DNA of 64,000 nucleotides from an uncultured bacterium (GCA_905216025.1 CAJMSE010000013.1:15195-79194); one strand, 5' to 3'. Positions 1 through 64,000 are shown, counted from the stretch's first letter. Notes: generated by a model not told the origin, from the sequence alone. Program-made: numbers and translations.

Positions 1-1992
1 ACCGTCCTCGATGCCCTTGAAGGCAGAAACGGGGAGCAGGTCGCCGTTCTGTGCGTTGATGGGACGAACCACCTCGTTGATGAATGCGGGGTCATTGTTC
101 TCCTTGACAGCGTCTGCGGGCAGGTTGCTCCATGCCGGGTCAACGGTCAGTTCCTTGTACTCACCGCCGCGGTCAACGGCTGCGTAGTTCTTGTCTACAA
201 CGTCCTGACCTTTCTTGCCGTACGACTTCACGATAAACTTCTTCATCTGCTCTACGGCGAGATCAACGGGGATAACGCCTGTGATGCGGAAGAATGCGCT
301 CTGCAGGATGGTGTTGGTGCGGTTGCCCAGACCAATCTCCTGTGCAATCTTGGTTGCATTGATGTAGTAAACCTTGATGTTGTTGTCGGCAAAGAACTTC
401 TTAACCTTGTTCGGCAGGTTGGCTACAAGTGTTTCGCCCTCCCATATTGTGTTGAGCAGGAAAGTACCGTTCTTGCGCAGACCGCGTGTCACGTCGTACA
501 TGTGCAGGTAAGCCTGAACGTGGCAAGCCACAAAGTTAGGCGTGTTTACCAGGTATGTTGAGCGGATAGGCGTGTCGCCGAAGCGCAGGTGAGAGCAGGT
601 GAATCCTCCCGACTTCTTTGAGTCGTAAGAGAAATAAGCCTGGCAGTGCTTGTTTGTGTTGTCACCGATGATCTTAACCGAGTTCTTGTTTGCACCTACG
701 GTACCGTCTGCGCCGAGTCCGTAGAACTTAGCCTCGAACATGCCTTCGCCACCGAGAGCAATCTCTTCTTTCTTGGGAAGCGATGTGAATGTGACGTCGT
801 CGACGATGCCGAGTGTAAAGTGGTTCTTCGGTTCAGCCATAGCGAGGTTCTCGTAAACGGCGAGAATCTGTGCGGGAGTGGTGTCGTTAGAGCCCAGGCC
901 ATAGCGTCCGCCAACGATGACGGGAGCGTTTTCTACGCCGTAGAATGCTTCTTTCACGTCGAGATACAGAGGCTCTCCGTTTGCTCCCGGCTCCTTCGTG
1001 CGGTCGAGAACGGCGATGCGCTTCGTGGTCTTGGGCACTGCTGCGAGCAGGTGCTTTACAGAGAACGGACGGTAGAGGTGTACCGACACGAGACCTACCT
1101 TCTCGCCCTGAGCTGTCAGGTGGTCGATTGCCTCGCGTGCAGCCTCGCTTGCCGAACCCATGAGGATGATTACGCGGTCTGCGTCCTCAGCTCCATAGTA
1201 GTTGAACAGGCCGTACTTGCGTCCTGTAATCTCAGAAATCTTCTCCATGTACTCCTCTACGATGGCGGGAACGGCGTCGTAGTAAGAGTTGCAAGACTCA
1301 CGGTGAGTGAAGAAAGTGTCGGGGTTCTCGGCCATACCGCGTGCCACGGGGTGCTCGGGAGTGAGTGCGCGGTTGCGGAACTCGGTCAGAGCCTGCTGGT
1401 CAACCAGCGGTGCGAGGTCGTCGTTCTCGAGCATCTCTATCTTCTGAATCTCATGCGATGTGCGGAAGCCGTCGAAGAAGTTGACGAACGGAACGCGGCT
1501 CTTGATTGTTGCGAGATGGGCAACGCCGGCCAAATCCATAACCTCCTGTACCGAACCTTCGCAGAGCATGGCAAATCCAGTCTGGCGTGTAGACATTACA
1601 TCCTGATGGTCGCCGAAGATACACAGAGAGTGAGAAGCGAGAGTACGGGCCGATACGTGGAATACGCAGGGCAGGAACTCACCGGCAATCTTGTACATAT
1701 TAGGTATCATCAGCAGTAGACCCTGAGATGCAGTATAGGTAGAAGTGAGTGCTCCTGCCTGCAGCGAACCGTGAACAGCACCGGCTGCACCGCCCTCAGA
1801 CTGCATTTCCTGTACGAGGACAGTCTCGCCGAAGATGTTTTTGCGGCCCTGTGCTGCCCATTCGTCCACATACTCCGCCATCGTTGAAGACGGGGTGATG
1901 GGGTAGATGGCTGCCACCTCCGAGAACATATACGAGATATGCGCTGCGGCCTGGTTACCATCACAAGTGATAAATTTCTTTTCTTTTGCCAT
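1..1992 (-). CDS. nifJ: pyruvate:ferredoxin/flavodoxin oxidoreductase, N-terminal 664 codons (3' part lies beyond the window start)
   Basis: Absent from the ORF track because it is open at the window edge. My translation of the minus strand from ATG 1992..1990 gives MAKEKKFITCDGNQAAAHISYMFSEVAAIYPITPSSTMAEYVDEWAAQGRKNIFGETVLVQEMQSEGGAAGAVHGSLQAGALTSTYTASQGLLLMIPNMYKIAGE..., a typical PFOR start. The 357-aa + ORF 646..1719 is its antisense shadow. Confidence 0.9.
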   Translation of the reverse strand, partial: MAKEKKFITCDGNQAAAHISYMFSEVAAIYPITPSSTMAEYVDEWAAQGRKNIFGETVLVQEMQSEGGAAGAVHGSLQAGALTSTYTASQGLLLMIPNMYKIAGEFLPCVFHVSARTLASHSLCIFGDHQDVMSTRQTGFAMLCEGSVQEVMDLAGVAHLATIKSRVPFVNFFDGFRTSHEIQKIEMLENDDLAPLVDQQALTEFRNRALTPEHPVARGMAENPDTFFTHRESCNSYYDAVPAIVEEYMEKISEITGRKYGLFNYYGAEDADRVIILMGSASEAAREAIDHLTAQGEKVGLVSVHLYRPFSVKHLLAAVPKTTKRIAVLDRTKEPGANGEPLYLDVKEAFYGVENAPVIVGGRYGLGSNDTTPAQILAVYENLAMAEPKNHFTLGIVDDVTFTSLPKKEEIALGGEGMFEAKFYGLGADGTVGANKNSVKIIGDNTNKHCQAYFSYDSKKSGGFTCSHLRFGDTPIRSTYLVNTPNFVACHVQAYLHMYDVTRGLRKNGTFLLNTIWEGETLVANLPNKVKKFFADNNIKVYYINATKIAQEIGLGNRTNTILQSAFFRITGVIPVDLAVEQMKKFIVKSYGKKGQDVVDKNYAAVDRGGEYKELTVDPAWSNLPADAVKENNDPAFINEVVRPINAQNGDLLPVSAFKGIEDG

Positions 1993-2048
1993 TTTAATAG
2001 ATAAAATATTTATAATGAATAAATGTTTGTTTTATAGCCTTACTGATA

Positions 2049-3236
2049 TCAATAAAGGAATCCCAACAGCCATAATGGTATCTGGTTGCCCTTTCCTATC
2101 TCGGTATTGTAGCGGGCGTATATGGTGTCCGGGGTATACCTTATCTTGCCGTGGCTGGCTGCATCGCACACGCGGAACTTCATCTTGCCGTCTACGGTGT
2201 AGTGGATGTCTCTGTTTCCTTGGTTCACCGTATGGTCTTTCCATAGCGAATTGACGAAGAAAGTCTCCATTGTGTCCTGCATGTCTATCCTTATCGGATA
2301 TATGGCATACATCAGGTTGGAGTTGTGCATCATCACTTTCGACGGCTTTTGCGGGAAGTCGTGCCCCACGGGATATATTATGTTGATGAGTCTCGCGTCT
2401 GCCAGATACTTTATGTAGTTCATCACCGTGGCCCTGCTTGTCTCTATGTCGTTGGCCAGCTGGCTTATGTTGGGAGCCTTCGGTCCGTTTATGGCGAGCA
2501 GGTAGAACAGCTTTTTTATTTTCGTGAGATACTTGAGCTCTATCTGTTTTATGAGCAGTATGTCCACTTCGGTCATCATGTTCATCGTCTTCAGCAGGTT
2601 CTCGGAGTAATTCCGGTGCTCCTGATAGAACGGATAGAATCCGTGGTGCACGTAATCGAAGAAATATTTGCCCGGTGACACCTTGGGAAGAATCTGCTTG
2701 ATGATGCGCTCATGACCGTTGAGAATTTCGTCCAGCGTGTACGGCTTGAAGTCGTTGCCGGTCTGCAGGTTCAGAAACTCCCTGAAAGAAAATCCGCGCA
2801 GGTTGTAGCTCTTGACTATTCCGTTCAGTTCCGGGTTCTTCTCCTTGAGGCGCATGACGCTCGAACCGGTGAAGACAATCTTCAGGTTGGGGTATTCGTC
2901 GTAGCATTTTCTCAGTTCGCGGCTCCATTCCGGCTGTTTGAAAACCTGGTCTATCAGCAGCACGCGGCCTCCCTTGCGGTAGAATTCGCCGGCAAAATCG
3001 GCAATTCCCCGCCCCTGAAAATAAAAGTTGTTCATGTTCAGGTAGAGGCATTGGCGGTCGTTCAGGTCGAAGTTTTCTTTGGCATACTGCAATAAAAAGG
3101 TGGTTTTCCCCACGCCTCTCGTACCTTTTATGCCTATCATACGGTCGTTCCAGTCTATCTCATCCATTAAGGTGCGACGGACAGGAGCATTCGTATGCTC
3201 GACCAAATAAGCGTGAGTCCTAAAGAAAACCTCCAT
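2049..3236 (-). CDS. AAA-family ATPase (AAA_14/DUF4143-type ATP-binding protein)
   Basis: Track ORF 2049..3272. Walker A in IGIKGTRGVGKTTFLLQY. The track start is a TTG codon. I prefer ATG at 3236 (MEVFFRTHAYL...), which lies 25 nt downstream of a TATCTTTG -7 box. Confidence 0.75.
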   Translation of the reverse strand: MEVFFRTHAYLVEHTNAPVRRTLMDEIDWNDRMIGIKGTRGVGKTTFLLQYAKENFDLNDRQCLYLNMNNFYFQGRGIADFAGEFYRKGGRVLLIDQVFKQPEWSRELRKCYDEYPNLKIVFTGSSVMRLKEKNPELNGIVKSYNLRGFSFREFLNLQTGNDFKPYTLDEILNGHERIIKQILPKVSPGKYFFDYVHHGFYPFYQEHRNYSENLLKTMNMMTEVDILLIKQIELKYLTKIKKLFYLLAINGPKAPNISQLANDIETSRATVMNYIKYLADARLINIIYPVGHDFPQKPSKVMMHNSNLMYAIYPIRIDMQDTMETFFVNSLWKDHTVNQGNRDIHYTVDGKMKFRVCDAASHGKIRYTPDTIYARYNTEIGKGNQIPLWLLGFLY

Positions 3237-3260
3237 TTTATTAATTTCGTTAATTAGCCG

Positions 3261-3268
3261 CAAAGATA
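3261..3268 (-). promoter_or_regulatory. Bacteroidetes -7 promoter box TATCTTTG (TAnnTTTG) for the AAA ATPase gene
   Basis: Plus strand reads caaagata. It matches the published Bacteroides sigma-A -7 consensus TAnnTTTG and lies 25 nt upstream of ATG 3236. Confidence 0.45.
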
Positions 3269-3323
3269 GCAATTAAATTCGTAAATTGCAAACTCAATGT
3301 TACAAAATATCAAAAAAAATAAT

Positions 3324-3331
3324 TAATTTTG
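3324..3331 (+). promoter_or_regulatory. -7 promoter box TAATTTTG for the 3352..4443 gene
   Basis: Exact TAnnTTTG match 21 nt upstream of ATG 3352. Confidence 0.45.
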
Positions 3332-3351
3332 TCCCCAAAAGAAAGTGGAAA

Positions 3352-4443
3352 ATGACTAACCGGCATGTCCTTCATGTGTTTAACCCTGAGCACGATTTGG
3401 TTCTGGCTCGCAAAACAGGCAGCTACACTGCTCCGGATGCAGCCCGTGGCCTGCGTGCCGATATAGGCTTCCTGCCTGCTTTATGGGCCGGTGAGGGCGA
3501 TTTTGTGGCGGTGCATGATGTCTGTAATGCTGTCAAGGCATTCTCGCGGTTTGCTGACGGGGTATCTGACATCCTCGGTGTGGATATCCATCGTAGGGTA
3601 GAGTTCGTCCCGTTGGCCGGTCTCCGGCATCTTTCAGTCGATGAAATAGACGTCTGGGGGTGGGACAGGGGTGTCCGGAAGGAACTCTCAGCCTGTGGCG
3701 TCAGTGGGGCATTGCTACCCGATGAAGATCGTCTTGATGCTATAAGAGAACTGTCGCATCGTCGTAATGCGGCCGCCTTTCTTGCGTCTGCAGACATGCC
3801 CGGCACTGTCGGCGAGGCTGTCGGATGTACCGGTGAGGCTATGGTCTGCGACTGCATCGGAAGGTATCACGATGCGGTGCTCAAGGCTCCGTGGAGCTGC
3901 AGCGGGCGGGGGCTCCGCTTTGCGGCGGCCGGTGAAATGTCGGGCCATCTCCACGGGTGGATAAGGAACATCATAAAGACGCAGGGGTGCGTGATGGTAG
4001 AGAAGCGTTACGACAAGGTCTGTGACTTCGGCATGGAGTTTTACAGCGACGGAAAGGGTGGCGTGACCTACTGCGGGTTGTCTCTCTTCAGTACTGACAA
4101 CGGAGCGTATACAGGAAATATCATAGCGTCAGAATACTTTAAGAAATGTCAGCTAAAGCGCTATGTGTCAGGGATATTACTGGATGATATCCGCGAGAGC
4201 ATCGTTCGCTGGTGCGGCCGTAAATATAATAATATGTATAGAGGCTTTTTCGGCGTAGACATGATGATAGTGTGGGATGATGGCGACGCAGCCTTTAAGG
4301 TGCATCCATGCGTGGAGATAAACCTCAGGCGCACGATGGGGCACGCCGCCCTTTCGCTGATTCCCGCAGAGGATACGGGCCGCAGGGCAACTATGGCAAT
4401 CACAAAGAAAGATAAATACCAATTAAATATAAATATTTTATGA
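3352..4443 (+). CDS. conserved hypothetical protein, possibly ATP-grasp-like
   Basis: Track ORF 3286..4443 starts at TTG. I prefer ATG 3352 (MTNRHVLHVFNPEHDLVLA). The segment VLKAPWSCSGRGLRF resembles the phosphate-binding strand of ATP-grasp enzymes, but the function is not established. The stop overlaps the GH43 start (ATGA at 4440-4443). Confidence 0.55.
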   Translation: MTNRHVLHVFNPEHDLVLARKTGSYTAPDAARGLRADIGFLPALWAGEGDFVAVHDVCNAVKAFSRFADGVSDILGVDIHRRVEFVPLAGLRHLSVDEIDVWGWDRGVRKELSACGVSGALLPDEDRLDAIRELSHRRNAAAFLASADMPGTVGEAVGCTGEAMVCDCIGRYHDAVLKAPWSCSGRGLRFAAAGEMSGHLHGWIRNIIKTQGCVMVEKRYDKVCDFGMEFYSDGKGGVTYCGLSLFSTDNGAYTGNIIASEYFKKCQLKRYVSGILLDDIRESIVRWCGRKYNNMYRGFFGVDMMIVWDDGDAAFKVHPCVEINLRRTMGHAALSLIPAEDTGRRATMAITKKDKYQLNINIL

Positions 4444-6092
4444 AGAAACTACATTTATTACTAATCTTCTCGGCGATGACCGCAGCCGCTCAGGCGCAGT
4501 ATCGCTCGGACGCGTGGTGTCCCGATCAGGGAGACGGAACCTACATCAACCCTGTAATCAACGCCGACTACAGCGACCCGGACATCTGTGTCGGAGCGTC
4601 GGGCACAGATTTCTACATGACGGCCAGCTCGTTCAATCACCTGCCGGGACTGCCCATCCTGCACTCCAAGGACCTCGTAAACTGGGAGATTGTAGGGCAT
4701 GCGCTTAAGGAACTGAAACCTAAGGAGGTGTTCGACAATGCCGCACACGGAATGGGTGTGTGGGCACCCTGCATCCGCTATCACAACGGCGAGTACTACA
4801 TATACTGGGGAGACCCTGACTATGGCGTGTTCATGGTGAAGACAAAAGACCCGGCCGGAAAGTGGGAAGAGCCGGTGCTCGTCATCTCCGGTAAGGGAAT
4901 GATAGACACGTCGCCGCTCTGGGACGACGACGGCCGCTGCTATCTCGTCAACGGATGGGCCGGCAGCCGTGCCGGATTCAAGAGCGTGCTCTCGGTGCGT
5001 GAGTTGTCGGCAGACGGTACGCGCGCCATCAGCGACCCGGTGATAGTGTTCGACGGCAATAACGAGCACCGTACGGCAGAAGGTCCGAAGTTTTACAAGC
5101 GTGACGGATGGTACTGGATAATGTGCCCCGCCGGAGGCGTGCCCACAGGCTGGCAGCTTGCCATGCGTTCGAAGAGCCCGTACGGCCCGTATGAGCACAA
5201 GATTGTGCTGGCTCAGGGAAAGACCGCCGTCAACGGCCCTCACCAGGGCGGATGGGTACACACGGCCCAGGGTGAAGACTGGTTCATGCACTTCCAGGAT
5301 AAGGGCCCTTACGGCCGCGTGGTGCACCTGCAGCCCGTGAACTGGGTGAAGGGATGGCCGGTGATGGGTGTCGACAAGGACGGCGACCTCTGCGGCGACC
5401 CTGTAATGCGCTATAAGAAGCCCAATGTAGGCAAGGTTTACCCCGTGCAGAATCCCGTGGAGAGCGACGAGTTCAATGTGCCGGTGCTCGGAAAGCAGTG
5501 GCAGTGGAACTCAAACTACGACCAGTTCTACGGCCAGCCCACGCCATACGGCTTCTTCCGGCTTTATACACATAAGCTGAGCGAGAACTTCGTGAACCTT
5601 TGGGAAGCTCCGAACCTGCTTCTCCAGAAGACTCCGGCTGACTCGTTCACGGCCACTGCAAAGCTCAAGTTTGCCGCAAAGAAGGAAGGACAGTATGGCG
5701 GAATCATCATGTATGGTCTCGACTACAGCGCACTTGTGGTGAAGAGAGTGGGAGATAAGTTCCAGCTTCAGCAGCTGACATGCCTCAAGGCCGACAAGAA
5801 CAAGCCCGAAACGGTGAAGGTTTTGGCCGAGCTCGCCCCGACAGACAAGGATAAGGTGAACTACGAACCGGCCATATACGAGGATATTTACTTGCGTTTC
5901 ACGGTGAAGGAAGGTGCCAAGCTGCGTTTCTCCTATAGCAAAAACGGCAAGAAGTTCACCGAGGTGGGCGACGAATTCCAGATGCGTGAGGGCAAATGGG
6001 TCGGTGCCAAGTTCGGTTTCGTTGCCGAAGAGCCTGCCGGAAAGGGCGTGACAGGATTTCTGGATGTAGATTGGATACGTGTCACAAAATGA
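4440..6092 (+). CDS. glycoside hydrolase family 43 (beta-xylosidase/alpha-L-arabinofuranosidase type) with C-terminal beta-sandwich domain; secreted
   Basis: Signal peptide MKKLHLLLIFSAMTAAAQAQ. GH43 motifs DYSDPDICV, FYMTASSF, LPILHSKDLVNWEIVGHAL and WAPCIRYHNGEYYIYW. Confidence 0.85.
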   Translation: MKKLHLLLIFSAMTAAAQAQYRSDAWCPDQGDGTYINPVINADYSDPDICVGASGTDFYMTASSFNHLPGLPILHSKDLVNWEIVGHALKELKPKEVFDNAAHGMGVWAPCIRYHNGEYYIYWGDPDYGVFMVKTKDPAGKWEEPVLVISGKGMIDTSPLWDDDGRCYLVNGWAGSRAGFKSVLSVRELSADGTRAISDPVIVFDGNNEHRTAEGPKFYKRDGWYWIMCPAGGVPTGWQLAMRSKSPYGPYEHKIVLAQGKTAVNGPHQGGWVHTAQGEDWFMHFQDKGPYGRVVHLQPVNWVKGWPVMGVDKDGDLCGDPVMRYKKPNVGKVYPVQNPVESDEFNVPVLGKQWQWNSNYDQFYGQPTPYGFFRLYTHKLSENFVNLWEAPNLLLQKTPADSFTATAKLKFAAKKEGQYGGIIMYGLDYSALVVKRVGDKFQLQQLTCLKADKNKPETVKVLAELAPTDKDKVNYEPAIYEDIYLRFTVKEGAKLRFSYSKNGKKFTEVGDEFQMREGKWVGAKFGFVAEEPAGKGVTGFLDVDWIRVTK

Positions 6093-6117
6093 TGAGTATA
6101 TTGCGGTAAAAGATTGT

Positions 6118-6154
6118 CAGCGAAGCATTTATCAACGTGCTTCGCTGCTTTTTT
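6118..6154 (+). terminator. rho-independent terminator of the GH43 gene
   Basis: 10-bp stem cagcgaagca/tgcttcgctg with a 10-nt loop, followed by cttttttat. Confidence 0.7.
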
Positions 6155-6200
6155 ATCGCTTCGCGCCTCCGGTCTCATGCCCGTTGCCGGGTGGGGAGTG

Positions 6201-6368
6201 CTTCCCGACGGTATAACGGGGCGCTTCTGATGGTGTAACGGGATGTCCGTGACGGTGTGACGGATTGCCCGCCGTAGTATTCTGCCAGCTTTCAAACGCG
6301 TCTTTGAGAGCTACCAAAAGTGTTTTTGAGAGCTGAGCTAATCGCTTTTGACGCCTGCCGCATTCGCG
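6201..6368 (+). repeat. dispersed intergenic repeat, copy 1 of 4 (22-bp subrepeat array + conserved core)
   Basis: Shares ...CGGATTGCCCGCC...GCTTTCAAACGCGTCTTTGAGAGCTACCAAAAGTGTTTTTGAGAGCTGAGC... with 24108-24308, 61482-61638 and the reverse complement of 36838-37078. Confidence 0.85.
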
Positions 6369-6536
6369 ATAATGAAAAATTTACATTGCGACTAAGCGTA
6401 TCCGCCCTTTCAGGCGTATTACTATTAAACGCGGATTGTGCTGTTGCTATGTTCCGGCATGGTTGCGTCAGTGAGGCTGTTCCTCTGTAGAAGACTAACG
6501 TCGTATTATCAATAAAACTATTTAATATTACATTTT

Positions 6537-9500
6537 ATGAAGCAATTTCAACGACTAAGGAAAACATGCGTGGCTCTGGCCGTGCTCCTTGCGGGCACCG
6601 GAGCGGCTGCTCAGACCGCCGGCCTGAGGCTGCACTACACGTTTGAGAATGTTTCCGGCACCCAGGTGCCGGATGCTTCACCGTCCGGAGTGACGGCAGA
6701 GCTGAAGAATGAGGCCAAGGTCTTCAAGATGGGAAAGTACCATGTGCTGAACCTCGGCAAGGGGACGGGCTATCTCGACATGGGAGAGAACGCCGGAAAG
6801 GTGGTCAAGGACCTTGCAGACTTCAGTGTCTCGGCTTATTATTTCGTTGAGGAAGATGCCTCGCTGTCGGGCGCAGGATACTTCCTTTGGGCTTTCTCTG
6901 CTTTAGATGCCAATACCCAGACTGCCGGCCCGTACATGGCCTACAGGCTTAACGCACAGCGCTTTGCCACCTCAACAGGCGGATGGGGCGGCGAGGCCGG
7001 AATAGAGAAGGGCGGCGAGGCCGCCAAGGGAAAGTGGAGCCACGTGCTTTACCGCCAGAGCGGAGCCACGGGCGAGTTGTATATCGACGGTCGTCTGGCA
7101 GGAAAGAACACGGAGATGCCTGTTCTTAACGCCACGTTCACCGCCGCGCCGCGCTACTGCTGGATAGGCCGTGCTCCTTTCTCTGCAGACAACTACCTGA
7201 AAGGCACGTACATGACGGACTTCCGCGTGTATGACGCTGCCGTGACGGATGAGGAGGTTGCATCACTCGCTGCTGTGGCAAAAGACCTTGATAACGAGTA
7301 TTTCTATGGCGACCCGGGTGATTTCACCGCGCTGAAGAAACTCCTGGAAGAGTGCGAAGGCTTTGTAGCCGGAGCCTCGGGGACATATCTTCAGAACGCT
7401 GTAGACGAGGTGCAGGACGAGATTGAGATGGCCCGCCTGCTCATTGCTGCGGCCACGGCATCGCAGCCGATGATTGACAAGCGGTTAGAGTCTATGCAGG
7501 CTGCTCTCGACCATGCGCTGACCACTGCAGGCATAACATTCGGCGAGGTGAGCCACTTCATGCCGGAGAACCATGGTTTCGTGCATCCGGGCGGACTGCA
7601 CACGCAGGCCGACTTCGACCGCGTGAAGCAGATGCTGGCCGACGGCGACCCGACAATAACGGCGGCGATGAAGCTGCTGAGGAGCAACGAATACTCACAA
7701 TCGGGAGTTGCCACATGGCCGGTGTGGGAGATAATACGCGGTGGTGGCTCCGGACAGAATTATATCAATGCCTGCCGCGGTGCGGCGATGGCCTATCAGA
7801 ATGCCTTGCGCTGGAAGATTGACGGCACGAAGGCCAATGCCGACGGAGCCGTGCGCATACTGATGGCATGGGCTCGTGGAAACAAATATGTGGGTGGCGA
7901 CACAAACAAGTCGCTCGCTGCCGGACTTACCGGATATCAGTTTGCACAGGCTGCCGAGCTGATGCGCGACTACGAGGGATGGAGCCGCGACGACTTCGAG
8001 GAGTTCAAGCGCTATATGCTTGCTACGTGGTATCCCGTTGCTTGTGACTTCCTGCGCCGCCGCCACGATACATGGGCCAATTGGGTGCAGGCTGCAAAGG
8101 GCGAGCGCCCCGGCCACTATTGGTCTAACTGGGGACTGTGCAACGTGCTCTGCTTGATGAACATCGGAATACTATGCGACGACGTGCATATATATAATCA
8201 GGGCGTGTCGTTCTATAAGTACGACCACGTGGGAACGTTCGTTGAAGACCGCAGCCAGGCAAGCGTTATCCTCAACGACGGCTGCAACGAGTTTATCGGA
8301 AACCTCGTACCTGTGGTGCATGCCGACGACCGCGGCCCGTTTGGATACCTCGGACAGATGCAGGAGAGCGGCCGCGACCAGGGTCACGCGCTGATGGCTG
8401 CCGGACTGGCGGTAGACATCTGCAAGGTGGGCCTGAACCAAGGCGACGACCTCTATGCCTATATGAACGACCGTCTGGCTGCCGGTCTCGAGTGGACGGC
8501 TGCCTATAACCACAGCGGAGTGGACGACCTGCCATGGACAGGATATAACTATACCGACCGTGGCGGATGGATGGGAGCCGGCTGGCAGCAGGACGGCCCC
8601 AACGGCGGAGGCCGCGGAGGCTGTCGTCCGTATTGGGATCGCGTTGTCGGATACTACGAGGGCGTGCGCGGAGTGAAGATGAAATATTCTGAAGTGGCAG
8701 CAAAAGCCGTGCGCGGAAATTCAGGAACAGATGCCGGCGGAGGCAACTACGGACAGAATTCAGGCGGATTCGACCATTTGGGATTCACCACACTGATGGA
8801 CTATCGCCCGGCCATCGATCCGGCCAAGGCACCGGTGGTGCTCTCGGGACAAATCGTATACAACGGCGAGACACTCAAGAACCAGACCAACCTCGGCGGA
8901 CTTAAATATAAATATGAGGTCTGCCACACGAAGGCCGTGCCCGTTGGAGGCAAGGCCACACTCATGCCGATGCTTCCGGAGGGTGTCGCAGACAACGGCT
9001 CATGGAAGTGGGAGACGGGTGAGACGACCAAGGACATCACCGTAGACACAGACCGCAGCTACATCTACCGCGTGCACTATACTGCAGACAACGGTGCCGT
9101 GTCTACCCAGTCGTTTGCCATAGCAGTGGCCGGCGACAACAATCCTGACGTCATTCATCCGGAGATAACTGTTGACGGAGTGATTTATGTGGACACAGTG
9201 AAGACTGTACTCTATGGTGACGACGTCATCCTCTATGCCGGAAACTCTACCGGATGGTCTGACGAATATCTCTGGAGCAACGGCAAGAAGGGCAATCTCA
9301 TCGTCGTACCCAATATCACGAGCGACCGCACATATACCGTTCAGTATACCAACCAGGGCGGAAACGTCACGTCAAAGAAGTTCTATCTGAAGGTGGTATA
9401 CGGAGTGCCGAGCGTCGTTGTGGACGGCACGAAGTATACAGACTGCAGTGAAGTGGTAGTGGATAAGGGCCGGAACGTGGAGCTTCGTCTTGCCCTGCCG

Positions 9501-10241
9501 GAAGGAATGGTAGGCGGACGGCTGAAATGGAGCGACGGCTCTGAAGGCGAGACGCTGACTCTGGAGAAGTTGGAAGAGTCATGCTCGCGCACGGTGGAGT
9601 ATATCATCGGCGGCAATACGGTGTTCTCTTTCACATACAACATTCTCGTGAAGGAGACGGAAGACCGTCTGGTGGATGTGGACGACTATCACATCATTGA
9701 GCGTGCCACAGGTCGCTATCTGACATATACAGGTGAAGAGGGTGAGACTCCGGCATTCGCGGAGAAGGACAGCGATGCCCCGCAGACGCAGATATGGACC
9801 ATATCGCGCAGTTCGATGGCACGCTACGACATCATCTCGAAGCTCAACAACATGTATCTGGACAAGTCGGGAGTGATGAGGACCATGACGATGCGTCCGC
9901 ACCGCCTGCAGGCTGCAGCCGGAACGATGTATTTCGCCATCCATAACTCTGCCACTTCCGGAAACATCTATTGGACGGTGAACGGGGATGGAACGGTCAA
10001 TTATGAGGGTGCCCCCGAGTTGTACGGCTATCCGTTCGAACTGGTGAAGGCTCTATCAGACCCTGACGGCATCGACGGCGTAACCGATAATGCAGCCGGA
10101 GAGGTGAAGGCCGTGGAGCTGTTCAATGCCGGAGGCGCACGCATAGAGCATCTCGTGCCCGGCATCAACATCCGCAAGATGTATATGAGAGACGGCCGTG
10201 TGATTACCGACAAGATTGTAGTGTCGCGGAACGGGCGTTGA
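6537..10241 (+). CDS. 1234-aa secreted multidomain protein: LamG-like domain, alginate-lyase/heparinase-like helical domain, three ~85-aa beta-sandwich repeats, trefoil-like segment, T9SS-like C-terminal domain
   Basis: Signal peptide MKQFQRLRKTCVALAVLLAGTGAAAQ. LamG-type LHYTFENVSG...GELYIDGRLAG. Helical region with HPGGLHTQADFDRVK, AMAYQNALRWKIDG, ILMAWARGN and QESGRDQGHA. Tail VKAVELFNAGGARIEHLVPGINIRKMYMRDGRVITDKIVV. Confidence 0.8.
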   Translation: MKQFQRLRKTCVALAVLLAGTGAAAQTAGLRLHYTFENVSGTQVPDASPSGVTAELKNEAKVFKMGKYHVLNLGKGTGYLDMGENAGKVVKDLADFSVSAYYFVEEDASLSGAGYFLWAFSALDANTQTAGPYMAYRLNAQRFATSTGGWGGEAGIEKGGEAAKGKWSHVLYRQSGATGELYIDGRLAGKNTEMPVLNATFTAAPRYCWIGRAPFSADNYLKGTYMTDFRVYDAAVTDEEVASLAAVAKDLDNEYFYGDPGDFTALKKLLEECEGFVAGASGTYLQNAVDEVQDEIEMARLLIAAATASQPMIDKRLESMQAALDHALTTAGITFGEVSHFMPENHGFVHPGGLHTQADFDRVKQMLADGDPTITAAMKLLRSNEYSQSGVATWPVWEIIRGGGSGQNYINACRGAAMAYQNALRWKIDGTKANADGAVRILMAWARGNKYVGGDTNKSLAAGLTGYQFAQAAELMRDYEGWSRDDFEEFKRYMLATWYPVACDFLRRRHDTWANWVQAAKGERPGHYWSNWGLCNVLCLMNIGILCDDVHIYNQGVSFYKYDHVGTFVEDRSQASVILNDGCNEFIGNLVPVVHADDRGPFGYLGQMQESGRDQGHALMAAGLAVDICKVGLNQGDDLYAYMNDRLAAGLEWTAAYNHSGVDDLPWTGYNYTDRGGWMGAGWQQDGPNGGGRGGCRPYWDRVVGYYEGVRGVKMKYSEVAAKAVRGNSGTDAGGGNYGQNSGGFDHLGFTTLMDYRPAIDPAKAPVVLSGQIVYNGETLKNQTNLGGLKYKYEVCHTKAVPVGGKATLMPMLPEGVADNGSWKWETGETTKDITVDTDRSYIYRVHYTADNGAVSTQSFAIAVAGDNNPDVIHPEITVDGVIYVDTVKTVLYGDDVILYAGNSTGWSDEYLWSNGKKGNLIVVPNITSDRTYTVQYTNQGGNVTSKKFYLKVVYGVPSVVVDGTKYTDCSEVVVDKGRNVELRLALPEGMVGGRLKWSDGSEGETLTLEKLEESCSRTVEYIIGGNTVFSFTYNILVKETEDRLVDVDDYHIIERATGRYLTYTGEEGETPAFAEKDSDAPQTQIWTISRSSMARYDIISKLNNMYLDKSGVMRTMTMRPHRLQAAAGTMYFAIHNSATSGNIYWTVNGDGTVNYEGAPELYGYPFELVKALSDPDGIDGVTDNAAGEVKAVELFNAGGARIEHLVPGINIRKMYMRDGRVITDKIVVSRNGR

Positions 10242-10261
10242 ACGTGACCGCCATATAAGGC

Positions 10262-10311
10262 AGAGAGCCATATCAGTCTCCTCAGGACGGAGCGATATGG
10301 CTCTCTTTTTT
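10262..10311 (+). terminator. rho-independent terminator after the 1234-aa gene (possibly bidirectional, also facing fbp)
   Basis: 13-bp stem agagagccatatc/gatatggctctct followed by a T6 run. Confidence 0.7.
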
Positions 10312-10338
10312 ATGCGTTGCCGTACAGGATTTTGTGCG

Positions 10339-12324
10339 TCAGCGCTTTTCCTTTATTATTCCGTGCCTGTAGGCATAGAGCAGTTTCTTTAGGTCGGAAA
10401 TCTGCGAGCGCAGTTCGTCGCCCTTGTCGGTGTCGGCCACAAGCATGCGGTGGGTGGACATCTCGACAATCTGTGTGGTGCTCTTGATGTCCGTTCCGCG
10501 TTGTATAGAGTCGGCGGCGGAGGTGAAGGGCTCGTGCTGTACGAGCTGGAATCCGCGGCTATGGTAGACGAGGGTGTATCCGGCGATGCCTGTCTCCTTG
10601 TGGTACGCCTCGCTGAATCCGCCGTCTATGACCATCAGCTTGCCGTTGGCCTTGATTGGGTTCTCGCCCTTCGAGGCGTGCACGGGCACGTGGCCGTTTA
10701 TGATATGGCGGTTCTGGCCTTTCACGTTGAAGGCGTCGAGTATGCGGTCGCACACGGTCTCGTCGTCGCGCAGCTTGAAGTAGTTGCCCTTCTCCTCGTG
10801 ATAGGTGTCCTTGTCCTTGAGGAAATAGCGCTCGAAAGTGGCCATCTTCGACTTGTCGAACAGCGGGCTGTCCTTTCCGCACCACAGGTAGAGGAAGTAG
10901 TCGATGGCATATCTGCGCATGTCGGCATCCGTATCGCTCTCGAATGCCGAGCGTATCATCATCCCGATGTTCTGCATCAGTTCGAGACCGCTGTACCGTT
11001 TGCCTTTGTACAGTTCCACTTCCTTTAGCGTGCCGTCCTCGTTGAGAGGTATTGACGCATGGAAAAGCAGGTTGCTGTTGTATATGGCGTACATGCAGCC
11101 GTGGCTGAGGAGCGTGCGTATGTGCTTGCGGAGCTTCTCGCTGACGGTGAACGAGTGGCGCAGACGCTCCATGAGAATGCGCTCTTCTTCGGTAAGTTCG
11201 TACGGAGAGTCGGGGCTTACGGTGGGGAAGTTGCAACTGCACATGTCGTATTTCTTCCCGTCTATGGTGCACTTGCCGTGCGCGAAGTCGATGGAGCCGA
11301 GCAGGCAGCGGTCTGTCATGTTCCATTCGGGGCGGCGCCGGAATATGCGGGCTTCCTCCTTGAATTGTATTATGCTTATCGCCTTGTGCATCTTTGCCGT
11401 CAGCGCCATTGTCTTCTCGTCCATGGTGCCGCCTTTCAGCAGTTTCGGGACAAATTCTTCGCACGGATCTTCGCCGTAGACATCCATGGCGAAGGTGGCG
11501 AGGGGGACGAGGTTTATGCCGTAGCCTTCCTCAAGTGTGGTCAGGTTGGCATAGCGCAGGGAAAGGCGTAGCACGTTGCATATACACGCGGTATTGCCCG
11601 CACATGCGCCCATCCACAGGATATCGTGGTTTCCCCACTGTATGTCCCAGCTGTGATAGTTCTTCATCGTGTCCATGATGATGTGTGCCCCGGGTCCCCG
11701 ATCGTAGATGTCGCCGAGTATATGGAGCTGGTCTATGGCCAGCCTCTGTATCACTCCGCATAGCGCAATGATGAAGTCGTCGGCCCTTCCGGTTGTCACT
11801 ATGGTGTCGACGATGACGTTGACGTATGCCGCCTTGTCTGTGTCGGCTTTTCTTTCATGCAGCAGTTCCTCTATTATATAGCTGAAGTCTTCTGGTAGCG
11901 ACTTGCGAACCTTCGAGCGGGTGTACTTGCTGCTCACGTCGAGACATATCTTGACGAGGTTGTGGATGGTGATGTGATACCAGTCGTCGATGTCCGGTTC
12001 GGATGATTTTATCAGCTCGAGCTTCTCTTCCGGGTAATATATGAGCGTGCAAAGGTCTTTTTTCTCAGACTCGCGCATGTTGCCGGCGAAGAGCTCGTTG
12101 ACCTTGCGCTTTATGTTTCCCGAGGCATTTTTCAGTACGTGCTGGAACGCCTCGTTCTCGCCGTGTATGTCGGCGAGGAAGTGTTCGGTTCCTTTAGGCA
12201 GGTTCTGTATTGCCTCAAGGTTGATGATCTCCGTACTTGCGTCGGCTATAGTTGGAAATGATTGCGACAGAAGACAGAGATAACGGATGTCCGCATCCAT
12301 GTCGTTGTGGTTGATTGAAGTCAT
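10339..12324 (-). CDS. fbp: fructose-1,6-bisphosphatase class 3
   Basis: 661 aa. Metallophosphoesterase motifs FLADIHGENEAF, GDIYDRGP and WGNHD. The length and N-terminus are typical of class 3 FBPase. Confidence 0.9.
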   Translation of the reverse strand: MTSINHNDMDADIRYLCLLSQSFPTIADASTEIINLEAIQNLPKGTEHFLADIHGENEAFQHVLKNASGNIKRKVNELFAGNMRESEKKDLCTLIYYPEEKLELIKSSEPDIDDWYHITIHNLVKICLDVSSKYTRSKVRKSLPEDFSYIIEELLHERKADTDKAAYVNVIVDTIVTTGRADDFIIALCGVIQRLAIDQLHILGDIYDRGPGAHIIMDTMKNYHSWDIQWGNHDILWMGACAGNTACICNVLRLSLRYANLTTLEEGYGINLVPLATFAMDVYGEDPCEEFVPKLLKGGTMDEKTMALTAKMHKAISIIQFKEEARIFRRRPEWNMTDRCLLGSIDFAHGKCTIDGKKYDMCSCNFPTVSPDSPYELTEEERILMERLRHSFTVSEKLRKHIRTLLSHGCMYAIYNSNLLFHASIPLNEDGTLKEVELYKGKRYSGLELMQNIGMMIRSAFESDTDADMRRYAIDYFLYLWCGKDSPLFDKSKMATFERYFLKDKDTYHEEKGNYFKLRDDETVCDRILDAFNVKGQNRHIINGHVPVHASKGENPIKANGKLMVIDGGFSEAYHKETGIAGYTLVYHSRGFQLVQHEPFTSAADSIQRGTDIKSTTQIVEMSTHRMLVADTDKGDELRSQISDLKKLLYAYRHGIIKEKR

Positions 12325-13415
12325 ATTTCCAGATGCTTTATTATTGTTTTCTTAATCTTTTTGATTTGTCTGTCTTTTACGGCCGGCACCGGCATGAATC
12401 CTTCTTCGAGGCCCGTCATGTCTGCAAGAACCTGCATTATCCGGCCTGCATGCTTTGTCTGACCGCTCAGTTCGAGGGCGTTTATTACTTTGTTGTCCTC
12501 TATGTCCGGTCTTCTCAGTATTTGCGAGAGTTCCAGCAGGTCGCGTATGGTGATTGTATGGTCTGATACACGCTTGCGCGTCTCGCGGAGCATGGCCGCT
12601 ACATCGGCATTGATGCCATGACCGGTGCTTTTGAGGAGTCGTGCCGTGGCAGACTTCCTGTGCGGCAGGTATACGGGTATGTCCGGCAGACTGACGTCCG
12701 GAGCCGGCATGTTCAGCGTGCTGATGCCGCTTTGTATGGTATCAAGGATTTTTTCATGGTATGCGTATAACAGTATCTTACGCCACTCGCCGCCGTCCAG
12801 TTCCTTTACGGTGGAGTATTCGGTGTCGTCGAGCCACTGTTCGTTGCGCGTCTGCCCGGCTTTTATCAGTGCCCTAAGCGCGATGACGGTATCAGCTTTC
12901 ATCAGTGGGTAGACATTGGTGTCGAGCACCTTGCGGTAGATGGAAAGGACGGCAAGTCCGGCCTCACGCTCGTCGACGGTCGACGTGATAAGCGGGTTGT
13001 GCACTATCTCGATACGCCTGTTCCATCCGAGTTGTCCGATGCTTCCGGCCTCCATTCGTCCCATAGCCACGATGGCGTAGGCCCTGCGGATTGTCCGCCG
13101 CTGGAAAGCGACAATCTTCGGTAACTTGTCGCGCCAGTAGTTTTGGCCTATTATCCACGATTCGAGCTGGCCGTGGGGACTCAGTACATATCTTATACCT
13201 TTCTTTAAGGCATGCGAGGCGGCTGAAGCTGTGGATGAATTCCAGCATCCGTGAAGGTGTACGATGTCCGGATGCCATGTCTTCACTTTCTTCTTGAAGT
13301 CTGACAGGGTGCATGCTTTATCCGTTCCGGCATATTCGCCCATGGCAAGTACCAGCATGTCCACGTACCTGGTGACCATGTCTGCCTTGTCAGGATAAAA
13401 ATGCAGCACTCTCAT
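12321..13415 (-). CDS. glycosyltransferase-4-like N-terminal half fused to a helical C-terminal domain (function unknown)
   Basis: MRVLHFYP...HLHGCWNS...LSPHGQLE resembles the Glyco_trans_4 subdomain. I could not see a GT-B C-terminal E-x7-E region. The stop overlaps the fbp ATG (tcat at 12321-12324). Confidence 0.6.
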   Translation of the reverse strand: MRVLHFYPDKADMVTRYVDMLVLAMGEYAGTDKACTLSDFKKKVKTWHPDIVHLHGCWNSSTASAASHALKKGIRYVLSPHGQLESWIIGQNYWRDKLPKIVAFQRRTIRRAYAIVAMGRMEAGSIGQLGWNRRIEIVHNPLITSTVDEREAGLAVLSIYRKVLDTNVYPLMKADTVIALRALIKAGQTRNEQWLDDTEYSTVKELDGGEWRKILLYAYHEKILDTIQSGISTLNMPAPDVSLPDIPVYLPHRKSATARLLKSTGHGINADVAAMLRETRKRVSDHTITIRDLLELSQILRRPDIEDNKVINALELSGQTKHAGRIMQVLADMTGLEEGFMPVPAVKDRQIKKIKKTIIKHLEI

Positions 13416-13418
13416 AGC

Positions 13419-14558
13419 TTATTTGCGTATAAAGTCGTAGCGGTCGGACATCCTGTGCCGCAGCATCAGCTGGGCATTGACGAATATCACGCTAATCTCG
13501 AAGAATGGTATCTTGAAGAACGGAATATACTCACCGAAGGCGTCAAGCGCTTTCTTGCAGATGATGGTACGCAGGGTAACGGTGAGTATCAGTGAGACCG
13601 CGGCAACGGCGGTGAGTATATAATTGGCGCTTATGAGCGAGCCGGCAATGGCCGACAGCTCGAGGATATAGTTCAGATGGAGCAGCAGCATGTCGGTGTT
13701 GAACAGGCTGCGGTATCCTCGGCTCCTGCTCAGGTGCTTCCTTGTCTCCATGTAATACAGCTTCGTATTCAGCCACGACTTCCTTGACGGGGTGTTCCTG
13801 TGCATGAAAGAAGTGGGGGAGGGGGATATGGCCGTGCGGCCGGGGCGGCAGTACTCATTCACCATGAAGTCGTATTCGCCCCGCAGATACTTGAGGTTTT
13901 GCAGGAAACCGTTGCTCTTCATGAACGTACTTTTGCGTACGGCAAGGTTGCCTCCGCATGCCCTGTAGGCGTATTTGCGGGTGGCCTGACGCATCGAATA
14001 AAGTGCGGTGAGCAACTGATCGAAGCGGTAGAAGGTCTTGGATTCGGAATCGTAATTGGTATATCCGATTACAATGTCGTTCGATACGGTGCATGACTGC
14101 GCCATCGTGGCGAGCCACAGGTCGGTATCCGGGGCGCAGTCGGCATCGGTAAATATAATCCACTCGTATCTTGCGGCTTTCACTCCGACGGTCAGAGCCA
14201 GTTTTCTGCGGCTAAGATAGTGGCTCGACTGCGGAATGAACGTCGTGTAAAGGTTGCTGTATTCGTTTTTGAGGAGAGTCAGCACGTCGTCCGTTTCGTC
14301 GCTCGACGATTCGTCTACTACTATCACTTCAAATTCTGCGGGATACTGCTGTGAAAGCAATAGCGGGAGGTTGACCTTCAGTTCTTCCGCATTGTCGTGT
14401 GCCGCAATCACGATAGAGAGCTGGGGGGCCTTGCCGTCGGCGTTCCCGTCTCCTTCTCTTTTCTTTGGTATACGGAAGAAGCCATTGCACAATGAGGTTA
14501 TTACAGCAGACAGGATAAGTACGCTGCAAACAACTATTGTAATAATATCTATCTCCAT
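13419..14558 (-). CDS. membrane-bound glycosyltransferase family 2
   Basis: N-terminal TM segment, LSIVIAAHDNAEEL, VVDESSSDET, a FTDADC (DxD) motif, and C-terminal hydrophobic segments. Confidence 0.8.
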   Translation of the reverse strand: MEIDIITIVVCSVLILSAVITSLCNGFFRIPKKREGDGNADGKAPQLSIVIAAHDNAEELKVNLPLLLSQQYPAEFEVIVVDESSSDETDDVLTLLKNEYSNLYTTFIPQSSHYLSRRKLALTVGVKAARYEWIIFTDADCAPDTDLWLATMAQSCTVSNDIVIGYTNYDSESKTFYRFDQLLTALYSMRQATRKYAYRACGGNLAVRKSTFMKSNGFLQNLKYLRGEYDFMVNEYCRPGRTAISPSPTSFMHRNTPSRKSWLNTKLYYMETRKHLSRSRGYRSLFNTDMLLLHLNYILELSAIAGSLISANYILTAVAAVSLILTVTLRTIICKKALDAFGEYIPFFKIPFFEISVIFVNAQLMLRHRMSDRYDFIRK

Positions 14559-14624
14559 ATATATAGCTGTTTATTTCAACTTATATAGCTATTCTTTTCA
14601 ACTTATATAGCCGTTTACTTCAAC
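14559..14624. repeat. 3 x 22-bp tandem direct repeat filling the lysA-GT2 spacer
   Basis: Units atatatagctgtttatttcaac / ttatatagctattcttttcaac / ttatatagccgtttacttcaac, matching 18-19 of 22 positions pairwise. Unit 3 contains the lysA stop codon (14615-14617). Unit 1 abuts the GT2 ATG (14558). Confidence 0.85.
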
Positions 14625-15775
14625 TCGCTGCTCAGATATCCTTTGGGGAGGGCACGGCAATTGTACTGTGAAGCCATGATTTCTCCGTATGCGCCGGCAG
14701 ACATTATGGCAATGAGGTCGCCGCGGCTCACCTTGTTCAGTTCCTCGCTCTTTCCGAAGACATCGCTCGACTCGCATATAGGGCCGACAACGTCGTAGGT
14801 CTCGCAAGGCCCAGTGCTTGAGACGTTGACTATTTTGTGATGCGCCTGATACAGAGCTGGTCTTATCAGGTCGGTCATTCCGGCATCGACGATGGCGAAC
14901 TGCTTGTTAGTGCCTTGCTTTACATATAATGTTCTGGTGACCAGCGTCCCGCATTGGCCTACCACGGCACGTCCGAGCTCGAAGTGTAGCTTCTGGTCTG
15001 CGCCCAGTTTGAGATGCTTTGCGTAGCTGTCGAAGTAGCTCTTGAAATCCGGAACAGGGTTGTTCTCCGGCGAAACATAGTCTATTCCCAAGCCTCCGCC
15101 GACGTTGATGTTTGGCACGGTGATGCCGTTGGCCTTGAGATTGTCCTGTATTTCGTTTATCCGGTCGCACAGAGCAGCGAATACAGACATGTCGAGTATC
15201 TGTGAACCGACGTGGAAATGCAGGCCTACGAGCTCGACGTTGGCCATGCCCTTCATCGCCTCGAGCACGCCGTCGACGTCTGCCAGGGCTATGCCGAACT
15301 TGTTTTCGGCCAGTCCCGTGGTGATGTTGGCATGAGTATGGGCATCGACATCTGGGTTTATGCGGAGGGCAACACGTGCTGTCTTGCCTCTCTCGCTGGC
15401 CAGCATGTCGATGACTTCCAGCTCGGCGAGGCTCTCTACGTTGAAGCAGAAGATGCCGTTGTCAAGTGCCAAGCTAATCTCCCAATCACTTTTACCTACT
15501 CCGGCAAAGACGATGTCGGACGGTGTGAAGCCTGTCTTGAGGGCGATTTCTATCTCACCGCCGCTTACACAGTCGGCACCGAGCCCGGCACAGCTGATTA
15601 TCTTCAGGATTGCCGGATTGGCATTGGCTTTTATCGCATAGTGGACAACGAAGTTGCCGTGCTTTCCAGCCTCTGTCTTTATTGTCTTCAGAGTGGCTTG
15701 CAGCAGTTCCGTGTCGTAGTAATAGAACGGTGTCTGCAATGCCGCGAATTTCTCTGTCGGATATACTCTCTTCAT
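14615..15775 (-). CDS. lysA: diaminopimelate decarboxylase
   Basis: 386 aa. PLP-lysine region HYAIKANANPAIL, GGGLGI, and the Orn/DAP/Arg decarboxylase architecture. Confidence 0.9.
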   Translation of the reverse strand: MKRVYPTEKFAALQTPFYYYDTELLQATLKTIKTEAGKHGNFVVHYAIKANANPAILKIISCAGLGADCVSGGEIEIALKTGFTPSDIVFAGVGKSDWEISLALDNGIFCFNVESLAELEVIDMLASERGKTARVALRINPDVDAHTHANITTGLAENKFGIALADVDGVLEAMKGMANVELVGLHFHVGSQILDMSVFAALCDRINEIQDNLKANGITVPNINVGGGLGIDYVSPENNPVPDFKSYFDSYAKHLKLGADQKLHFELGRAVVGQCGTLVTRTLYVKQGTNKQFAIVDAGMTDLIRPALYQAHHKIVNVSSTGPCETYDVVGPICESSDVFGKSEELNKVSRGDLIAIMSAGAYGEIMASQYNCRALPKGYLSSELK

Positions 15776-15796
15776 GTTTGTGTTTGCTGCTTATGC

Positions 15797-17122
15797 TTAT
15801 TTGTTGTTGTAGAACAGTGTTTTGCTCAGGCTTTGTAGTGCCCGCTTCTTGTCTTCTTCCCTTATCAGGAACGAGATGTTATAGTTGGAGCCTCCGTATG
15901 ATATCATTCTTACGGGGATGTTCCTCATCGCCTCCGCCGCAATGGATTCGAATCCGACGTTGCTCCAGTCGAGGTCGCCGACGACACAGATAATGCACAT
16001 GTTGCTGTCGACGGTCACGGTGCCGTACTTTTTCAGTTCGTCTACAATCTCGGTGAGGTGCGATGAGTTGTCGATGCTCATTGAAACGCCGACCTCCGAG
16101 GTGCACACCATGTCGATGGGAGTCTGGTGACTCTCGAATATCTCGAACACCTTGCGGAGGAATCCGGTGGCAAGGAGCATCCTGCTGCTCTTTATCTTGA
16201 TGGCCGTGATGTTGTCCTTGGCGGCCACGGCTTTGAACTTGCCGTATTCAGTAGTGTTGCTTATGGTCGTTCCCTCTGCTTCCGGGTCCATCGTGTTCAG
16301 AAGCCTGACGGGTATTCCTGCGTATTTTGCCGGCTGGATACATGTCGGATGCAGTATCTTCGCACCGAAGTATGCCAGCTCTGCGGCCTCCTCGAAGTGC
16401 AGCTGATGCACGGGGTCTGTCTTTTCGACAATGCGCGGGTCGCTGTTGTGCATGCCGTCGATGTCCGTCCATATCTGAATTTCCTCAGCATTGATGGCTG
16501 CTCCGATGAGTGAGGCGGTGTAGTCGCTTCCTCCACGCTGCAGGTTGTCAATCTCGTCGTATGCGTTACGGCAGATGAAACCTTGTGTGATATATACCAT
16601 CGAGCCCTTCTCAGCTTCCATGATTTCATGTAGTTTCTCCCTGATTACGGGGATATTAGGTTCCGAGTTCTTATCCGTGCGCATGAAGTCGAGTGCCGAA
16701 AGCAGCGAGACCTTTATCCCGTTTTCCTTCATGTAGTTGGTCACCATGTTCGTGCTGATAATCTCTCCCTGTGCGATTATCACCTTTTCCTCGAAGCTCG
16801 TGAACAGTTCCTTGGTGAAAGAGCGCAGGTATTTGAACTCGTCCTGCAGGAACTTGGAGGTCTTCTGCTGCCACTCATCGGTCGAGTACAGCTCCTTCAC
16901 ATGATTCATGTAGGTCCGTTCCAACTGGTTTATTACCTCGTTGGCTCCTTCTGGGTTCTTCTTATATAGATAGTCTGATATTTCAACAAGTGAATTTGTT
17001 GTGCCGGACATGGCCGACAGGACAACAAAAACAGGCTCATTGGATGATACAACGAGCTTCGTAACGTCTTTCATACGACTTGGAGTGCCGACTGAGGTGC
17101 CTCCAAACTTCATCACTTTCAT
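15797..17122 (-). CDS. lysC: aspartate kinase
   Basis: MKVMKFGGTSVG N-terminus and C-terminal ACT-like region. Adjacent to lysA. Confidence 0.9.
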   Translation of the reverse strand: MKVMKFGGTSVGTPSRMKDVTKLVVSSNEPVFVVLSAMSGTTNSLVEISDYLYKKNPEGANEVINQLERTYMNHVKELYSTDEWQQKTSKFLQDEFKYLRSFTKELFTSFEEKVIIAQGEIISTNMVTNYMKENGIKVSLLSALDFMRTDKNSEPNIPVIREKLHEIMEAEKGSMVYITQGFICRNAYDEIDNLQRGGSDYTASLIGAAINAEEIQIWTDIDGMHNSDPRIVEKTDPVHQLHFEEAAELAYFGAKILHPTCIQPAKYAGIPVRLLNTMDPEAEGTTISNTTEYGKFKAVAAKDNITAIKIKSSRMLLATGFLRKVFEIFESHQTPIDMVCTSEVGVSMSIDNSSHLTEIVDELKKYGTVTVDSNMCIICVVGDLDWSNVGFESIAAEAMRNIPVRMISYGGSNYNISFLIREEDKKRALQSLSKTLFYNNK

Positions 17123-17200
17123 ATTCCTTACTATATTATATTGTTATTATACTCTGGTTGTTTACTGCTTGCCGTCTGGTTGTCAGCAACTTATTGTCCG

Positions 17201-17266
17201 GTCGTTTGTCATTTGAACCTTAGTCGTTTGCCATTCAAGCCTTGGCCGTTTGCCGCTTTCAGACTG
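17201..17266. repeat. ~2.5 x 22-bp degenerate tandem repeat in the ftsE-lysC spacer
   Basis: Units gtcgtttgtcatttgaacctta / gtcgtttgccattcaagccttg (17 of 22 identical) / gccgtttgccgctttcagactg (12 of 22). The last unit overlaps the ftsE stop codon (17259-17261). Confidence 0.6.
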
Positions 17267-18023
17267 ACAGATCCTCCCTTTTACCATATTCTCCTGTGAA
17301 CGGGGGGGCTGCGTCCTGCTCATCGTCTTCTATCGCTGCAATCTTGTTGTAGTCTCCGGTGACGTCTTCAAGATGGCCGTCGGCACATCTGTAGACAACT
17401 CCCGGATACTTATCCAGCAACGGCATGTTGTGCGTACTCATAATAACCGACGTCCCGGTCTGCGATATCTGGCGCAGAAGGGATATTATCGACTCGGCCG
17501 TCACCGGGTCGAGGTTGCCTGTCGGCTCATCTGCGATGATGAGCTTAGGCTTGTTCAGTATGGCGCGCGCTATGGCGATGCGCTGCTGTTCGCCGCCGGA
17601 CAGTTCATGGGGCAGCTTGTCTTTCTTGTCCTGCATATCCACATCGAACAGCACGTCGTCTATCCTTTTGTCTATATCGGCCTTGTTTTTCCAGCCCGTT
17701 GCTTTCAGTACGAATCTCAGGTTCTCGTATACGGTCCTGTCATATAGCAGCTGGAAGTCTTGAAAGATTATCCCAATCTGCCGCCTCAGGGCCGGTATGT
17801 ACCTTTGTTTGAGCTTTTTCAGGTCGTGGTTGAGCACCACGGCGTTTTCCGCTTCGTCCACTGCCAGTTCGAAATACAGTGATTTCAGCAGGGTGCTCTT
17901 GCCCGAACCGACACGTCCTATGATGTAGATGAACTCGCCTTCGTCCACATGAAAGAAGACGTCAGACAGCACCGGCTCGTCCTTTTGCTGGTAGAGATTG
18001 ACCTTCTTATAATCTATTAGCAT
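17259..18023 (-). CDS. ftsE: FtsE-like ABC ATPase (cell-division ATP-binding protein) with acidic C-terminal extension
   Basis: Walker [12 protein letters not shown], signature [14 protein letters not shown], Walker [12 protein letters not shown]. No FtsX-like permease gene is adjacent. Confidence 0.7.
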
Positions 18024-18053
18024 GCCTGAATATTTTTACTTGTTGTATTGTTG

Positions 18054-18665
18054 TCAGTGTTTATGCCATCCGGGATTATGGCGCAGTTGGAGTTCCTTGG
18101 CCATTTCCTCTATCCGCAGCCCCTTGCTTGTCAGCAGTACAATCAGGTGATAGAGCATGTCGGAGCCCTCGTAGATGAGGCGTTCGTCTGTTCCGTTGAC
18201 GGCTTCGATAACCAGTTCCAGCGCCTCTTCGCCCACTTTCTGAGCCATCCGGTTGAGTCCGTCCTTGAAGAGGGATGTCGTGTAGCTGCCCTCCGGCATC
18301 TCTTCGTGCCGCTTTTTGATAAAGTCTTGTATCTCAGAGAGAAACAGAAGTGGGTTAGAGTCATTCTTCTCGCCCCAGCAAGTGTCCGTGCCGGTGTGAC
18401 ATGTAGGCCCTTCTGGGTGTACCGTGACAAGCAGAGCGTCGTTGTCGCAGTCCTCCTTGATGCTCACGAGGTTCAGGAAATTACCCGAAGTCTCGCCTTT
18501 TGTCCATAGTTTCTGCCTGCTGCGGCTGAAGAAAGTCACCTTTCCGGTCTCCACAGTCTTGGCGTATGCCTCTTCGTTCATGTATCCGAGCATCAGCACC
18601 GTTTTTGTCGTCGCATCCTGCACGATAGCCGGAACGAGTCCTCCCATCTTTTCAAAATCTATCAT
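18054..18665 (-). CDS. hisI: bifunctional phosphoribosyl-AMP cyclohydrolase / phosphoribosyl-ATP pyrophosphatase
   Basis: 203 aa. PRA-CH part (LWTKGETSGNFL...CDNDALL...GPTCHTG) followed by PRA-PH part (AQKVGEEALELVIEA). Confidence 0.9.
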   Translation of the reverse strand: MIDFEKMGGLVPAIVQDATTKTVLMLGYMNEEAYAKTVETGKVTFFSRSRQKLWTKGETSGNFLNLVSIKEDCDNDALLVTVHPEGPTCHTGTDTCWGEKNDSNPLLFLSEIQDFIKKRHEEMPEGSYTTSLFKDGLNRMAQKVGEEALELVIEAVNGTDERLIYEGSDMLYHLIVLLTSKGLRIEEMAKELQLRHNPGWHKH

Positions 18666-18675
18666 TATCTTATCT

Positions 18676-19434
18676 TTATATTCTTACATTAATACCCTCT
18701 TTCCTGAGATAACGCTTCAAATCGGGTATCTTGATTTCTCCGAAGTGGAACACGCTTGCGGCGAGAGCGGCGTCGGCATGCCCCTCTGTGAATGTGTCCC
18801 TGAAGTCTTCCATGCGTCCCGCGCCGCCACTTGCGATGACGGGGATTGACAGCGTGTCTGCCAGCTGTGCGATGGCGTCGTTGGCATAGCCGCCCTTGAC
18901 GCCGTCGTGGTCCATGCTTGTGAAGAGAATCTCTCCAGCGCCGCGCTCCTGTACTTCGTGAGCCCATTCAAACAGGCCTCTCTCCGTGCGCTCGCGTCCG
19001 CCTTTCAGATAGCAGTGCCATCCGTCGCTGTCGTGCCGGGCGTCTATGGCACAGACGCAGACCTGGCTTCCGAACCGTCCGGCGATGTCCTCAATCAGTC
19101 CCGGATTCCTGAGGGCGGCACTGTTCACGCTTACCTTGTCTGCGCCGGCAGACAGCAGGCGGTCTACATCTGAAATCTCGTTTATGCCGCCGCCGACGGT
19201 GAACGGGATGTTTATCTCCGCCGCCACGCGCGACACCATATCGGTGAACGTCTTGCGCTCTTCAAAGCTCGCCGTGATGTCGAGGAATACAAGCTCGTCC
19301 GCTCCGATGTCGCTGTACTTCTTTCCGAGTTCCACCGGGTCGCCGGCGGTCCGCAGCCCGACGAAGTTGACGCCTTTGACGGTCTCACCGTTCCTTACGT
19401 CCAGGCATGGAATTATACGTTTAGCAAGTCCCAT
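18676..19434 (-). CDS. hisF: imidazole glycerol phosphate synthase, cyclase subunit
   Basis: [22 protein letters not shown] and IASGGAG motifs. Confidence 0.95.
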
Positions 19435-20138
19435 AACTCTTCTGGTTTGATTCTTCCTTCATAGAAAGCTTTTCCGAAAACGACCGCGGGTACGCCCTCC
19501 CTGTCAAGCCGGCGTATGTCTTCCGCCGTGGAAACGCCACCGCTTGCGATGAGGTTCAGGCGTGGAAACGCCTCCAACACCTCTTTATATAGTGCCACAT
19601 CGGGGCCTGTCAGCGTGCCGTCGCGCGAAATCTCGGTGCACAGCACGTTGGTCACGCCAGCTTCAGTATACCGCCCGATGAAGTCCGTCAGGGTGATGTC
19701 GGAATCTTCATGCCATCCGTTTATTGATATCTTGCCCTTGCGCACGTCTGCCCCGAGGATTATCCTGTCTGCTCCGTACGTGCCGAGCCATTCCATAAGC
19801 AGATCCGGCGAGGTGACGGCGACGGAGCCTACCGTGACCATCGACGCGCCGGCGTCGAGCACGCGTTTCAAGTCTTCTCCAGTCTTGATGCCTCCGCCGA
19901 AATCAACTGTCAGCCTGGTGGCTGCCGTTATCTTTTCTAGCACGTCTATATTCACCACGTGCTTTGAGCGCGCTCCGTCCAAATCGACGATGTGGAGGCG
20001 TTTGAATCCGTAGTCTTCGAATTGCTTTGCCATGTCGACAGGACTGCTGCTATAAATCTTTTTCGATTCATAGTCGCCTTTGGTGAGCCTTACGCATTCG
20101 CCGCCGATGATGTCTATCGCAGGTATGAGTTCTATCAT
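19413..20138 (-). CDS. hisA: ProFAR isomerase
   Basis: [23 protein letters not shown] and IASGGVS. Overlaps hisF by 22 nt. Confidence 0.9.
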
Positions 20139-20725
20139 AAGCTAAGGAAGTTTTGCAGTATGGCTTCTCCTATGCCGCCGCTCTTCTCCGGATGGAACTG
20201 CGTCGCGTAGAAGTTGCCGTGCCGTATGGCGGCACTGAATGGGTGGATATAGTCTGCCTTGGCTATCGTGTAGTTGCCTACCGGCACGTAATAGCTGTGT
20301 ACGAAGTATACATATTCGTTGTCTCCTATACCTTTGAACAGGTCGCCCGTCATGTCGTAGAGCGAGTTCCAACCTATTGCAGGAATCTTCTCGCGGCCTG
20401 TCACAGGGACAAAGCGCTTCACCCCGGCATCTATTATGCCGAGGCATTCCGTGTCGCTCTCTTCCGAGTGGCGGCACATCAGCTGCTGTCCGACGCATAT
20501 CCCGAGCACGGGCTGCTTCAGTTCCGGTATCACCCGGTCGAGCCCCGTTGCCCTCAGACACCTCATTGCGGTGCCGGCCTCTCCCTGTCCCGGCAGCAGA
20601 ACCTTGTCTGCACCGGCCAGCAGCCTGGCATCATCTGTTATCACAGGTGATATGCCGAGCCTCTTCAGGGCGTTGACAACAGAGTAGATGTTGCCCGCAT
20701 TGTATTTAACGATGGCGACATTCAT
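20135..20725 (-). CDS. hisH: imidazole glycerol phosphate synthase, glutamine amidotransferase subunit
   Basis: Class I GATase with nucleophile elbow GICVGQQL and FVHSYY...QFHPEKSG. Confidence 0.9.
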   Translation of the reverse strand: MNVAIVKYNAGNIYSVVNALKRLGISPVITDDARLLAGADKVLLPGQGEAGTAMRCLRATGLDRVIPELKQPVLGICVGQQLMCRHSEESDTECLGIIDAGVKRFVPVTGREKIPAIGWNSLYDMTGDLFKGIGDNEYVYFVHSYYVPVGNYTIAKADYIHPFSAAIRHGNFYATQFHPEKSGGIGEAILQNFLSL

Positions 20726-21588
20726 CAGCTGAAGATAATCGTTTTGTTGTGATATGTCAGTATCTTTCTTTCGATGTGCTTCGTCACGGCCCGCGACAGC
20801 ACGATTTTCTCGAGGTCACGGCCTTTGAGCACGAGCGATTCCGGCGTGTCCTTGTGGCTTATCCGTACCACGTCCTGTTCGATGATGGGGCCTGCATCCA
20901 GCTCGTCGGTCACGTAGTGGCTCGTCGCCCCGATGATTTTTACGCCCCGCTTCCATGCCTGATGGTACGGCTTGGCGCCGATGAAGGCGGGCAGGAACGA
21001 GTGGTGTATATTAATAATGTGGTTCGGATAGGCCTTGATCATGTTGTCGCTGATGATCTGCATGTAGCGTGCCAGCACTATGAAGCTGACCTTTTCCTTC
21101 TTCAGCAGTTCCATCTCGGTCCGCTCGACTTCCTCCTTGTTCGAGTGGTCCTTGTTGATAGACCATACATAGTATGGTATGTCAAACTGCTCGGCGATGT
21201 AGCGCAGGTCTTCGTGGTTGCTCACGATGCAGGGGATGTCCACCTCCCATTCTCCGGCCTTGTACCTTGCGAGCAGGTCGTAGAGGCAGTGGCTCATCTT
21301 GCTGACGAATATAGCCATCCTCGGGCGTACGTCGTTGAAATACAGGTTGCATTCCATGTTGTATCTCTGGGCATACAGCGTGTCGATATACTCCTTTATC
21401 TTGTCGCGCGGAATCATGAATCTGTCCAGTTCCCACTCTATGCGCATGAAGAAAAAGCCGTCCTGCCGGTCTACATACTGGTCAAGATAAACGATGTTAC
21501 CCTGATTATCCGTTATGAACTTGGTTATTTCGGATATGATGCCCTGTTGGTCCGGGCAGTGTAGAAGCAGAATCGCTGTTGGTCTCAT
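20725..21588 (-). CDS. purU: formyltetrahydrofolate deformylase
   Basis: N-terminal ACT domain (LLHCPDQQGIISEITKF) plus formyl-transferase core (INIHHSFLPAFIGAKPYHQA). Confidence 0.9.
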   Translation of the reverse strand: MRPTAILLLHCPDQQGIISEITKFITDNQGNIVYLDQYVDRQDGFFFMRIEWELDRFMIPRDKIKEYIDTLYAQRYNMECNLYFNDVRPRMAIFVSKMSHCLYDLLARYKAGEWEVDIPCIVSNHEDLRYIAEQFDIPYYVWSINKDHSNKEEVERTEMELLKKEKVSFIVLARYMQIISDNMIKAYPNHIINIHHSFLPAFIGAKPYHQAWKRGVKIIGATSHYVTDELDAGPIIEQDVVRISHKDTPESLVLKGRDLEKIVLSRAVTKHIERKILTYHNKTIIFS

Positions 21589-21627
21589 TTACTTTAGTGC
21601 TTATGTCAATGTGTAACAATTAGTGGG

Positions 21628-21635
21628 CAAAATTA
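21628..21635 (-). promoter_or_regulatory. -7 promoter box TAATTTTG upstream of purU (head of the long minus-strand gene string)
   Basis: Plus strand reads caaaatta, 40 nt upstream of ATG 21588. Confidence 0.45.
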
Positions 21636-21700
21636 CAAAAAAAATCTGATGAGAGGCTGTTTATTGCGAGTTTTTTTCAATAAACCTGTGATATGACGGC

Positions 21701-22435
21701 CTATTTGTTCACGCCGTACCCGAACAGGGCGAAGTCTCCTTTGAGCGGGTCGTCGGGGAATATGGCTGCCAGTGCCTTTGTCAGCTTGCGTGCCGAAGCC
21801 ATCGACGCGCTGCTGCCGGATATGAGTCCGAGGCGGCGTGCCTCCTGCACGACGTGCGTGTCCATCGGTATTATCAGCGTCCGCTTGTCAATGAAACTGC
21901 TCCACAGGCCGAGGTCTACCGGCGAACCGTCTCTCACCATCCATCTCAGGAACATGCAGACCCGCTTGCAGGCCGATGTTGTATCTTTCGGGATGATTCC
22001 CGTTATGCCGCGGGCAGCGAAAAATCCGCATATCGCCTTTACGGCCGAGAGGCCGTCCGTAGCTTCTGCCTCGACGAAGCCGCCGATGGAACTGTATTCC
22101 TCAAGCATGCTCTTGAGGGCGTGCAGAAAGCTGTTCATCGTGCGCATCGTGTACAGCCGGTAAAAGCATTCGTCGCTGCACGGTATGTCACGGTCGAACT
22201 GTCCGCTCCTTACCCATTCGTAAGGCTCTCCTCCCGAGCAGTCGAGTATATGCTGTATCTTTGGCATGAACTGTTTGCGGCTGCCGTAGCTGACCGACGA
22301 TGCGATGAAGGCTATTGTCTCCTGGTTTAGCCGGCCGCTGACACGGTGCATGAAGCAGCTCGGGTCTTCGGGCAGGAAAGCCGCCGTCTCGTATCTTTCG
22401 GCATATCCGGTAAGCAATGATTTGATGTCGTCCAT
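21701..22435 (-). CDS. TIGR02757/DUF2400 family protein
   Basis: Track ORF 21701..22474. I prefer ATG 22435 (MDDIKSLLTGYAERYE), because the longer start would lie inside the uxaB terminator hairpin. Family assignment rests on recalled similarity (ETAAFLPEDPSCFMH, SYGSRKQ). Confidence 0.65.
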   Translation of the reverse strand: MDDIKSLLTGYAERYETAAFLPEDPSCFMHRVSGRLNQETIAFIASSVSYGSRKQFMPKIQHILDCSGGEPYEWVRSGQFDRDIPCSDECFYRLYTMRTMNSFLHALKSMLEEYSSIGGFVEAEATDGLSAVKAICGFFAARGITGIIPKDTTSACKRVCMFLRWMVRDGSPVDLGLWSSFIDKRTLIIPMDTHVVQEARRLGLISGSSASMASARKLTKALAAIFPDDPLKGDFALFGYGVNK

Positions 22436-22450
22436 ATTGATATAAAGCTT

Positions 22451-22512
22451 ACCCGCAAAACCGGCACGGTACAACCGGACTGCTCCGGAGCTTGCGTGCT
22501 GGTTTTGCGGGT
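22451..22512 (-). terminator. candidate terminator hairpin after uxaB
   Basis: 12-bp stem acccgcaaaacc/ggttttgcgggt enclosing a 38-nt structured loop. The U-tract is weak (aagctttata on the minus strand). Confidence 0.4.
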
Positions 22513-22540
22513 AATGCTGTTTCGGATAAATTGTTTGTTA

Positions 22541-23980
22541 TCAGAGTATTGTCTTGACTGCCTCAAGCATACCTTTCTCCTGTATGAGATCGAGATACTG
22601 CTTCACGAGAGCGTTCAGTCCGGTGATGGCGTTGAGGTCTTCGCTCCATATTGATGTAGCGCCGAGCACGCCGTCGGTCACCTTCTGTGTGTCGCCAGTA
22701 GCCCACAGTTCCTTGAGCAGGTCCATGATGTCCTGTGCGTCGTTCGGGATAATTTCCGTGCCGTCTTCTCTCTTGCCTCCCTTATAGTAGGTGATGATGG
22801 CTGCGAGACCGAACACGAGGCCCTTCGGCAGCTCGCCCTTGCGCTCCAGATATGTCTTCACTCCTGGCAGGTCGCGTGCGCAGAACTTCGGGAAGGAGTT
22901 GAGCATGATGCTCGTAACCTGATGGTCTACGTACGGATTGTCGAAGCGCTCGAGCACGTCGGCGGCAAACTTCTCCAGTTCGTCCATCGGAAGGTCAAGC
23001 GTCTGCATCAGCTCGTCGAACTGAACCTTGTGGATGTACTTGCCTATCACCTCATGGTTGCAGGCATCGCGCACGATGTTTACGCCGCTGAGGAATGCCA
23101 CGGGCGAGAGAACGGTGTGCGGGCCGTTGAGCAGAGTCACCTTGCGCTTGTGGTAGGGCTCCTCCGACGGTACGAACAGCACGTGCAGTCCGGCCTTGTC
23201 TGCGGGGAATTCCTTTGCTATCTCCTTCGGTGCCTCGATTACCCAGAGGTGGAAAGTCTCGGCCTGTACCACGAGATTGTCGCGGTAGCTGATCTTCTCC
23301 TGTATCTCGGCGATTTCCTTGCGGGGGAATCCGGGGACGATGCGGTCTACCAGTGTGGCATATACTCCGCAATGGTTGTCGAACCACTCCTTGAATTCCT
23401 TAGGCAGCTTCCAAAGCTCTATGTACTTGTTGATGCAGTCCTTCAGCACGTGTCCGTTCAGGAATATAAGCTCGCAGGGGAAGATGATGAGTCCCTTCGA
23501 CGGGTCACCGTTGAATGTCTGCCAGCGGCGGTAGAGCAGCTGCACGAGCTTGCCGGGGTAAGAAGATGCAGGAGCGTCTTCAAGCTTGCACTCGGGGTCG
23601 AATGCGATGCCGGCCTCTGTCGTGTTCGAGATGACGAAACGTATCTCAGGCTGGTCTGCCAGGGCCATGAAGGCCTGGTTCTGTGTATATGGATTCAGCG
23701 CACGGCTGATAACGTCTACGCGCTGCAGCGTGTTTACCGGCTGACCGTTTTCGCGGCCCTGCAGGTTCACGTGGTACAGGCAGTCCTGGCCGTTGAGCCA
23801 CTCTGCCATTCCGCGCTCGATGGGCTGGACGACTACAACCGAGCCGTTGAAGTCTGTTTTCTGGTCCATGTTCCAGATAATCCAATCTACGAATGCACGA
23901 AGGAAGTTACCTTCTCCAAACTGGATGACCTTTTCGGGCATCACGCTCTTTGGAGCAAAGTTTTTGTTTAATGGTTTCAT
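22541..23980 (-). CDS. uxaB: tagaturonate reductase (altronate oxidoreductase)
   Basis: 479 aa in the mannitol-dehydrogenase family. N-terminus EKVIQFGEGNFLRAFVDWII. Confidence 0.85.
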   Translation of the reverse strand: MKPLNKNFAPKSVMPEKVIQFGEGNFLRAFVDWIIWNMDQKTDFNGSVVVVQPIERGMAEWLNGQDCLYHVNLQGRENGQPVNTLQRVDVISRALNPYTQNQAFMALADQPEIRFVISNTTEAGIAFDPECKLEDAPASSYPGKLVQLLYRRWQTFNGDPSKGLIIFPCELIFLNGHVLKDCINKYIELWKLPKEFKEWFDNHCGVYATLVDRIVPGFPRKEIAEIQEKISYRDNLVVQAETFHLWVIEAPKEIAKEFPADKAGLHVLFVPSEEPYHKRKVTLLNGPHTVLSPVAFLSGVNIVRDACNHEVIGKYIHKVQFDELMQTLDLPMDELEKFAADVLERFDNPYVDHQVTSIMLNSFPKFCARDLPGVKTYLERKGELPKGLVFGLAAIITYYKGGKREDGTEIIPNDAQDIMDLLKELWATGDTQKVTDGVLGATSIWSEDLNAITGLNALVKQYLDLIQEKGMLEAVKTIL

Positions 23981-24026
23981 AATAATACAATTATTTGTTT
24001 TTAGATTTGTTTTTAATTTATTTCCG

Positions 24027-24034
24027 CAAAGTTA
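24027..24034 (-). promoter_or_regulatory. -7 promoter box TAACTTTG upstream of uxaB
   Basis: Plus strand reads caaagtta, 47 nt upstream of ATG 23980. Confidence 0.45.
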
Positions 24035-24107
24035 CACTTTTTTTTCTAAACGGAGATAAAACGGCGGGATTTATTTAATAAAAATGTATTTAGCCGGCCG
24101 GCTGGAT

Positions 24108-24308
24108 GCCGGATGCTCCCCGGTGCCGTGCGGCGGAGCCTCCGTGATGATGCGGCGGAGGCCTTCCGACGGTGCCATGGGCAGGGTTTGACGGTGCGTC
24201 GGATTGCCCGCTGATGTGTTCTGCTTGCTTTCAAATGCGTTTGTGCCCGCTATCAAAAGTGTTTTTGAGCGTTAAGCTAAGTGCTTTTGCCTGCTGCCGC
24301 ATGCTCTT
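24108..24308 (+). repeat. dispersed intergenic repeat, copy 2 of 4
   Basis: Four subrepeats (cggtgccgtgcggcggagcctcc / gtgatgatgcggcggaggccttcc / gacggtgccatgggcagggttt / gacggtgcgtcggattgcccgc), then the core GCTTTCAAATGCGTTTGTGCCCGCTATCAAAAGTGTTTTTGAGCGTTAAGC. Confidence 0.85.
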
Positions 24309-24340
24309 TCTGCATTCAGTAATTCTGTATCGGTCTTATG

Positions 24341-24395
24341 GAAATGAAAAATCCCCTTGCTCCTGTGGTCTGCATGGACCGTCGGAGCAAGGGGA
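24341..24395 (-). terminator. rho-independent terminator of uxuA-uxuB
   Basis: 12-bp stem tccccttgctcc/ggagcaagggga, followed on the minus strand by tttttcatttc. Confidence 0.7.
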
Positions 24396-24426
24396 CTGGT
24401 ATGTCTGTCAGTGTATAACGGGATGT

Positions 24427-25239
24427 TTACATGGCGAAGGCGTTGAAGCCGCCGTCTACTACGGCGACTGTGCCGGTGACGAATTTGGCCGCGTCGCTCA
24501 TCAGGTAGTGTATCGTTCCGCAGAGCTCTTCGGGGTCGCCCATGCGGCCGAACGGTGTCTGACGGATGACGTCCTGGCCGCGCTGGGTGTATGTGCCGTC
24601 AGGGTTGGTGAGCAGTGCGCGGTTCTGTTCGGTGATGAAGAAGCCCGGAGCGATGGCGTTCACCCTGATGCCTTCGCCGAATTTCTTTGCGCATTCGGTG
24701 GCCATGAATGCCGTGAAGTTTGATATGCCGGCCTTGGCGGCGGCATATCCGCATACGCGTGTCATGGGCCTGAAGGCCGCCATCGACGAGAAGTTGATGA
24801 TGCTGCCCTTGCCCTGGGCCACCATCGGTTCGAGGAATATCTGCGTGGGGATGACCGTTCCGGTGAGGTTCAGCGAGAGAACGGTCTGGAACTGGGCCGG
24901 GTCGAGGTCAAAGATGTTCTGGTCCGGGCCTATCGTGGCGCCGGCCATGTTACCTCCCGCGGCGTTGAGCAGAGTGTCTATGCGTCCGTATTTGGCCATG
25001 ATGTCGTCGCGGTTCTTCTTCACCGTGGCGATGTCCATCACGTCGGTCTTCATGAACTCGCATGTTCCTCCGGCCGCGCAGATATCTTCCGCTATCTTGC
25101 GTCCCACCTCTTCCTTGCGTCCGAGGATTATCACTTTGGCGCCGTTCTCTGCCAGATACTGTGCTATTGAGCGGCCGAGAACTCCCGTGCCGCCGGTGAT
25201 TACCACTACGTAATCCTTTATTTCGAATAAGTTTGTCAT
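24427..25239 (-). CDS. uxuB: SDR-family oxidoreductase, likely D-mannonate (fructuronate) oxidoreductase
   Basis: Rossmann motif VITGGTGVLG and catalytic YAAAKAG. The start overlaps the uxuA stop (tcat at 25236-25239). SDR-type UxuB next to uxuA is the usual Bacteroides arrangement. Confidence 0.7.
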   Translation of the reverse strand: MTNLFEIKDYVVVITGGTGVLGRSIAQYLAENGAKVIILGRKEEVGRKIAEDICAAGGTCEFMKTDVMDIATVKKNRDDIMAKYGRIDTLLNAAGGNMAGATIGPDQNIFDLDPAQFQTVLSLNLTGTVIPTQIFLEPMVAQGKGSIINFSSMAAFRPMTRVCGYAAAKAGISNFTAFMATECAKKFGEGIRVNAIAPGFFITEQNRALLTNPDGTYTQRGQDVIRQTPFGRMGDPEELCGTIHYLMSDAAKFVTGTVAVVDGGFNAFAM

Positions 25240-26435
25240 TTGAAAAATCCCGGTTGGGTATATTTGATTCCTAATTCATTATCTACTGTGGCCAGAATGC
25301 CCTGCACCTGACCCATGGCGAACATGCGGCCGAGGAATGAGTAGCCGGCGTTGTAGCCGCGGCTCTCGTCGCCGAGCATCGTCATGCCGTGGTCTACGCG
25401 CATCGGCAGGGCGGGGTTTGTCTTCTCGAAGATGCGGGCCAGCTCTATCAGGTCGGCCCGTCCGCCGAGGTGTGATGCCTCGGTGAAGTCGCCGTTGGGG
25501 AAGATGTGGCATGAGCGCAGATGCACGAACCATGTGCGTCCGGCATATTTCCGTGCGAGCTCCACCACGTCGTTGTGTGCTCCGGCAGACAGCGAGCCGG
25601 CGCAGAAGGTTAGTCCGTTGTGAGGATTGTCCACAGCCTTGAGGAACCAGTCGATGTCTTCGTCGCAGGTGACGATGCGCGGCAGGCCGAGAATGGGGAA
25701 GGGTGGGTCGTCCGGATGCACGCACATATACATGTCATACTCCTCGCATGTGGGCATTATCGCGTCGAGGAAGTATCTCATGTTCTCCCTGAGCTTGTCC
25801 TTGTCGATGTCCTTGTACAGTGCGAGCAGCTGGCGGAAGAGCTCCACGGGGTGCTCGTCGTCTTCCTTTATGTTTCCGCTGACGAAGCCCTGCGTCTTCA
25901 CGATGATGTTTTCCACCAGCTTATGCTCGTCTTCCGGCGTCATCGTCTTCTTCAGTTCGTCAACCTGGTTGAGGATATCCTGTGGCCAGTCGGCAGCAGC
26001 TCCCTCGCGCTTCAGGATGTGGATGTCGAAGTATGCGAACCTTGCGTGCGAGAAATAGAGGTTTGTCGTGCCGTTCGGGTTGCTGTGTTCGAGGTCCGTG
26101 CGTGCCCAGTCGAGCACGGGCATGAAGTTGTAGCACACGGTGTGTATGCCCTCGAGAGAGAGGTTTTTGAGGCTCTCCTTATAGTTCTCTATCAGCCGGT
26201 CGCGGTCTGCGCCCCCGTATTTGATGCTTTCGCACACCGGCAGGCTCTCCACAACAGACCATCGCATGCCATAGCTTTCAATGTATTCGCGCAGGTCGCG
26301 TATCTTCTCGCGTGTCCATACTTCTCCGTTTGGTACGTCGTGCAGTGCCGTGACGATGCCCTCAGTACCGATTTCACGCAGCATGGCAAGTGTTATCTTG
26401 TCGTTCTTGCCAAACCATCTCCATGTTCTTTCCAT
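25236..26435 (-). CDS. uxuA: mannonate dehydratase
   Basis: MERTWRWFGKNDKITL N-terminus. 399 aa. Confidence 0.9.
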   Translation of the reverse strand: MERTWRWFGKNDKITLAMLREIGTEGIVTALHDVPNGEVWTREKIRDLREYIESYGMRWSVVESLPVCESIKYGGADRDRLIENYKESLKNLSLEGIHTVCYNFMPVLDWARTDLEHSNPNGTTNLYFSHARFAYFDIHILKREGAAADWPQDILNQVDELKKTMTPEDEHKLVENIIVKTQGFVSGNIKEDDEHPVELFRQLLALYKDIDKDKLRENMRYFLDAIMPTCEEYDMYMCVHPDDPPFPILGLPRIVTCDEDIDWFLKAVDNPHNGLTFCAGSLSAGAHNDVVELARKYAGRTWFVHLRSCHIFPNGDFTEASHLGGRADLIELARIFEKTNPALPMRVDHGMTMLGDESRGYNAGYSFLGRMFAMGQVQGILATVDNELGIKYTQPGFFK

Positions 26436-26533
26436 TTTTTTAATTTGATAATAATAGTTATTCGGTGCCGGGGCTGTGTCAGCCGGTCAGGTGCCGGCCT
26501 GCATGCTGGTTCCCGAATGAAGTTTGTTTGCTG

Positions 26534-26541
26534 CAAAGATA
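26534..26541 (-). promoter_or_regulatory. -7 promoter box TATCTTTG upstream of uxuA
   Basis: Plus strand reads caaagata, 99 nt upstream of ATG 26435. Confidence 0.4.
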
Positions 26542-26594
26542 GTAAATAAAAACAAATCGGCGCAATTATTTGCTGTTATCTTGCAGAAAGCACA

Positions 26595-27353
26595 TCATAT
26601 ATGCCTTCTTCTGAATTCCGAGCACGTGATGGCCGTAGCGATGGCCACGTTCAGGCTCTCCGCGGTGTTGCCCTCGCAGAAGTCGGGAATGAGCAGCCGC
26701 CTGCTGACGATCTGTCTTACGGCCGGCGATATCCCCTTGCCCTCATTTCCGAACACGATGATGCCGTCGGCGGTCAGTTCCTGGGTGTAGATGTTGTCGC
26801 CGTCGAGGAGCGTTCCGTAGACGGGTATTGCCTTGTCGAGGGCGGAGAGTGTCCGGCAGAGGTCTGTATAGATGATGCGCGTCCGTGCGATGCTGCCCAT
26901 CGTGGCCTGCACCACCTTCGGATTGTAGGCGTCTGCCGTGTCGTGGCTGCATAGTATGGTTCTTATTCCGAACCAGTCGGCAATTCTTATTATAGTCCCG
27001 AAGTTACCGGGGTCCTGCACTCCGTCAAGGGCGATGGTCAGTCCGTCGCCCGGCCGGACCGTCCACATGTCGTCGCCGGCCTGCCTGGGGATGGGAAAGA
27101 CGGCCAGAACCTGCTGCGGATTCTGCAGGAAACTGAGCCGGTACAGCTCGTCTTCGGTTATCTCCATGGCTCCGGCCGTCGTACCGTTGTTGGCGGCAAT
27201 CCACTCGCGGGTGGCATAGAGGTGCACGGGAGACGCATGGCGCATGAGGTCTCCTACTACTTTTGGGCCTTCGGCGACAAACAGTCTTTCGGCCGTCCGC
27301 TTCTTTTTCATCTCAAGCGAACGGACGAACTTTATCGTATTTTTACTTATCAT
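26595..27353 (-). CDS. TrmH/SpoU-family RNA 2'-O-methyltransferase
   Basis: Track ORF 26595..27380 begins with GTG. I prefer ATG 27353 (MISKNTIKFVRSL). SpoU motifs VFGNEGKGIS and ESLNVAIATAI. Confidence 0.8.
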   Translation of the reverse strand: MISKNTIKFVRSLEMKKKRTAERLFVAEGPKVVGDLMRHASPVHLYATREWIAANNGTTAGAMEITEDELYRLSFLQNPQQVLAVFPIPRQAGDDMWTVRPGDGLTIALDGVQDPGNFGTIIRIADWFGIRTILCSHDTADAYNPKVVQATMGSIARTRIIYTDLCRTLSALDKAIPVYGTLLDGDNIYTQELTADGIIVFGNEGKGISPAVRQIVSRRLLIPDFCEGNTAESLNVAIATAITCSEFRRRHI

Positions 27354-27391
27354 AGGAATCGTCGGTTTGTAAAAAGTCACTAAAGATTCAG

Positions 27392-27399
27392 CAAAATTA
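27392..27399 (-). promoter_or_regulatory. -7 promoter box TAATTTTG for the TrmH-family gene
   Basis: Plus strand reads caaaatta, 39 nt upstream of ATG 27353. Confidence 0.4.
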
Positions 27400-27411
27400 C
27401 GAATAATGTTT

Positions 27412-27419
27412 TAACTTTG
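27412..27419 (+). promoter_or_regulatory. -7 promoter box TAACTTTG for the Omp85-family gene
   Basis: Exact TAnnTTTG match 19 nt upstream of ATG 27438. Confidence 0.45.
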
Positions 27420-27437
27420 CAACTTTAAAAGATATTA

Positions 27438-29654
27438 ATGCGATACCATATATATATATGCGCGCTCCTGTGGGGCGTACTGACAGTGTCCTGTTCAAGC
27501 ACCAAATACGTGCCTGAAGGGTATTACCTGTTGAACAAGGTCGATGTGAAGGTGGAGCCGGAAAAGGACGGCACCAATGTCGGCGAGCTGCGCTCGTACG
27601 TGCGCCAGCAGGGAAACTCGCGGTGGTTCTCCACGCTCAAGATACCGCTCGGCACCTACTCGCTTTCAGGGCGTGACAGCACGAAATGGATTAACCGCAT
27701 ACTGAAGTCGATGGGAGAGGCTCCCGTGCTCTACGACTCCATCCGGACGCTGCAGTCGTGCAGGGACTTGCGGGCCAAGATGTTCGGCGACGGATATCTC
27801 GATGCCGGCGTATACACCCGTACGGCCGTCAAGGGGAAGAAGATTAACGTGACGTATATCGTCAATCCGGGAGAGCATTATAGAATAAGAAATGTGCAGT
27901 ATGACATCAGGGACTCGCTCGTGGCCGGATTCCTGGCTGAAAACAAGGCTTTCGCTCAGGGACTGCGTCCGGGCATGCGGTTCAGTATAACGGCTCTTGA
28001 CGCGGAGCGCAACCGGATTGTGGACATGCTCGTGAACAGCGGCTACTACAGGTTCAACAAGGATTTCATAACCTACAGTGCCGATACCATGGCCGGACAT
28101 AAGGTGGTCGACGTGACCCTGATTCTCAATAAATACAGGGCAAACAACTCGGCAGCCGAGACACCACACAAGAGGTATACTGTGGGGACGGTCACCTTCC
28201 ATAGCGGAGACCCTGCGGACAGCGTGATACATCTGCGCAGGAAGGTGCTGGAGGCAAACACCTTCATAGAGCCGTCGCGCTTCTACTCGGCCCGTGAGCT
28301 TCAGAAGACGTACAATCATTTCGGCCGTCTGCAGGCTGTGAAGTATACGAACATAGGCTTCCGCGAAGTGCCGGACAGTGCCTTGCTGAACTGCCGCATA
28401 CAGGTGAGCACCAACAAGGCCAGCACCATCAGCTTCCAGCCCGAGGGAACGAACACGGCCGGCGACCTGGGAGCGGCCGCAACGCTGGCATACCAGAACC
28501 GAAACCTGTTCCATGGTTCCGAGGTTCTCAGCCTGGAGGCGCGCGGTGCCTACGAGGCCATACGCGGACTTGAGGGCTATGCCAACGATAACTTCGAGGA
28601 GTACGGGGTCGAGGCGCGCCTGATGTTCCCACGCTTCATTGCTCCTTTCCTGCCGCGCAGTTTCAGACGGCGCATCACAGCCACGTCTGAGGTGTCGGTG
28701 TCATATAACCTTCAGAACCGTCCGGAGTATCACAGGCGGGTGCTTGCCGCGGCATGGAAGTATAAATGGAACGATGCCAACCACCACGACAGATACCAGA
28801 TAGACCTGCTCGACCTCAACTATGTGTCGATGCCGTGGATATCCAGCAAGTTCAAGACAGACTATCTGGATGATGCATCGAACAGGAATGCCATCCTGCG
28901 GTATAATTACGAGAATCTCTTTATCATGAAATTCGGATTCGGATACTCTTATAATAATAAGAGGTACGCGATAAAGAGCTCGGTTGAGACGGCCGGAAAT
29001 CTGCTCAACCTGTTCTCGCATGCTATTGATGCGTCAAGGAATGAGCTTGGAATGTACAAGCTGTTCAACATCGCTTTCGCCCAATACGTGAAGTGCGACC
29101 TTGAGTATACTGCCAACTGGAACATCGATTACAACAACACTCTGGTGTTCCACTTCGGTCTCGGGATTGCCTATCCGTACGGCAACAGCACCATACTGCC
29201 CTTTGAGAAGCGCTACTTCTCTGGCGGCGCCAACAGTGTGAGGGGATGGAACGTGCGCGGGCTCGGTCCGGGGCGTTATGTAGAGAAGGACGGCAACATC
29301 AATTTCATAAACCAAACGGGTGACATGAAGATTGACCTGAACGTTGAATACAGGGCGCATCTGTTCTGGAAGTTCAACGGCGCGCTGTTCATCGATGCCG
29401 GAAATATATGGACTCTGCGCGATTATCCCGAGCAGCAAGGCGGCCAGTTCCGCTTAAACGGATTCTTGAAGGAAATGGCTGTAGGTTACGGAATGGGCTT
29501 AAGGTTTAATTTCGACTATTTTATACTGCGCTTCGATTTTGGTATGAAGGCCGTTAACCCTGTGTACAATACAAATAAGGAGCACTATCCGATAATGCAT
29601 CCGAGGCTCAGCCGCGACCTCACCTTCCACTTCGCAGTAGGTCTTCCGTTCTGA
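27438..29654 (+). CDS. Omp85/BamA-TamA family outer-membrane protein with lipoprotein-type signal (TamL-like)
   Basis: 738 aa. N-terminus MRYHIYICALLWGVLTVSCSS has a lipobox-like Cys. The C-terminal half has the bacterial surface-antigen barrel character (RYFSGGANSVRGW). Confidence 0.75.
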   Translation: MRYHIYICALLWGVLTVSCSSTKYVPEGYYLLNKVDVKVEPEKDGTNVGELRSYVRQQGNSRWFSTLKIPLGTYSLSGRDSTKWINRILKSMGEAPVLYDSIRTLQSCRDLRAKMFGDGYLDAGVYTRTAVKGKKINVTYIVNPGEHYRIRNVQYDIRDSLVAGFLAENKAFAQGLRPGMRFSITALDAERNRIVDMLVNSGYYRFNKDFITYSADTMAGHKVVDVTLILNKYRANNSAAETPHKRYTVGTVTFHSGDPADSVIHLRRKVLEANTFIEPSRFYSARELQKTYNHFGRLQAVKYTNIGFREVPDSALLNCRIQVSTNKASTISFQPEGTNTAGDLGAAATLAYQNRNLFHGSEVLSLEARGAYEAIRGLEGYANDNFEEYGVEARLMFPRFIAPFLPRSFRRRITATSEVSVSYNLQNRPEYHRRVLAAAWKYKWNDANHHDRYQIDLLDLNYVSMPWISSKFKTDYLDDASNRNAILRYNYENLFIMKFGFGYSYNNKRYAIKSSVETAGNLLNLFSHAIDASRNELGMYKLFNIAFAQYVKCDLEYTANWNIDYNNTLVFHFGLGIAYPYGNSTILPFEKRYFSGGANSVRGWNVRGLGPGRYVEKDGNINFINQTGDMKIDLNVEYRAHLFWKFNGALFIDAGNIWTLRDYPEQQGGQFRLNGFLKEMAVGYGMGLRFNFDYFILRFDFGMKAVNPVYNTNKEHYPIMHPRLSRDLTFHFAVGLPF

Positions 29655-30060
29655 AATCGACCTTCCATACTTTGTTCCTCGACACCGCACGCAGTTCAAA
29701 GACCTCTTCTCCGGTTATTGAACCGTGAGTCTCTACGGAGTCCGGCCGCAGCCAGTTGCATACCGTCACAGTGGCAGTGGCTGTCGTATCTCCTGCTCCG
29801 AGCTTTATGTCTCCGACAGTCACGGAGGCCATGTCCATGCTTCTGAGCAGTGATATGTCGCTGTCGGTGATGATGGAGGCTGTGTATGAAATCCATTTCC
29901 TGCTTTCCGGAGTACTGTATTCCAGCGCTTTCTTAAGGTCGTAATTGAAATATGCCTCGCTGAACGACGCGACATAGTCTTTTACTTGCTCCTCGTCGGG
30001 GTTGCCGCTGCAAGACAGGCAAAGCGTGCATGCAGCCAGTATCGGTAATCTATAATCCAT
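29620..30060 (-). CDS. small lipoprotein, function unknown
   Basis: 146 aa. MDYRLPILAACTLCLSCSG lipoprotein signal. The 3' end overlaps the convergent Omp85 gene by 35 nt. Confidence 0.6.
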   Translation of the reverse strand: MDYRLPILAACTLCLSCSGNPDEEQVKDYVASFSEAYFNYDLKKALEYSTPESRKWISYTASIITDSDISLLRSMDMASVTVGDIKLGAGDTTATATVTVCNWLRPDSVETHGSITGEEVFELRAVSRNKVWKVDFRTEDLLRSGR

Positions 30061-30092
30061 AATATTCCTGCCGTTACACTGATAAAACTTCG

Positions 30093-30100
30093 CAAAGATA
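30093..30100 (-). promoter_or_regulatory. -7 promoter box TATCTTTG for the small lipoprotein gene
   Basis: Plus strand reads caaagata, 33 nt upstream of ATG 30060. Confidence 0.4.
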
Positions 30101-30133
30101 CCAAAATCATTTGGTTATCATTCAGTTTTTTGT

Positions 30134-30141
30134 TACTTTTG
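30134..30141 (+). promoter_or_regulatory. -7 promoter box TACTTTTG for the MBL-fold hydrolase gene
   Basis: Exact TAnnTTTG match 18 nt upstream of ATG 30159. Confidence 0.45.
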
Positions 30142-30158
30142 CACAAAACAAAGATAAA

Positions 30159-30962
30159 ATGCTGAATTTTATATCCTTTGGCAGCGGTAGTAGCGGAAAC
30201 TGCTATTATCTTTTCACGGATACTGACGGACTGCTGATTGATGCCGGTGTCGGGGTGCGGACGCTTAAAAAACACTTCAAAGATTATGGGCTGAGCATGG
30301 ATTCGGTGCATAATATCATTGTCACACATGATCATGCCGACCATGTCAAGTCTGTCGGATGTCTGAGCAAGGACCTCGGCGCTCCGGTGTATACGACAAG
30401 GGAGGTGCATGCCGGCATAAGGCACAACTATTGTGTGCACCATAAGATTGCTCAGGAATATGCCTGCAACATAGTAAAGGGAGAGACCTTCGAAGTGGGT
30501 GAATTCAAGGTTACATCATTCGGAGTGCCTCATGACAGCTCTGACAATGTTGGCTATTTTATCGAGTGCTGCGGCGTGAACTTCTGTCTGATAACGGATG
30601 CCGGAAGCATCACGGACGAGATGGCAGGACGTATCGGGCAGGCAAACTATCTGGTGATAGAGGCTAACCACGACGAAGAGATGGTGGAGAAAGGGCCTTA
30701 TCCGGCATATCTGAAAACACGCATACTCAGCAGTAAGGGACATCTGAGCAATTCGGCGTGTGCCAAGGCGTTGGCCGAGAATGCGACGGAAGCGTTGAAG
30801 AGGGTGTGGCTTTGCCATCTGAGTGAGGAGAACAACCATCCGGAACTGGCACGCAAGACGATAGAGAATATCCTCGGGACGTATGGAATCGTTGTCGGCG
30901 AGGAGTTCGAGCTTGACATATTGAAGCGTAAGACGCCGTCCGGAATTTACGTGTTGGAGTAG
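30159..30962 (+). CDS. MBL-fold metallo-hydrolase
   Basis: Track ORF 30111..30962. I prefer ATG 30159 (MLNFISFGSGSSGNCYYL). Metal-binding motif VTHDHADHV. Confidence 0.8.
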   Translation: MLNFISFGSGSSGNCYYLFTDTDGLLIDAGVGVRTLKKHFKDYGLSMDSVHNIIVTHDHADHVKSVGCLSKDLGAPVYTTREVHAGIRHNYCVHHKIAQEYACNIVKGETFEVGEFKVTSFGVPHDSSDNVGYFIECCGVNFCLITDAGSITDEMAGRIGQANYLVIEANHDEEMVEKGPYPAYLKTRILSSKGHLSNSACAKALAENATEALKRVWLCHLSEENNHPELARKTIENILGTYGIVVGEEFELDILKRKTPSGIYVLE

Positions 30963-30996
30963 CACGGTTTGTAAATGAATCAACAAAGTGAAATCA

Positions 30997-32313
30997 ATGA
31001 TAGACAATATACTTGCAAAGTTGAAGATAACGGAGCTTAATCAGATGCAGCAGGAGTCGTACAGCAGTATCATGAATACTGACGGCGACCTTGTCATACT
31101 GTCCCCGACAGGCACCGGCAAGACGCTCGCGTATATGCTGGGACTGGCCGGAATTCTGAATCCGGATGCCGATGAGGTGCAGGCGCTGGTCATAGTGCCG
31201 GGCCGCGAGCTGGCGCTACAGTCTGACGGAGTGCTGAAAAGCATGGGAACGGCGCTCCGTTCGGCAAGCTGCTACGGCGGAAGGCCGGCCATGGACGAGC
31301 ACAGGACTTTGAAAAAGGTGCGCCCGCATATCATATTCGGCACCCCCGGACGGCTCAACGATCATATAGATAAGGGCAATATATCTCCCTACGGAATACG
31401 GTATATCGTCATTGACGAGTTTGACAAATGCCTCGAGATGGGATTCCATCAGGAGATGGCGCGTCTGGTGAAGAGTCTGCCCGGAGTGAGGCGCAGGTTC
31501 CTGCTCTCTGCAACGGACATGGAGCAGATACCGGAGTTTGTCCGTGTCGGCGGCATGGTGAAGCGGAGCTACATCGACAGCATCAATAATATATCAGAGC
31601 GGGTAAGCTCCTATACGGTGAAGAGTGCGTCGAAGGACAAGCTCGAGACGCTGGACAGGTTGCTGAGAGCGCTGGGAGAGGGCAGCTCCATCGTATTCCT
31701 GAACCACCGTGAGAGTGTCGAGCGCGTCTATGGATATCTCGCAAGCCGCGGTTTTGTGGCCTGTCAGCTGCATGGCGGACTTGACCAGAAGCTGCGCGAA
31801 TATTCTCTTTACAAGTTCAGCAACGGTTCGGCAAATGTCCTTGTTGCAACGGATTTGGCATCACGGGGAATTGATGTCGACAATGTAAGCAATATAATAC
31901 ATTATCAGTTGCCTTATACTAAGGAGGAATACATACACCGTACCGGCCGCACTGCCCGTTGGAAGGCCGGAGGAAACGTGTTCTTCATATTGGGACCGGA
32001 TGAATCTTGCCCTGAATTCATAGAGTCGCCGTGCGAATCCTACTGTATACCAGACGGCGACGGAGAACTGCCCGTTCCGCAGATGAACACATTATATATA
32101 GGTAAGGGTAAGAAAGACAAGATCAGTAAGGGCGATATCGTAGGCTTCCTGTGCAAGAAAGGCGGACTGAAAGCTTCCGAAATAGGACGTATCGATGTGG
32201 AGGATAGATATACATACGTTGCCGTTCAGCGCACAAGGATAAACCAATTGCTCAGTCAAGTGTGCGGAGAAAAGATAAAAGGAGTAAAAACCGTGGTGGA
32301 AATTATCAAATAG
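30997..32313 (+). CDS. DEAD-box ATP-dependent RNA helicase with DbpA-type C-terminal RNA-binding domain
   Basis: The track ORF starts at GTG 30988. ATG 30997 is preferred. Motifs SPTGTGKT, VIDEFD, LSATD and HRTGRTAR. Confidence 0.85.
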   Translation: MIDNILAKLKITELNQMQQESYSSIMNTDGDLVILSPTGTGKTLAYMLGLAGILNPDADEVQALVIVPGRELALQSDGVLKSMGTALRSASCYGGRPAMDEHRTLKKVRPHIIFGTPGRLNDHIDKGNISPYGIRYIVIDEFDKCLEMGFHQEMARLVKSLPGVRRRFLLSATDMEQIPEFVRVGGMVKRSYIDSINNISERVSSYTVKSASKDKLETLDRLLRALGEGSSIVFLNHRESVERVYGYLASRGFVACQLHGGLDQKLREYSLYKFSNGSANVLVATDLASRGIDVDNVSNIIHYQLPYTKEEYIHRTGRTARWKAGGNVFFILGPDESCPEFIESPCESYCIPDGDGELPVPQMNTLYIGKGKKDKISKGDIVGFLCKKGGLKASEIGRIDVEDRYTYVAVQRTRINQLLSQVCGEKIKGVKTVVEIIK

Positions 32314-32440
32314 ACACCAAAAAGCGGTTGCCCGTTGCATTTTTGCTAAAAATATTTTGTCAGATGGAATAAATAGTATAACTTCGCAGACAGATTACGA
32401 ATAAAAGACTCTCATTAATAATATCTAATTTAATAATCAA

Positions 32441-33508
32441 ATGAAGAAGTACAACTTTAATGCTGGTCCCTCGATGCTCCCCCGCGAAGTGATTGAGAAT
32501 ACCGCAAAGCAGTGTTTAGACTTCAATGGTTCCGGACTCTCTCTTATGGAGATAAGCCACCGTGCCAAGGACTTCCAGCCCGTTTTAGATGAGGCCGAAG
32601 CACTTATAAAAGAACTGCTGCAGATACCGGAAGGCTATTCTGTAATATTCCTGGGTGGCGGTGCCTCTCTTGAATTTTGCATGATTCCGTATAACTTCCT
32701 TATCAAGAAGGCTGCCTATCTGAATACAGGTACATGGGCTAAGAAGGCTATGAAGGAAGCCAAACTCTTTGGTGAGGTTGTGGAAGTAGCTTCTTCTGCT
32801 GACGCAAACTATACGTTCATCCCCAAGGACTGGACATGCCCCGCAGACGTCGACTATCTGCATATCACGACAAACAATACTATCTACGGTACGGAGATCC
32901 GCAAGGAGCTTGACGTTAACGTACCTATGATTGCCGATATGTCATCGGATATCTTCAGCCGCCCGGTTGATGTGCGCAAATACGACTGCATCTATGCCGG
33001 TGCTCAGAAGAACCTTGCAATGGCAGGCGTCACTCTTATTATCTTGAAGAACGACAAACTGGGCAAGGCTCCGCGTCAGATTCCTACCATGCTGAACTAT
33101 CAGACGCATGTAGAGAAAGGCTCGATGTTTAATACTCCTCCTGTCGTTCCTATATATTCGGCTCTTGAGACCCTGCGCTGGATAAAGGGAAATGGTGGCG
33201 TTGAGGCCATGGATAAGCTGGCTCAGCAGCGTGCTGAAATCCTGTACGGTGAGATAGACCGCAATAAACTGTTCCGCGGTACTGTCAAGGAAGAGGATCG
33301 TTCGGTGATGAACATATGCTTTGTGATGAATGATGAGTATGCTGAGCTTGAAAAGCCGTTCTTCGAGTATGCCACATCCAAGGGCATGGTCGGCATCAAG
33401 GGCCACCGCAGCGTGGGCGGTTTCCGTGCAAGCTGCTACAATGCGCAGACCATAGAGGGCGTCAATGCGCTCGTTCAGTGCATGAAGGAGTTTGAGGCTC
33501 AAAACTAA
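32441..33508 (+). CDS. serC: phosphoserine aminotransferase
   Basis: 355 aa. [18 protein letters not shown]-terminus. Class V aminotransferase. Confidence 0.9.
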
Positions 33509-33523
33509 AATCAAAGACATAAT

Positions 33524-33558
33524 AGCCTGAGTGGAATCCTTCTGCTCAGGCTTTTTTG
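33524..33558 (+). terminator. hairpin + T-run after serC (attenuating or partial terminator)
   Basis: 8-bp stem agcctgag/ctcaggct followed by ttttttg. Confidence 0.55.
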
Positions 33559-33606
33559 TTTCAAATTAATCCATTTCATTAATAACAATCTAACATCAGA
33601 CTATTT

Positions 33607-34524
33607 ATGAAAGTATTAGTTGCCACCGAGAAGCCGTTTGCCGCAGCCGCAGTGAACGGTATCAAAGCAGAGATTGAGTCGGCAGGACATGAGCTTGTCT
33701 TGCTTGAGAAGTACACAGAGAAGTCTCAGCTGACCGATGCGATAAAGGATGCAAATGCCGTTATCGTGCGTTCAGACAAGATAACGGCAGACATTCTGGA
33801 TGCTGCAAGCGAACTGAAGATAGTCGTAAGAGCCGGTGCGGGTTACGATTCTATCGACACCGAGTATGCCAAGCAGAAGGGTGTCGTTGTAGAGAACACC
33901 CCCGGACAGAATGCCAATGCCGTGGCCGAGCTTGTTTTCGGCATGCTGGTATTTGCCGTACGTAACTTCTACAACGGCAAGGCAGGCACCGAGTTGAAGG
34001 GAAAGAAGCTCGGAATACTTGCCTTCGGAAATGTAGGACGCAACGTTGCGCGCATCGCCGCTGGCTTCGGCATGGACGTATATGCCTATGACGCATTCTG
34101 CACCAAGGAGGCGATAGAGAGCGCCGGCGTGACGGCCGTGGCTAATGCAGACGAGCTTTTCAAGCAGTGCGACATCGTCTCTCTCCACATCCCAGCCACT
34201 CCCGAGACCAAGGGAAGCATCAATTACGATGTGGTAGGTCAGATGAAGAAGGGCGCTATCCTTGTAAACACTGCCCGTAAGGAGATTATCGATGAGGCCG
34301 GCCTGCTGAAGCTCATGGCAGAGCGTGACGACATTAAGTACATCAGCGACATCAAGCCCGATGCGGATGCCGAGTTTGCAAAGTTCGAAGGCCGTTATTT
34401 CTCCACTCCCAAGAAGATGGGAGCCCAGACCGCAGAGGCAAACACTAACGCCGGAATAGCTGCAGCAAAGCAGATAAACGCTTTCTTCGCAACCGGAGAC
34501 ACGAAATTCCAGGTAAACAGATAA
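33607..34524 (+). CDS. serA: D-3-phosphoglycerate dehydrogenase (short form, 2-hydroxyacid dehydrogenase family)
   Basis: 305 aa. NAD-binding motif GILAFGNVGRNVA. Adjacent to serC. Confidence 0.8.
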   Translation: MKVLVATEKPFAAAAVNGIKAEIESAGHELVLLEKYTEKSQLTDAIKDANAVIVRSDKITADILDAASELKIVVRAGAGYDSIDTEYAKQKGVVVENTPGQNANAVAELVFGMLVFAVRNFYNGKAGTELKGKKLGILAFGNVGRNVARIAAGFGMDVYAYDAFCTKEAIESAGVTAVANADELFKQCDIVSLHIPATPETKGSINYDVVGQMKKGAILVNTARKEIIDEAGLLKLMAERDDIKYISDIKPDADAEFAKFEGRYFSTPKKMGAQTAEANTNAGIAAAKQINAFFATGDTKFQVNR

Positions 34525-34528
34525 TGCC

Positions 34529-35776
34529 ATGGCTGTAGTAAAACCATTCAAGGGAGTGCGTCCTCCCAAGGAGTTTGTCGAGAGAGTGGAGTCGCGTCCC
34601 TACGACGTGCTTAACTCAGAGGAGGCAAGGGAAGAGGCCGGTGACAATGAGATGAGCCTTTATCATATCATAAAGCCGGAGATAGACTTCTCGCCAGAAA
34701 CCAGCGAGTATGATCCGAAGGTCTATGGGCAGGCCGCTGCCAACTTCAAGAAGTTCCAGGAGAAAGGCTGGCTGGTGCAGGACACTGACGAGCAGTATTA
34801 CATCTATGCCCAGACAATGAACGGCAAGACCCAGTACGGTCTTGTTGTGGGTGCCTATGTAGACGACTATATGACGGGCGTGATAAAGAAGCACGAGCTC
34901 ACGCGCCGCGATAAGGAAGAGGACCGCATGAAGCACGTGCGCGTAAACGACGCCAATATAGAGCCCGTATTCTTCGCATATCCCGACAATGAAGTGCTGG
35001 ACACGCTCATAATGCGCTATGCCGCCACTCAGCCGGAGTATGATTTCATCGCTCCGATAGACGGTTTCCGCCATCAGTTCTGGGTCATATCGGATGCGGG
35101 CGATATCAAGACGGTTACGGATGAGTTTGCCAAGATGCCGAGCCTGTACATCGCCGACGGCCATCACCGCTCTGCCGCGGCTGCCCTTGTCGGTGCTGAG
35201 AAGGCAAAGCAGAACCCTAATCATACCGGAAATGAGGAGTACAACTACTTTATGGCCGTATGCTTCCAGGCCTCTCAGCTCACCATCCTCGACTACAACC
35301 GCGTCGTCAAGGACCTGAACGGACTTGAGCCGGCACAGCTTTTTGCTGCGCTTGAAAAGAACTTTACCGTGGAAGACAAGGGTACGGACATCTACAAGCC
35401 AGCCCGCCTGCATGAGTTCTCGCTCTATCTCGACGGCCATTGGTACTGCCTCACGGCAAAGACCGGCACTTACGATGAGAGCGACCCCATCGGAGTGCTC
35501 GACGTTGACATTTCGAGCCGTCTGATACTCGACGATATTCTCGGCATCAAGGACCTGAGAAGCGACAAGCGCATCGACTTTGTCGGTGGCCTGCGCGGAC
35601 TCGGAGAACTGAAGCGCCGCGTCGACAGCGGAGAGATGCGCATGGCTCTGGCTCTCTATCCGGTATCCATGCAGCAGATAATGGACATTGCCGACAGCGG
35701 CAAGATAATGCCTCCTAAGGCTACATGGTTTGAGCCTAAACTGCGTTCGGGCCTTATCATCCATAAATTGTCATAG
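34529..35776 (+). CDS. DUF1015 domain protein
   Basis: 415 aa. SLYIADGHHRSAAA motif, which I recall as characteristic of DUF1015. 4 nt downstream of serA. Confidence 0.75.
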   Translation: MAVVKPFKGVRPPKEFVERVESRPYDVLNSEEAREEAGDNEMSLYHIIKPEIDFSPETSEYDPKVYGQAAANFKKFQEKGWLVQDTDEQYYIYAQTMNGKTQYGLVVGAYVDDYMTGVIKKHELTRRDKEEDRMKHVRVNDANIEPVFFAYPDNEVLDTLIMRYAATQPEYDFIAPIDGFRHQFWVISDAGDIKTVTDEFAKMPSLYIADGHHRSAAAALVGAEKAKQNPNHTGNEEYNYFMAVCFQASQLTILDYNRVVKDLNGLEPAQLFAALEKNFTVEDKGTDIYKPARLHEFSLYLDGHWYCLTAKTGTYDESDPIGVLDVDISSRLILDDILGIKDLRSDKRIDFVGGLRGLGELKRRVDSGEMRMALALYPVSMQQIMDIADSGKIMPPKATWFEPKLRSGLIIHKLS

Positions 35777-35817
35777 TCTACAGACAGCATTAAGCAATCA
35801 GTTTTCACACAGATTGA

Positions 35818-36405
35818 ATGACAGACGAATATAAAACCATTTCAAATACAAAAGGCGAGGGATATTACACCGAGAAGCGGAGTAAGTTCCTTGCCTTTTC
35901 TCATCATGTCGAGTCGCTCGACGAGATAAAGGACCTGCTGGCCGGATACCGCAAGAAATACTACGATGCCCGCCATGTGTGTTATGCCTACGTGCTCGGT
36001 CCGGACCGCGATACGTTCCGCGCGAACGACGACGGAGAGCCGGGCAGCACTGCCGGAAAGCCCATTCTCGGACAGATAAACAGCAATGAGCTTACCGATA
36101 TCCTCATTGTCGTAGTGAGATACTACGGAGGCATCAACCTCGGAACCGGCGGACTGATAACGGCATACCGTGCTGCGGCTGCGGCTGCCATAGAGAACTC
36201 GGAGATTGAGACCCGCCAGTCGGAGGAGGAAATAACCTTCGGTTTCCCGTATGTGATGATGAACAGTGTGATGAGGGTGATAAAAGAGATGGCTCCGCGT
36301 ATAGTCTCGCAGACGTACGACAATACCTGTGAGATAAAAATGCGCATCCGGAAGTCGGAAGCCGGGGCTTTACGCGCAAAGTTAGATAAATTATCCTTTG
36401 AATAA
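35818..36405 (+). CDS. yigZ: YigZ/IMPACT-family protein (UPF0029)
   Basis: 195 aa. EKRSKFLAF, ARHVCYAY and DDGEPGSTAGKPIL motifs. Confidence 0.8.
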   Translation: MTDEYKTISNTKGEGYYTEKRSKFLAFSHHVESLDEIKDLLAGYRKKYYDARHVCYAYVLGPDRDTFRANDDGEPGSTAGKPILGQINSNELTDILIVVVRYYGGINLGTGGLITAYRAAAAAAIENSEIETRQSEEEITFGFPYVMMNSVMRVIKEMAPRIVSQTYDNTCEIKMRIRKSEAGALRAKLDKLSFE

Positions 36406-36429
36406 TTTTGCCGTTAACAAAATAAGTAT

Positions 36430-36437
36430 TACCTTTG
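36430..36437 (+). promoter_or_regulatory. -7 promoter box TACCTTTG in front of tRNA-Ser
   Basis: Exact TAnnTTTG match 12 nt upstream of the mature tRNA 5' end. Confidence 0.5.
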
Positions 36438-36448
36438 CATCGGAAAAA

Positions 36449-36536
36449 GGAAAGTTGGCAGAGTGACCGAATGCGCTGGACTCGAAATCCGGTATACCCA
36501 TTGCGGGTATCGGGGGTTTGAATCCCTCACTTTCCG
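36449..36536 (+). tRNA. tRNA-Ser (anticodon CGA), type II with long variable arm
   Basis: Hand-folded. Acceptor stem GGAAAGT/ACTTTCC with discriminator G. Anticodon stem CTGGA/TCCGG with loop CT-CGA-AA. Variable arm ATACCC-attgc-GGGTAT. T arm GGGGG-TTTGAAT-CCCTC. No encoded CCA. The T loop reads TTTGAAT rather than the usual TTCGAAT. Confidence 0.85.
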
Positions 36537-36541
36537 CTCAG

Positions 36542-36590
36542 ATTGCATTAAACGCTTTAACCGGCTGTTTGATGCAATTTTTCTTTTTAC
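36542..36590 (+). terminator. candidate terminator after tRNA-Ser
   Basis: 7-bp stem attgcat/atgcaat with a 23-nt loop, followed by ttttcttttt. Confidence 0.4.
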
Positions 36591-36662
36591 CTGTTGAGGT
36601 GTTTCCGACTGCCACTTCCGGATCCGTAGAAAATCCGTGGAGACCGGATTTAGGTGTAGGTA

Positions 36663-36799
36663 TAGGGCCTTGTCTTTGTCCTCAGCCCGCGAGGGCTTGT
36701 TCACGTGCAGCTTGATAGTCATGTTTTTATAGTCAACGATATTCTTTTCCCATCCGAAAGCCCTTGCGGGCTGCGGCCAAAGACAAGACTCAGGCCCTA
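36663..36799. repeat. imperfect ~36-bp inverted repeat pair flanking a 59-bp spacer (MITE-like or large hairpin)
   Basis: The left arm is tagggccttgtctttgtcctcagcccgcgagggctt. The right arm is aagcccttgcgggctgcggccaaagacaagactcaggcccta. Paired blocks are 7 bp, 9 bp and 15 bp, with one 6-nt bulge. Confidence 0.6.
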
Positions 36800-36837
36800 C
36801 AAAGCTGATGATATTATTAATAAAACGTATGCAACGC

Positions 36838-37078
36838 CTTTTTTGATAGCTCTCAAAGACGTTTGGCTTAGCTGTCAAAAACACTTTTGATAGCTAAGCA
36901 CAAACTCATTTGAAAGCACGCACAATACATCGGCGGGCACTCCGATGCACCGTCAAAAGCTGCTTATTACACCATCAAAAACTGCTTATTGCATCATCAC
37001 GAGTACCTTATTGCAATTCATGGATTCCTCTGCGTAACTCATAGAAGCCTCATTGCATCATCAATGCAGCCTCGGCAG
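36838..37078 (-). repeat. dispersed intergenic repeat, copy 3 of 4 (inverted orientation, longest subrepeat array)
   Basis: The reverse complement contains GCTTTCAAATGAGTTTGTGCTTAGCTATCAAAAGTGTTTTTGACAGCTAAGCCAAACGTCTTTGAGAGCTATC. The plus strand at 36945-37077 shows about six ~21-bp degenerate units (caccgtcaaaagctgcttatta / caccatcaaaaactgcttattg / catcatcacgagtaccttattg ...). Confidence 0.85.
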
Positions 37079-37283
37079 ATTTACAATCCGCCGCCATGGG
37101 TTACATAATTTTGAGGCTTTCGCCTGCCGGGAGAGTCTAAACTGCCCAATATCTATATTGCTTCGGGCAATAAAGCATGAAGAAAATGGCTTTTTTCCCC
37201 TTTATTATCGCTTTTTTATCCGTTTTTTCTGAAAATATGTTTTTAAACATATAAATTAATTTGCAGATATGTGAAAAAACATT

Positions 37284-37291
37284 TAACTTTG
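37284..37291 (+). promoter_or_regulatory. orphan -7-like box TAACTTTG with no downstream ORF
   Basis: Exact TAnnTTTG match in an AT-rich gene-free region, about 60 nt upstream of the hairpin at 37347-37390. Confidence 0.25.
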
Positions 37292-37346
37292 CTGCTGTTA
37301 TCCTGAATACAATCTTTTTACCTTAAAAGGGCTAATACCTATTGAG

Positions 37347-37390
37347 GAAAATGCCTCTCACTGTGAAGCGGGAGGCATTTTATTTTATAT
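37347..37390. terminator. bidirectional terminator hairpin, most simply the mltG terminator
   Basis: The stem is gaaaatgcctc/gaggcattttc-like (aaaatgcctc ... gaggcatttt). It is followed by attttat on the plus strand and by a U-run from the stem base on the minus strand. It lies 50-90 nt downstream of the mltG stop (37440). Confidence 0.6.
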
Positions 37391-37439
37391 CACCCGGCCG
37401 GCGTCATGGTCATGACGGTATGCCGTTTATCCTATAGGT

Positions 37440-38465
37440 TTATTTTATTCCCCGCTCGTTCAGTGCCTTCGTGTATCTTGCCGCGTTGCGCAGGTGTTCC
37501 TGATAGGTCACGGCGAAGTTGTGCGTACCCGAGAAATCCTCCTTTGCGCACATGTATAGGTAGTCGTGTTCGGTGCGGTTCAGCACGGCGTCGATGCCTG
37601 CAATAGATGCCACCTTGATGGGACCGGGAGGCAGTCCGGTGTTCTTGTATGTGTTGTACGGGCTGTCTATGTGCAGCAGTTTGTTGTAGATGCGCCTCAG
37701 TCCGAAGTCCTGCCATGCGAACTTTATCGTCGGGTCGGCCTGCAGCGGCATGCCCGTCTTCAGGCGGTTGCAGTACATTCCCGCCACCATGGGTTTCTCT
37801 CCGTTGTTTGCCGTCTCTTCATCCACTATGCTCGCCAGCGTCGCCACCTCTACGGGAGTCATGCCTATGGCCTTTGCCTTAGCAGTGCGCTCCCCGTTCC
37901 AGAAAGCGTCGTGCTCCTTTTTCATGCGTTTCAAAAACCTGTCTATGCTCACATTCCAGTATATGTCGTATGTGTTCGGGATAAACATCGATACTATCGT
38001 GGCCGTGTCGTAACCCAGGCTGTTGCATACGGTCTGGTCTTTCAGTGCCCCGGCAATGGCCGTGCTGTCGAGCATCAGTTTTCTTGCAAGTGCCCCGGCC
38101 AGCCTGTCCACGGTCCGCACCTCAGGTATGGTCAGGCTCACCGGTGTCTGCCGTCCGCTTTTCAGATTTCTGAACACCGTGAAGATGCTCTCGTCCGGAT
38201 TTATCTCATAGCGTCCTGAGCGCACGGCATCTTGATAGCCGCTGTGCCTTGCCAGCGTCTTGAATCCGGCGATGGATGCCGACGATGCCGTCGGCCTGAG
38301 CTTAGCACACACGGAGTCGAGGTCGTCATCGGCGTCGATATATACATACTCAACCCCGGCAGACGAGGAAAATGACGACAGCAGGAAATAACATATAAGT
38401 CCGATGATAAGCAGCAAGCAGCCACCCGCAGTATAAAGATAGATCTTTGATTTTATAAATTTCAT
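37440..38465 (-). CDS. mltG: endolytic murein transglycosylase (YceG family)
   Basis: 341 aa. N-terminal TM segment and YceG-like core (EVATLASIVDEET, LPPGPI). Confidence 0.85.
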   Translation of the reverse strand: MKFIKSKIYLYTAGGCLLLIIGLICYFLLSSFSSSAGVEYVYIDADDDLDSVCAKLRPTASSASIAGFKTLARHSGYQDAVRSGRYEINPDESIFTVFRNLKSGRQTPVSLTIPEVRTVDRLAGALARKLMLDSTAIAGALKDQTVCNSLGYDTATIVSMFIPNTYDIYWNVSIDRFLKRMKKEHDAFWNGERTAKAKAIGMTPVEVATLASIVDEETANNGEKPMVAGMYCNRLKTGMPLQADPTIKFAWQDFGLRRIYNKLLHIDSPYNTYKNTGLPPGPIKVASIAGIDAVLNRTEHDYLYMCAKEDFSGTHNFAVTYQEHLRNAARYTKALNERGIK

Positions 38466-38488
38466 TTCATCTCGATTAAAAAACAGCG

Positions 38489-38496
38489 CAAAGGTA
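38489..38496 (-). promoter_or_regulatory. -7 promoter box TACCTTTG for mltG
   Basis: Plus strand reads caaaggta, 24 nt upstream of ATG 38465. Confidence 0.45.
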
Positions 38497-38540
38497 CACC
38501 ATTTTCCAGTAACGGAGAAATGTTTTCGTTTATTTTTTAC

Positions 38541-38548
38541 TACCTTTG
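38541..38548 (+). promoter_or_regulatory. -7 promoter box TACCTTTG for malQ
   Basis: Exact TAnnTTTG match 44 nt upstream of ATG 38592. Confidence 0.45.
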
Positions 38549-38591
38549 CATAAGTGAGACCATGACCGGTTAACGGTAAACAAACAGGAAA

Positions 38592-41288
38592 ATGAAGTTA
38601 AGATTCAGCATCATATACAGGACTGCATGGGGCGAGAACGTGCATGTGGCCATCGAATATATCAGCAGGGACGGCACACGGAAGAGTCATGATCTGCCGA
38701 TGAATACGGAAGACGGACAGCTGTGGACGCTGGAGACCGTGGCGATAGAGTCGAGGCACCACCCTCTGGCAGCGTTCAGATATTGCTATCAGGTAAAGGA
38801 CGGCAACGGCAAGGTGCTGCGCCGCGAATGGGATTTTGTTCCGCGCTTATTGCCTTTCGACCCGACGAGAAACTACGTGATACCCGACGAGTGGCGTGAT
38901 ATACCTTTACAGCATCATTTATTCACAAACGCTTGCGTCACAACAAATTATGGACATCGTAACGAAGAGGTGCATCCGCTCCCTCTTCCGATGTACAGGC
39001 GCACCATTGTATTCCGCGTTGCGGCCCCTCAGCTCAGGCCAGGGCTGGTGCTTGCGCTCTGCGGCAGCCATCCGGCAATGGGTGGATGGAACGAGTCGAG
39101 GTATCTCAAGATGCAGTATGCCGGAATGAAGACATGGATGCTTTCTGTCAATGTGGTGGGCGTGTCGTTCCCGATAGAATATAAATATGTGGCCGTAAAT
39201 GAGCAGACGGGCAACCTTCAGGCATGGGAGGAAGGTGAAAACAGGAAGGTCGGCGTGAGTGGCATGCCCGATGGCCAGGTGCTCGTGCTTGACGGCGGCA
39301 TGCTCCGGATGAGGGAAGAGATATGGAGGGCGGCAGGATTCGTGGTTCCCGTCTTCTCGCTGCGCAGCAGTCACTCTTTCGGCGTGGGCGACTTCGGCGA
39401 CCTGAAACGGGCTGTAGACTGGGCCGTGGCCACGGGAATGAAAGTCATACAGACTCTGCCGGTGAACGACACGACGAAAGGGCAGGGGTGGGACGACTCC
39501 TATCCGTATAACGCCATCTCGGTATACGCCCTGCATCCGCACTATATTGACCTTGAGGCGGCCGGACTGTTGGAAAGTTCCGGCCGGACCACCGCCTGCA
39601 ACAGGCAGCGTCAGGAACTGAACGCGCCGGCCAGCAGCGACTACGAGGCTGTGGACCGGGTAAAGACAGCATACACGCGGATGCTCTGGTCGGAACATGG
39701 CGAGGCCGTGCAGAAGACCATGAGCTACCGTGAGTTCGTCAGCCGCAACGAATTCTGGCTCATGCCTTACGCGGCATTCTGTTCGTTGCGCGATACGTTC
39801 CATACGGCTCGCTTCAGTGAATGGGGAGACTACGCCACGTACGACAGCGTGAAGATACGCGGTTACTGCAACGCTCACAGCGATGAGATACATTATATAT
39901 ATTATGTGCAGTATATCCTTCATGTGCAGCTTAAGGAGGCGAGCGACTATGCCCGCCGCAACGGCGTGGTACTGAAGGGGGACATCCCGATATGCGTATG
40001 CCGCGACAGTGTGGAGGCATGGATGCAGCCCGGATATTTCAACCTCGACTCACAGACGGGCGCTCCGCCTGATTACTTCTCGCAGAACGGGCAGAACTGG
40101 GGCTTCCCGACATACAACTGGGACGCCATGACGGCCGACGGGTGCAGCTGGTGGCGGAGCCGCTTCATGCATATGGAGCAGTATTTCGATGCATTCAGGA
40201 TAGACCACGTGCTGGGATTCTTCCGCATCTGGGAAATACCGGGGCACGCCGTGCACGGTCTGCTCGGCCACTTCTATCCGTCGCTGCCGCTCACGGTGGC
40301 CGAGATAGAACTGTCAGGGCTCAAGTTTCACAAGGAACTTTACACGTATCCGTTTATAAATGACAATGTTATCAGCCGCTTGTTCGGCATGCACTCGGCC
40401 TACGTCAAGGAGCATTTTCTCGACCGTGGAGAGTATGGAATGTACCGGATGAAGGCCGGTTTCGACACGCAGCGCAAGGTGCAGGCCTTCTTTGAGGGCA
40501 AGCGCGACGAGAGCAGCATTTGGATTCGCGACGGCTTATACCGCCTGCTGAGCAACGTCCTGTTCCTTGAAGACCCGCGGCAGCCCGGCATGTACCATCC
40601 GCGCATAAACGTATACAAGGAACCTGTGTTCGATGCGCTGTCGGTAGAGGATAGGGAAGCCTACATGAAGATATACAACAACTATTTCTATCACCGCCAC
40701 AACAGCTTCTGGGGAGCCGAAGCCATGAGGCGTCTGCCCATGGTGCTGCACGGAACCCGGATGCTGGCCTGCGCCGAAGATCTCGGCATGCTCCCCGACT
40801 GCGTTGAGCCGGTGCTTGACAGCATGCGTATACAGACTTTGGAAATACAGACGATGCCGAAGAAGAGCGGTTACGACTTTGCCCATCTCGACGCCAATCC
40901 ATACAGGAGCGTGGCAACGTTCTCCACCCACGACATGCCGCCGCTGCGGCTTTGGTGGGAGGAGTCGCCTGAGCGGGCACAGCTCTATTACACCACGATG
41001 ATGCAGAAAGAAGGACGCGCACCGGAGCATCTGCCGGCACATCTGGCCGAGGAAATCATCGCGCGTCATCTGTATTGCCCGTCGATGATGTGCCTGCTGT
41101 CTCTGCAAGACTGGCTTGCGATGGATGCCGAACTGCGCTCCGACGACATACGGAGCGAGCGCATAAACGTTCCGAGCGACATACATAACCGCTGGAAATA
41201 CAGGATGCACCTGACGATAGAAGACCTGCTGAAGGCAGACAGGTTCAACCAGAAAGTGAAGACAATGATAAAGAGAAGCAAAAGATGA
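38592..41288 (+). CDS. malQ: 4-alpha-glucanotransferase (GH77) with N-terminal CBM20-like starch-binding modules
   Basis: 898 aa. GH77 motifs IDHVLGFFRIW, LKGDIPICV and ACAEDLGMLP. The N-terminal ~250 aa has a beta-sandwich, CBM20-like pattern repeated twice. Confidence 0.85.
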   Translation: MKLRFSIIYRTAWGENVHVAIEYISRDGTRKSHDLPMNTEDGQLWTLETVAIESRHHPLAAFRYCYQVKDGNGKVLRREWDFVPRLLPFDPTRNYVIPDEWRDIPLQHHLFTNACVTTNYGHRNEEVHPLPLPMYRRTIVFRVAAPQLRPGLVLALCGSHPAMGGWNESRYLKMQYAGMKTWMLSVNVVGVSFPIEYKYVAVNEQTGNLQAWEEGENRKVGVSGMPDGQVLVLDGGMLRMREEIWRAAGFVVPVFSLRSSHSFGVGDFGDLKRAVDWAVATGMKVIQTLPVNDTTKGQGWDDSYPYNAISVYALHPHYIDLEAAGLLESSGRTTACNRQRQELNAPASSDYEAVDRVKTAYTRMLWSEHGEAVQKTMSYREFVSRNEFWLMPYAAFCSLRDTFHTARFSEWGDYATYDSVKIRGYCNAHSDEIHYIYYVQYILHVQLKEASDYARRNGVVLKGDIPICVCRDSVEAWMQPGYFNLDSQTGAPPDYFSQNGQNWGFPTYNWDAMTADGCSWWRSRFMHMEQYFDAFRIDHVLGFFRIWEIPGHAVHGLLGHFYPSLPLTVAEIELSGLKFHKELYTYPFINDNVISRLFGMHSAYVKEHFLDRGEYGMYRMKAGFDTQRKVQAFFEGKRDESSIWIRDGLYRLLSNVLFLEDPRQPGMYHPRINVYKEPVFDALSVEDREAYMKIYNNYFYHRHNSFWGAEAMRRLPMVLHGTRMLACAEDLGMLPDCVEPVLDSMRIQTLEIQTMPKKSGYDFAHLDANPYRSVATFSTHDMPPLRLWWEESPERAQLYYTTMMQKEGRAPEHLPAHLAEEIIARHLYCPSMMCLLSLQDWLAMDAELRSDDIRSERINVPSDIHNRWKYRMHLTIEDLLKADRFNQKVKTMIKRSKR

Positions 41289-41926
41289 AAGAGTACGCTA
41301 CATACATATTCGACCTTGACGGGACGTTGCTCAACACACTGACCGACCTTGCCGGGGCAACGAACCATGCCCTGCGCACCCACGGCATGCCCGTGCATAC
41401 GGAAGAGGCCGTGCGGGGATTCGTCGGCAACGGCGTTAAGAAGTTGATTGAGCGTGCCGTGCCCGGCGGAGAGGCAAACCCGGCTTTTGAAGAGGTTTAC
41501 CGCACGTTCCGCGAATACTACCTTGAGCATTCGCTCGACAATACAAAGCCATACCCCGGAATCATGGACATGCTTGCGGAGCTGAAGGTACGGGGAAGGA
41601 AGATGGCTGTGGTCAGCAACAAGTTCTGCACCGCAACCGAAGAGCTGTGCCGCCATTTCTTCGGCGACTACATCACCGTGGCAATCGGCGAGCGCGAGGG
41701 CATACGGCGCAAGCCGTGGCCCGACACCGTGATAGAGGCGATGAACCGGCTCGGCACCGGCCGTGAGGGCACCGTATATATAGGCGACAGCGACGTCGAC
41801 ATAGCGACAGCACGCAACAGCGGTCTCCCGTGCATCAGCGTGCTGTGGGGGTTCCGCGGCCGGGAGTTTCTCGTGGAGCATGGAGGCACGGTGTTCATAT
41901 CCGAGCCCCGCGAACTGCTATATTAG
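41285..41926 (+). CDS. HAD-superfamily hydrolase (phosphoglycolate phosphatase-like)
   Basis: Motif I YIFDLDGTLLNT, then VVSNK and YIGDSDVDI. The start overlaps the malQ stop (ATGA). Confidence 0.8.
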   Translation: MKEYATYIFDLDGTLLNTLTDLAGATNHALRTHGMPVHTEEAVRGFVGNGVKKLIERAVPGGEANPAFEEVYRTFREYYLEHSLDNTKPYPGIMDMLAELKVRGRKMAVVSNKFCTATEELCRHFFGDYITVAIGEREGIRRKPWPDTVIEAMNRLGTGREGTVYIGDSDVDIATARNSGLPCISVLWGFRGREFLVEHGGTVFISEPRELLY

Positions 41927-42628
41927 CGTGTGGCGGTCGAGATATTCCTGCACGGCATCCTTGTAGCTTTCTGATATCGGCAGGAACGTACTCCCAAAGA
42001 CGATGCGGTTGCGGTCGATGGCGCTTATCCGGCTCATGTGCACGATGTATGAACGGTGCGTGCGCATGAACTCCGGGTGGGGCATGCGGTCTTCGAGGTT
42101 TCTCATGTTCAGGAGAGACATTATCTTCCCGCCATCGGCAAGGTATATCCTGACATAGTCTTTCTGCCCCTCGATGTAGAGAATGTCGTCGAACGATATT
42201 CTCAGCAGTTTGTAGTCGCTCTTTATCATCAGGAATCTTCCGTTGCCGTCGGCCTCCGGCCTGCGTGTCGCCGTGAACCAGTCGAGCGCCTTGTTTGCTG
42301 CGGCGAGGAACTCTCCGTAGCTGAACGGCTTTAGCAGATAGTCGATGGCATTCACCTTATAGCCCTCTATGGCATACTGGCTGAATGCCGTGGTGAATAT
42401 CACCTTGGTCTCCTTTGGCAGTATCTTGGCGAATTCCGTCCCGCTGAGTTCAGGCATCTGTATGTCGAGGAATATGAGGTCGGCAGGCGTCTCCCTTATG
42501 TCCTTCATTGCACTGATGGCGCTGTGGTACACTCCGGTGAGCCTGAGAAACGGCGTTTTGCGGGCATATCCGGCGATAAGTTCGGCTGCCAGCGGCTCGT
42601 CATCTATCACAATGCAGTTTAGTGTCAT
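41918..42628 (-). CDS. LytR/AlgR-family response regulator (REC + LytTR DNA-binding domain)
   Basis: CIVIDDEP and DLIFLDIQMPELSG in the REC domain. C-terminal LytTR-type region (FMRTHRSYIVH). Confidence 0.85.
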   Translation of the reverse strand: MTLNCIVIDDEPLAAELIAGYARKTPFLRLTGVYHSAISAMKDIRETPADLIFLDIQMPELSGTEFAKILPKETKVIFTTAFSQYAIEGYKVNAIDYLLKPFSYGEFLAAANKALDWFTATRRPEADGNGRFLMIKSDYKLLRISFDDILYIEGQKDYVRIYLADGGKIMSLLNMRNLEDRMPHPEFMRTHRSYIVHMSRISAIDRNRIVFGSTFLPISESYKDAVQEYLDRHTLI

Positions 42629-43658
42629 ATATGTTTATAGTTGATTTGTATATCGTATTGTCCTTGTCAGTGCCCGTTGTCCATTCATAACATCCGGGAT
42701 AGAGAAGTTCCAGGCGTGCTCTTACCTGCTTGAGTCCTATCCCGTGGCCGCTGTTGTCGTCGGAATTCTTGGGGTGGTTGCTGTTCTCGATTGAGCACGT
42801 GATGCGGTTTTCGTCGGCTTCGAGCCTTATATGGATGAAGCTGCGGCCCGTTGCGCTGACGCCGTGCTTGAACGCATTTTCTACGAGAGATATGAAAATG
42901 AGCGGTGCAATGTGTATATTGCACGGTTCTGGAATCCTTATGTCCGTCCTTATGTCGACCTCATTGGAGAGCCGTATCTTCATCAGGTCTATGTAACTGA
43001 CGAGAAACTCGGTCTCTTTGGCCAGGTTGACGTAAGGCTGCTGGTTGTCGTAGAGCACATGGCGCAGCAGCTTGCTCAGTTCCATGATGGTCTGTTGGGC
43101 GCGCTGTGTGTCAATGGCCGTGAGGGCGTAGATGTTGTTGAGCGTATTGAGCAGGAAGTGGGGGTTTATCTGCGACCTCAGGTTCTTCAGTTCGGCTGCG
43201 GTCCGTGCTGCCTCAGCCTCGCGCCGTGCGGTCTCTGCCGCCTGCCATCTCATTGCCAGATGTATGCCTGTGGCAATGGCAGCGGCAATGGCAAGGTTGA
43301 AGCAGTTTCTTATTATCATGAAGTGAAAGACGAGTTGTTCATGTGGCTGCCGTGCATTGTGATGACTGAATATAGGTCTGTTGTATTCCATCCAGAGATG
43401 CACTCCGATGCCTATGACGATTATTGTCAGCACGTTGACCAGCCAGTAGAGCTTCTTTTCTCCACCAAAGAGAAAGCGGGGAGTGAGCCAGAGATAGTTC
43501 AGGTAGAACAGGACAAACTGTGCCAGCGGGGCTACGCTTATCGCGGCAAACTGCCGCAGGCTCATGCCGTTGCCGCTGTTCATGAACATCAGCGGCGATA
43601 TGAATATTCCAACCCATACCGCTGCGTGGATTATGTATGCCGGTTTTCTTGCATTCAT
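42600..43658 (-). CDS. LytS-like sensor histidine kinase (His_kinase PF06580-type)
   Basis: Multi-TM N-terminus, QINPHFLLNTLNNIYAL H-box and NSGHGIGLKQV ATPase motif. The 3' end overlaps the regulator gene by 29 nt. Confidence 0.85.
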   Translation of the reverse strand: MNARKPAYIIHAAVWVGIFISPLMFMNSGNGMSLRQFAAISVAPLAQFVLFYLNYLWLTPRFLFGGEKKLYWLVNVLTIIVIGIGVHLWMEYNRPIFSHHNARQPHEQLVFHFMIIRNCFNLAIAAAIATGIHLAMRWQAAETARREAEAARTAAELKNLRSQINPHFLLNTLNNIYALTAIDTQRAQQTIMELSKLLRHVLYDNQQPYVNLAKETEFLVSYIDLMKIRLSNEVDIRTDIRIPEPCNIHIAPLIFISLVENAFKHGVSATGRSFIHIRLEADENRITCSIENSNHPKNSDDNSGHGIGLKQVRARLELLYPGCYEWTTGTDKDNTIYKSTINIYDTKLHCDR

Positions 43659-43679
43659 AGTGTGATTGGCGTTTTAATA

Positions 43680-44918
43680 CTATTCATATCTCAATGCTTC
43701 GATGGGGTCGAGGGTGGCTGCCTTCTTTGCCGGGTACCATCCGAAGAATATCCCCGTGAACGTGCAGACAGCAAAACTCATGACTATTGTCCACGGCTGG
43801 ATGGCTATCGGCCAGTGGGCGAACATCTTTATGGCGTATGATGAGCTGATGCCGAGGACGACGCCGATGACTCCTCCCGTGACGCTGAGCAGCACGGCCT
43901 CTATCAGAAACTGGTTGAGAATGTCGGCGCCGCGTGCTCCTACGCTCATGCGCAGTCCTATCTCACGGGTGCGTTCCGTCACGCTGACGTACATGATGTT
44001 CATTATCCCGATGCCGCCGACGATGAGAGAGATTCCCGCCACGCAGCCCAGCAGGATGGTGAGCATGCTCGTCGTGGAGTTCATCATCGAGGCAAGTTCC
44101 TCCTGCGAGCGTATGCTGAAGTCGTCTTCATCTGCCTCACTGCTGTCTGTGGCATCCTTCAGCTTATGGTTATGTCTCAGTATGGCTGTGATTTCATCGG
44201 TTGCCTGCTCGGTCATGCCCTCCGTGACGGCAGAGCATTGTATGCCGTTGAGATATGTCTGCGCCAGTATTCGCTTCATCACGGATGTGTATGGGGCAAG
44301 TACAAGGTCGTCCTGATCCATTCCCATGGAGTTGTAGCCCTTCTTCTTGAGTACTCCTATCACGCGGAATGGGATGGAGTTGAACCTCACAACCTTTCCC
44401 ACTGGGTCGCTCCCGTCCTGGAAGAGATTGTCTACGACGGTCTGTCCGAGGATGCACACCTTGGCGCCCGACCTGATATCGCTGTCTGTGAACATCTCGC
44501 CGTCAGCGACATTGAGTTGCCGTATCTCAAGATAATCCTGGTTGACGCCGTATATTGTGGAGGGCGTGTTCTCATTGCCGTAAATGAACTGGCCGCTGCT
44601 GTTTACCACCGGGCTTATAGCCTTTATGTAGTGGCATCCGTCTTTGATGGCCTCGTAGTCGGCCATCTTGAGTGTTTCCATCGACGATGCGTCCTGTCTG
44701 ACGCCACCGCGGCGGTCGGCTCCGGGGTGTATCATGATCATGTTCGAGCCCATCTCCGCAATGTTGGACTGTATGCTCTGCTTCGTGCCCTGTCCGACGG
44801 CAAGCATCGTTATCACGGAGGCTATGCCGATGATGATTCCGAGAGCCGTGAGGAAGGAGCGGGTCTTGTTGGCGGCGATGGCCCTGACTGCGATTTTAAA
44901 TAGATTGGTATAGTTCAT
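43680..44918 (-). CDS. MacB-type ABC transporter permease (MacB periplasmic domain + FtsX)
   Basis: 412 aa. N-terminal TM segment, large periplasmic domain and three C-terminal TM segments, ending PIEALRYE. Confidence 0.8.
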   Translation of the reverse strand: MNYTNLFKIAVRAIAANKTRSFLTALGIIIGIASVITMLAVGQGTKQSIQSNIAEMGSNMIMIHPGADRRGGVRQDASSMETLKMADYEAIKDGCHYIKAISPVVNSSGQFIYGNENTPSTIYGVNQDYLEIRQLNVADGEMFTDSDIRSGAKVCILGQTVVDNLFQDGSDPVGKVVRFNSIPFRVIGVLKKKGYNSMGMDQDDLVLAPYTSVMKRILAQTYLNGIQCSAVTEGMTEQATDEITAILRHNHKLKDATDSSEADEDDFSIRSQEELASMMNSTTSMLTILLGCVAGISLIVGGIGIMNIMYVSVTERTREIGLRMSVGARGADILNQFLIEAVLLSVTGGVIGVVLGISSSYAIKMFAHWPIAIQPWTIVMSFAVCTFTGIFFGWYPAKKAATLDPIEALRYE

Positions 44919-44924
44919 ATCTTT

Positions 44925-45683
44925 CTACTCGTCTGGGGTTATTGGTAATGCGGCAAGCGCTTCTGCAGCCGACATTATGTTGCTGTTATGCTCGTCGCTG
45001 ATGACGCGGCCGTCGCGCAGCGTTATGTTCCTGCTGGAATAGTTTGCAATGTCCGGGTTGTGGGTGACGAATATGATTGTGCGGCCCTCGGCGTGCAGTT
45101 TCTGGAACAGCACGAGAATCTCGAACGAGGTGCGCGTGTCGAGATTACCGGTTGCTTCGTCGGCCAGTATGACGGCCGGATTGTTCACGAGCGCCCGGGC
45201 TATGGCCACGCGCTGCATCTGTCCGCCGGACATCTGGTTTGACCTGTGGTAGAGCCGGTTGCCGAGTCCAACAGCCTCAAGGGCTTCTATTGCCCTGCGT
45301 TTCCGCTCGGCCGCACTTACCGCTCCGTTATACATCAGCGGCAGTTCCACGTTCTCCACGCTTGTCGTCTTAGCCAGAAGGTTGTAGTTCTGGAAGATGA
45401 AACCTATCTTGCGGTTTCTCAATATTGCCCGTTGGGAGCGCGACATAGTCCTGACCGATACCCCGTCGAGGATATACTCGCCGCTTGAAGGGGTGTCAAG
45501 GCATCCCAGCTGGTTGAGTAGGGTGGACTTTCCTGAGCCAGACTTGCCCATGATGGTGACGAACTCACCCTCGTGTATCTTGAACGAGACACCGCGCAGG
45601 GCATAGACAACCTCGTCGCCGACGGTGAACCGGCGCTTCACGTCCTGGAGCTCGATTACTGTTTTATCTTTGTTTATACTCAT
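44925..45683 (-). CDS. ABC transporter ATP-binding protein (MacB/LolD type)
   Basis: Walker [12 protein letters not shown], signature MSGGQMQRVAIARAL, Walker B ILADEATGNLD. Confidence 0.85.
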   Translation of the reverse strand: MSINKDKTVIELQDVKRRFTVGDEVVYALRGVSFKIHEGEFVTIMGKSGSGKSTLLNQLGCLDTPSSGEYILDGVSVRTMSRSQRAILRNRKIGFIFQNYNLLAKTTSVENVELPLMYNGAVSAAERKRRAIEALEAVGLGNRLYHRSNQMSGGQMQRVAIARALVNNPAVILADEATGNLDTRTSFEILVLFQKLHAEGRTIIFVTHNPDIANYSSRNITLRDGRVISDEHNSNIMSAAEALAALPITPDE

Positions 45684-45689
45684 GTCTCA

Positions 45690-46868
45690 TCATTTCTTTT
45701 TGTTTTTCTGTGGCGGTCCCGGTGCGAATGGAGAGCGTTCCTCTCCGTTGTCTTCCGGCATTTCCCTGGCCACTTCTTCTATTCCTGTCACCACCACGGT
45801 GCCTGCCGCTACTCCGGAAAGAACCTCGGTGTTGGTTCCGTCGGATATTCCGATATGCACGTCATGGGCCTTGAGTGTCTTGCCGCTGACGGTCCACACC
45901 TTGTTCTTCCCCTTGCTATCCGTTATTTTGTATCCCTTGGCCATTTCCGGGGTGGGAGAGAACCGCAGGGCCTTGCTCGGAACGCATAGTATGCCGCGCT
46001 TTTCCATTGTATATATGGTGATGTTGGCCGTCAGTCCGGGCTTCAGTTTGAGGTCGGCGTTCGGCGCACTGATTACCACTTCGTATGTGACGACGTTGTT
46101 AGTGGTGGTCGCTTCCTGCCTCACCTGCGTGACCTTACCCTCGAATGTATCGTCGGGATAGGCATCGACGGTGAACGTCACCCGGCTGCCTTCCTTTACT
46201 TCACCTATGTCAGCCTCGTCGACATCGGCTATCACGCGCATGTCTGTGAGGTCTTTGGCTATGGTGAAGAGCTCCGGCGTGCTGAAACTTGCAGCTACGG
46301 TCTGTCCCTCCTCAACCGATTTGGACAGCACGATGCCGTCTATCGGTGATGTGATGGTTGCATATCCGAGGTTTGTCTGCGCCTTGTTGACTGTCTCCTT
46401 CGAGGTCGCGACGGCCTCTCTGGCCTTTTGGTAGCTCAGCAGGGCATTCTCGTAGTCTTCCGCACTGACGAGCCCCTTGCTGTAAAGAACCTTATATCTG
46501 TTGAAGTTCGATTGCTCGTAGTTCAGCGTGCTTTGGGCGCTTGCAAGGTTGGCCTTTGCCGTATTCAGCTCACTGATAAGGTTGGTCTTGTCCAGTTCGG
46601 CTATTATCTGTCCCTTCTTGACCACGCTGTTGTAGTCTACATACAGCTTGCTCACGATTCCGGATACCTGTGTTCCGACGGTTACGGACGTCACCGGCTC
46701 GATGGTTCCGGTTGCCGTTATGCTATTCTGGATGTTTGTTTTCTTCGCGCTGTCCGTCTCGATGGATATCGTCTTGTCCTCGTCGTTGCCCGACAGGAAG
46801 AATATTGCAGCTGAAGCGGCAATCAGCAAGCCGGCTCCTATCCATACTTTATTATTTATCTTTATCAT
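45690..46868 (-). CDS. efflux periplasmic adaptor subunit (HlyD/MacA family)
   Basis: 392 aa. N-terminal anchor, a coiled-coil hairpin region and beta-barrel domains. Sits between the TolC-like gene and the ABC genes. Confidence 0.8.
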   Translation of the reverse strand: MIKINNKVWIGAGLLIAASAAIFFLSGNDEDKTISIETDSAKKTNIQNSITATGTIEPVTSVTVGTQVSGIVSKLYVDYNSVVKKGQIIAELDKTNLISELNTAKANLASAQSTLNYEQSNFNRYKVLYSKGLVSAEDYENALLSYQKAREAVATSKETVNKAQTNLGYATITSPIDGIVLSKSVEEGQTVAASFSTPELFTIAKDLTDMRVIADVDEADIGEVKEGSRVTFTVDAYPDDTFEGKVTQVRQEATTTNNVVTYEVVISAPNADLKLKPGLTANITIYTMEKRGILCVPSKALRFSPTPEMAKGYKITDSKGKNKVWTVSGKTLKAHDVHIGISDGTNTEVLSGVAAGTVVVTGIEEVAREMPEDNGEERSPFAPGPPQKNKKK

Positions 46869-46885
46869 ACCGTTTGTTTTATTGG

Positions 46886-48238
46886 TTATATATTCAATGT
46901 CTCTCCCTTGTAGAATCTCAGCAGCTGGATATTTAATATCGTTGTGTATTTGCTCTGCAGCTTGTTCTGCTGTGCGGTCATCAGGTTGCTCTTTCCCGTC
47001 ATAAGCTCCACGATGTTCTTCATTCCGAGGCGGAACTGCTCGCTGAGAAGGTCGTATCCGGTCTGTTCGCTCTCGACGCTGGCCTGCGCGGCCTTGAACT
47101 TTGCCTGGTTCGTCGTCGCATCGAGCCAGTACGTATCGACGGTGTTATATATATGCTTCTTCTTCTCCTGCAGTTCGAGCTTGTACTCTTCCTGCTGTAG
47201 TTTGGCCTTGTTTACTGCCGTTTTGGTCTTTCGGTTGTCTGCAATGGGTATGCTTATGGTTGCTCCCACGGATGCATCGAAGTTCGTTTTAAGCTGTGTT
47301 CCCCAGCTTCTCGAATTCATGGAGGTCGTGCTGGTTGCCACTCCGCCGCTCAGACTCAGAGTCGGAAGTTTGCCGGCTTTGGCTATTGCGAGGCTCGTAT
47401 TGCTCCCCTCTATTGCCAATATGCTGTTTTTTATTTCCGGTCTGCTGGTCAATGCCGTTTCGTAAACCGACTGTAAATCGGGTATATCGGCCAGTGCCAG
47501 CCCGTCGTCGGCTGCTGCGAAGTCTATGTCGAAGTTGTTTTCTTCTGTCAGTTCCAGCACCTGCATCAGCTGTGTGGTGTAGCTTGCGAGATTGCTTTCG
47601 GCCTCAACCACGGAGTATTTGTCGGCGGCAGCCTGTGCGGTAAGCTGTGCAAGGCCGGCCTTTGACATCTTTCCGATTTCCACCAGTTCTCTGCCGCGTT
47701 CCTCGTTCTTGAGGCTTGTCTCGTAGTTTTGTTTCGTTATGGTGATTGCTTCCTTTAGATATAGTATCTGGACATATAGCTTTGCTATCTCTTCCTGTAT
47801 GCTGTTTGACGTCTCAGCCTCTGTCAGTTCAGCCTGTTGCTCTGCTATCTTGCTTTGCTTGACGGCATTGCGGTTTGCATTTCCGTCCCATACGGTCCAG
47901 CTTGCGCTTACTCCGTAGCTACCGTTATAGTACGATTTCTTCACACTTGAGGCCACCGTACCGTTTGTTACTGTGCTCACTCCGATGTCGTTCCATGGTC
48001 TGTGACCTACGCTTTGGTTTGTCTGGGCATTCAGTGAGGGCAACAGTGCGGCTTTCGACTGCTTCGTGTCCTCAGCCTTTGAACGTCTTGTCAGTTCCGC
48101 TTTCTTCAATGTTATGTTGTTTGCCAAGGCATAATCGATACATTCCCGCAGCGTCCACTTGTGCTGTGGCTCGGCATTTACGGATGCAACGGACAATGAC
48201 AATGTTGCCATGAAAACTAAAACTCTGTTCATTTGCAT
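46886..48238 (-). CDS. TolC-family outer-membrane efflux protein
   Basis: Track ORF 46886..48301 starts at TTG. I prefer ATG 48238 (MQMNRVLVFMATLSLSVASVNA signal peptide). Two OEP repeats. Confidence 0.8.
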   Translation of the reverse strand: MQMNRVLVFMATLSLSVASVNAEPQHKWTLRECIDYALANNITLKKAELTRRSKAEDTKQSKAALLPSLNAQTNQSVGHRPWNDIGVSTVTNGTVASSVKKSYYNGSYGVSASWTVWDGNANRNAVKQSKIAEQQAELTEAETSNSIQEEIAKLYVQILYLKEAITITKQNYETSLKNEERGRELVEIGKMSKAGLAQLTAQAAADKYSVVEAESNLASYTTQLMQVLELTEENNFDIDFAAADDGLALADIPDLQSVYETALTSRPEIKNSILAIEGSNTSLAIAKAGKLPTLSLSGGVATSTTSMNSRSWGTQLKTNFDASVGATISIPIADNRKTKTAVNKAKLQQEEYKLELQEKKKHIYNTVDTYWLDATTNQAKFKAAQASVESEQTGYDLLSEQFRLGMKNIVELMTGKSNLMTAQQNKLQSKYTTILNIQLLRFYKGETLNI

Positions 48239-48270
48239 AATCGTTACCTTATTATTGTTCTTGATTGATG

Positions 48271-48278
48271 CAAAAGTA
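48271..48278 (-). promoter_or_regulatory. -7 promoter box TACTTTTG for the TolC/MacAB operon
   Basis: Plus strand reads caaaagta, 33 nt upstream of ATG 48238. Confidence 0.45.
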
Positions 48279-48391
48279 GGAATTAAAGGAACGTGTGCCA
48301 AACATTATATATATATGTGGATATTTAATAGAATAAAAGCACCGGACCATCCGATTAGGTCCGATGCTTTTAATATTTGTTTGCATTTTGT

Positions 48392-48991
48392 CTATAACTG
48401 CTGCATCCGCGCGATGTATTTACCTATTATATCAAACTCGATATTTACTTTTGTACCGACCGTAATGTCGCAGAAGTTTGTGTGTTCGAGTGTGTATGGG
48501 ATTATTGCGACCCGGAAAGAATTGGCCGTCGAGTTGCACACCGTCAGTGAAACGCCGTTTACTGTGACGCTTCCCTTCTCTACCGTGAAGTATCCGGCGC
48601 GTGCCATCTCCCTGTTTTCCTTATATTCAAATGTGAAGTACTTGCTGCCGTGGGCATCTTCGACGGCAGTGCATACTGCTGTCTCGTCGACATGACCTTG
48701 CACTATGTGGCCGTCAAGGCGTCCGTTCATCATCATTGAGCGCTCCACATTGACCTTGTCGCCAGCCTTCAGCTGGCCTAGATTGCTCCGTTCCAATGTC
48801 TCTTTCATTGCCGTTACGGTGTATATGCCGTCTTTTATGTCGACGACGGTGAGGCATACACCGTTATGTGCGATGCTCTGATCTATCTTCAACTCATCCG
48901 TGAACGTGCATTTAAGGGATAAGTCAACGTTCTCTCTGTCTTTCTTTACCGAGGTGACGATGGCAAATTCTTCGATGATTCCTGAAAACAT
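48392..48991 (-). CDS. ribE: riboflavin synthase
   Basis: 199 aa. MFSGIIEE N-terminus and two lumazine-binding repeats (SIAHNGVCLTV / SVTVNGVSLTV). Confidence 0.9.
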   Translation of the reverse strand: MFSGIIEEFAIVTSVKKDRENVDLSLKCTFTDELKIDQSIAHNGVCLTVVDIKDGIYTVTAMKETLERSNLGQLKAGDKVNVERSMMMNGRLDGHIVQGHVDETAVCTAVEDAHGSKYFTFEYKENREMARAGYFTVEKGSVTVNGVSLTVCNSTANSFRVAIIPYTLEHTNFCDITVGTKVNIEFDIIGKYIARMQQL

Positions 48992-49219
48992 GGTTGTCTG
49001 TTGATTTATTGTTATGGTGTAAGAATATTAAAAAGTCGTATCGGTGATGTGATGAAAACTCCTATAAAATAAGATTTGAGATATCCCGTTGCCTTTGTAA
49101 TCCATTTACTTCAGACGTTAATCTGCAAGTTGTGGCCCGCCATCGACAGGAGATGTGTCTCTGTTTTCAGTTTAATTGATGAGTATCCCAATCTAACCGA
49201 TACGACCTGTTCCTTTATT
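48992..49219 (-). promoter_or_regulatory. long (~228 nt) structured 5' leader of ribE; not a recognisable FMN riboswitch
   Basis: An 11-bp perfect long-range stem (49035-49045 gtcgtatcggt with 49196-49206 accgatacgac) is followed on the RNA by UUUUU. A second stacked helix uses a G-U pair that works only on the ribE-sense strand. Confidence 0.35.
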
Positions 49220-49225
49220 TCACTG

Positions 49226-49233
49226 CAAAGTTA
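49226..49233 (-). promoter_or_regulatory. -7 promoter box TAACTTTG far upstream of ribE
   Basis: Plus strand reads caaagtta, 235 nt upstream of ATG 48991. Confidence 0.4.
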
Positions 49234-49271
49234 CTGATATATTTCAATACTGCAAACTGTTTAACGCTTTT

Positions 49272-52004
49272 TTATTGTTCTTTGTCTGCATCGTTATCAA
49301 TTATCTCGTAGTCGTCAGTTATTTCCTCCATGCTTTGTCCGTCGCTCTCCTTTGCCTTTTCAGACGGTTCTTCCTGCTGTCCTGACACAGTTCCTTTGTT
49401 TCGGGAAAGTCTTGCCATGTGCCTTTGTCTCATGTATATAAATGCGAGTATTCCCAAGGCAATGACAATCAGATATATCCATATCGCACCGGAAGAAAGC
49501 AGGAAATACGGGGGAACGACAACTTCTATAGTGCGCAGGTCGAACTTATCCGGCGACTCGAGCAGAAAGGCTTTCACGCAGAAACGGTACGTTCCGGACG
49601 GCAATCCCGAGTAGCTGACAGTCCTTGAGTTGTCCGCATTGATCCAATCGCTGTCATATCCCTCGAGCTTATATTGGTAATGGACACGGTGCTGGAGCTG
49701 GTAGTTGAGTGATGTGAACCTGAATGATATGACGTTGTTATGTCCAGGCAAGGTGACGGACTTCGAATCAGGCACATAATACGTGAATCTGTCGTTCAAT
49801 CTCGGCGACATCAATTCGTCATTGAGATAGAAATCGGTTATCTTCAGCTTCAGCATTGAACCGGTGGAAGTTGTCAGTTTCTTTCTGTCTATGGTGTAAT
49901 AACCGTTCAAGGTGCCAAACAGGATGTTGCCGTTCGGCATGCAGATGGCGGCTCCTTCGGAACAGATTGTACCGTCTACACCATCCAAAGAGGAGAATGT
50001 GCTGAATATCTTTTTGTGTATATCGAAGGAGCACAGGATGTGGTCGGTAGCGAACCAGACATTGCCGCGTTCGTCGAATGTCATGCTTTTAATCTCGTCG
50101 GAGGGCAGACCGTCCTTGCTGTTGAATGTCTCGAATATCCAGTTGCCCTTGTCATCCTTGCCTATGGTATGGCTCAGGCCGCCTCCGTTAGTGCCGATCC
50201 ACATCGAACCGCTCTTGTCGCAGGCCAAGCTGACTATGTCGTTACTCATCAGATTGTGCTCTCTCTCGGCCGTTTCGGTCACCTTCTGTATCCTGATACG
50301 GTTGTTTTCGTACGACATTATGAGCAGGCCGTCCGTGCTTCCGACCCATATATTGCCGTCCTTGTCTGCTGCGAGCGTGCGTACTTTATGGTAATCATTG
50401 TACGGATAGTTGTGTATTGCATTCTTGCTGTTCAGAAATACATAGCTGCCATTCTTGTTTTTGGTCAGTATGTTGACACCGCCGCCATACGTTGCTACCC
50501 AGATATTGCCGTTCTTGTCTTCCACGGAGCAGTAAGCGTTGTTTGAACTGATGCTCATCGGGTTCTTGGGGTCGTGCTTGAAGAATGTGTAGGAAAAGCC
50601 GTTACCTTTCGGTTCCATCCTTATGATGCCCGTACCCTTTGAGCATATCCAGTATTCGCCGTTGCGGCCCTTGGTTATTCCGTATATCCTGCCCAGCATG
50701 TTACCGTTTCCGTCACTTGTTATTACGGTCGGTTCCTGTCCAGAGCGCATGAAGAAAAGGCTGCTGTTCTTGTTTCCTACGAGCAAGGTTTTCCTCTGAT
50801 TGTCATAGAATAGCGCCCTTATGTCGTTCTCGCTTGTTGCCTCAGAATTGGCGAAGAGCTGTGTACGGCCGATTGTTTTCTTGACAATCTCCAGCTTTTC
50901 CAATCCTCTGCGCACCGTAGACTCCCACACGACGCCTTCCGGGAGGACAAGGAAACACGACACGGTATTTGACAGGTTCCATGAGTTTGTCGGGGCGTTA
51001 TGGAAGTATTCGACCTCGTCTGCCTCCCTGTTGTAATATCCGAAACCTCCGTGATTCATCGTCATCCACACCGTTCCGTTCACTTCCGAGACCTTTGCGC
51101 CATGTACATCGAACTCCGGGACCATCACAGACTGTGTGAAGTCCTTAATGTCGCCGGTCTTCATGATAAGCCGTGATATTCCCTGAAGGTCTCCGGTGAA
51201 CCATATTATATTATGGCTGTCAACGAAAATAGATGATACTCCTTCACCAATCTCCGTTATAATATTCGGTTCCTGGCCGTAGGCGAAGGAGATTATCTTA
51301 CCCGATTTCGTTCCGGCATAGATGTTATAGCCGTTTGAATACATGCAGTTTATGCCTTCACCGGTGAATACTCCGTTTCTTTCTATAGTCTCGTCGTTTA
51401 TGTTTACCCGATGTATTCCGTCGTCAGTGCCAACCCAAAGGTCTCCCTTATATCCCTCAACAATGGAACTTACCTTCAGTTTACCGGTCATAATCAAGTC
51501 TGTCTTGACACCGTCAGGCGTCAACCGCATCTTGTATATTCCTACTTCATCTATTATTGCGAGTACATCTCCGTTGCTGGTGACCTTTATCGGCGATGAT
51601 GTCTTGAAACTCTGATAGCCTGTTATGTGCTGTAAAGGATTCTCAATCCTGTCCGTGCTGCGGTTCAATACGAATATCCTGCCGTCGTACATCCTCATCC
51701 ATATGTTTTGAGACAGGTCTATAGCCAAGTCGATGATGCGGTTGTGCAGCAGTGGAACGTTGCTTCCGTAACCTGTTTCATAGTTGTAGAAGTTGATGCC
51801 GTCGAACCGCGAAAGGCCGTTCCACGTTGCAATCCATATATATCCGTAGTCATCTTGCTTTATGTCCGATGCGTTATTGCTTACGAGGCCGTTGTCCATT
51901 GAGTAGTGCGATAATGCGGCTTGCAGTTGCTGTGCTTTCGTTTCGGACGGTCTGATGAATCCCGTTGATGCAATCAACAGTATTATGAACACTCTTCTTA
52001 TCAT
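49272..52004 (-). CDS. two-component-regulator propeller + Y_Y_Y sensor-domain protein lacking any kinase, receiver or DNA-binding output
   Basis: 910 aa. Signal peptide, repeated Reg_prop-like blades (IWIATWNGL, LWVGTDDGI, IWVATYGGG, MWIGTNGGG, VWFATDH). Y_Y_Y motif HYQYKLEGYDSDWINA. One TM segment (IWIYLIVIALGILAFIY), then only a 53-aa acidic tail. Confidence 0.8.
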   Translation of the reverse strand: MIRRVFIILLIASTGFIRPSETKAQQLQAALSHYSMDNGLVSNNASDIKQDDYGYIWIATWNGLSRFDGINFYNYETGYGSNVPLLHNRIIDLAIDLSQNIWMRMYDGRIFVLNRSTDRIENPLQHITGYQSFKTSSPIKVTSNGDVLAIIDEVGIYKMRLTPDGVKTDLIMTGKLKVSSIVEGYKGDLWVGTDDGIHRVNINDETIERNGVFTGEGINCMYSNGYNIYAGTKSGKIISFAYGQEPNIITEIGEGVSSIFVDSHNIIWFTGDLQGISRLIMKTGDIKDFTQSVMVPEFDVHGAKVSEVNGTVWMTMNHGGFGYYNREADEVEYFHNAPTNSWNLSNTVSCFLVLPEGVVWESTVRRGLEKLEIVKKTIGRTQLFANSEATSENDIRALFYDNQRKTLLVGNKNSSLFFMRSGQEPTVITSDGNGNMLGRIYGITKGRNGEYWICSKGTGIIRMEPKGNGFSYTFFKHDPKNPMSISSNNAYCSVEDKNGNIWVATYGGGVNILTKNKNGSYVFLNSKNAIHNYPYNDYHKVRTLAADKDGNIWVGSTDGLLIMSYENNRIRIQKVTETAEREHNLMSNDIVSLACDKSGSMWIGTNGGGLSHTIGKDDKGNWIFETFNSKDGLPSDEIKSMTFDERGNVWFATDHILCSFDIHKKIFSTFSSLDGVDGTICSEGAAICMPNGNILFGTLNGYYTIDRKKLTTSTGSMLKLKITDFYLNDELMSPRLNDRFTYYVPDSKSVTLPGHNNVISFRFTSLNYQLQHRVHYQYKLEGYDSDWINADNSRTVSYSGLPSGTYRFCVKAFLLESPDKFDLRTIEVVVPPYFLLSSGAIWIYLIVIALGILAFIYMRQRHMARLSRNKGTVSGQQEEPSEKAKESDGQSMEEITDDYEIIDNDADKEQ

Positions 52005-52038
52005 GATGCTATCTTTATGTTATTAGGTTTTCAATCCA

Positions 52039-52046
52039 CAAAATTA
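52039..52046 (-). promoter_or_regulatory. -7 promoter box TAATTTTG for the sensor-domain gene
   Basis: Plus strand reads caaaatta, 35 nt upstream of ATG 52004. Confidence 0.45.
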
Positions 52047-52120
52047 AGCAAAAAAAACAAATAACGGATAGCCTGAAGAAGAAACTTATCGGTTTATGCC
52101 ATACATTCGGGTATATGGCG

Positions 52121-52168
52121 TCCTATAATAGGGCAGCGCATTTACCTGAAAAAGATAAATGCGCTGCC
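52121..52168 (-). terminator. terminator hairpin after the GH2-esterase gene
   Basis: 13-bp stem ggcagcgcattta/taaatgcgctgcc starting 14 nt after the stop codon (52182-52184). Confidence 0.6.
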
Positions 52169-52181
52169 TTTCATATTATCG

Positions 52182-55100
52182 TCATTCTCCTGTGTCAACC
52201 TCATTTCCGCGTACGGCTCCGATGCGCACAAGCACGTTGTACATCATCCGGCCGATGCGTTCGGTCCAGTCGCCGGCAAAGTGGAGGTTGTCCTTGCCGA
52301 GCTGCGCCTTGCTTAGGTCGATGATGTAGACGTTCGGAAGTTCGGCCGCCACGCGCCGCTGGGCCGCTTCCACGCCTGCACTGTACTGTCGGCTGGCATG
52401 CGGCACGGTGCCGAAGATAAACGGCAGGGTGAGATATTCCTTGCGTCCGGTCTTCTTGCTGATGGCCTCGCGCAGATGGCATATCATCGTCTTGAAGTTC
52501 GTGTAGTAGCTGTCTGCCTTGCTGCGGTCGCTCTCGCCCTGATGCCACATGATGGCTTTCACGTCGTATCCATGCTCCAGACGGCTCAGTGTGCTATCCA
52601 CGCAGAGGGCGAAGCCTTCTGTCAGCGCCTTTGTGAGTGAGCGTCCAGTTGCAACGTTGCCGCTGTAGGCATTGTTTGCGGCCAGCCATTTCTTTCCGGC
52701 ATACCATGAGGGACGTTTCGGACCGCCGGCTATGGTGTCTATTGATGTGCCTCCTATGGAGGCTTTAATTGAATAGACATCCGTTGACTGGCTGTTATCC
52801 AGCAGCTTATTGACCACGTCGCAGTACGACCAGCGGCCCCGGTTCTTCTCGAACGAGCGGTCGTCGAACTTCCCGTTGCGCTTGTTTGTGACGTCTGCAT
52901 AGTGCAGATGGCGGTATCCGGCACGCAGATAGTCCGGCATCTCGTCGGCATATACCCGCCCGTCGGTGTTCGACTGTCCTGCGGTGATGAATACCGGTGC
53001 CGGCATGGGTTTCTTGAAGTCGAACCACAGCTTCATCCGCAGTCCCTCATCGCCCTTGTTTATGCGGATATGGCTGGGCTGGGCCTGCGGGCCGAGCTGC
53101 TCAATAGGCTTGTATGAGCGCATGCCAGGGATATCGAACAGGAACGACAGGTCGCCCGCAGGGAACTGCTGCATGGTATGAACCCTCTTGCCCTCACTGT
53201 CGGTGGGCTCTTCCGGTGTGAACACGCGGAAGTAAAGGCCGTCCGTCTCGCTGTAGACGGTGAACGGGGCAGTGGCCGACTGTATCTGTGCCCAATAGAG
53301 GTTGGCATGGTATCCCTTGAATTCGGGATATATGAGACGGCCTGATTCGGGCTGTCCGGTTATGGTGTTGTTGTAGTCTTTCTGCCAGATGCCTATGTTC
53401 TGACCGCGTTGCCGGTTACGCCATACACGGTAAGGGCCACGTCCCATCCAGCGCATGCCAGTGCACTGGCTTTCCGGATACGAGAAGCTGAAGCCGAAAT
53501 TGCGCACGTCGGTGTCGAAGAATGCTTCGCCGAAGCGCTTTCCGTCACGGCTGTTGAGCAGTACGGCATCCATGCCGAGCATGCCGTCGGGCGTCATGCG
53601 CCATACTATCGAATCTACCGCACCGGCATATTTCATCACCAGCAGTGCGTCGTTACCTTCCGTGCGCCGGCTGATTCCGAGCAGGCGCATCTTCATTCCC
53701 ACTGGCAGAGGGCCGCCGCCGAAGGGCACAGCCTTGCCGTCGACACTGACGACGGTGAGCATTCCGCTCTCGTGGCTGAATCCGGCGCGCACTCCTGCGG
53801 CCTCGAGGAAGAGGGTGTCGGAGGATATGGGGGAGGTGGGAGAGATGGGAGGAATGAAAGATTGGAGATTCATGGGAATTACGGGAGCTTTGGATGAGAG
53901 CTTATTTCCGTCCAATCCGCCATTGGCAGCTTTCCCATAACGCTCTCTTACCCAATATTCATCAGCATACCGCATGGTGTAGCTCCATGTGTTGATGGTG
54001 TCGCCGCCGGTTGTGTATGCTGTCAGGCGCAGCAGGTCGCCTGCTGCGAAATTCTCGGGGAGGGCCATGCGGGCAGTGCCCGTCTCGCCGGGAGCGATGT
54101 CGGGCAGTGCCACCGTGCCATGAGAGAGCACGCTGCCATTCTTTGACCGGACGGCCGCGGATGTGAGCGGAGAGTGCAGTCGCACCACCTCATACGTCAT
54201 CCGGCACTCGCCGAGGCGGCTGAAAAGGAAGCCGTTGGTCACTTTGAACGTACCGTCGAACGACGGAGTTATTCTCAACGGGGCTATCTGTATCGGCGAC
54301 CATACGTCGCGTACGGTGTACCAGCTCGCTTCGCGTTCGCGGTGCGGTCCGACGATGCCGTCAGGCGCGTTTGTGCCGTCGGTGTCGATGCGGCCGCCAC
54401 GGTCTGTGCGCGCCACTCCCTCATCTATCAGTGCCCAGATGAAGCCGCCGGCAAAAAGCGGGTTACGGCTCCAGTTTGCCCAATATTCATCGAGCGACGT
54501 GCCGGCTCCTTTGTCATACTGGCTGTGCAGGAACTCCGTTGGCATGAACACCTCGTTGCCGTTGGCCAGACGCGCCACTCCGGTCTGATAGGCCGGATAG
54601 TGGTGTGCATCCACTCCGTCGAAGAGCGCCCACGGGTGAATGACATGCCGGTGCTGAAGGTCGTAGCGTGCGAAGAGCGTGTCGAGGGCTGTGTTGAAGC
54701 CTCCCTCGTTGCCGTTTGCCCATGCGAAGATGCACGGATGGTTGGCGTCGTGCATCACCATCTCGCGCACGATGCGGCTTCCTATGGGCGTGGAGTAGTG
54801 GTTCTGCCATCCCGGGAGCTCGTTGAGATAGAGCACGCCGAGCGAGTCGCAGATATCGAGCAGGTGGGCATCGGGCGGATAGTGCGATCGTATGGCGTTC
54901 GCGTTCATCGCCTTGACCAGCTTGACGTCCTCTATGTCGAGGCTGCGCGAGGTGGCGCGGCCGGTCTCAGGATAGAAGCAGTGGCGGTTCACGCCCTTTA
55001 TTGTCAGTTTGGTGCCGTTGAGATAGAAGCCGTCCCGGCGGCGGAACTCGATGGTGCGGAATCCCACGCGCTGTGTCGTCTCATGACAGACGGTACCGTC

Positions 55101-55967
55101 CGGGGCAATCAGGCGCAGGGTGAGGGTGTGGAGCCGCGGGTGCTCGGGGTCCCAGGTCGATACTCCCGGCCATTGGGTCGTGAGGGTCTGGGGGCTATGG
55201 TTGCTATTATGGATATTGTCGCCATTATAGCTGTCATGGCCGTCAGATGACTCCTCAAGCATCAAAGTCTGCGCCGGCCGGTCGTCGATAGCAGCCTGAA
55301 CGCTGTAGCCGCCGTGGCCTGTCCCTTCGGTGGTGAGCGCGATGCGCAGCGTTCCGTCGGCCCTGGCGTCGATGGCGGCATGCGCTATGTACGCGGCGGG
55401 GAGTGCCCGCAGGTATACGGGGCGGTATATTCCGCCGAAGAGCCACCAGTCGGCGCGGCGCTCGGCGGCATTTACCGACTTGTCCTTTGACTGCTTGTCC
55501 ACCTTAACCTCCAGCGTGTTCGCCTTGCCGTAGTGCAGCAGGCGGCTTATGTCGTAGCTGAAGGCTGTGAATCCGCCCTGATGCTCAGGGCCGGCGGTCT
55601 GTCCGTTGACGGTCACGGCGGCATCGGTCATCACTCCTTCGAACACAATCTCCACCTTGCGGCCCAGCCACGATGCCGGCACGCGGAACGTTTGGCGGTA
55701 GTGGCCCGTCTCGGTGCTCACCCGTCCGCCGGGTTTCTTGTAGTATCGGCCGTAAGTGTACTCGCCGAAGCCCTGCTGCTCCCAGCATGACGGCACGGCA
55801 ATCTTGCGCCAGCGCCCGCTGTTCATTCCGGCTGAGCAGCGGAAGCTCCACTGCTCGGTGTGTCCGGCATCCGTGCCGGAGAGGTATATGCGCTCTGTCG
55901 CTGTCTGTGCCGGCAGCGTAAGCCGGCACAGTGCAGAAAGCAATAGCGATATGATGATGGTTCTCAT
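52182..55967 (-). CDS. GH2 glycosidase (beta-galactosidase-like, with Bgal small-chain domain) fused to a C-terminal sialate-O-acetylesterase-like (SASA/SGNH) domain
   Basis: 1261 aa. Signal peptide. GH2 sugar-binding and TIM regions (WWLFGGIYRPVYL, VNRHCFYPETGRA, WANGNEGG). Bgal_small_N-like MRWMGRGPYRVWRNR. C-terminal VFITAGQSNTDGR...IMWHQGESD. Confidence 0.8.
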   Translation of the reverse strand: MRTIIISLLLSALCRLTLPAQTATERIYLSGTDAGHTEQWSFRCSAGMNSGRWRKIAVPSCWEQQGFGEYTYGRYYKKPGGRVSTETGHYRQTFRVPASWLGRKVEIVFEGVMTDAAVTVNGQTAGPEHQGGFTAFSYDISRLLHYGKANTLEVKVDKQSKDKSVNAAERRADWWLFGGIYRPVYLRALPAAYIAHAAIDARADGTLRIALTTEGTGHGGYSVQAAIDDRPAQTLMLEESSDGHDSYNGDNIHNSNHSPQTLTTQWPGVSTWDPEHPRLHTLTLRLIAPDGTVCHETTQRVGFRTIEFRRRDGFYLNGTKLTIKGVNRHCFYPETGRATSRSLDIEDVKLVKAMNANAIRSHYPPDAHLLDICDSLGVLYLNELPGWQNHYSTPIGSRIVREMVMHDANHPCIFAWANGNEGGFNTALDTLFARYDLQHRHVIHPWALFDGVDAHHYPAYQTGVARLANGNEVFMPTEFLHSQYDKGAGTSLDEYWANWSRNPLFAGGFIWALIDEGVARTDRGGRIDTDGTNAPDGIVGPHREREASWYTVRDVWSPIQIAPLRITPSFDGTFKVTNGFLFSRLGECRMTYEVVRLHSPLTSAAVRSKNGSVLSHGTVALPDIAPGETGTARMALPENFAAGDLLRLTAYTTGGDTINTWSYTMRYADEYWVRERYGKAANGGLDGNKLSSKAPVIPMNLQSFIPPISPTSPISSDTLFLEAAGVRAGFSHESGMLTVVSVDGKAVPFGGGPLPVGMKMRLLGISRRTEGNDALLVMKYAGAVDSIVWRMTPDGMLGMDAVLLNSRDGKRFGEAFFDTDVRNFGFSFSYPESQCTGMRWMGRGPYRVWRNRQRGQNIGIWQKDYNNTITGQPESGRLIYPEFKGYHANLYWAQIQSATAPFTVYSETDGLYFRVFTPEEPTDSEGKRVHTMQQFPAGDLSFLFDIPGMRSYKPIEQLGPQAQPSHIRINKGDEGLRMKLWFDFKKPMPAPVFITAGQSNTDGRVYADEMPDYLRAGYRHLHYADVTNKRNGKFDDRSFEKNRGRWSYCDVVNKLLDNSQSTDVYSIKASIGGTSIDTIAGGPKRPSWYAGKKWLAANNAYSGNVATGRSLTKALTEGFALCVDSTLSRLEHGYDVKAIMWHQGESDRSKADSYYTNFKTMICHLREAISKKTGRKEYLTLPFIFGTVPHASRQYSAGVEAAQRRVAAELPNVYIIDLSKAQLGKDNLHFAGDWTERIGRMMYNVLVRIGAVRGNEVDTGE

Positions 55968-55987
55968 GATTCTTGTCTGTTGTGGTT

Positions 55988-58522
55988 TTATTTTACGGGA
56001 AAGAGGTAATGCTTGCGTTGGGGCTTGTAGTCAATCATCCACTGGTCGGCTATGATGTGGCTGTCGAGCGCCTTTATCGTGAGCGTATGGCGTCCCTTGG
56101 CCAGGTTAACGGGCTGTTCGCGCACAGCCTGACCGCGGAGCACGTTCTGCTTCCAGCCATCCGAGCGGAACTTCTCCTTCAGCGTGTACACCTTGGGCTC
56201 GCCGCCGTCGATGCTCACGCTATAGCGCAGGTCGCCGTCGTCGTTGGGCTGTGTGGGTATCATGGCGGTGCGGAGCACAGCCTTTCCCTCACGCTCGGCC
56301 GTGAACTCGTATGTCAGCGTGCCGTCCTTGGGCATGGCCACGGCATTCATGCTGTGACCGAGCATCTGCACGGTGCGTGCTCCGGCCGAGGCCTTTGTGT
56401 AGTCGCAGGCATTGCGTGCTATAGTGCCCTCGGTGTCGATGTCGTGGCGCTGATTGTTCTTTGTGTCCTTTCCGAGCCACTCCGTGATCTCCTTGTCGCT
56501 GAGCAGAGTGGGCAGAGACGGCGCGGCATATACCGGCAAGTCGCGCGGCCGCATGTTCATGGAGCGCCGCCACTTGCCTCCGGCCATCGTCTCGTTGTAG
56601 TATTCCGTCAGTTTGCGTATCTCCTGATAGGCGCTTTGGCTGCGTGCCACGGCCGTATATAGCGCTGCGTTTGAGGCGAACATGTCTTTCTGCGTGCTGC
56701 CGGTGGCATACTGGCGGGCGCGCTGCGACTCCAGCATCTTACGGGCGTGGGCGTCGGCAGCCAGAACGGGGTATTCTATGGCGGCGAAGTAGGCGTCGCG
56801 GAGTTCCGGACGTACGAGCGCCTCGGCTTCGCGGACGGTGCGTGCCACGTCGGCATAGCGCTCTAAGTAGCGGTCGAGCTCACCGCCGAATGCCGTCGTG
56901 CTGAACTCCGTATTGACGACGGGACTCAGCCCTCGGGCGTATGTCTTCTTGTCAAGCTCCGTCTGGCTCCACCCCATGAACTCCGGACGGCGCTCGCCGC
57001 AAAGGCGGTAAAACTCGTGCATGGCCGGGAAAAGGCGTTCGCCGGCTTCGCTGCCGAACTGGCGGCAGAGCCATGCGCGGTAGTGGGCAGCTATCGTCGA
57101 CGGCGAGACGCAGTCGATGTTCCACGCCATGTCGAGGAAGAGCTCCATGTCGTAGCCCGCAACCTTGGGGTCGTGCACGTTTACAATCCAGACTTTGCGC
57201 ACATTGTGGTCGTAAGCCTCGCGCATCTCGTTGTATATCAGTCCCGGCTGGGTCGTCGTAAGCCACAGATAGTCGTGCGGCCGGCCCCAGTAGCTCAGGT
57301 GATAGTATATTCCTCCGCCTCCGCTGCGCCGCTGTTCGGCGGCATCAGACAGGCGTGTCATGTATCCGTAGTTGTCGTCGCACCACATCAGCGTGACGTA
57401 GTCGGGCACTCGCAGGCCGCGCTCATAGATCTGCAGCACCTCCTTATAAGGCACGAACACCTGTGTCTGCTTCTCGGGAGCGCCTATATACTTGCGTAGC
57501 AGTTCCTGCTGGTCGTCGATAACCTGCTGCAGGGCCTGGAGCTTCTCGTCCATCGTCTTCACGCCCTCCATCGAACCGTCGTGTATGCCGCGCATTCCGA
57601 TGGTGAACATATTGCCTCCGGCAGAGCCCTTCACCTCCTTAAGGCGCTCTATCCAGTAGTCGTGCACCGCCTTGCGGTTTGTCATGTAGTTGTAAGCGCC
57701 GCGCTCTTTCACGTCCCACTCATCCACGTTGTTGCGCAGCAGCGGCTCGCAGTGCGACGTGCCTATGGCAATGCCGCAGCTGTCGGCCATGGCCTTTGCG
57801 CCTTCCGTGCGGAAGAAGGCTTTTGTGCCGGTGTGCATTCCCGGCCAGATGGCGTTGGCTCGCAGGCGGAGCAGCAGCTGAAACACCTTCTTATATGTGC
57901 GCGGTCCTATCTGTCCGAAGCCGCCCGGCTCGTACGTGCCGTAGCTCCACGGGCGCAGCGACCAGTCCTCGTCGTTGATGAATATGCCGCGATACTCCAC
58001 CGACGCACCCTGTGTAGTGCGGAAACCGTCGTCTATTGTGAGCCTGTCGCGGCGTTCGGGCACCACGTCGCCCCACCATATCCACGGCGACACGCCCGCC
58101 ATGCGCGACAGTTCCAGCATGCCGTAGGCCGTGCCGCGGCCGTTGGAGCCCACCACGGTAATCTGCCCGCCGATGACTGAGATGTGGAAACCGTCGGTCA
58201 GCGTCATGAGACTGTCTACCGGCACGCCCTGTTTCTTCAGTTGTCTGAGCACCGTGCCCGATGCCCGGTCGGCCTCGACGATGCGTACGGCGGCCCGGTC
58301 GGCCGCAGCCGCCTTGGCGCGCTTTCCCGTCACGGCCTGCATATCGCTGCCGAACATGTCGAGGGCAGTTGTCACCACGGGGTCGACTCTCTTCTGCACA
58401 TTATAGGTCACGGCCGTGCGGCCGTCATACCATTCCACATTATCTGCTGCTGCAGGCACGGCACACGCGCACGACACCATGGCAAGCGCAGCGTGGAGTC
58501 TCACGGATAGGTTTCTGTTCAT
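55988..58522 (-). CDS. glycoside hydrolase family 115 (alpha-glucuronidase)
   Basis: 844 aa. GRGTAYGMLELSRMAGVSPWIWW, YRGIFINDEDWSLRPW and GTSHCEPLLRN. 20 nt upstream of the GH2 fusion gene. Confidence 0.85.
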   Translation of the reverse strand: MNRNLSVRLHAALAMVSCACAVPAAADNVEWYDGRTAVTYNVQKRVDPVVTTALDMFGSDMQAVTGKRAKAAAADRAAVRIVEADRASGTVLRQLKKQGVPVDSLMTLTDGFHISVIGGQITVVGSNGRGTAYGMLELSRMAGVSPWIWWGDVVPERRDRLTIDDGFRTTQGASVEYRGIFINDEDWSLRPWSYGTYEPGGFGQIGPRTYKKVFQLLLRLRANAIWPGMHTGTKAFFRTEGAKAMADSCGIAIGTSHCEPLLRNNVDEWDVKERGAYNYMTNRKAVHDYWIERLKEVKGSAGGNMFTIGMRGIHDGSMEGVKTMDEKLQALQQVIDDQQELLRKYIGAPEKQTQVFVPYKEVLQIYERGLRVPDYVTLMWCDDNYGYMTRLSDAAEQRRSGGGGIYYHLSYWGRPHDYLWLTTTQPGLIYNEMREAYDHNVRKVWIVNVHDPKVAGYDMELFLDMAWNIDCVSPSTIAAHYRAWLCRQFGSEAGERLFPAMHEFYRLCGERRPEFMGWSQTELDKKTYARGLSPVVNTEFSTTAFGGELDRYLERYADVARTVREAEALVRPELRDAYFAAIEYPVLAADAHARKMLESQRARQYATGSTQKDMFASNAALYTAVARSQSAYQEIRKLTEYYNETMAGGKWRRSMNMRPRDLPVYAAPSLPTLLSDKEITEWLGKDTKNNQRHDIDTEGTIARNACDYTKASAGARTVQMLGHSMNAVAMPKDGTLTYEFTAEREGKAVLRTAMIPTQPNDDGDLRYSVSIDGGEPKVYTLKEKFRSDGWKQNVLRGQAVREQPVNLAKGRHTLTIKALDSHIIADQWMIDYKPQRKHYLFPVK

Positions 58523-58562
58523 CTTATTGGTATTGTTGAGTTTGTTTTTAGTTATCTTCCTG

Positions 58563-58570
58563 CAAATTTA
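58563..58570 (-). promoter_or_regulatory. -7 promoter box TAAATTTG for the GH115/GH2 operon
   Basis: Plus strand reads caaattta, 41 nt upstream of ATG 58522. Confidence 0.4.
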
Positions 58571-58673
58571 CGGATAAACGGCTTTATTGCAATGGTAAAT
58601 CCGTACGATTTTAAGTATTATAGTACAATAAAGACACGGTTGGCCGCAGGTAATGCCTATATATAAATAATGT

Positions 58674-58757
58674 GGGGCATACCCTTGCAAGCAGCCGGCG
58701 TGATGAGGCTGTATGATTGTCAGTTCATCACGCCGGCTGCTTGCAAGGGTATGCCCC
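58674..58757. repeat. perfect 33-bp inverted repeat with 18-nt spacer downstream of clpC (giant hairpin or terminator)
   Basis: ggggcatacccttgcaagcagccggcgtgatga (58674-58706) and tcatcacgccggctgcttgcaagggtatgcccc (58725-58757) show no mismatch. Confidence 0.85.
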
Positions 58758-58806
58758 TGTCTTTCTATGGTGCGTGCGGCCGGAAGACAGTGCCCGGCCT
58801 GCCGGT

Positions 58807-61341
58807 TTATGCTATGTCGAAGTGCAGCCGCTCCTCGCCCTCTCTCTTGCTCACCGTGATTGAGGTGCCGGCGCTGAGGTTGCCGTTCACAATCATTTCC
58901 CCGAGTTCGTCTTCGAGATAGTTCTGTATGGCGCGTTTCAGCGGACGGGCTCCGAACTGTATGTCGTAGCCCTTGGTTGCGATGAACTCCTTGGCCTTGT
59001 CGTCAAGGCTGAGAGTGTATCCGAGCTGGCTGATTCTGCCTAACAGCCCCTTCAGCTCTATGTCGACGATGTTCTTTATGGCGTCGAGACCAAGCTGGTC
59101 GAAGGTTATTATCTCGTCGAGACGGTTCAGAAACTCGGGGGCGAACTGGTGGTTCAGTGCCTTCTGGATGATGCTGCGGGCATATTCCTTATCCTTGTCG
59201 TTGAGTGCCAGGCCTGCATCGGAAGCATTGAATCCCACTCCGCGCGAGAAGTCCTTGAGCCGCTTGGTGCCCGCATTGCTCGTCATTATTATCACGGTGT
59301 TGCGGAAATCCACCGCGCGGCCGTTGCCGTCGGTGAGCCGTCCCTCGTCGAGCACCTGCAGCAGCAGGTTGTAGACGTTGCCGTGAGCCTTCTCTATCTC
59401 GTCGAGCAGGATGATGGAGTAGGGGTGGCGCCTCACCCTCTCGGTCAGCTGGCCGCCCTCTTCATATCCCACGTATCCGGGAGGGGCACCTATCAGGCGC
59501 GAAACGTTGAAGCTCTCGGTATACTCGCTCATGTCGATGCGTATCAGGTTGTCTGCCGAACCGAACATGAACTCGGCCAGCTTCTTTGCGAGATAGGTCT
59601 TGCCCACGCCCGTGGGACCGAGGAACATGAACGTGCCGATGGGGTGGTTCGGGTCTTTCAGGCCTACGCGGTTGCGCTGTATGGCCTTCACCATCTTGTC
59701 GATGGCCGCATCCTGTGCAACGACGTTCTTCTTCAGCTCGGCGGCCATGCCGCGGAGGCGTATCCCCTCGGCCTCGGCCATGCGCTGCACGGGCACGCCC
59801 GTCATCATCGAAACCACGTCTGCCACGTTGTCTTCGGTGACGGTCTGCCTGCTTCCGCTTTCGCCCGCGGCCCATCTCTCGTTAAGATCTTTCAGCTCGG
59901 CTTCAAGCTCGGTCTGCCTGTCGCGGTAGCCTGCGGCCAGCTCGAAGTTCTGGTTTCTCACGGCCGCCTGCTTCTTCTCCTTTATGTAGCTTATCTCCTT
60001 CTCCTTCTCGGTGATTTCCGGCGGGATTACGGCCGAGCTGAGATGAACCTTCGAGCCCACCTCGTCCAGCGCGTCGATGGCCTTGTCGGGAAACTGCCTG
60101 TCGGTGAGGTAGCGCCCTGTCAGCCTTACGCATGCGGCCAGTGCCTCGTCGGTGTACTCCACATGGTGGTGGTGTTCGTAGCGTTCTTTTATGTTATGGA
60201 GTATCGCGAGGGTCTCCTCGCTTGTCGTCGGTTCGACAATCACCTTCTGGAAGCGGCGCTCAAGAGCACCGTCTTTCTCGATGCTATTGCGGTATTCGTC
60301 GAGCGTGGTGGCTCCGACACACTGTATTGCACCGCGCGCCAGCGCCGGTTTCAGCATGTTGGCGGCATCCATGCTGCCGGGTGCCGAGCCGGCTCCGACG
60401 AGTGTGTGAATCTCGTCGATGAATATGATGATGTCCGGATTCTGCTCTATCTCCTTCACGAGGGCACGTATGCGCTCTTCAAACTGCCCCCTGTATTTCG
60501 TTCCGGCCACGATGCCGGCCATGTCGAGGCTCACCACTCTCTTATTATATAAGATAGGTGAAGTGTGGCGCGAGGCTATCATCTGGGCCAGGCCCTCGAC
60601 GATTGCGCTCTTCCCGACTCCCGGCTCGCCTATCAGTATAGGGTTGTTCTTCTTCCGGCGGCACAGAATCTCGACCACCCTGAGAATCTCCTTCTCGCGG
60701 CCCACCACCGGGTCGAGCTTGCCTTCGGCTGCCGCCAGCGTCATGTCTATGCCGAACTTGTCGAGGAATGGCGTCTTTCCGGCGGTCTTCTGCGCCTGCG
60801 CAGTCTTCACGTCCTTTGTGCGGCCGTCCTGCGGTCCGCGTGCGTCCTGAAGACCGTCGTCGTCCTCTTCCTCGTCGGGCAGTCCGATGCCGTCTTTCGG
60901 CCGCTCGCCCTGCCGCAGCAGCGTGAGCACGTCTTCGTAGTTCATGTCGTTCATTTCAAGTATCTCTTTCGCACCGTTATTGGCGCTGTCGTGAAGTATC
61001 GCGAGTAACAGGTGCTGCTCGTCGACCCTCTTGGTGTGCTGTATCCTCGCCTCGAGCACGGCCAGCTTCAGTATGTTGCTTGCCTTCTCGTTGAGCACAA
61101 GCTCCGAGGTCGTCACAGGACGGCCAATCTCGTCTTCGCGCACGCGGTTCTCGAGTGCGCTTCTTACGGATGCTATGTTTATGTCTAATCTGCTGAAAAC
61201 GTCATTGACAGCATTGTTCTTTATCCTCAACAAGCCGAGGAGCAAGTGCTCCGGCCCGACTGACAGGCTTGCAAGGCGTGCCGCCTCCTCCCTGCTGTAG
61301 GCCAGTATCTCTGAAACCTTAGGTGAAAATTGACTGGTCAT
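58807..61341 (-). CDS. clpC: ATP-dependent Clp protease ATP-binding subunit (ClpC-type AAA+ chaperone)
   Basis: 844 aa. Two Clp_N repeats, Walker [12 protein letters not shown] and [11 protein letters not shown], and a short UVR-like middle motif ([13 protein letters not shown]). Confidence 0.85.
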
Positions 61342-61481
61342 TATGTCGTATCTCCTCTTGTTTTATATATATGTAAGCTATCAGTCTGACACAAGCAAAA
61401 GGCATGCCAAAGTGTATTCGCACACCAACGGATATTGCAGCTTTGACATATATTAAACCGGAACCGATGCCATGGGCAGCT

Positions 61482-61638
61482 CCTGACGGTGCGGCGGAGC
61501 CGTTTTGACGGTGTAACGGGTTGCCCGTGATGGTGCATCGGATGGCCCGCCGATGTATTGCGGTTGCTTCCAAATGCGTTTGTGCCAGCTATCAAAAGTG
61601 TTTTTGAGAGCTGAGCCAAACGTTTTTGAGAGCCATCG
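61482..61638 (+). repeat. dispersed intergenic repeat, copy 4 of 4
   Basis: cctgacggtgcggcggagccgttt / tgacggtgtaacgggttgcccg / tgatggtgcatcggatggcccgcc, then GATGTATTGCGGTTGCTTCCAAATGCGTTTGTGCCAGCTATCAAAAGTGTTTTTGAGAGCTGAGCCAAACGTTTTTGAGAGC. Confidence 0.85.
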
Positions 61639-61750
61639 TAAACACTGCGGTCGGCCATGACGGCCCGGCCGCTTGCACACAGGCATGCCGCCGGGCGGAA
61701 ATAAAGCATTAAAATATATTTAAATGTTTCGCCGGATGAAAAAAAAGTAG

Positions 61751-61758
61751 TAATTTTG
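61751..61758 (+). promoter_or_regulatory. -7 promoter box TAATTTTG upstream of gyrA
   Basis: Exact TAnnTTTG match 122 nt upstream of ATG 61880. Confidence 0.4.
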
Positions 61759-61879
61759 AAGGCTTGAAAAAGGCTCGGAACGCCTTAGAAAGGCCGGAAA
61801 GTGGCTTAAACGGCATTTTGACGTGCCGGCGCGTGAGTTGCCGGGAAGAAGTGAAGAAACAGTAAACAACAATAATCGA

Positions 61880-64000
61880 ATGGATCAGACATTAGATCAA
61901 GACAGAATTATCAAGATTAACATTGAGGAAGAGATGAAGTCCTCATATATCGACTACTCGATGTCGGTGATTGTGGCCCGTGCCCTTCCTGACGTGCGCG
62001 ATGGTTTCAAACCGGTTCACCGCCGTATCCTGTACGGTATGAAGGGCATCGGAAACACCAGCGACAGCCCGTACAAGAAGTGTGCCCGCGTTGTCGGCGA
62101 GGTGCTCGGTAAGTACCACCCGCACGGAGACAGCTCGGTATACGGAGCGCTCGTGAGGATGGCTCAGGAGTGGAACATGCGCTATACGCTGGTCGACGGG
62201 CAGGGTAACTTCGGTTCGGTCGACGGCGACTCGGCTGCTGCCATGCGTTACACGGAGTGCCGTCTGTCGAAGATGGGTGAGCACATAATGGACGACCTCG
62301 AGAAGGAGACGGTCGACATGACCACCAACTTCGACGATTCGCTGCTCGAACCGACGGTCATGCCGACGAAGATACCCAACCTGCTCGTGAACGGAGGAAA
62401 CGGTATTGCCGTGGGTATGGCGACGAACATCCCGACGCACAACCTCGCCGAGGTCATCGACGGATGCTGTGCATACATCGACAACCCCGATATAGACACG
62501 GAGGGACTCATGGAATATATCAAGGCCCCCGACTTCCCGACCGGTGCCTACATATACGGCATACAGGGAGTGAAGGATGCCTACGAGACAGGGCGCGGCC
62601 GCATCGTGATGAGGGCCAAGGCCGAGATAGAGAGCGGAGACACGCACGACAAGATTGTAGTGACGGAGATACCCTACGGAGTGAACAAGGCCGACCTCGT
62701 GAAGTATATCGCCGACCTCGCCAACGAGAAGAAAGTGGAGGGCATCAGCTACGTGAACGACGAGTCGGGACGCCAGGGAATGCGCATCGTCGTCGACGTA
62801 AAGCGCGAGGCCAACGCCAATGTAGTGCTGAACAAGCTGTTCAAGATGACGGCTTTACAGAGCTCGTTCTCAGTGAATTGCATAGCCCTCGTGAAGGGAC
62901 GCCCGCGGCTGCTCTCGCTCAAGGATTGCGTGCAGCACTTCGTAGAGCACCGTCACGACGTCACGATACGCCGCACCAAGTTTGAACTGAAGAAGGCACA
63001 GGACCGTGCCCACATCCTCGAGGCACTCATCGTGGCTTGCGACAACATCGACGAGGTGGTGCATATCATAAGAGGTTCGAAGACTCCCCAGGATGCCGTG
63101 GAGAACCTCAAAAAGCGCTTTGACTTCGACGACGTGCAGGCAAAGGCTATCGTCGACATGAGGCTCAGCCAGCTGACAGGTCTCAGGATGGACCAGCTGC
63201 ACCAGGAATACGAGGAACTGGAGAAACTGATTGCACACTTGCAGGAGATTCTGGCCAACCCGGAGATATGCAAGCAGGTGATGAAGGATGAACTGCAGGA
63301 GGTTAAGGAGAAGTATGGCGATGAGCGCCGCACGGAGATAAAATACTCCAGCGAGGAGTTCAATGCCGAGGATTTCTATCCGGACGACCCTGTGGTGATA
63401 ACCATCAGCCACCTCGGCTATATCAAGAGAACTGCTCTCACGGAGTTCAAGGAGCAGAGCCGCGGAGGCGTCGGAAGCAAGGGCGCACACACGCGAGACC
63501 AGGATTTCACCGAATATATATATCCGGCGACGATGCACAACACGCTCCTCTTCTTCACGCAGAAGGGTCGCTGTTACTGGCTGAAGTGCTACGAGATTCC
63601 CGAAGGGGCGAAGAATGCGAAGGGACGCGCCATACAGAACCTGCTCAACATCGAGCCGGACGACGCCATCAACGCAGTGCTCCGCATCAAGAAGTTTGAC
63701 GACGAGGAGTTCCTCAGAAGCCACTATGTGGTGTTTGCCACGAAGAACGGACTGATAAAGAAGACCTGTCTCGAGGCATACAGCCGACCGCGTGCAAACG
63801 GTGTGATAGCCATCAACATCACGGAGGGCGATCAGGTGGTGGGCGTAAGGCTTACAAACGGAAACAACGAACTGATAATTGCCAACCGCAACGGACGTGC
63901 CATCAGGTTCAATGAGCAGGAAGTGCGCGTCATGGGCCGTGTGTCGACCGGCGTGCGCGGCATGCGTCTCGACGGCGGCGACGACGAAGTGGTGGGCATG
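61880..64000 (+). CDS. gyrA: DNA gyrase subunit A, N-terminal 707 codons (continues beyond window end)
   Basis: Absent from the ORF track because it is open at the window edge. My translation from ATG 61880 gives [54 protein letters not shown]...[22 protein letters not shown]...[21 protein letters not shown], which includes the AAMRYTE active-site tyrosine motif. The minus ORFs 61943..62647 and 62870..63724 are antisense shadows. Confidence 0.92.

Follow-up and report, generated by a model that had tools for sequence, protein, structure and literature searches.

A dispersed intergenic repeat built of phased 22-bp units in an uncultured Prevotellaceae bacterium

What is the intergenic segment found around positions 6201-6368 of this DNA, and to what does it owe its recurrence in several unrelated spacers? 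In the 64,000-nt stretch analysed here (hereafter the window; GCA_905216025.1 CAJMSE010000013.1:15195-79194), an earlier note made by reading the DNA had pointed to four homologous intergenic segments, and the window does contain exactly four copies of one intergenic repeat, three on the + strand and one on the - strand. A 29-nt block, GCTATCAAAAGTGTTTTTGAGAGCTGAGC, matches the window four times at three mismatches or fewer, against 0.00 matches expected from 100 shuffles of the window, and an independent repeat search of the window linked all four copies. A profile HMM built from eight copies picked out the same four segments (E=1e-47 to 4e-50) and, in a scan of the window, no further, partial or degenerate copies. 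The alignment set behind this profile comprised the four window copies and their orthologs, that is, eight sequences from four genomes; three further copies of one element (copy 3) from close strains were compared apart from it. The copies share about 170 nt of alignable sequence, and their similarity is therefore not restricted to a block of some 30 bp, a possibility that the earlier note had held against its own reading. Measured in register over the whole element, the paralogs are 65-75% identical, with 69-85% identity in the proximal part, or core, and 72-86% in the segment immediately distal to it (the last A unit and the linker, described below), so that the 75-90% estimated by eye in the earlier note is true of the core only. 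The four stretches are copies of one previously undescribed non-coding repeat, and chance is no explanation for their resemblance. The sequence comes from an uncultured gut bacterium of the Prevotellaceae, whose closest named relatives, judged by ClpC, are Xylanibacter and Prevotella (~78%).

The architecture of the element is defined by its unit period, which is exactly 22 bp whatever the copy or species, as seen both in the period reported by TRF (22) and in motif positions; mapping of the TGAYGRTG motif places the A units 22 bp apart in all eight sequences from the four genomes. Each copy consists of two adjoining arrays, a distal A array and a proximal B array, separated by an 11-nt linker. 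The earlier description of phased subrepeats upstream of a conserved core can be refined accordingly, the subrepeats being exactly 22 bp long and the core being itself a B array of four 22-bp units. An A unit is made of a conserved 9-mer, TGAYGRTGY, followed by a variable 13-nt tail. Across 24 A units combined in a logo, information stands at about 1.4 bits for each of positions 1-9; positions 10-15 vary between two states that differ by a transition, and positions 16-22 are nearly free, with almost no information. A B unit is made of a 12-nt pseudo-palindrome, TGAnAGCTnTCA, followed by AAAGTGTTTT, and the palindromes are degenerate in several units. The imperfect hairpin noticed earlier, GCTATCAAAA-gtgt-TTTTGAGAGC, is present and corresponds to the junction of two B units. 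The linker spans half a period between the last A unit and the first B unit and is associated with a small hairpin (CATCGG-N8-CCGATG). The starts of the last A unit and the first B unit are 33 nt apart (22+11), and the motifs therefore all lie on one helical face. The number of A units varies from 3 in copy 1 to about 6 in copy 3, giving 7-10 units per element in total; the most degenerate units are the distal ones, which makes the 5' limit of the element fuzzy. Alignment of the four copies revealed no leader or tail homology beyond the arrays. Other period-22 arrays exist in the window (at 14560 and 17201), and they do not match the HMM of the element. The G+C content of the element is near the genome mean, that of the window being 53.5%.

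The copies occupy spacers with very different neighbours. Copy 1 (~6180-6370, +) opens with degenerate distal units at 6180-6205, continues with A units at 6206-6227, 6228-6249 and 6250-6271, carries its hairpin-bearing linker region at about 6258-6282, and ends with B units at 6283-6304, 6305-6326, 6327-6348 and 6349-6370; it lies between the terminator of a GH43 gene (6118-6147) and the start, at 6537, of a gene for a 1234-aa lectin/lyase-like protein. Copy 2 (~24100-24309, +) has degenerate distal units at 24100-24144, A units at 24145-24166, 24167-24188 and 24189-24210, its linker at 24211-24221, and B units at 24222-24243, 24244-24265, 24266-24287 and 24288-24309. It is flanked on one side by a uxuB-like gene on the - strand (start at 23980, -7 box at 24034-24027) and on the other by the terminator of an SDR gene (24352-24395). 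Copy 3 (~36834-37110, -) has about six A units running from 37063 to 36934, the last three at 36999-36978, 36977-36956 and 36955-36934, followed by the linker (36933-36923) and by B units at 36922-36901, 36900-36878 (23 nt), 36877-36856 and 36855-36834; its neighbours are a tRNA gene at 36449-36536, with a hairpin insert of 135 bp, and a BTnc060-like sRNA region. Copy 4 (~61458-61648, +) starts with a degenerate distal unit at 61462-61483, has A units at 61484-61505, 61506-61527 and 61528-61549, a linker region with the CATCGG-N8-CCGATG hairpin at about 61536-61560, and B units at 61561-61582, 61583-61604, 61605-61626 and 61627-61648. It sits between two divergent genes, clpC on the - strand (start at 61341) and gyrA on the + strand (start at about 61880, -7 box at 61751-61758). 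The orientation of the four copies relative to neighbouring genes and promoters is inconsistent, and the Bacteroidetes-type -7 boxes of the flanking uxuB and gyrA genes fall just outside the element, the array of copy 2 beginning ~66 bp from the uxuB -7 box. Elsewhere in the window, the segment 41918-43658 encodes a response regulator of the LytTR type and a kinase.

No ORF is conserved across the copies, in which stops and frameshifts interrupt the frames, and when 5.8 billion proteins were searched with a six-frame pseudo-peptide profile of the element, there was no match at E<=1. An inverted-repeat search of the copies and their flanks found no terminal inverted repeats (TIRs) bracketing any copy, the pairs that it did find being all within the core, and the window encodes no transposase, integrase or recombinase. 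These absences of a conserved ORF, of TIRs and of a nearby transposase had all been claimed in the earlier note, and its judgement that the repeat is not a classical MITE also stands: the element has neither TIRs nor a transposase nearby, and clear target-site duplications (TSDs) are lacking in its flanks, which hold only chance-level matches of 4-6 nt (such as TTCGCG around copy 1) beside a fuzzy 5' boundary. An Rfam search that included FopS, GibS and other Bacteroides sRNAs returned no named family overlapping any copy, either at the gathering threshold or at E<=10. Plasmid and phage records show no similarity to the element, and an origin in either is rejected on that ground. The proposal of an unrecognised dispersed intergenic family is thus borne out, with no Rfam, plasmid, phage or BrickBuilt match.

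Comparison with characterised repeats and binding sites leads to the same point from another side. Membership in BrickBuilt, compared by unit length and TIRs only, is rejected on the exact 22-nt unit and the absence of TIRs; the IS5-type TIR of BrickBuilt (GAGACCTTTGCA/TGCAAAGGTCTC) has four loose matches in the window against 5.0 expected, none of them near the copies. Compared with BOX by description, the element has its constant part on one side of the A array only and no TIRs. It departs from REP/BIME sequences in that its units are direct repeats, copy 4 lies between divergent promoters, and no Y1 transposase is encoded in the window, and from iteron-type origins in having four chromosomal copies, no rep gene and no plasmid similarity. 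The spacing rule of LytTR-type operators is observed, the 9-mer TGAYGRTGY recurring at exactly 22 bp; their placement is not, the 3-6 A units and four B units being separated from the closest -7 box by at least ~66 bp. Sigma-54 promoters (TGGCAC-N5-TTGC), matS sites and SlmA-type palindromes were considered by eye and misfit in spacing. The element fails the defining tests of MITEs, BrickBuilt, BOX, REP, Rfam families, LytTR operators and iteron origins.

The loci of relatives, reached via flanking proteins, place the family in a single lineage. The gyrA-clpC spacers of two relatives, L026 (ClpC 93% identical) and L027 (85%), carry the element at the copy 4 site, and the L026 ortholog has 44 extra nt, equal to two more A units. 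The closer relative L029 (~96% DNA identity) has the element at the sites orthologous to copies 2 and 3, and the close strains L042-L044 have copy 3; no empty site was seen within the clade among the strains and species examined. In the outgroup L032 (81%), gyrA and clpC are likewise divergent, but the 476 bp between them hold neither the element nor a tandem repeat, and two other outgroup contigs are also without the element. An exact scan for the invariant 20-mer GCTAYCAAAAGTGTTTTTGA returned chance matches among the GTDB species representatives (3), the JGI metagenomes (18) and IMG/VR (3), a result that covers that exact word only, since sister species already differ in it; on BLAST none of the matches carried the element, and the best-looking of them (L007) falls within an ORF of 531 aa. 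In the sequences that could be examined, the family is restricted to a narrow clade of Prevotellaceae. Window position 24240, in the core of copy 2, is the end point of four independent k=31 assemblies, which come from two studies. The last 30-mer of these assemblies is absent from the other three window copies, the longest word that those have in common with copy 2 being 21 nt, and a further contig stops at the corresponding point of copy 3. Such breaks inside the core suggest, indirectly, that more copies exist elsewhere in the genome; for those at 24240 the alternative is that strains differ at that base in each of the four samples.

The same relatives allow the pace of change in the element to be set against a neutral clock, for which four-fold degenerate sites were used (12.1% divergence between the window and L029, 38% for L026 and 56% for L027). 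Copy 2 differs from its L029 ortholog at 21 of 211 sites (10.0%, against the neutral 12.1%), as compared with 0 of 119 sites in the adjoining uxuB promoter region and 0-6% in other intergenic DNA, and the element overall drifts at roughly the neutral rate. This average conceals a difference among sites. Positions classed as family-conserved, that is, conserved among the other paralogs, with divergence scored between orthologs, change about half as fast as variable ones: 9.0% versus 18.4% for the pooled L029 pairs (p=0.015; neutral 12%), 28% versus 44% for copy 4 against L026 (p=0.04; neutral 38%), and 30% versus 55% for copy 4 against L027 (p=0.001; neutral 56%). On this pattern, about half of the positions of the element are protected, either by selection or by conversion toward the consensus.

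Several observations bear on exchange between copies. Cores within the genome are more alike than the copy 4 core is to its ortholog in the sister species, the linker and core of copy 4 being 72-86% identical to paralogs and 56-60% identical to the L026 ortholog; for the A array of copy 4 the figures are 52-66% and 77%, respectively. The part that is more conserved differs by comparison, being the A array against L026 and the linker and core against L029. In a 17-nt tract of copy 3, all six sites at which L029 differs carry the copy 1 state, three of them uniquely, and strains L043 and L044 carry the copy 4 state at the same tract. Copy 3 of L044 has three differences in its 100-nt core and none in its 177-nt A array, at a divergence of 0.19% in the flanking genes. 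The aligned copies show a swapping of short patches between paralogous cores, and arrays that differ by whole 22-bp units.

The explanation that best fits this body of evidence, and to which we would give about an even chance of being correct, is a lineage-restricted, DNA-level interspersed repeat of the minisatellite type, of the same kind as BOX, BrickBuilt and MIRU. The element is neither an RNA gene nor a TIR-bounded transposon. Its copies reside stably in intergenic spacers over long periods, as the occupied orthologous sites attest; the number of units would change by slippage or unequal exchange, and gene conversion, possibly with occasional duplication into new spacers, would keep the family homogeneous. 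The phased motifs, lying on one helix face every two turns, would be putative docking sites for a DNA-binding protein, which might be either an architectural or regulatory protein of the host or a factor that recombines the element. Docking of some protein is the most natural reason for exact phasing combined with site-specific constraint and, judging from geometry alone, the phased motifs probably do dock one. If the copies influence the genes beside them, they would do so through their location a short way upstream of promoters. Several findings sit less easily with the interspersed minisatellite. Insertion polymorphism in the clade, a target-site duplication and a candidate mobilising enzyme were all looked for and not seen, the comparisons with L026 and L029 disagree on which part is more conserved, and the core palindromes are degenerate in several units. 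The slower change of family-conserved sites could instead reflect a host function, in which case an emphasis on selfish or neutral persistence would be wrong, and the whole reading is drawn from four window copies and their orthologs.

A host function is the substance of the best-surviving alternative, according to which the element is a cis-regulatory or architectural array, a set of operators for a host protein that binds every two helical turns. The binder could be a LytTR-type or AraC-type regulator or a nucleoid-associated protein, and the A 9-mers and B palindromes would modulate the promoters of uxuB, of clpC and gyrA, of the sRNA gene and of the gene for the 1234-aa protein. The exact 22-bp phasing is conserved across species, each A unit presents a 9-nt conserved block followed by 13 less-conserved nucleotides, and the copy 4 site has been kept in three species. 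Family-conserved sites change at 0.5-0.75 times the neutral rate, even at 56% neutral divergence, and all copies are upstream of promoters, copy 2 at ~66 bp from the uxuB -7 box. The geometry also fits the direct repeats of LytTR regulators, whose family sites are 11-13 bp apart and which in Bacteroides LRS-like operons take the form of 11-bp repeats 11 bp apart, equivalent to a 22-bp period (PMC6193735), and a regulator of this type is encoded with its kinase within the window. Against this, the divergence of the element is near neutral overall, compared with 0 of 119 differences in the adjoining promoter DNA. The A 8-mer occurs in phased pairs seven times inside the copies and twice elsewhere in the window, both times in coding DNA and at about chance level, and the window contains no phased core palindromes outside the copies and no phased motif pairs upstream of the LytTR operon. 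The motifs therefore travel only as a package, rather than forming an operator regulon. Known LytTR sites are moreover pairs located ~10 bp upstream of the -35 box of the regulated operon, which is often autoregulated, with further sites at other promoters of the regulon; the arrays here have 7-10 units. The genes beside the copies have no function in common, and the copies are inconsistently oriented with respect to the flanking promoters. The protein-binding array suggested in the earlier note is plausible in view of the phasing, the 9-mers and the slowly changing family-conserved sites, and weakened by the near-neutral divergence and the lack of solo sites; as an account of the whole element, operators of a host regulator are a tentative proposition that we consider unlikely.

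A more speculative version of protein docking, which we regard as quite doubtful, turns the package itself into the functional object. The element would be a dedicated chromosomal docking platform on which a lineage-specific protein polymerises over the 7-10 phased sites, on one face of the helix, repeated in many promoter-upstream spacers. Direct sites of the monomer type would in this case run into palindromes of the dimer type, and the copies together could serve across the genome as a system of architecture or insulation, in co-evolution with the protein. Such co-evolution would explain why the cores are homogeneous within a genome and different between sister species, and why family-conserved positions hold out against change as the others drift.

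A non-autonomous transposable element, either MITE-like or derived from transposon ends with phased transposase sites, and mobilised in trans, would account for other aspects of the data. The family is multi-copy, exclusively intergenic and present in either orientation; its restriction to one lineage and its absence from the outgroup spacer are consistent with an ancestral insertion. The divergence implied by the 69-85% identity of paralogous cores falls between the splits from L029 (12%) and L026 (38%), a value to be expected had the copies multiplied in a burst once L026 had split off, and the four k=31 assemblies that break at one base in the core suggest that copies occur elsewhere. What speaks against mobilisation in trans is the lack of bracketing TIRs and of consistent target-site duplications in the flanks, of any transposase or integrase in the 64 kb and its flanks, and of any presence/absence polymorphism among the carrier strains and species, together with the absence of plasmid or phage similarity and of the BrickBuilt IS5-type TIR. 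An element of this class is improbable on this evidence.

The structured RNA that the earlier note had offered as its other option would be transcribed from the given strand, either as a set of paralogous small RNAs or as an RNA acting in cis. RNAalifold does assign a better energy to that strand than to the opposite one (-34.6 versus -17.3 kcal/mol for four sequences; -15.4 versus -7.1 for eight), but the preference is compositional, because shuffled sequences shift likewise. In dinucleotide shuffles, copies 3 and 4 reach z-scores of about -5 on both strands and the other six sequences range from +0.3 to -2.4; folding equally well on both strands points, for copies 3 and 4, to an effect of the palindromes. 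The consensus fold changes register once orthologs are added. G.T exceeds A.C by 50 to 17 in total, an excess located in the linker hairpin (31 versus 1, partly from invariant pairs) and not in the core stems (19 versus 16). In the linker hairpin, CATCGG-N8-CCGATG, pairing is maintained across U-A, A-U and G-U changes, and the hairpin segment changed at 1 of 33 sites between copy 2 and the L029 ortholog; covariation is seen in this one hairpin of 7-10 bp only, and no other part of the element is a candidate structural feature, be it of RNA or of single-stranded DNA. Multicopy sRNA families do exist in Bacteroides, FopS among them (PMC11697453), yet a FopS- or GibS-like sRNA is rejected on the empty Rfam search, even at E<=10, and on the anatomy of FopS, a single-stranded seed with a terminator. 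Scans with sigma-70 and Bacteroidetes models found no TAnnTTTG promoter inside the element on either strand, and no terminator belonging to it was found. With neither promoter nor terminator, and with copy 4 placed between divergent promoters, a structured RNA is not supported, and the inconsistent, strand-symmetric folding and the inconsistent orientation relative to neighbouring genes make it the least credible of these readings, with very little probability left to it.

The interest of an interspersed minisatellite of this sort extends beyond the four spacers described here. Gut Prevotellaceae are dominant but poorly cultured, and to our knowledge no species-specific interspersed repeats have been described for them. 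Interspersed repeats shape bacterial genomes by seeding recombination, and they can tune neighbouring promoters; they also break assemblies, as illustrated by the four metagenome assemblies that stop at a single base of the core. The combination of a compact structure, measurable gene conversion and site-specific constraint makes the element a tractable model for how a repeat persists with no obvious transposase, and its unit number and core variants could serve as a marker for strain typing. If the phased motifs dock a protein, they would represent an unrecognised layer of promoter-upstream organisation in the Bacteroidales.

Among known systems, those that resemble the element in geometry differ from it most in distribution. 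Plasmid iterons have a 22-bp period. LytTR operators and iterons have in common with the element their direct repeats, spaced 21-22 bp from centre to centre, and the binding of a protein along one face of the helix (PMC6193735). Both are nevertheless single-locus arrangements, a pair beside a -35 box or an origin beside a rep gene, whereas the element is a package scattered over several loci; it has neither a regulator nor a rep gene beside it, and its motifs do not occur as solo sites. The palindromic repeats present the opposite case. REPs are single GC-rich palindromes of 20-40 nt, usually found in transcribed 3' regions and associated with RAYT transposases, and IHF and gyrase dock on some repeats of the REP/BIME or ERIC type. 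REP/BIME and ERIC sequences are species-specific extragenic palindromic repeats that undergo concerted evolution (in part from the background of PMC3049150). The element, by contrast, consists mainly of direct 22-bp arrays, and one of its copies (copy 4) occupies a non-transcribed spacer flanked by divergent promoters.

Three families that couple short tandem arrays to dispersed intergenic loci come closer. MIRUs are mycobacterial minisatellite units arrayed at dispersed intergenic loci, with copy-number changes of whole units; the units are 40-100 bp long and often lie within operons, overlapping stop and start codons. We know of no TIRs and no transposase for them. Compared by description, MIRU and the element are alike in their short tandem arrays, dispersal, whole-unit changes and lack of TIRs, and differ in that no stop/start overlap or operon placement is seen for the element. 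BOX elements of S. pneumoniae contain a boxB module of 45 nt. Like the element, they are modular and intergenic, with a tandem module (boxB in one, the A units in the other) whose number differs from locus to locus and among strains or species, beside constant modules, new insertions are rare, and effects on neighbouring genes are possible (PMC3049150). BOX differs in its boxA and boxC ends with TIRs and target-site duplications, in being AT-rich, and in a predicted RNA fold when co-transcribed, the element having one constant side, no TIR or TSD seen, near-mean G+C and no conserved fold. BrickBuilt of P. gingivalis is likewise a repeat of the Bacteroidales, strictly intergenic, species- or clade-restricted and present in dispersed copies, and in both families tandem imperfect units of ~22-23 nt, varying in number by locus, are joined to a conserved part outside the array, with no internal transposase and with locations near promoters of unrelated genes (PMC4596501). 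BrickBuilt alone has a 23-nt unit, a leader and tail of up to ~300 nt, TIRs (GAGACCTTTGCA...TGCAAAGGTCTC) and arrays of up to ~23 units, and promoter activity has been demonstrated for it (PMC4596501); the element has an exact 22-nt unit, two unit types, 7-10 units, and no leader, tail or TIRs. The family is therefore new, and its kind is already known, namely that of intergenic packages with no coding capacity that carry a tandem array variable in its number of units.

In the spacer between the divergently transcribed clpC and gyrA genes, the fourth copy of the repeat lies between two conserved blocks. The first, GCAAAAG-N4-TGCCAAAGT (window positions 61395-61420), is a short motif upstream of clpC that is kept in every relative examined (L026, L027, L028 and L036), down to 80% ClpC identity; the second, the gyrA promoter and 5' leader (approximately 61700-61880), is nearly invariant across three species. 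Both the clpC-upstream motif and the gyrA promoter and leader are conserved, whereas the repeat that intervenes between them drifts. At the other end of clpC, the spacer that separates this gene from the start of the GH115 gene contains a perfect inverted repeat (58674-58757) with 33-nt arms (GGGGCATACCCTTGCAAGCAGCCGGCGTGATGA and its reverse complement) and an 18-nt loop.

The third copy has a different neighborhood. Between it and a tRNA gene (36449-36536, plus strand) there is a long imperfect hairpin of about 135 bp (36664-36798). Two close strains (L043 and L044) and several Logan contigs also carry this hairpin, and three short-read contigs terminate within it. The hairpin is missing from the 96%-identical relative L029, where approximately 50 unrelated nt take its place, and this relative carries a separate 112-nt insertion on the opposite side of copy 3 from the hairpin site. 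The hairpin may constitute a second small palindromic insertion element. Apart from a cluster of substitutions, strain L044 (GCA_965318165.1) is near-identical to the window sequence and shows 6 differences over 3 kb. The cluster comprises 21 substitutions within the YceG gene, starting at position 38018 (aligned window 38018-38400), many of them common to L043, and from the aligned sequences it looks like a homologous-recombination tract acquired from a more distant strain.

The tRNA gene and a Bacteroidales-1 (6S-like) RNA (49028-49207, minus strand; 101.8 bits) are the only Rfam matches in the window at gathering threshold. A full-length match to BTnc060 (37170-37381, plus strand; 62.9 bits, E = 1.6e-9) falls far under the narrow gathering score of that family, and the region shows strong conservation of its 3' half and terminator hairpin. 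It also contains a -7 box, TAACTTTG (37284-37291), with an associated -33 TTTG. This region is probably a Prevotellaceae homolog of BTnc060, a Bacteroides thetaiotaomicron sRNA whose expression is reported to depend on growth phase and to be up-regulated in cells adhering to mucus.

An ABC-transporter/MacB-like operon ends with the genes for a LytTR-type response regulator and a histidine kinase of the LytS type (41918-43658, minus strand), and no element-like phased repeats were found near these two genes. Besides the element, two other tandem arrays of period 22, with 3.0 copies of TATATAGCTGTTTATTTCAACT (14560-14625) and 2.5 copies of GTCGTTTGCCATTCAAACCTTA (17201-17254), occupy short spacers directly upstream of minus-strand genes, the first next to a GT2 glycosyltransferase gene and the second next to an aspartokinase gene. 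The sequences of these arrays are unrelated to the element, and the element HMM matches neither of them. The 22-bp period is common to all sizeable tandem repeats of the 64-kb window, and it is also that of the 11+11-bp direct-repeat operators reported for LytTR-like systems of Bacteroides (PMC6193735).
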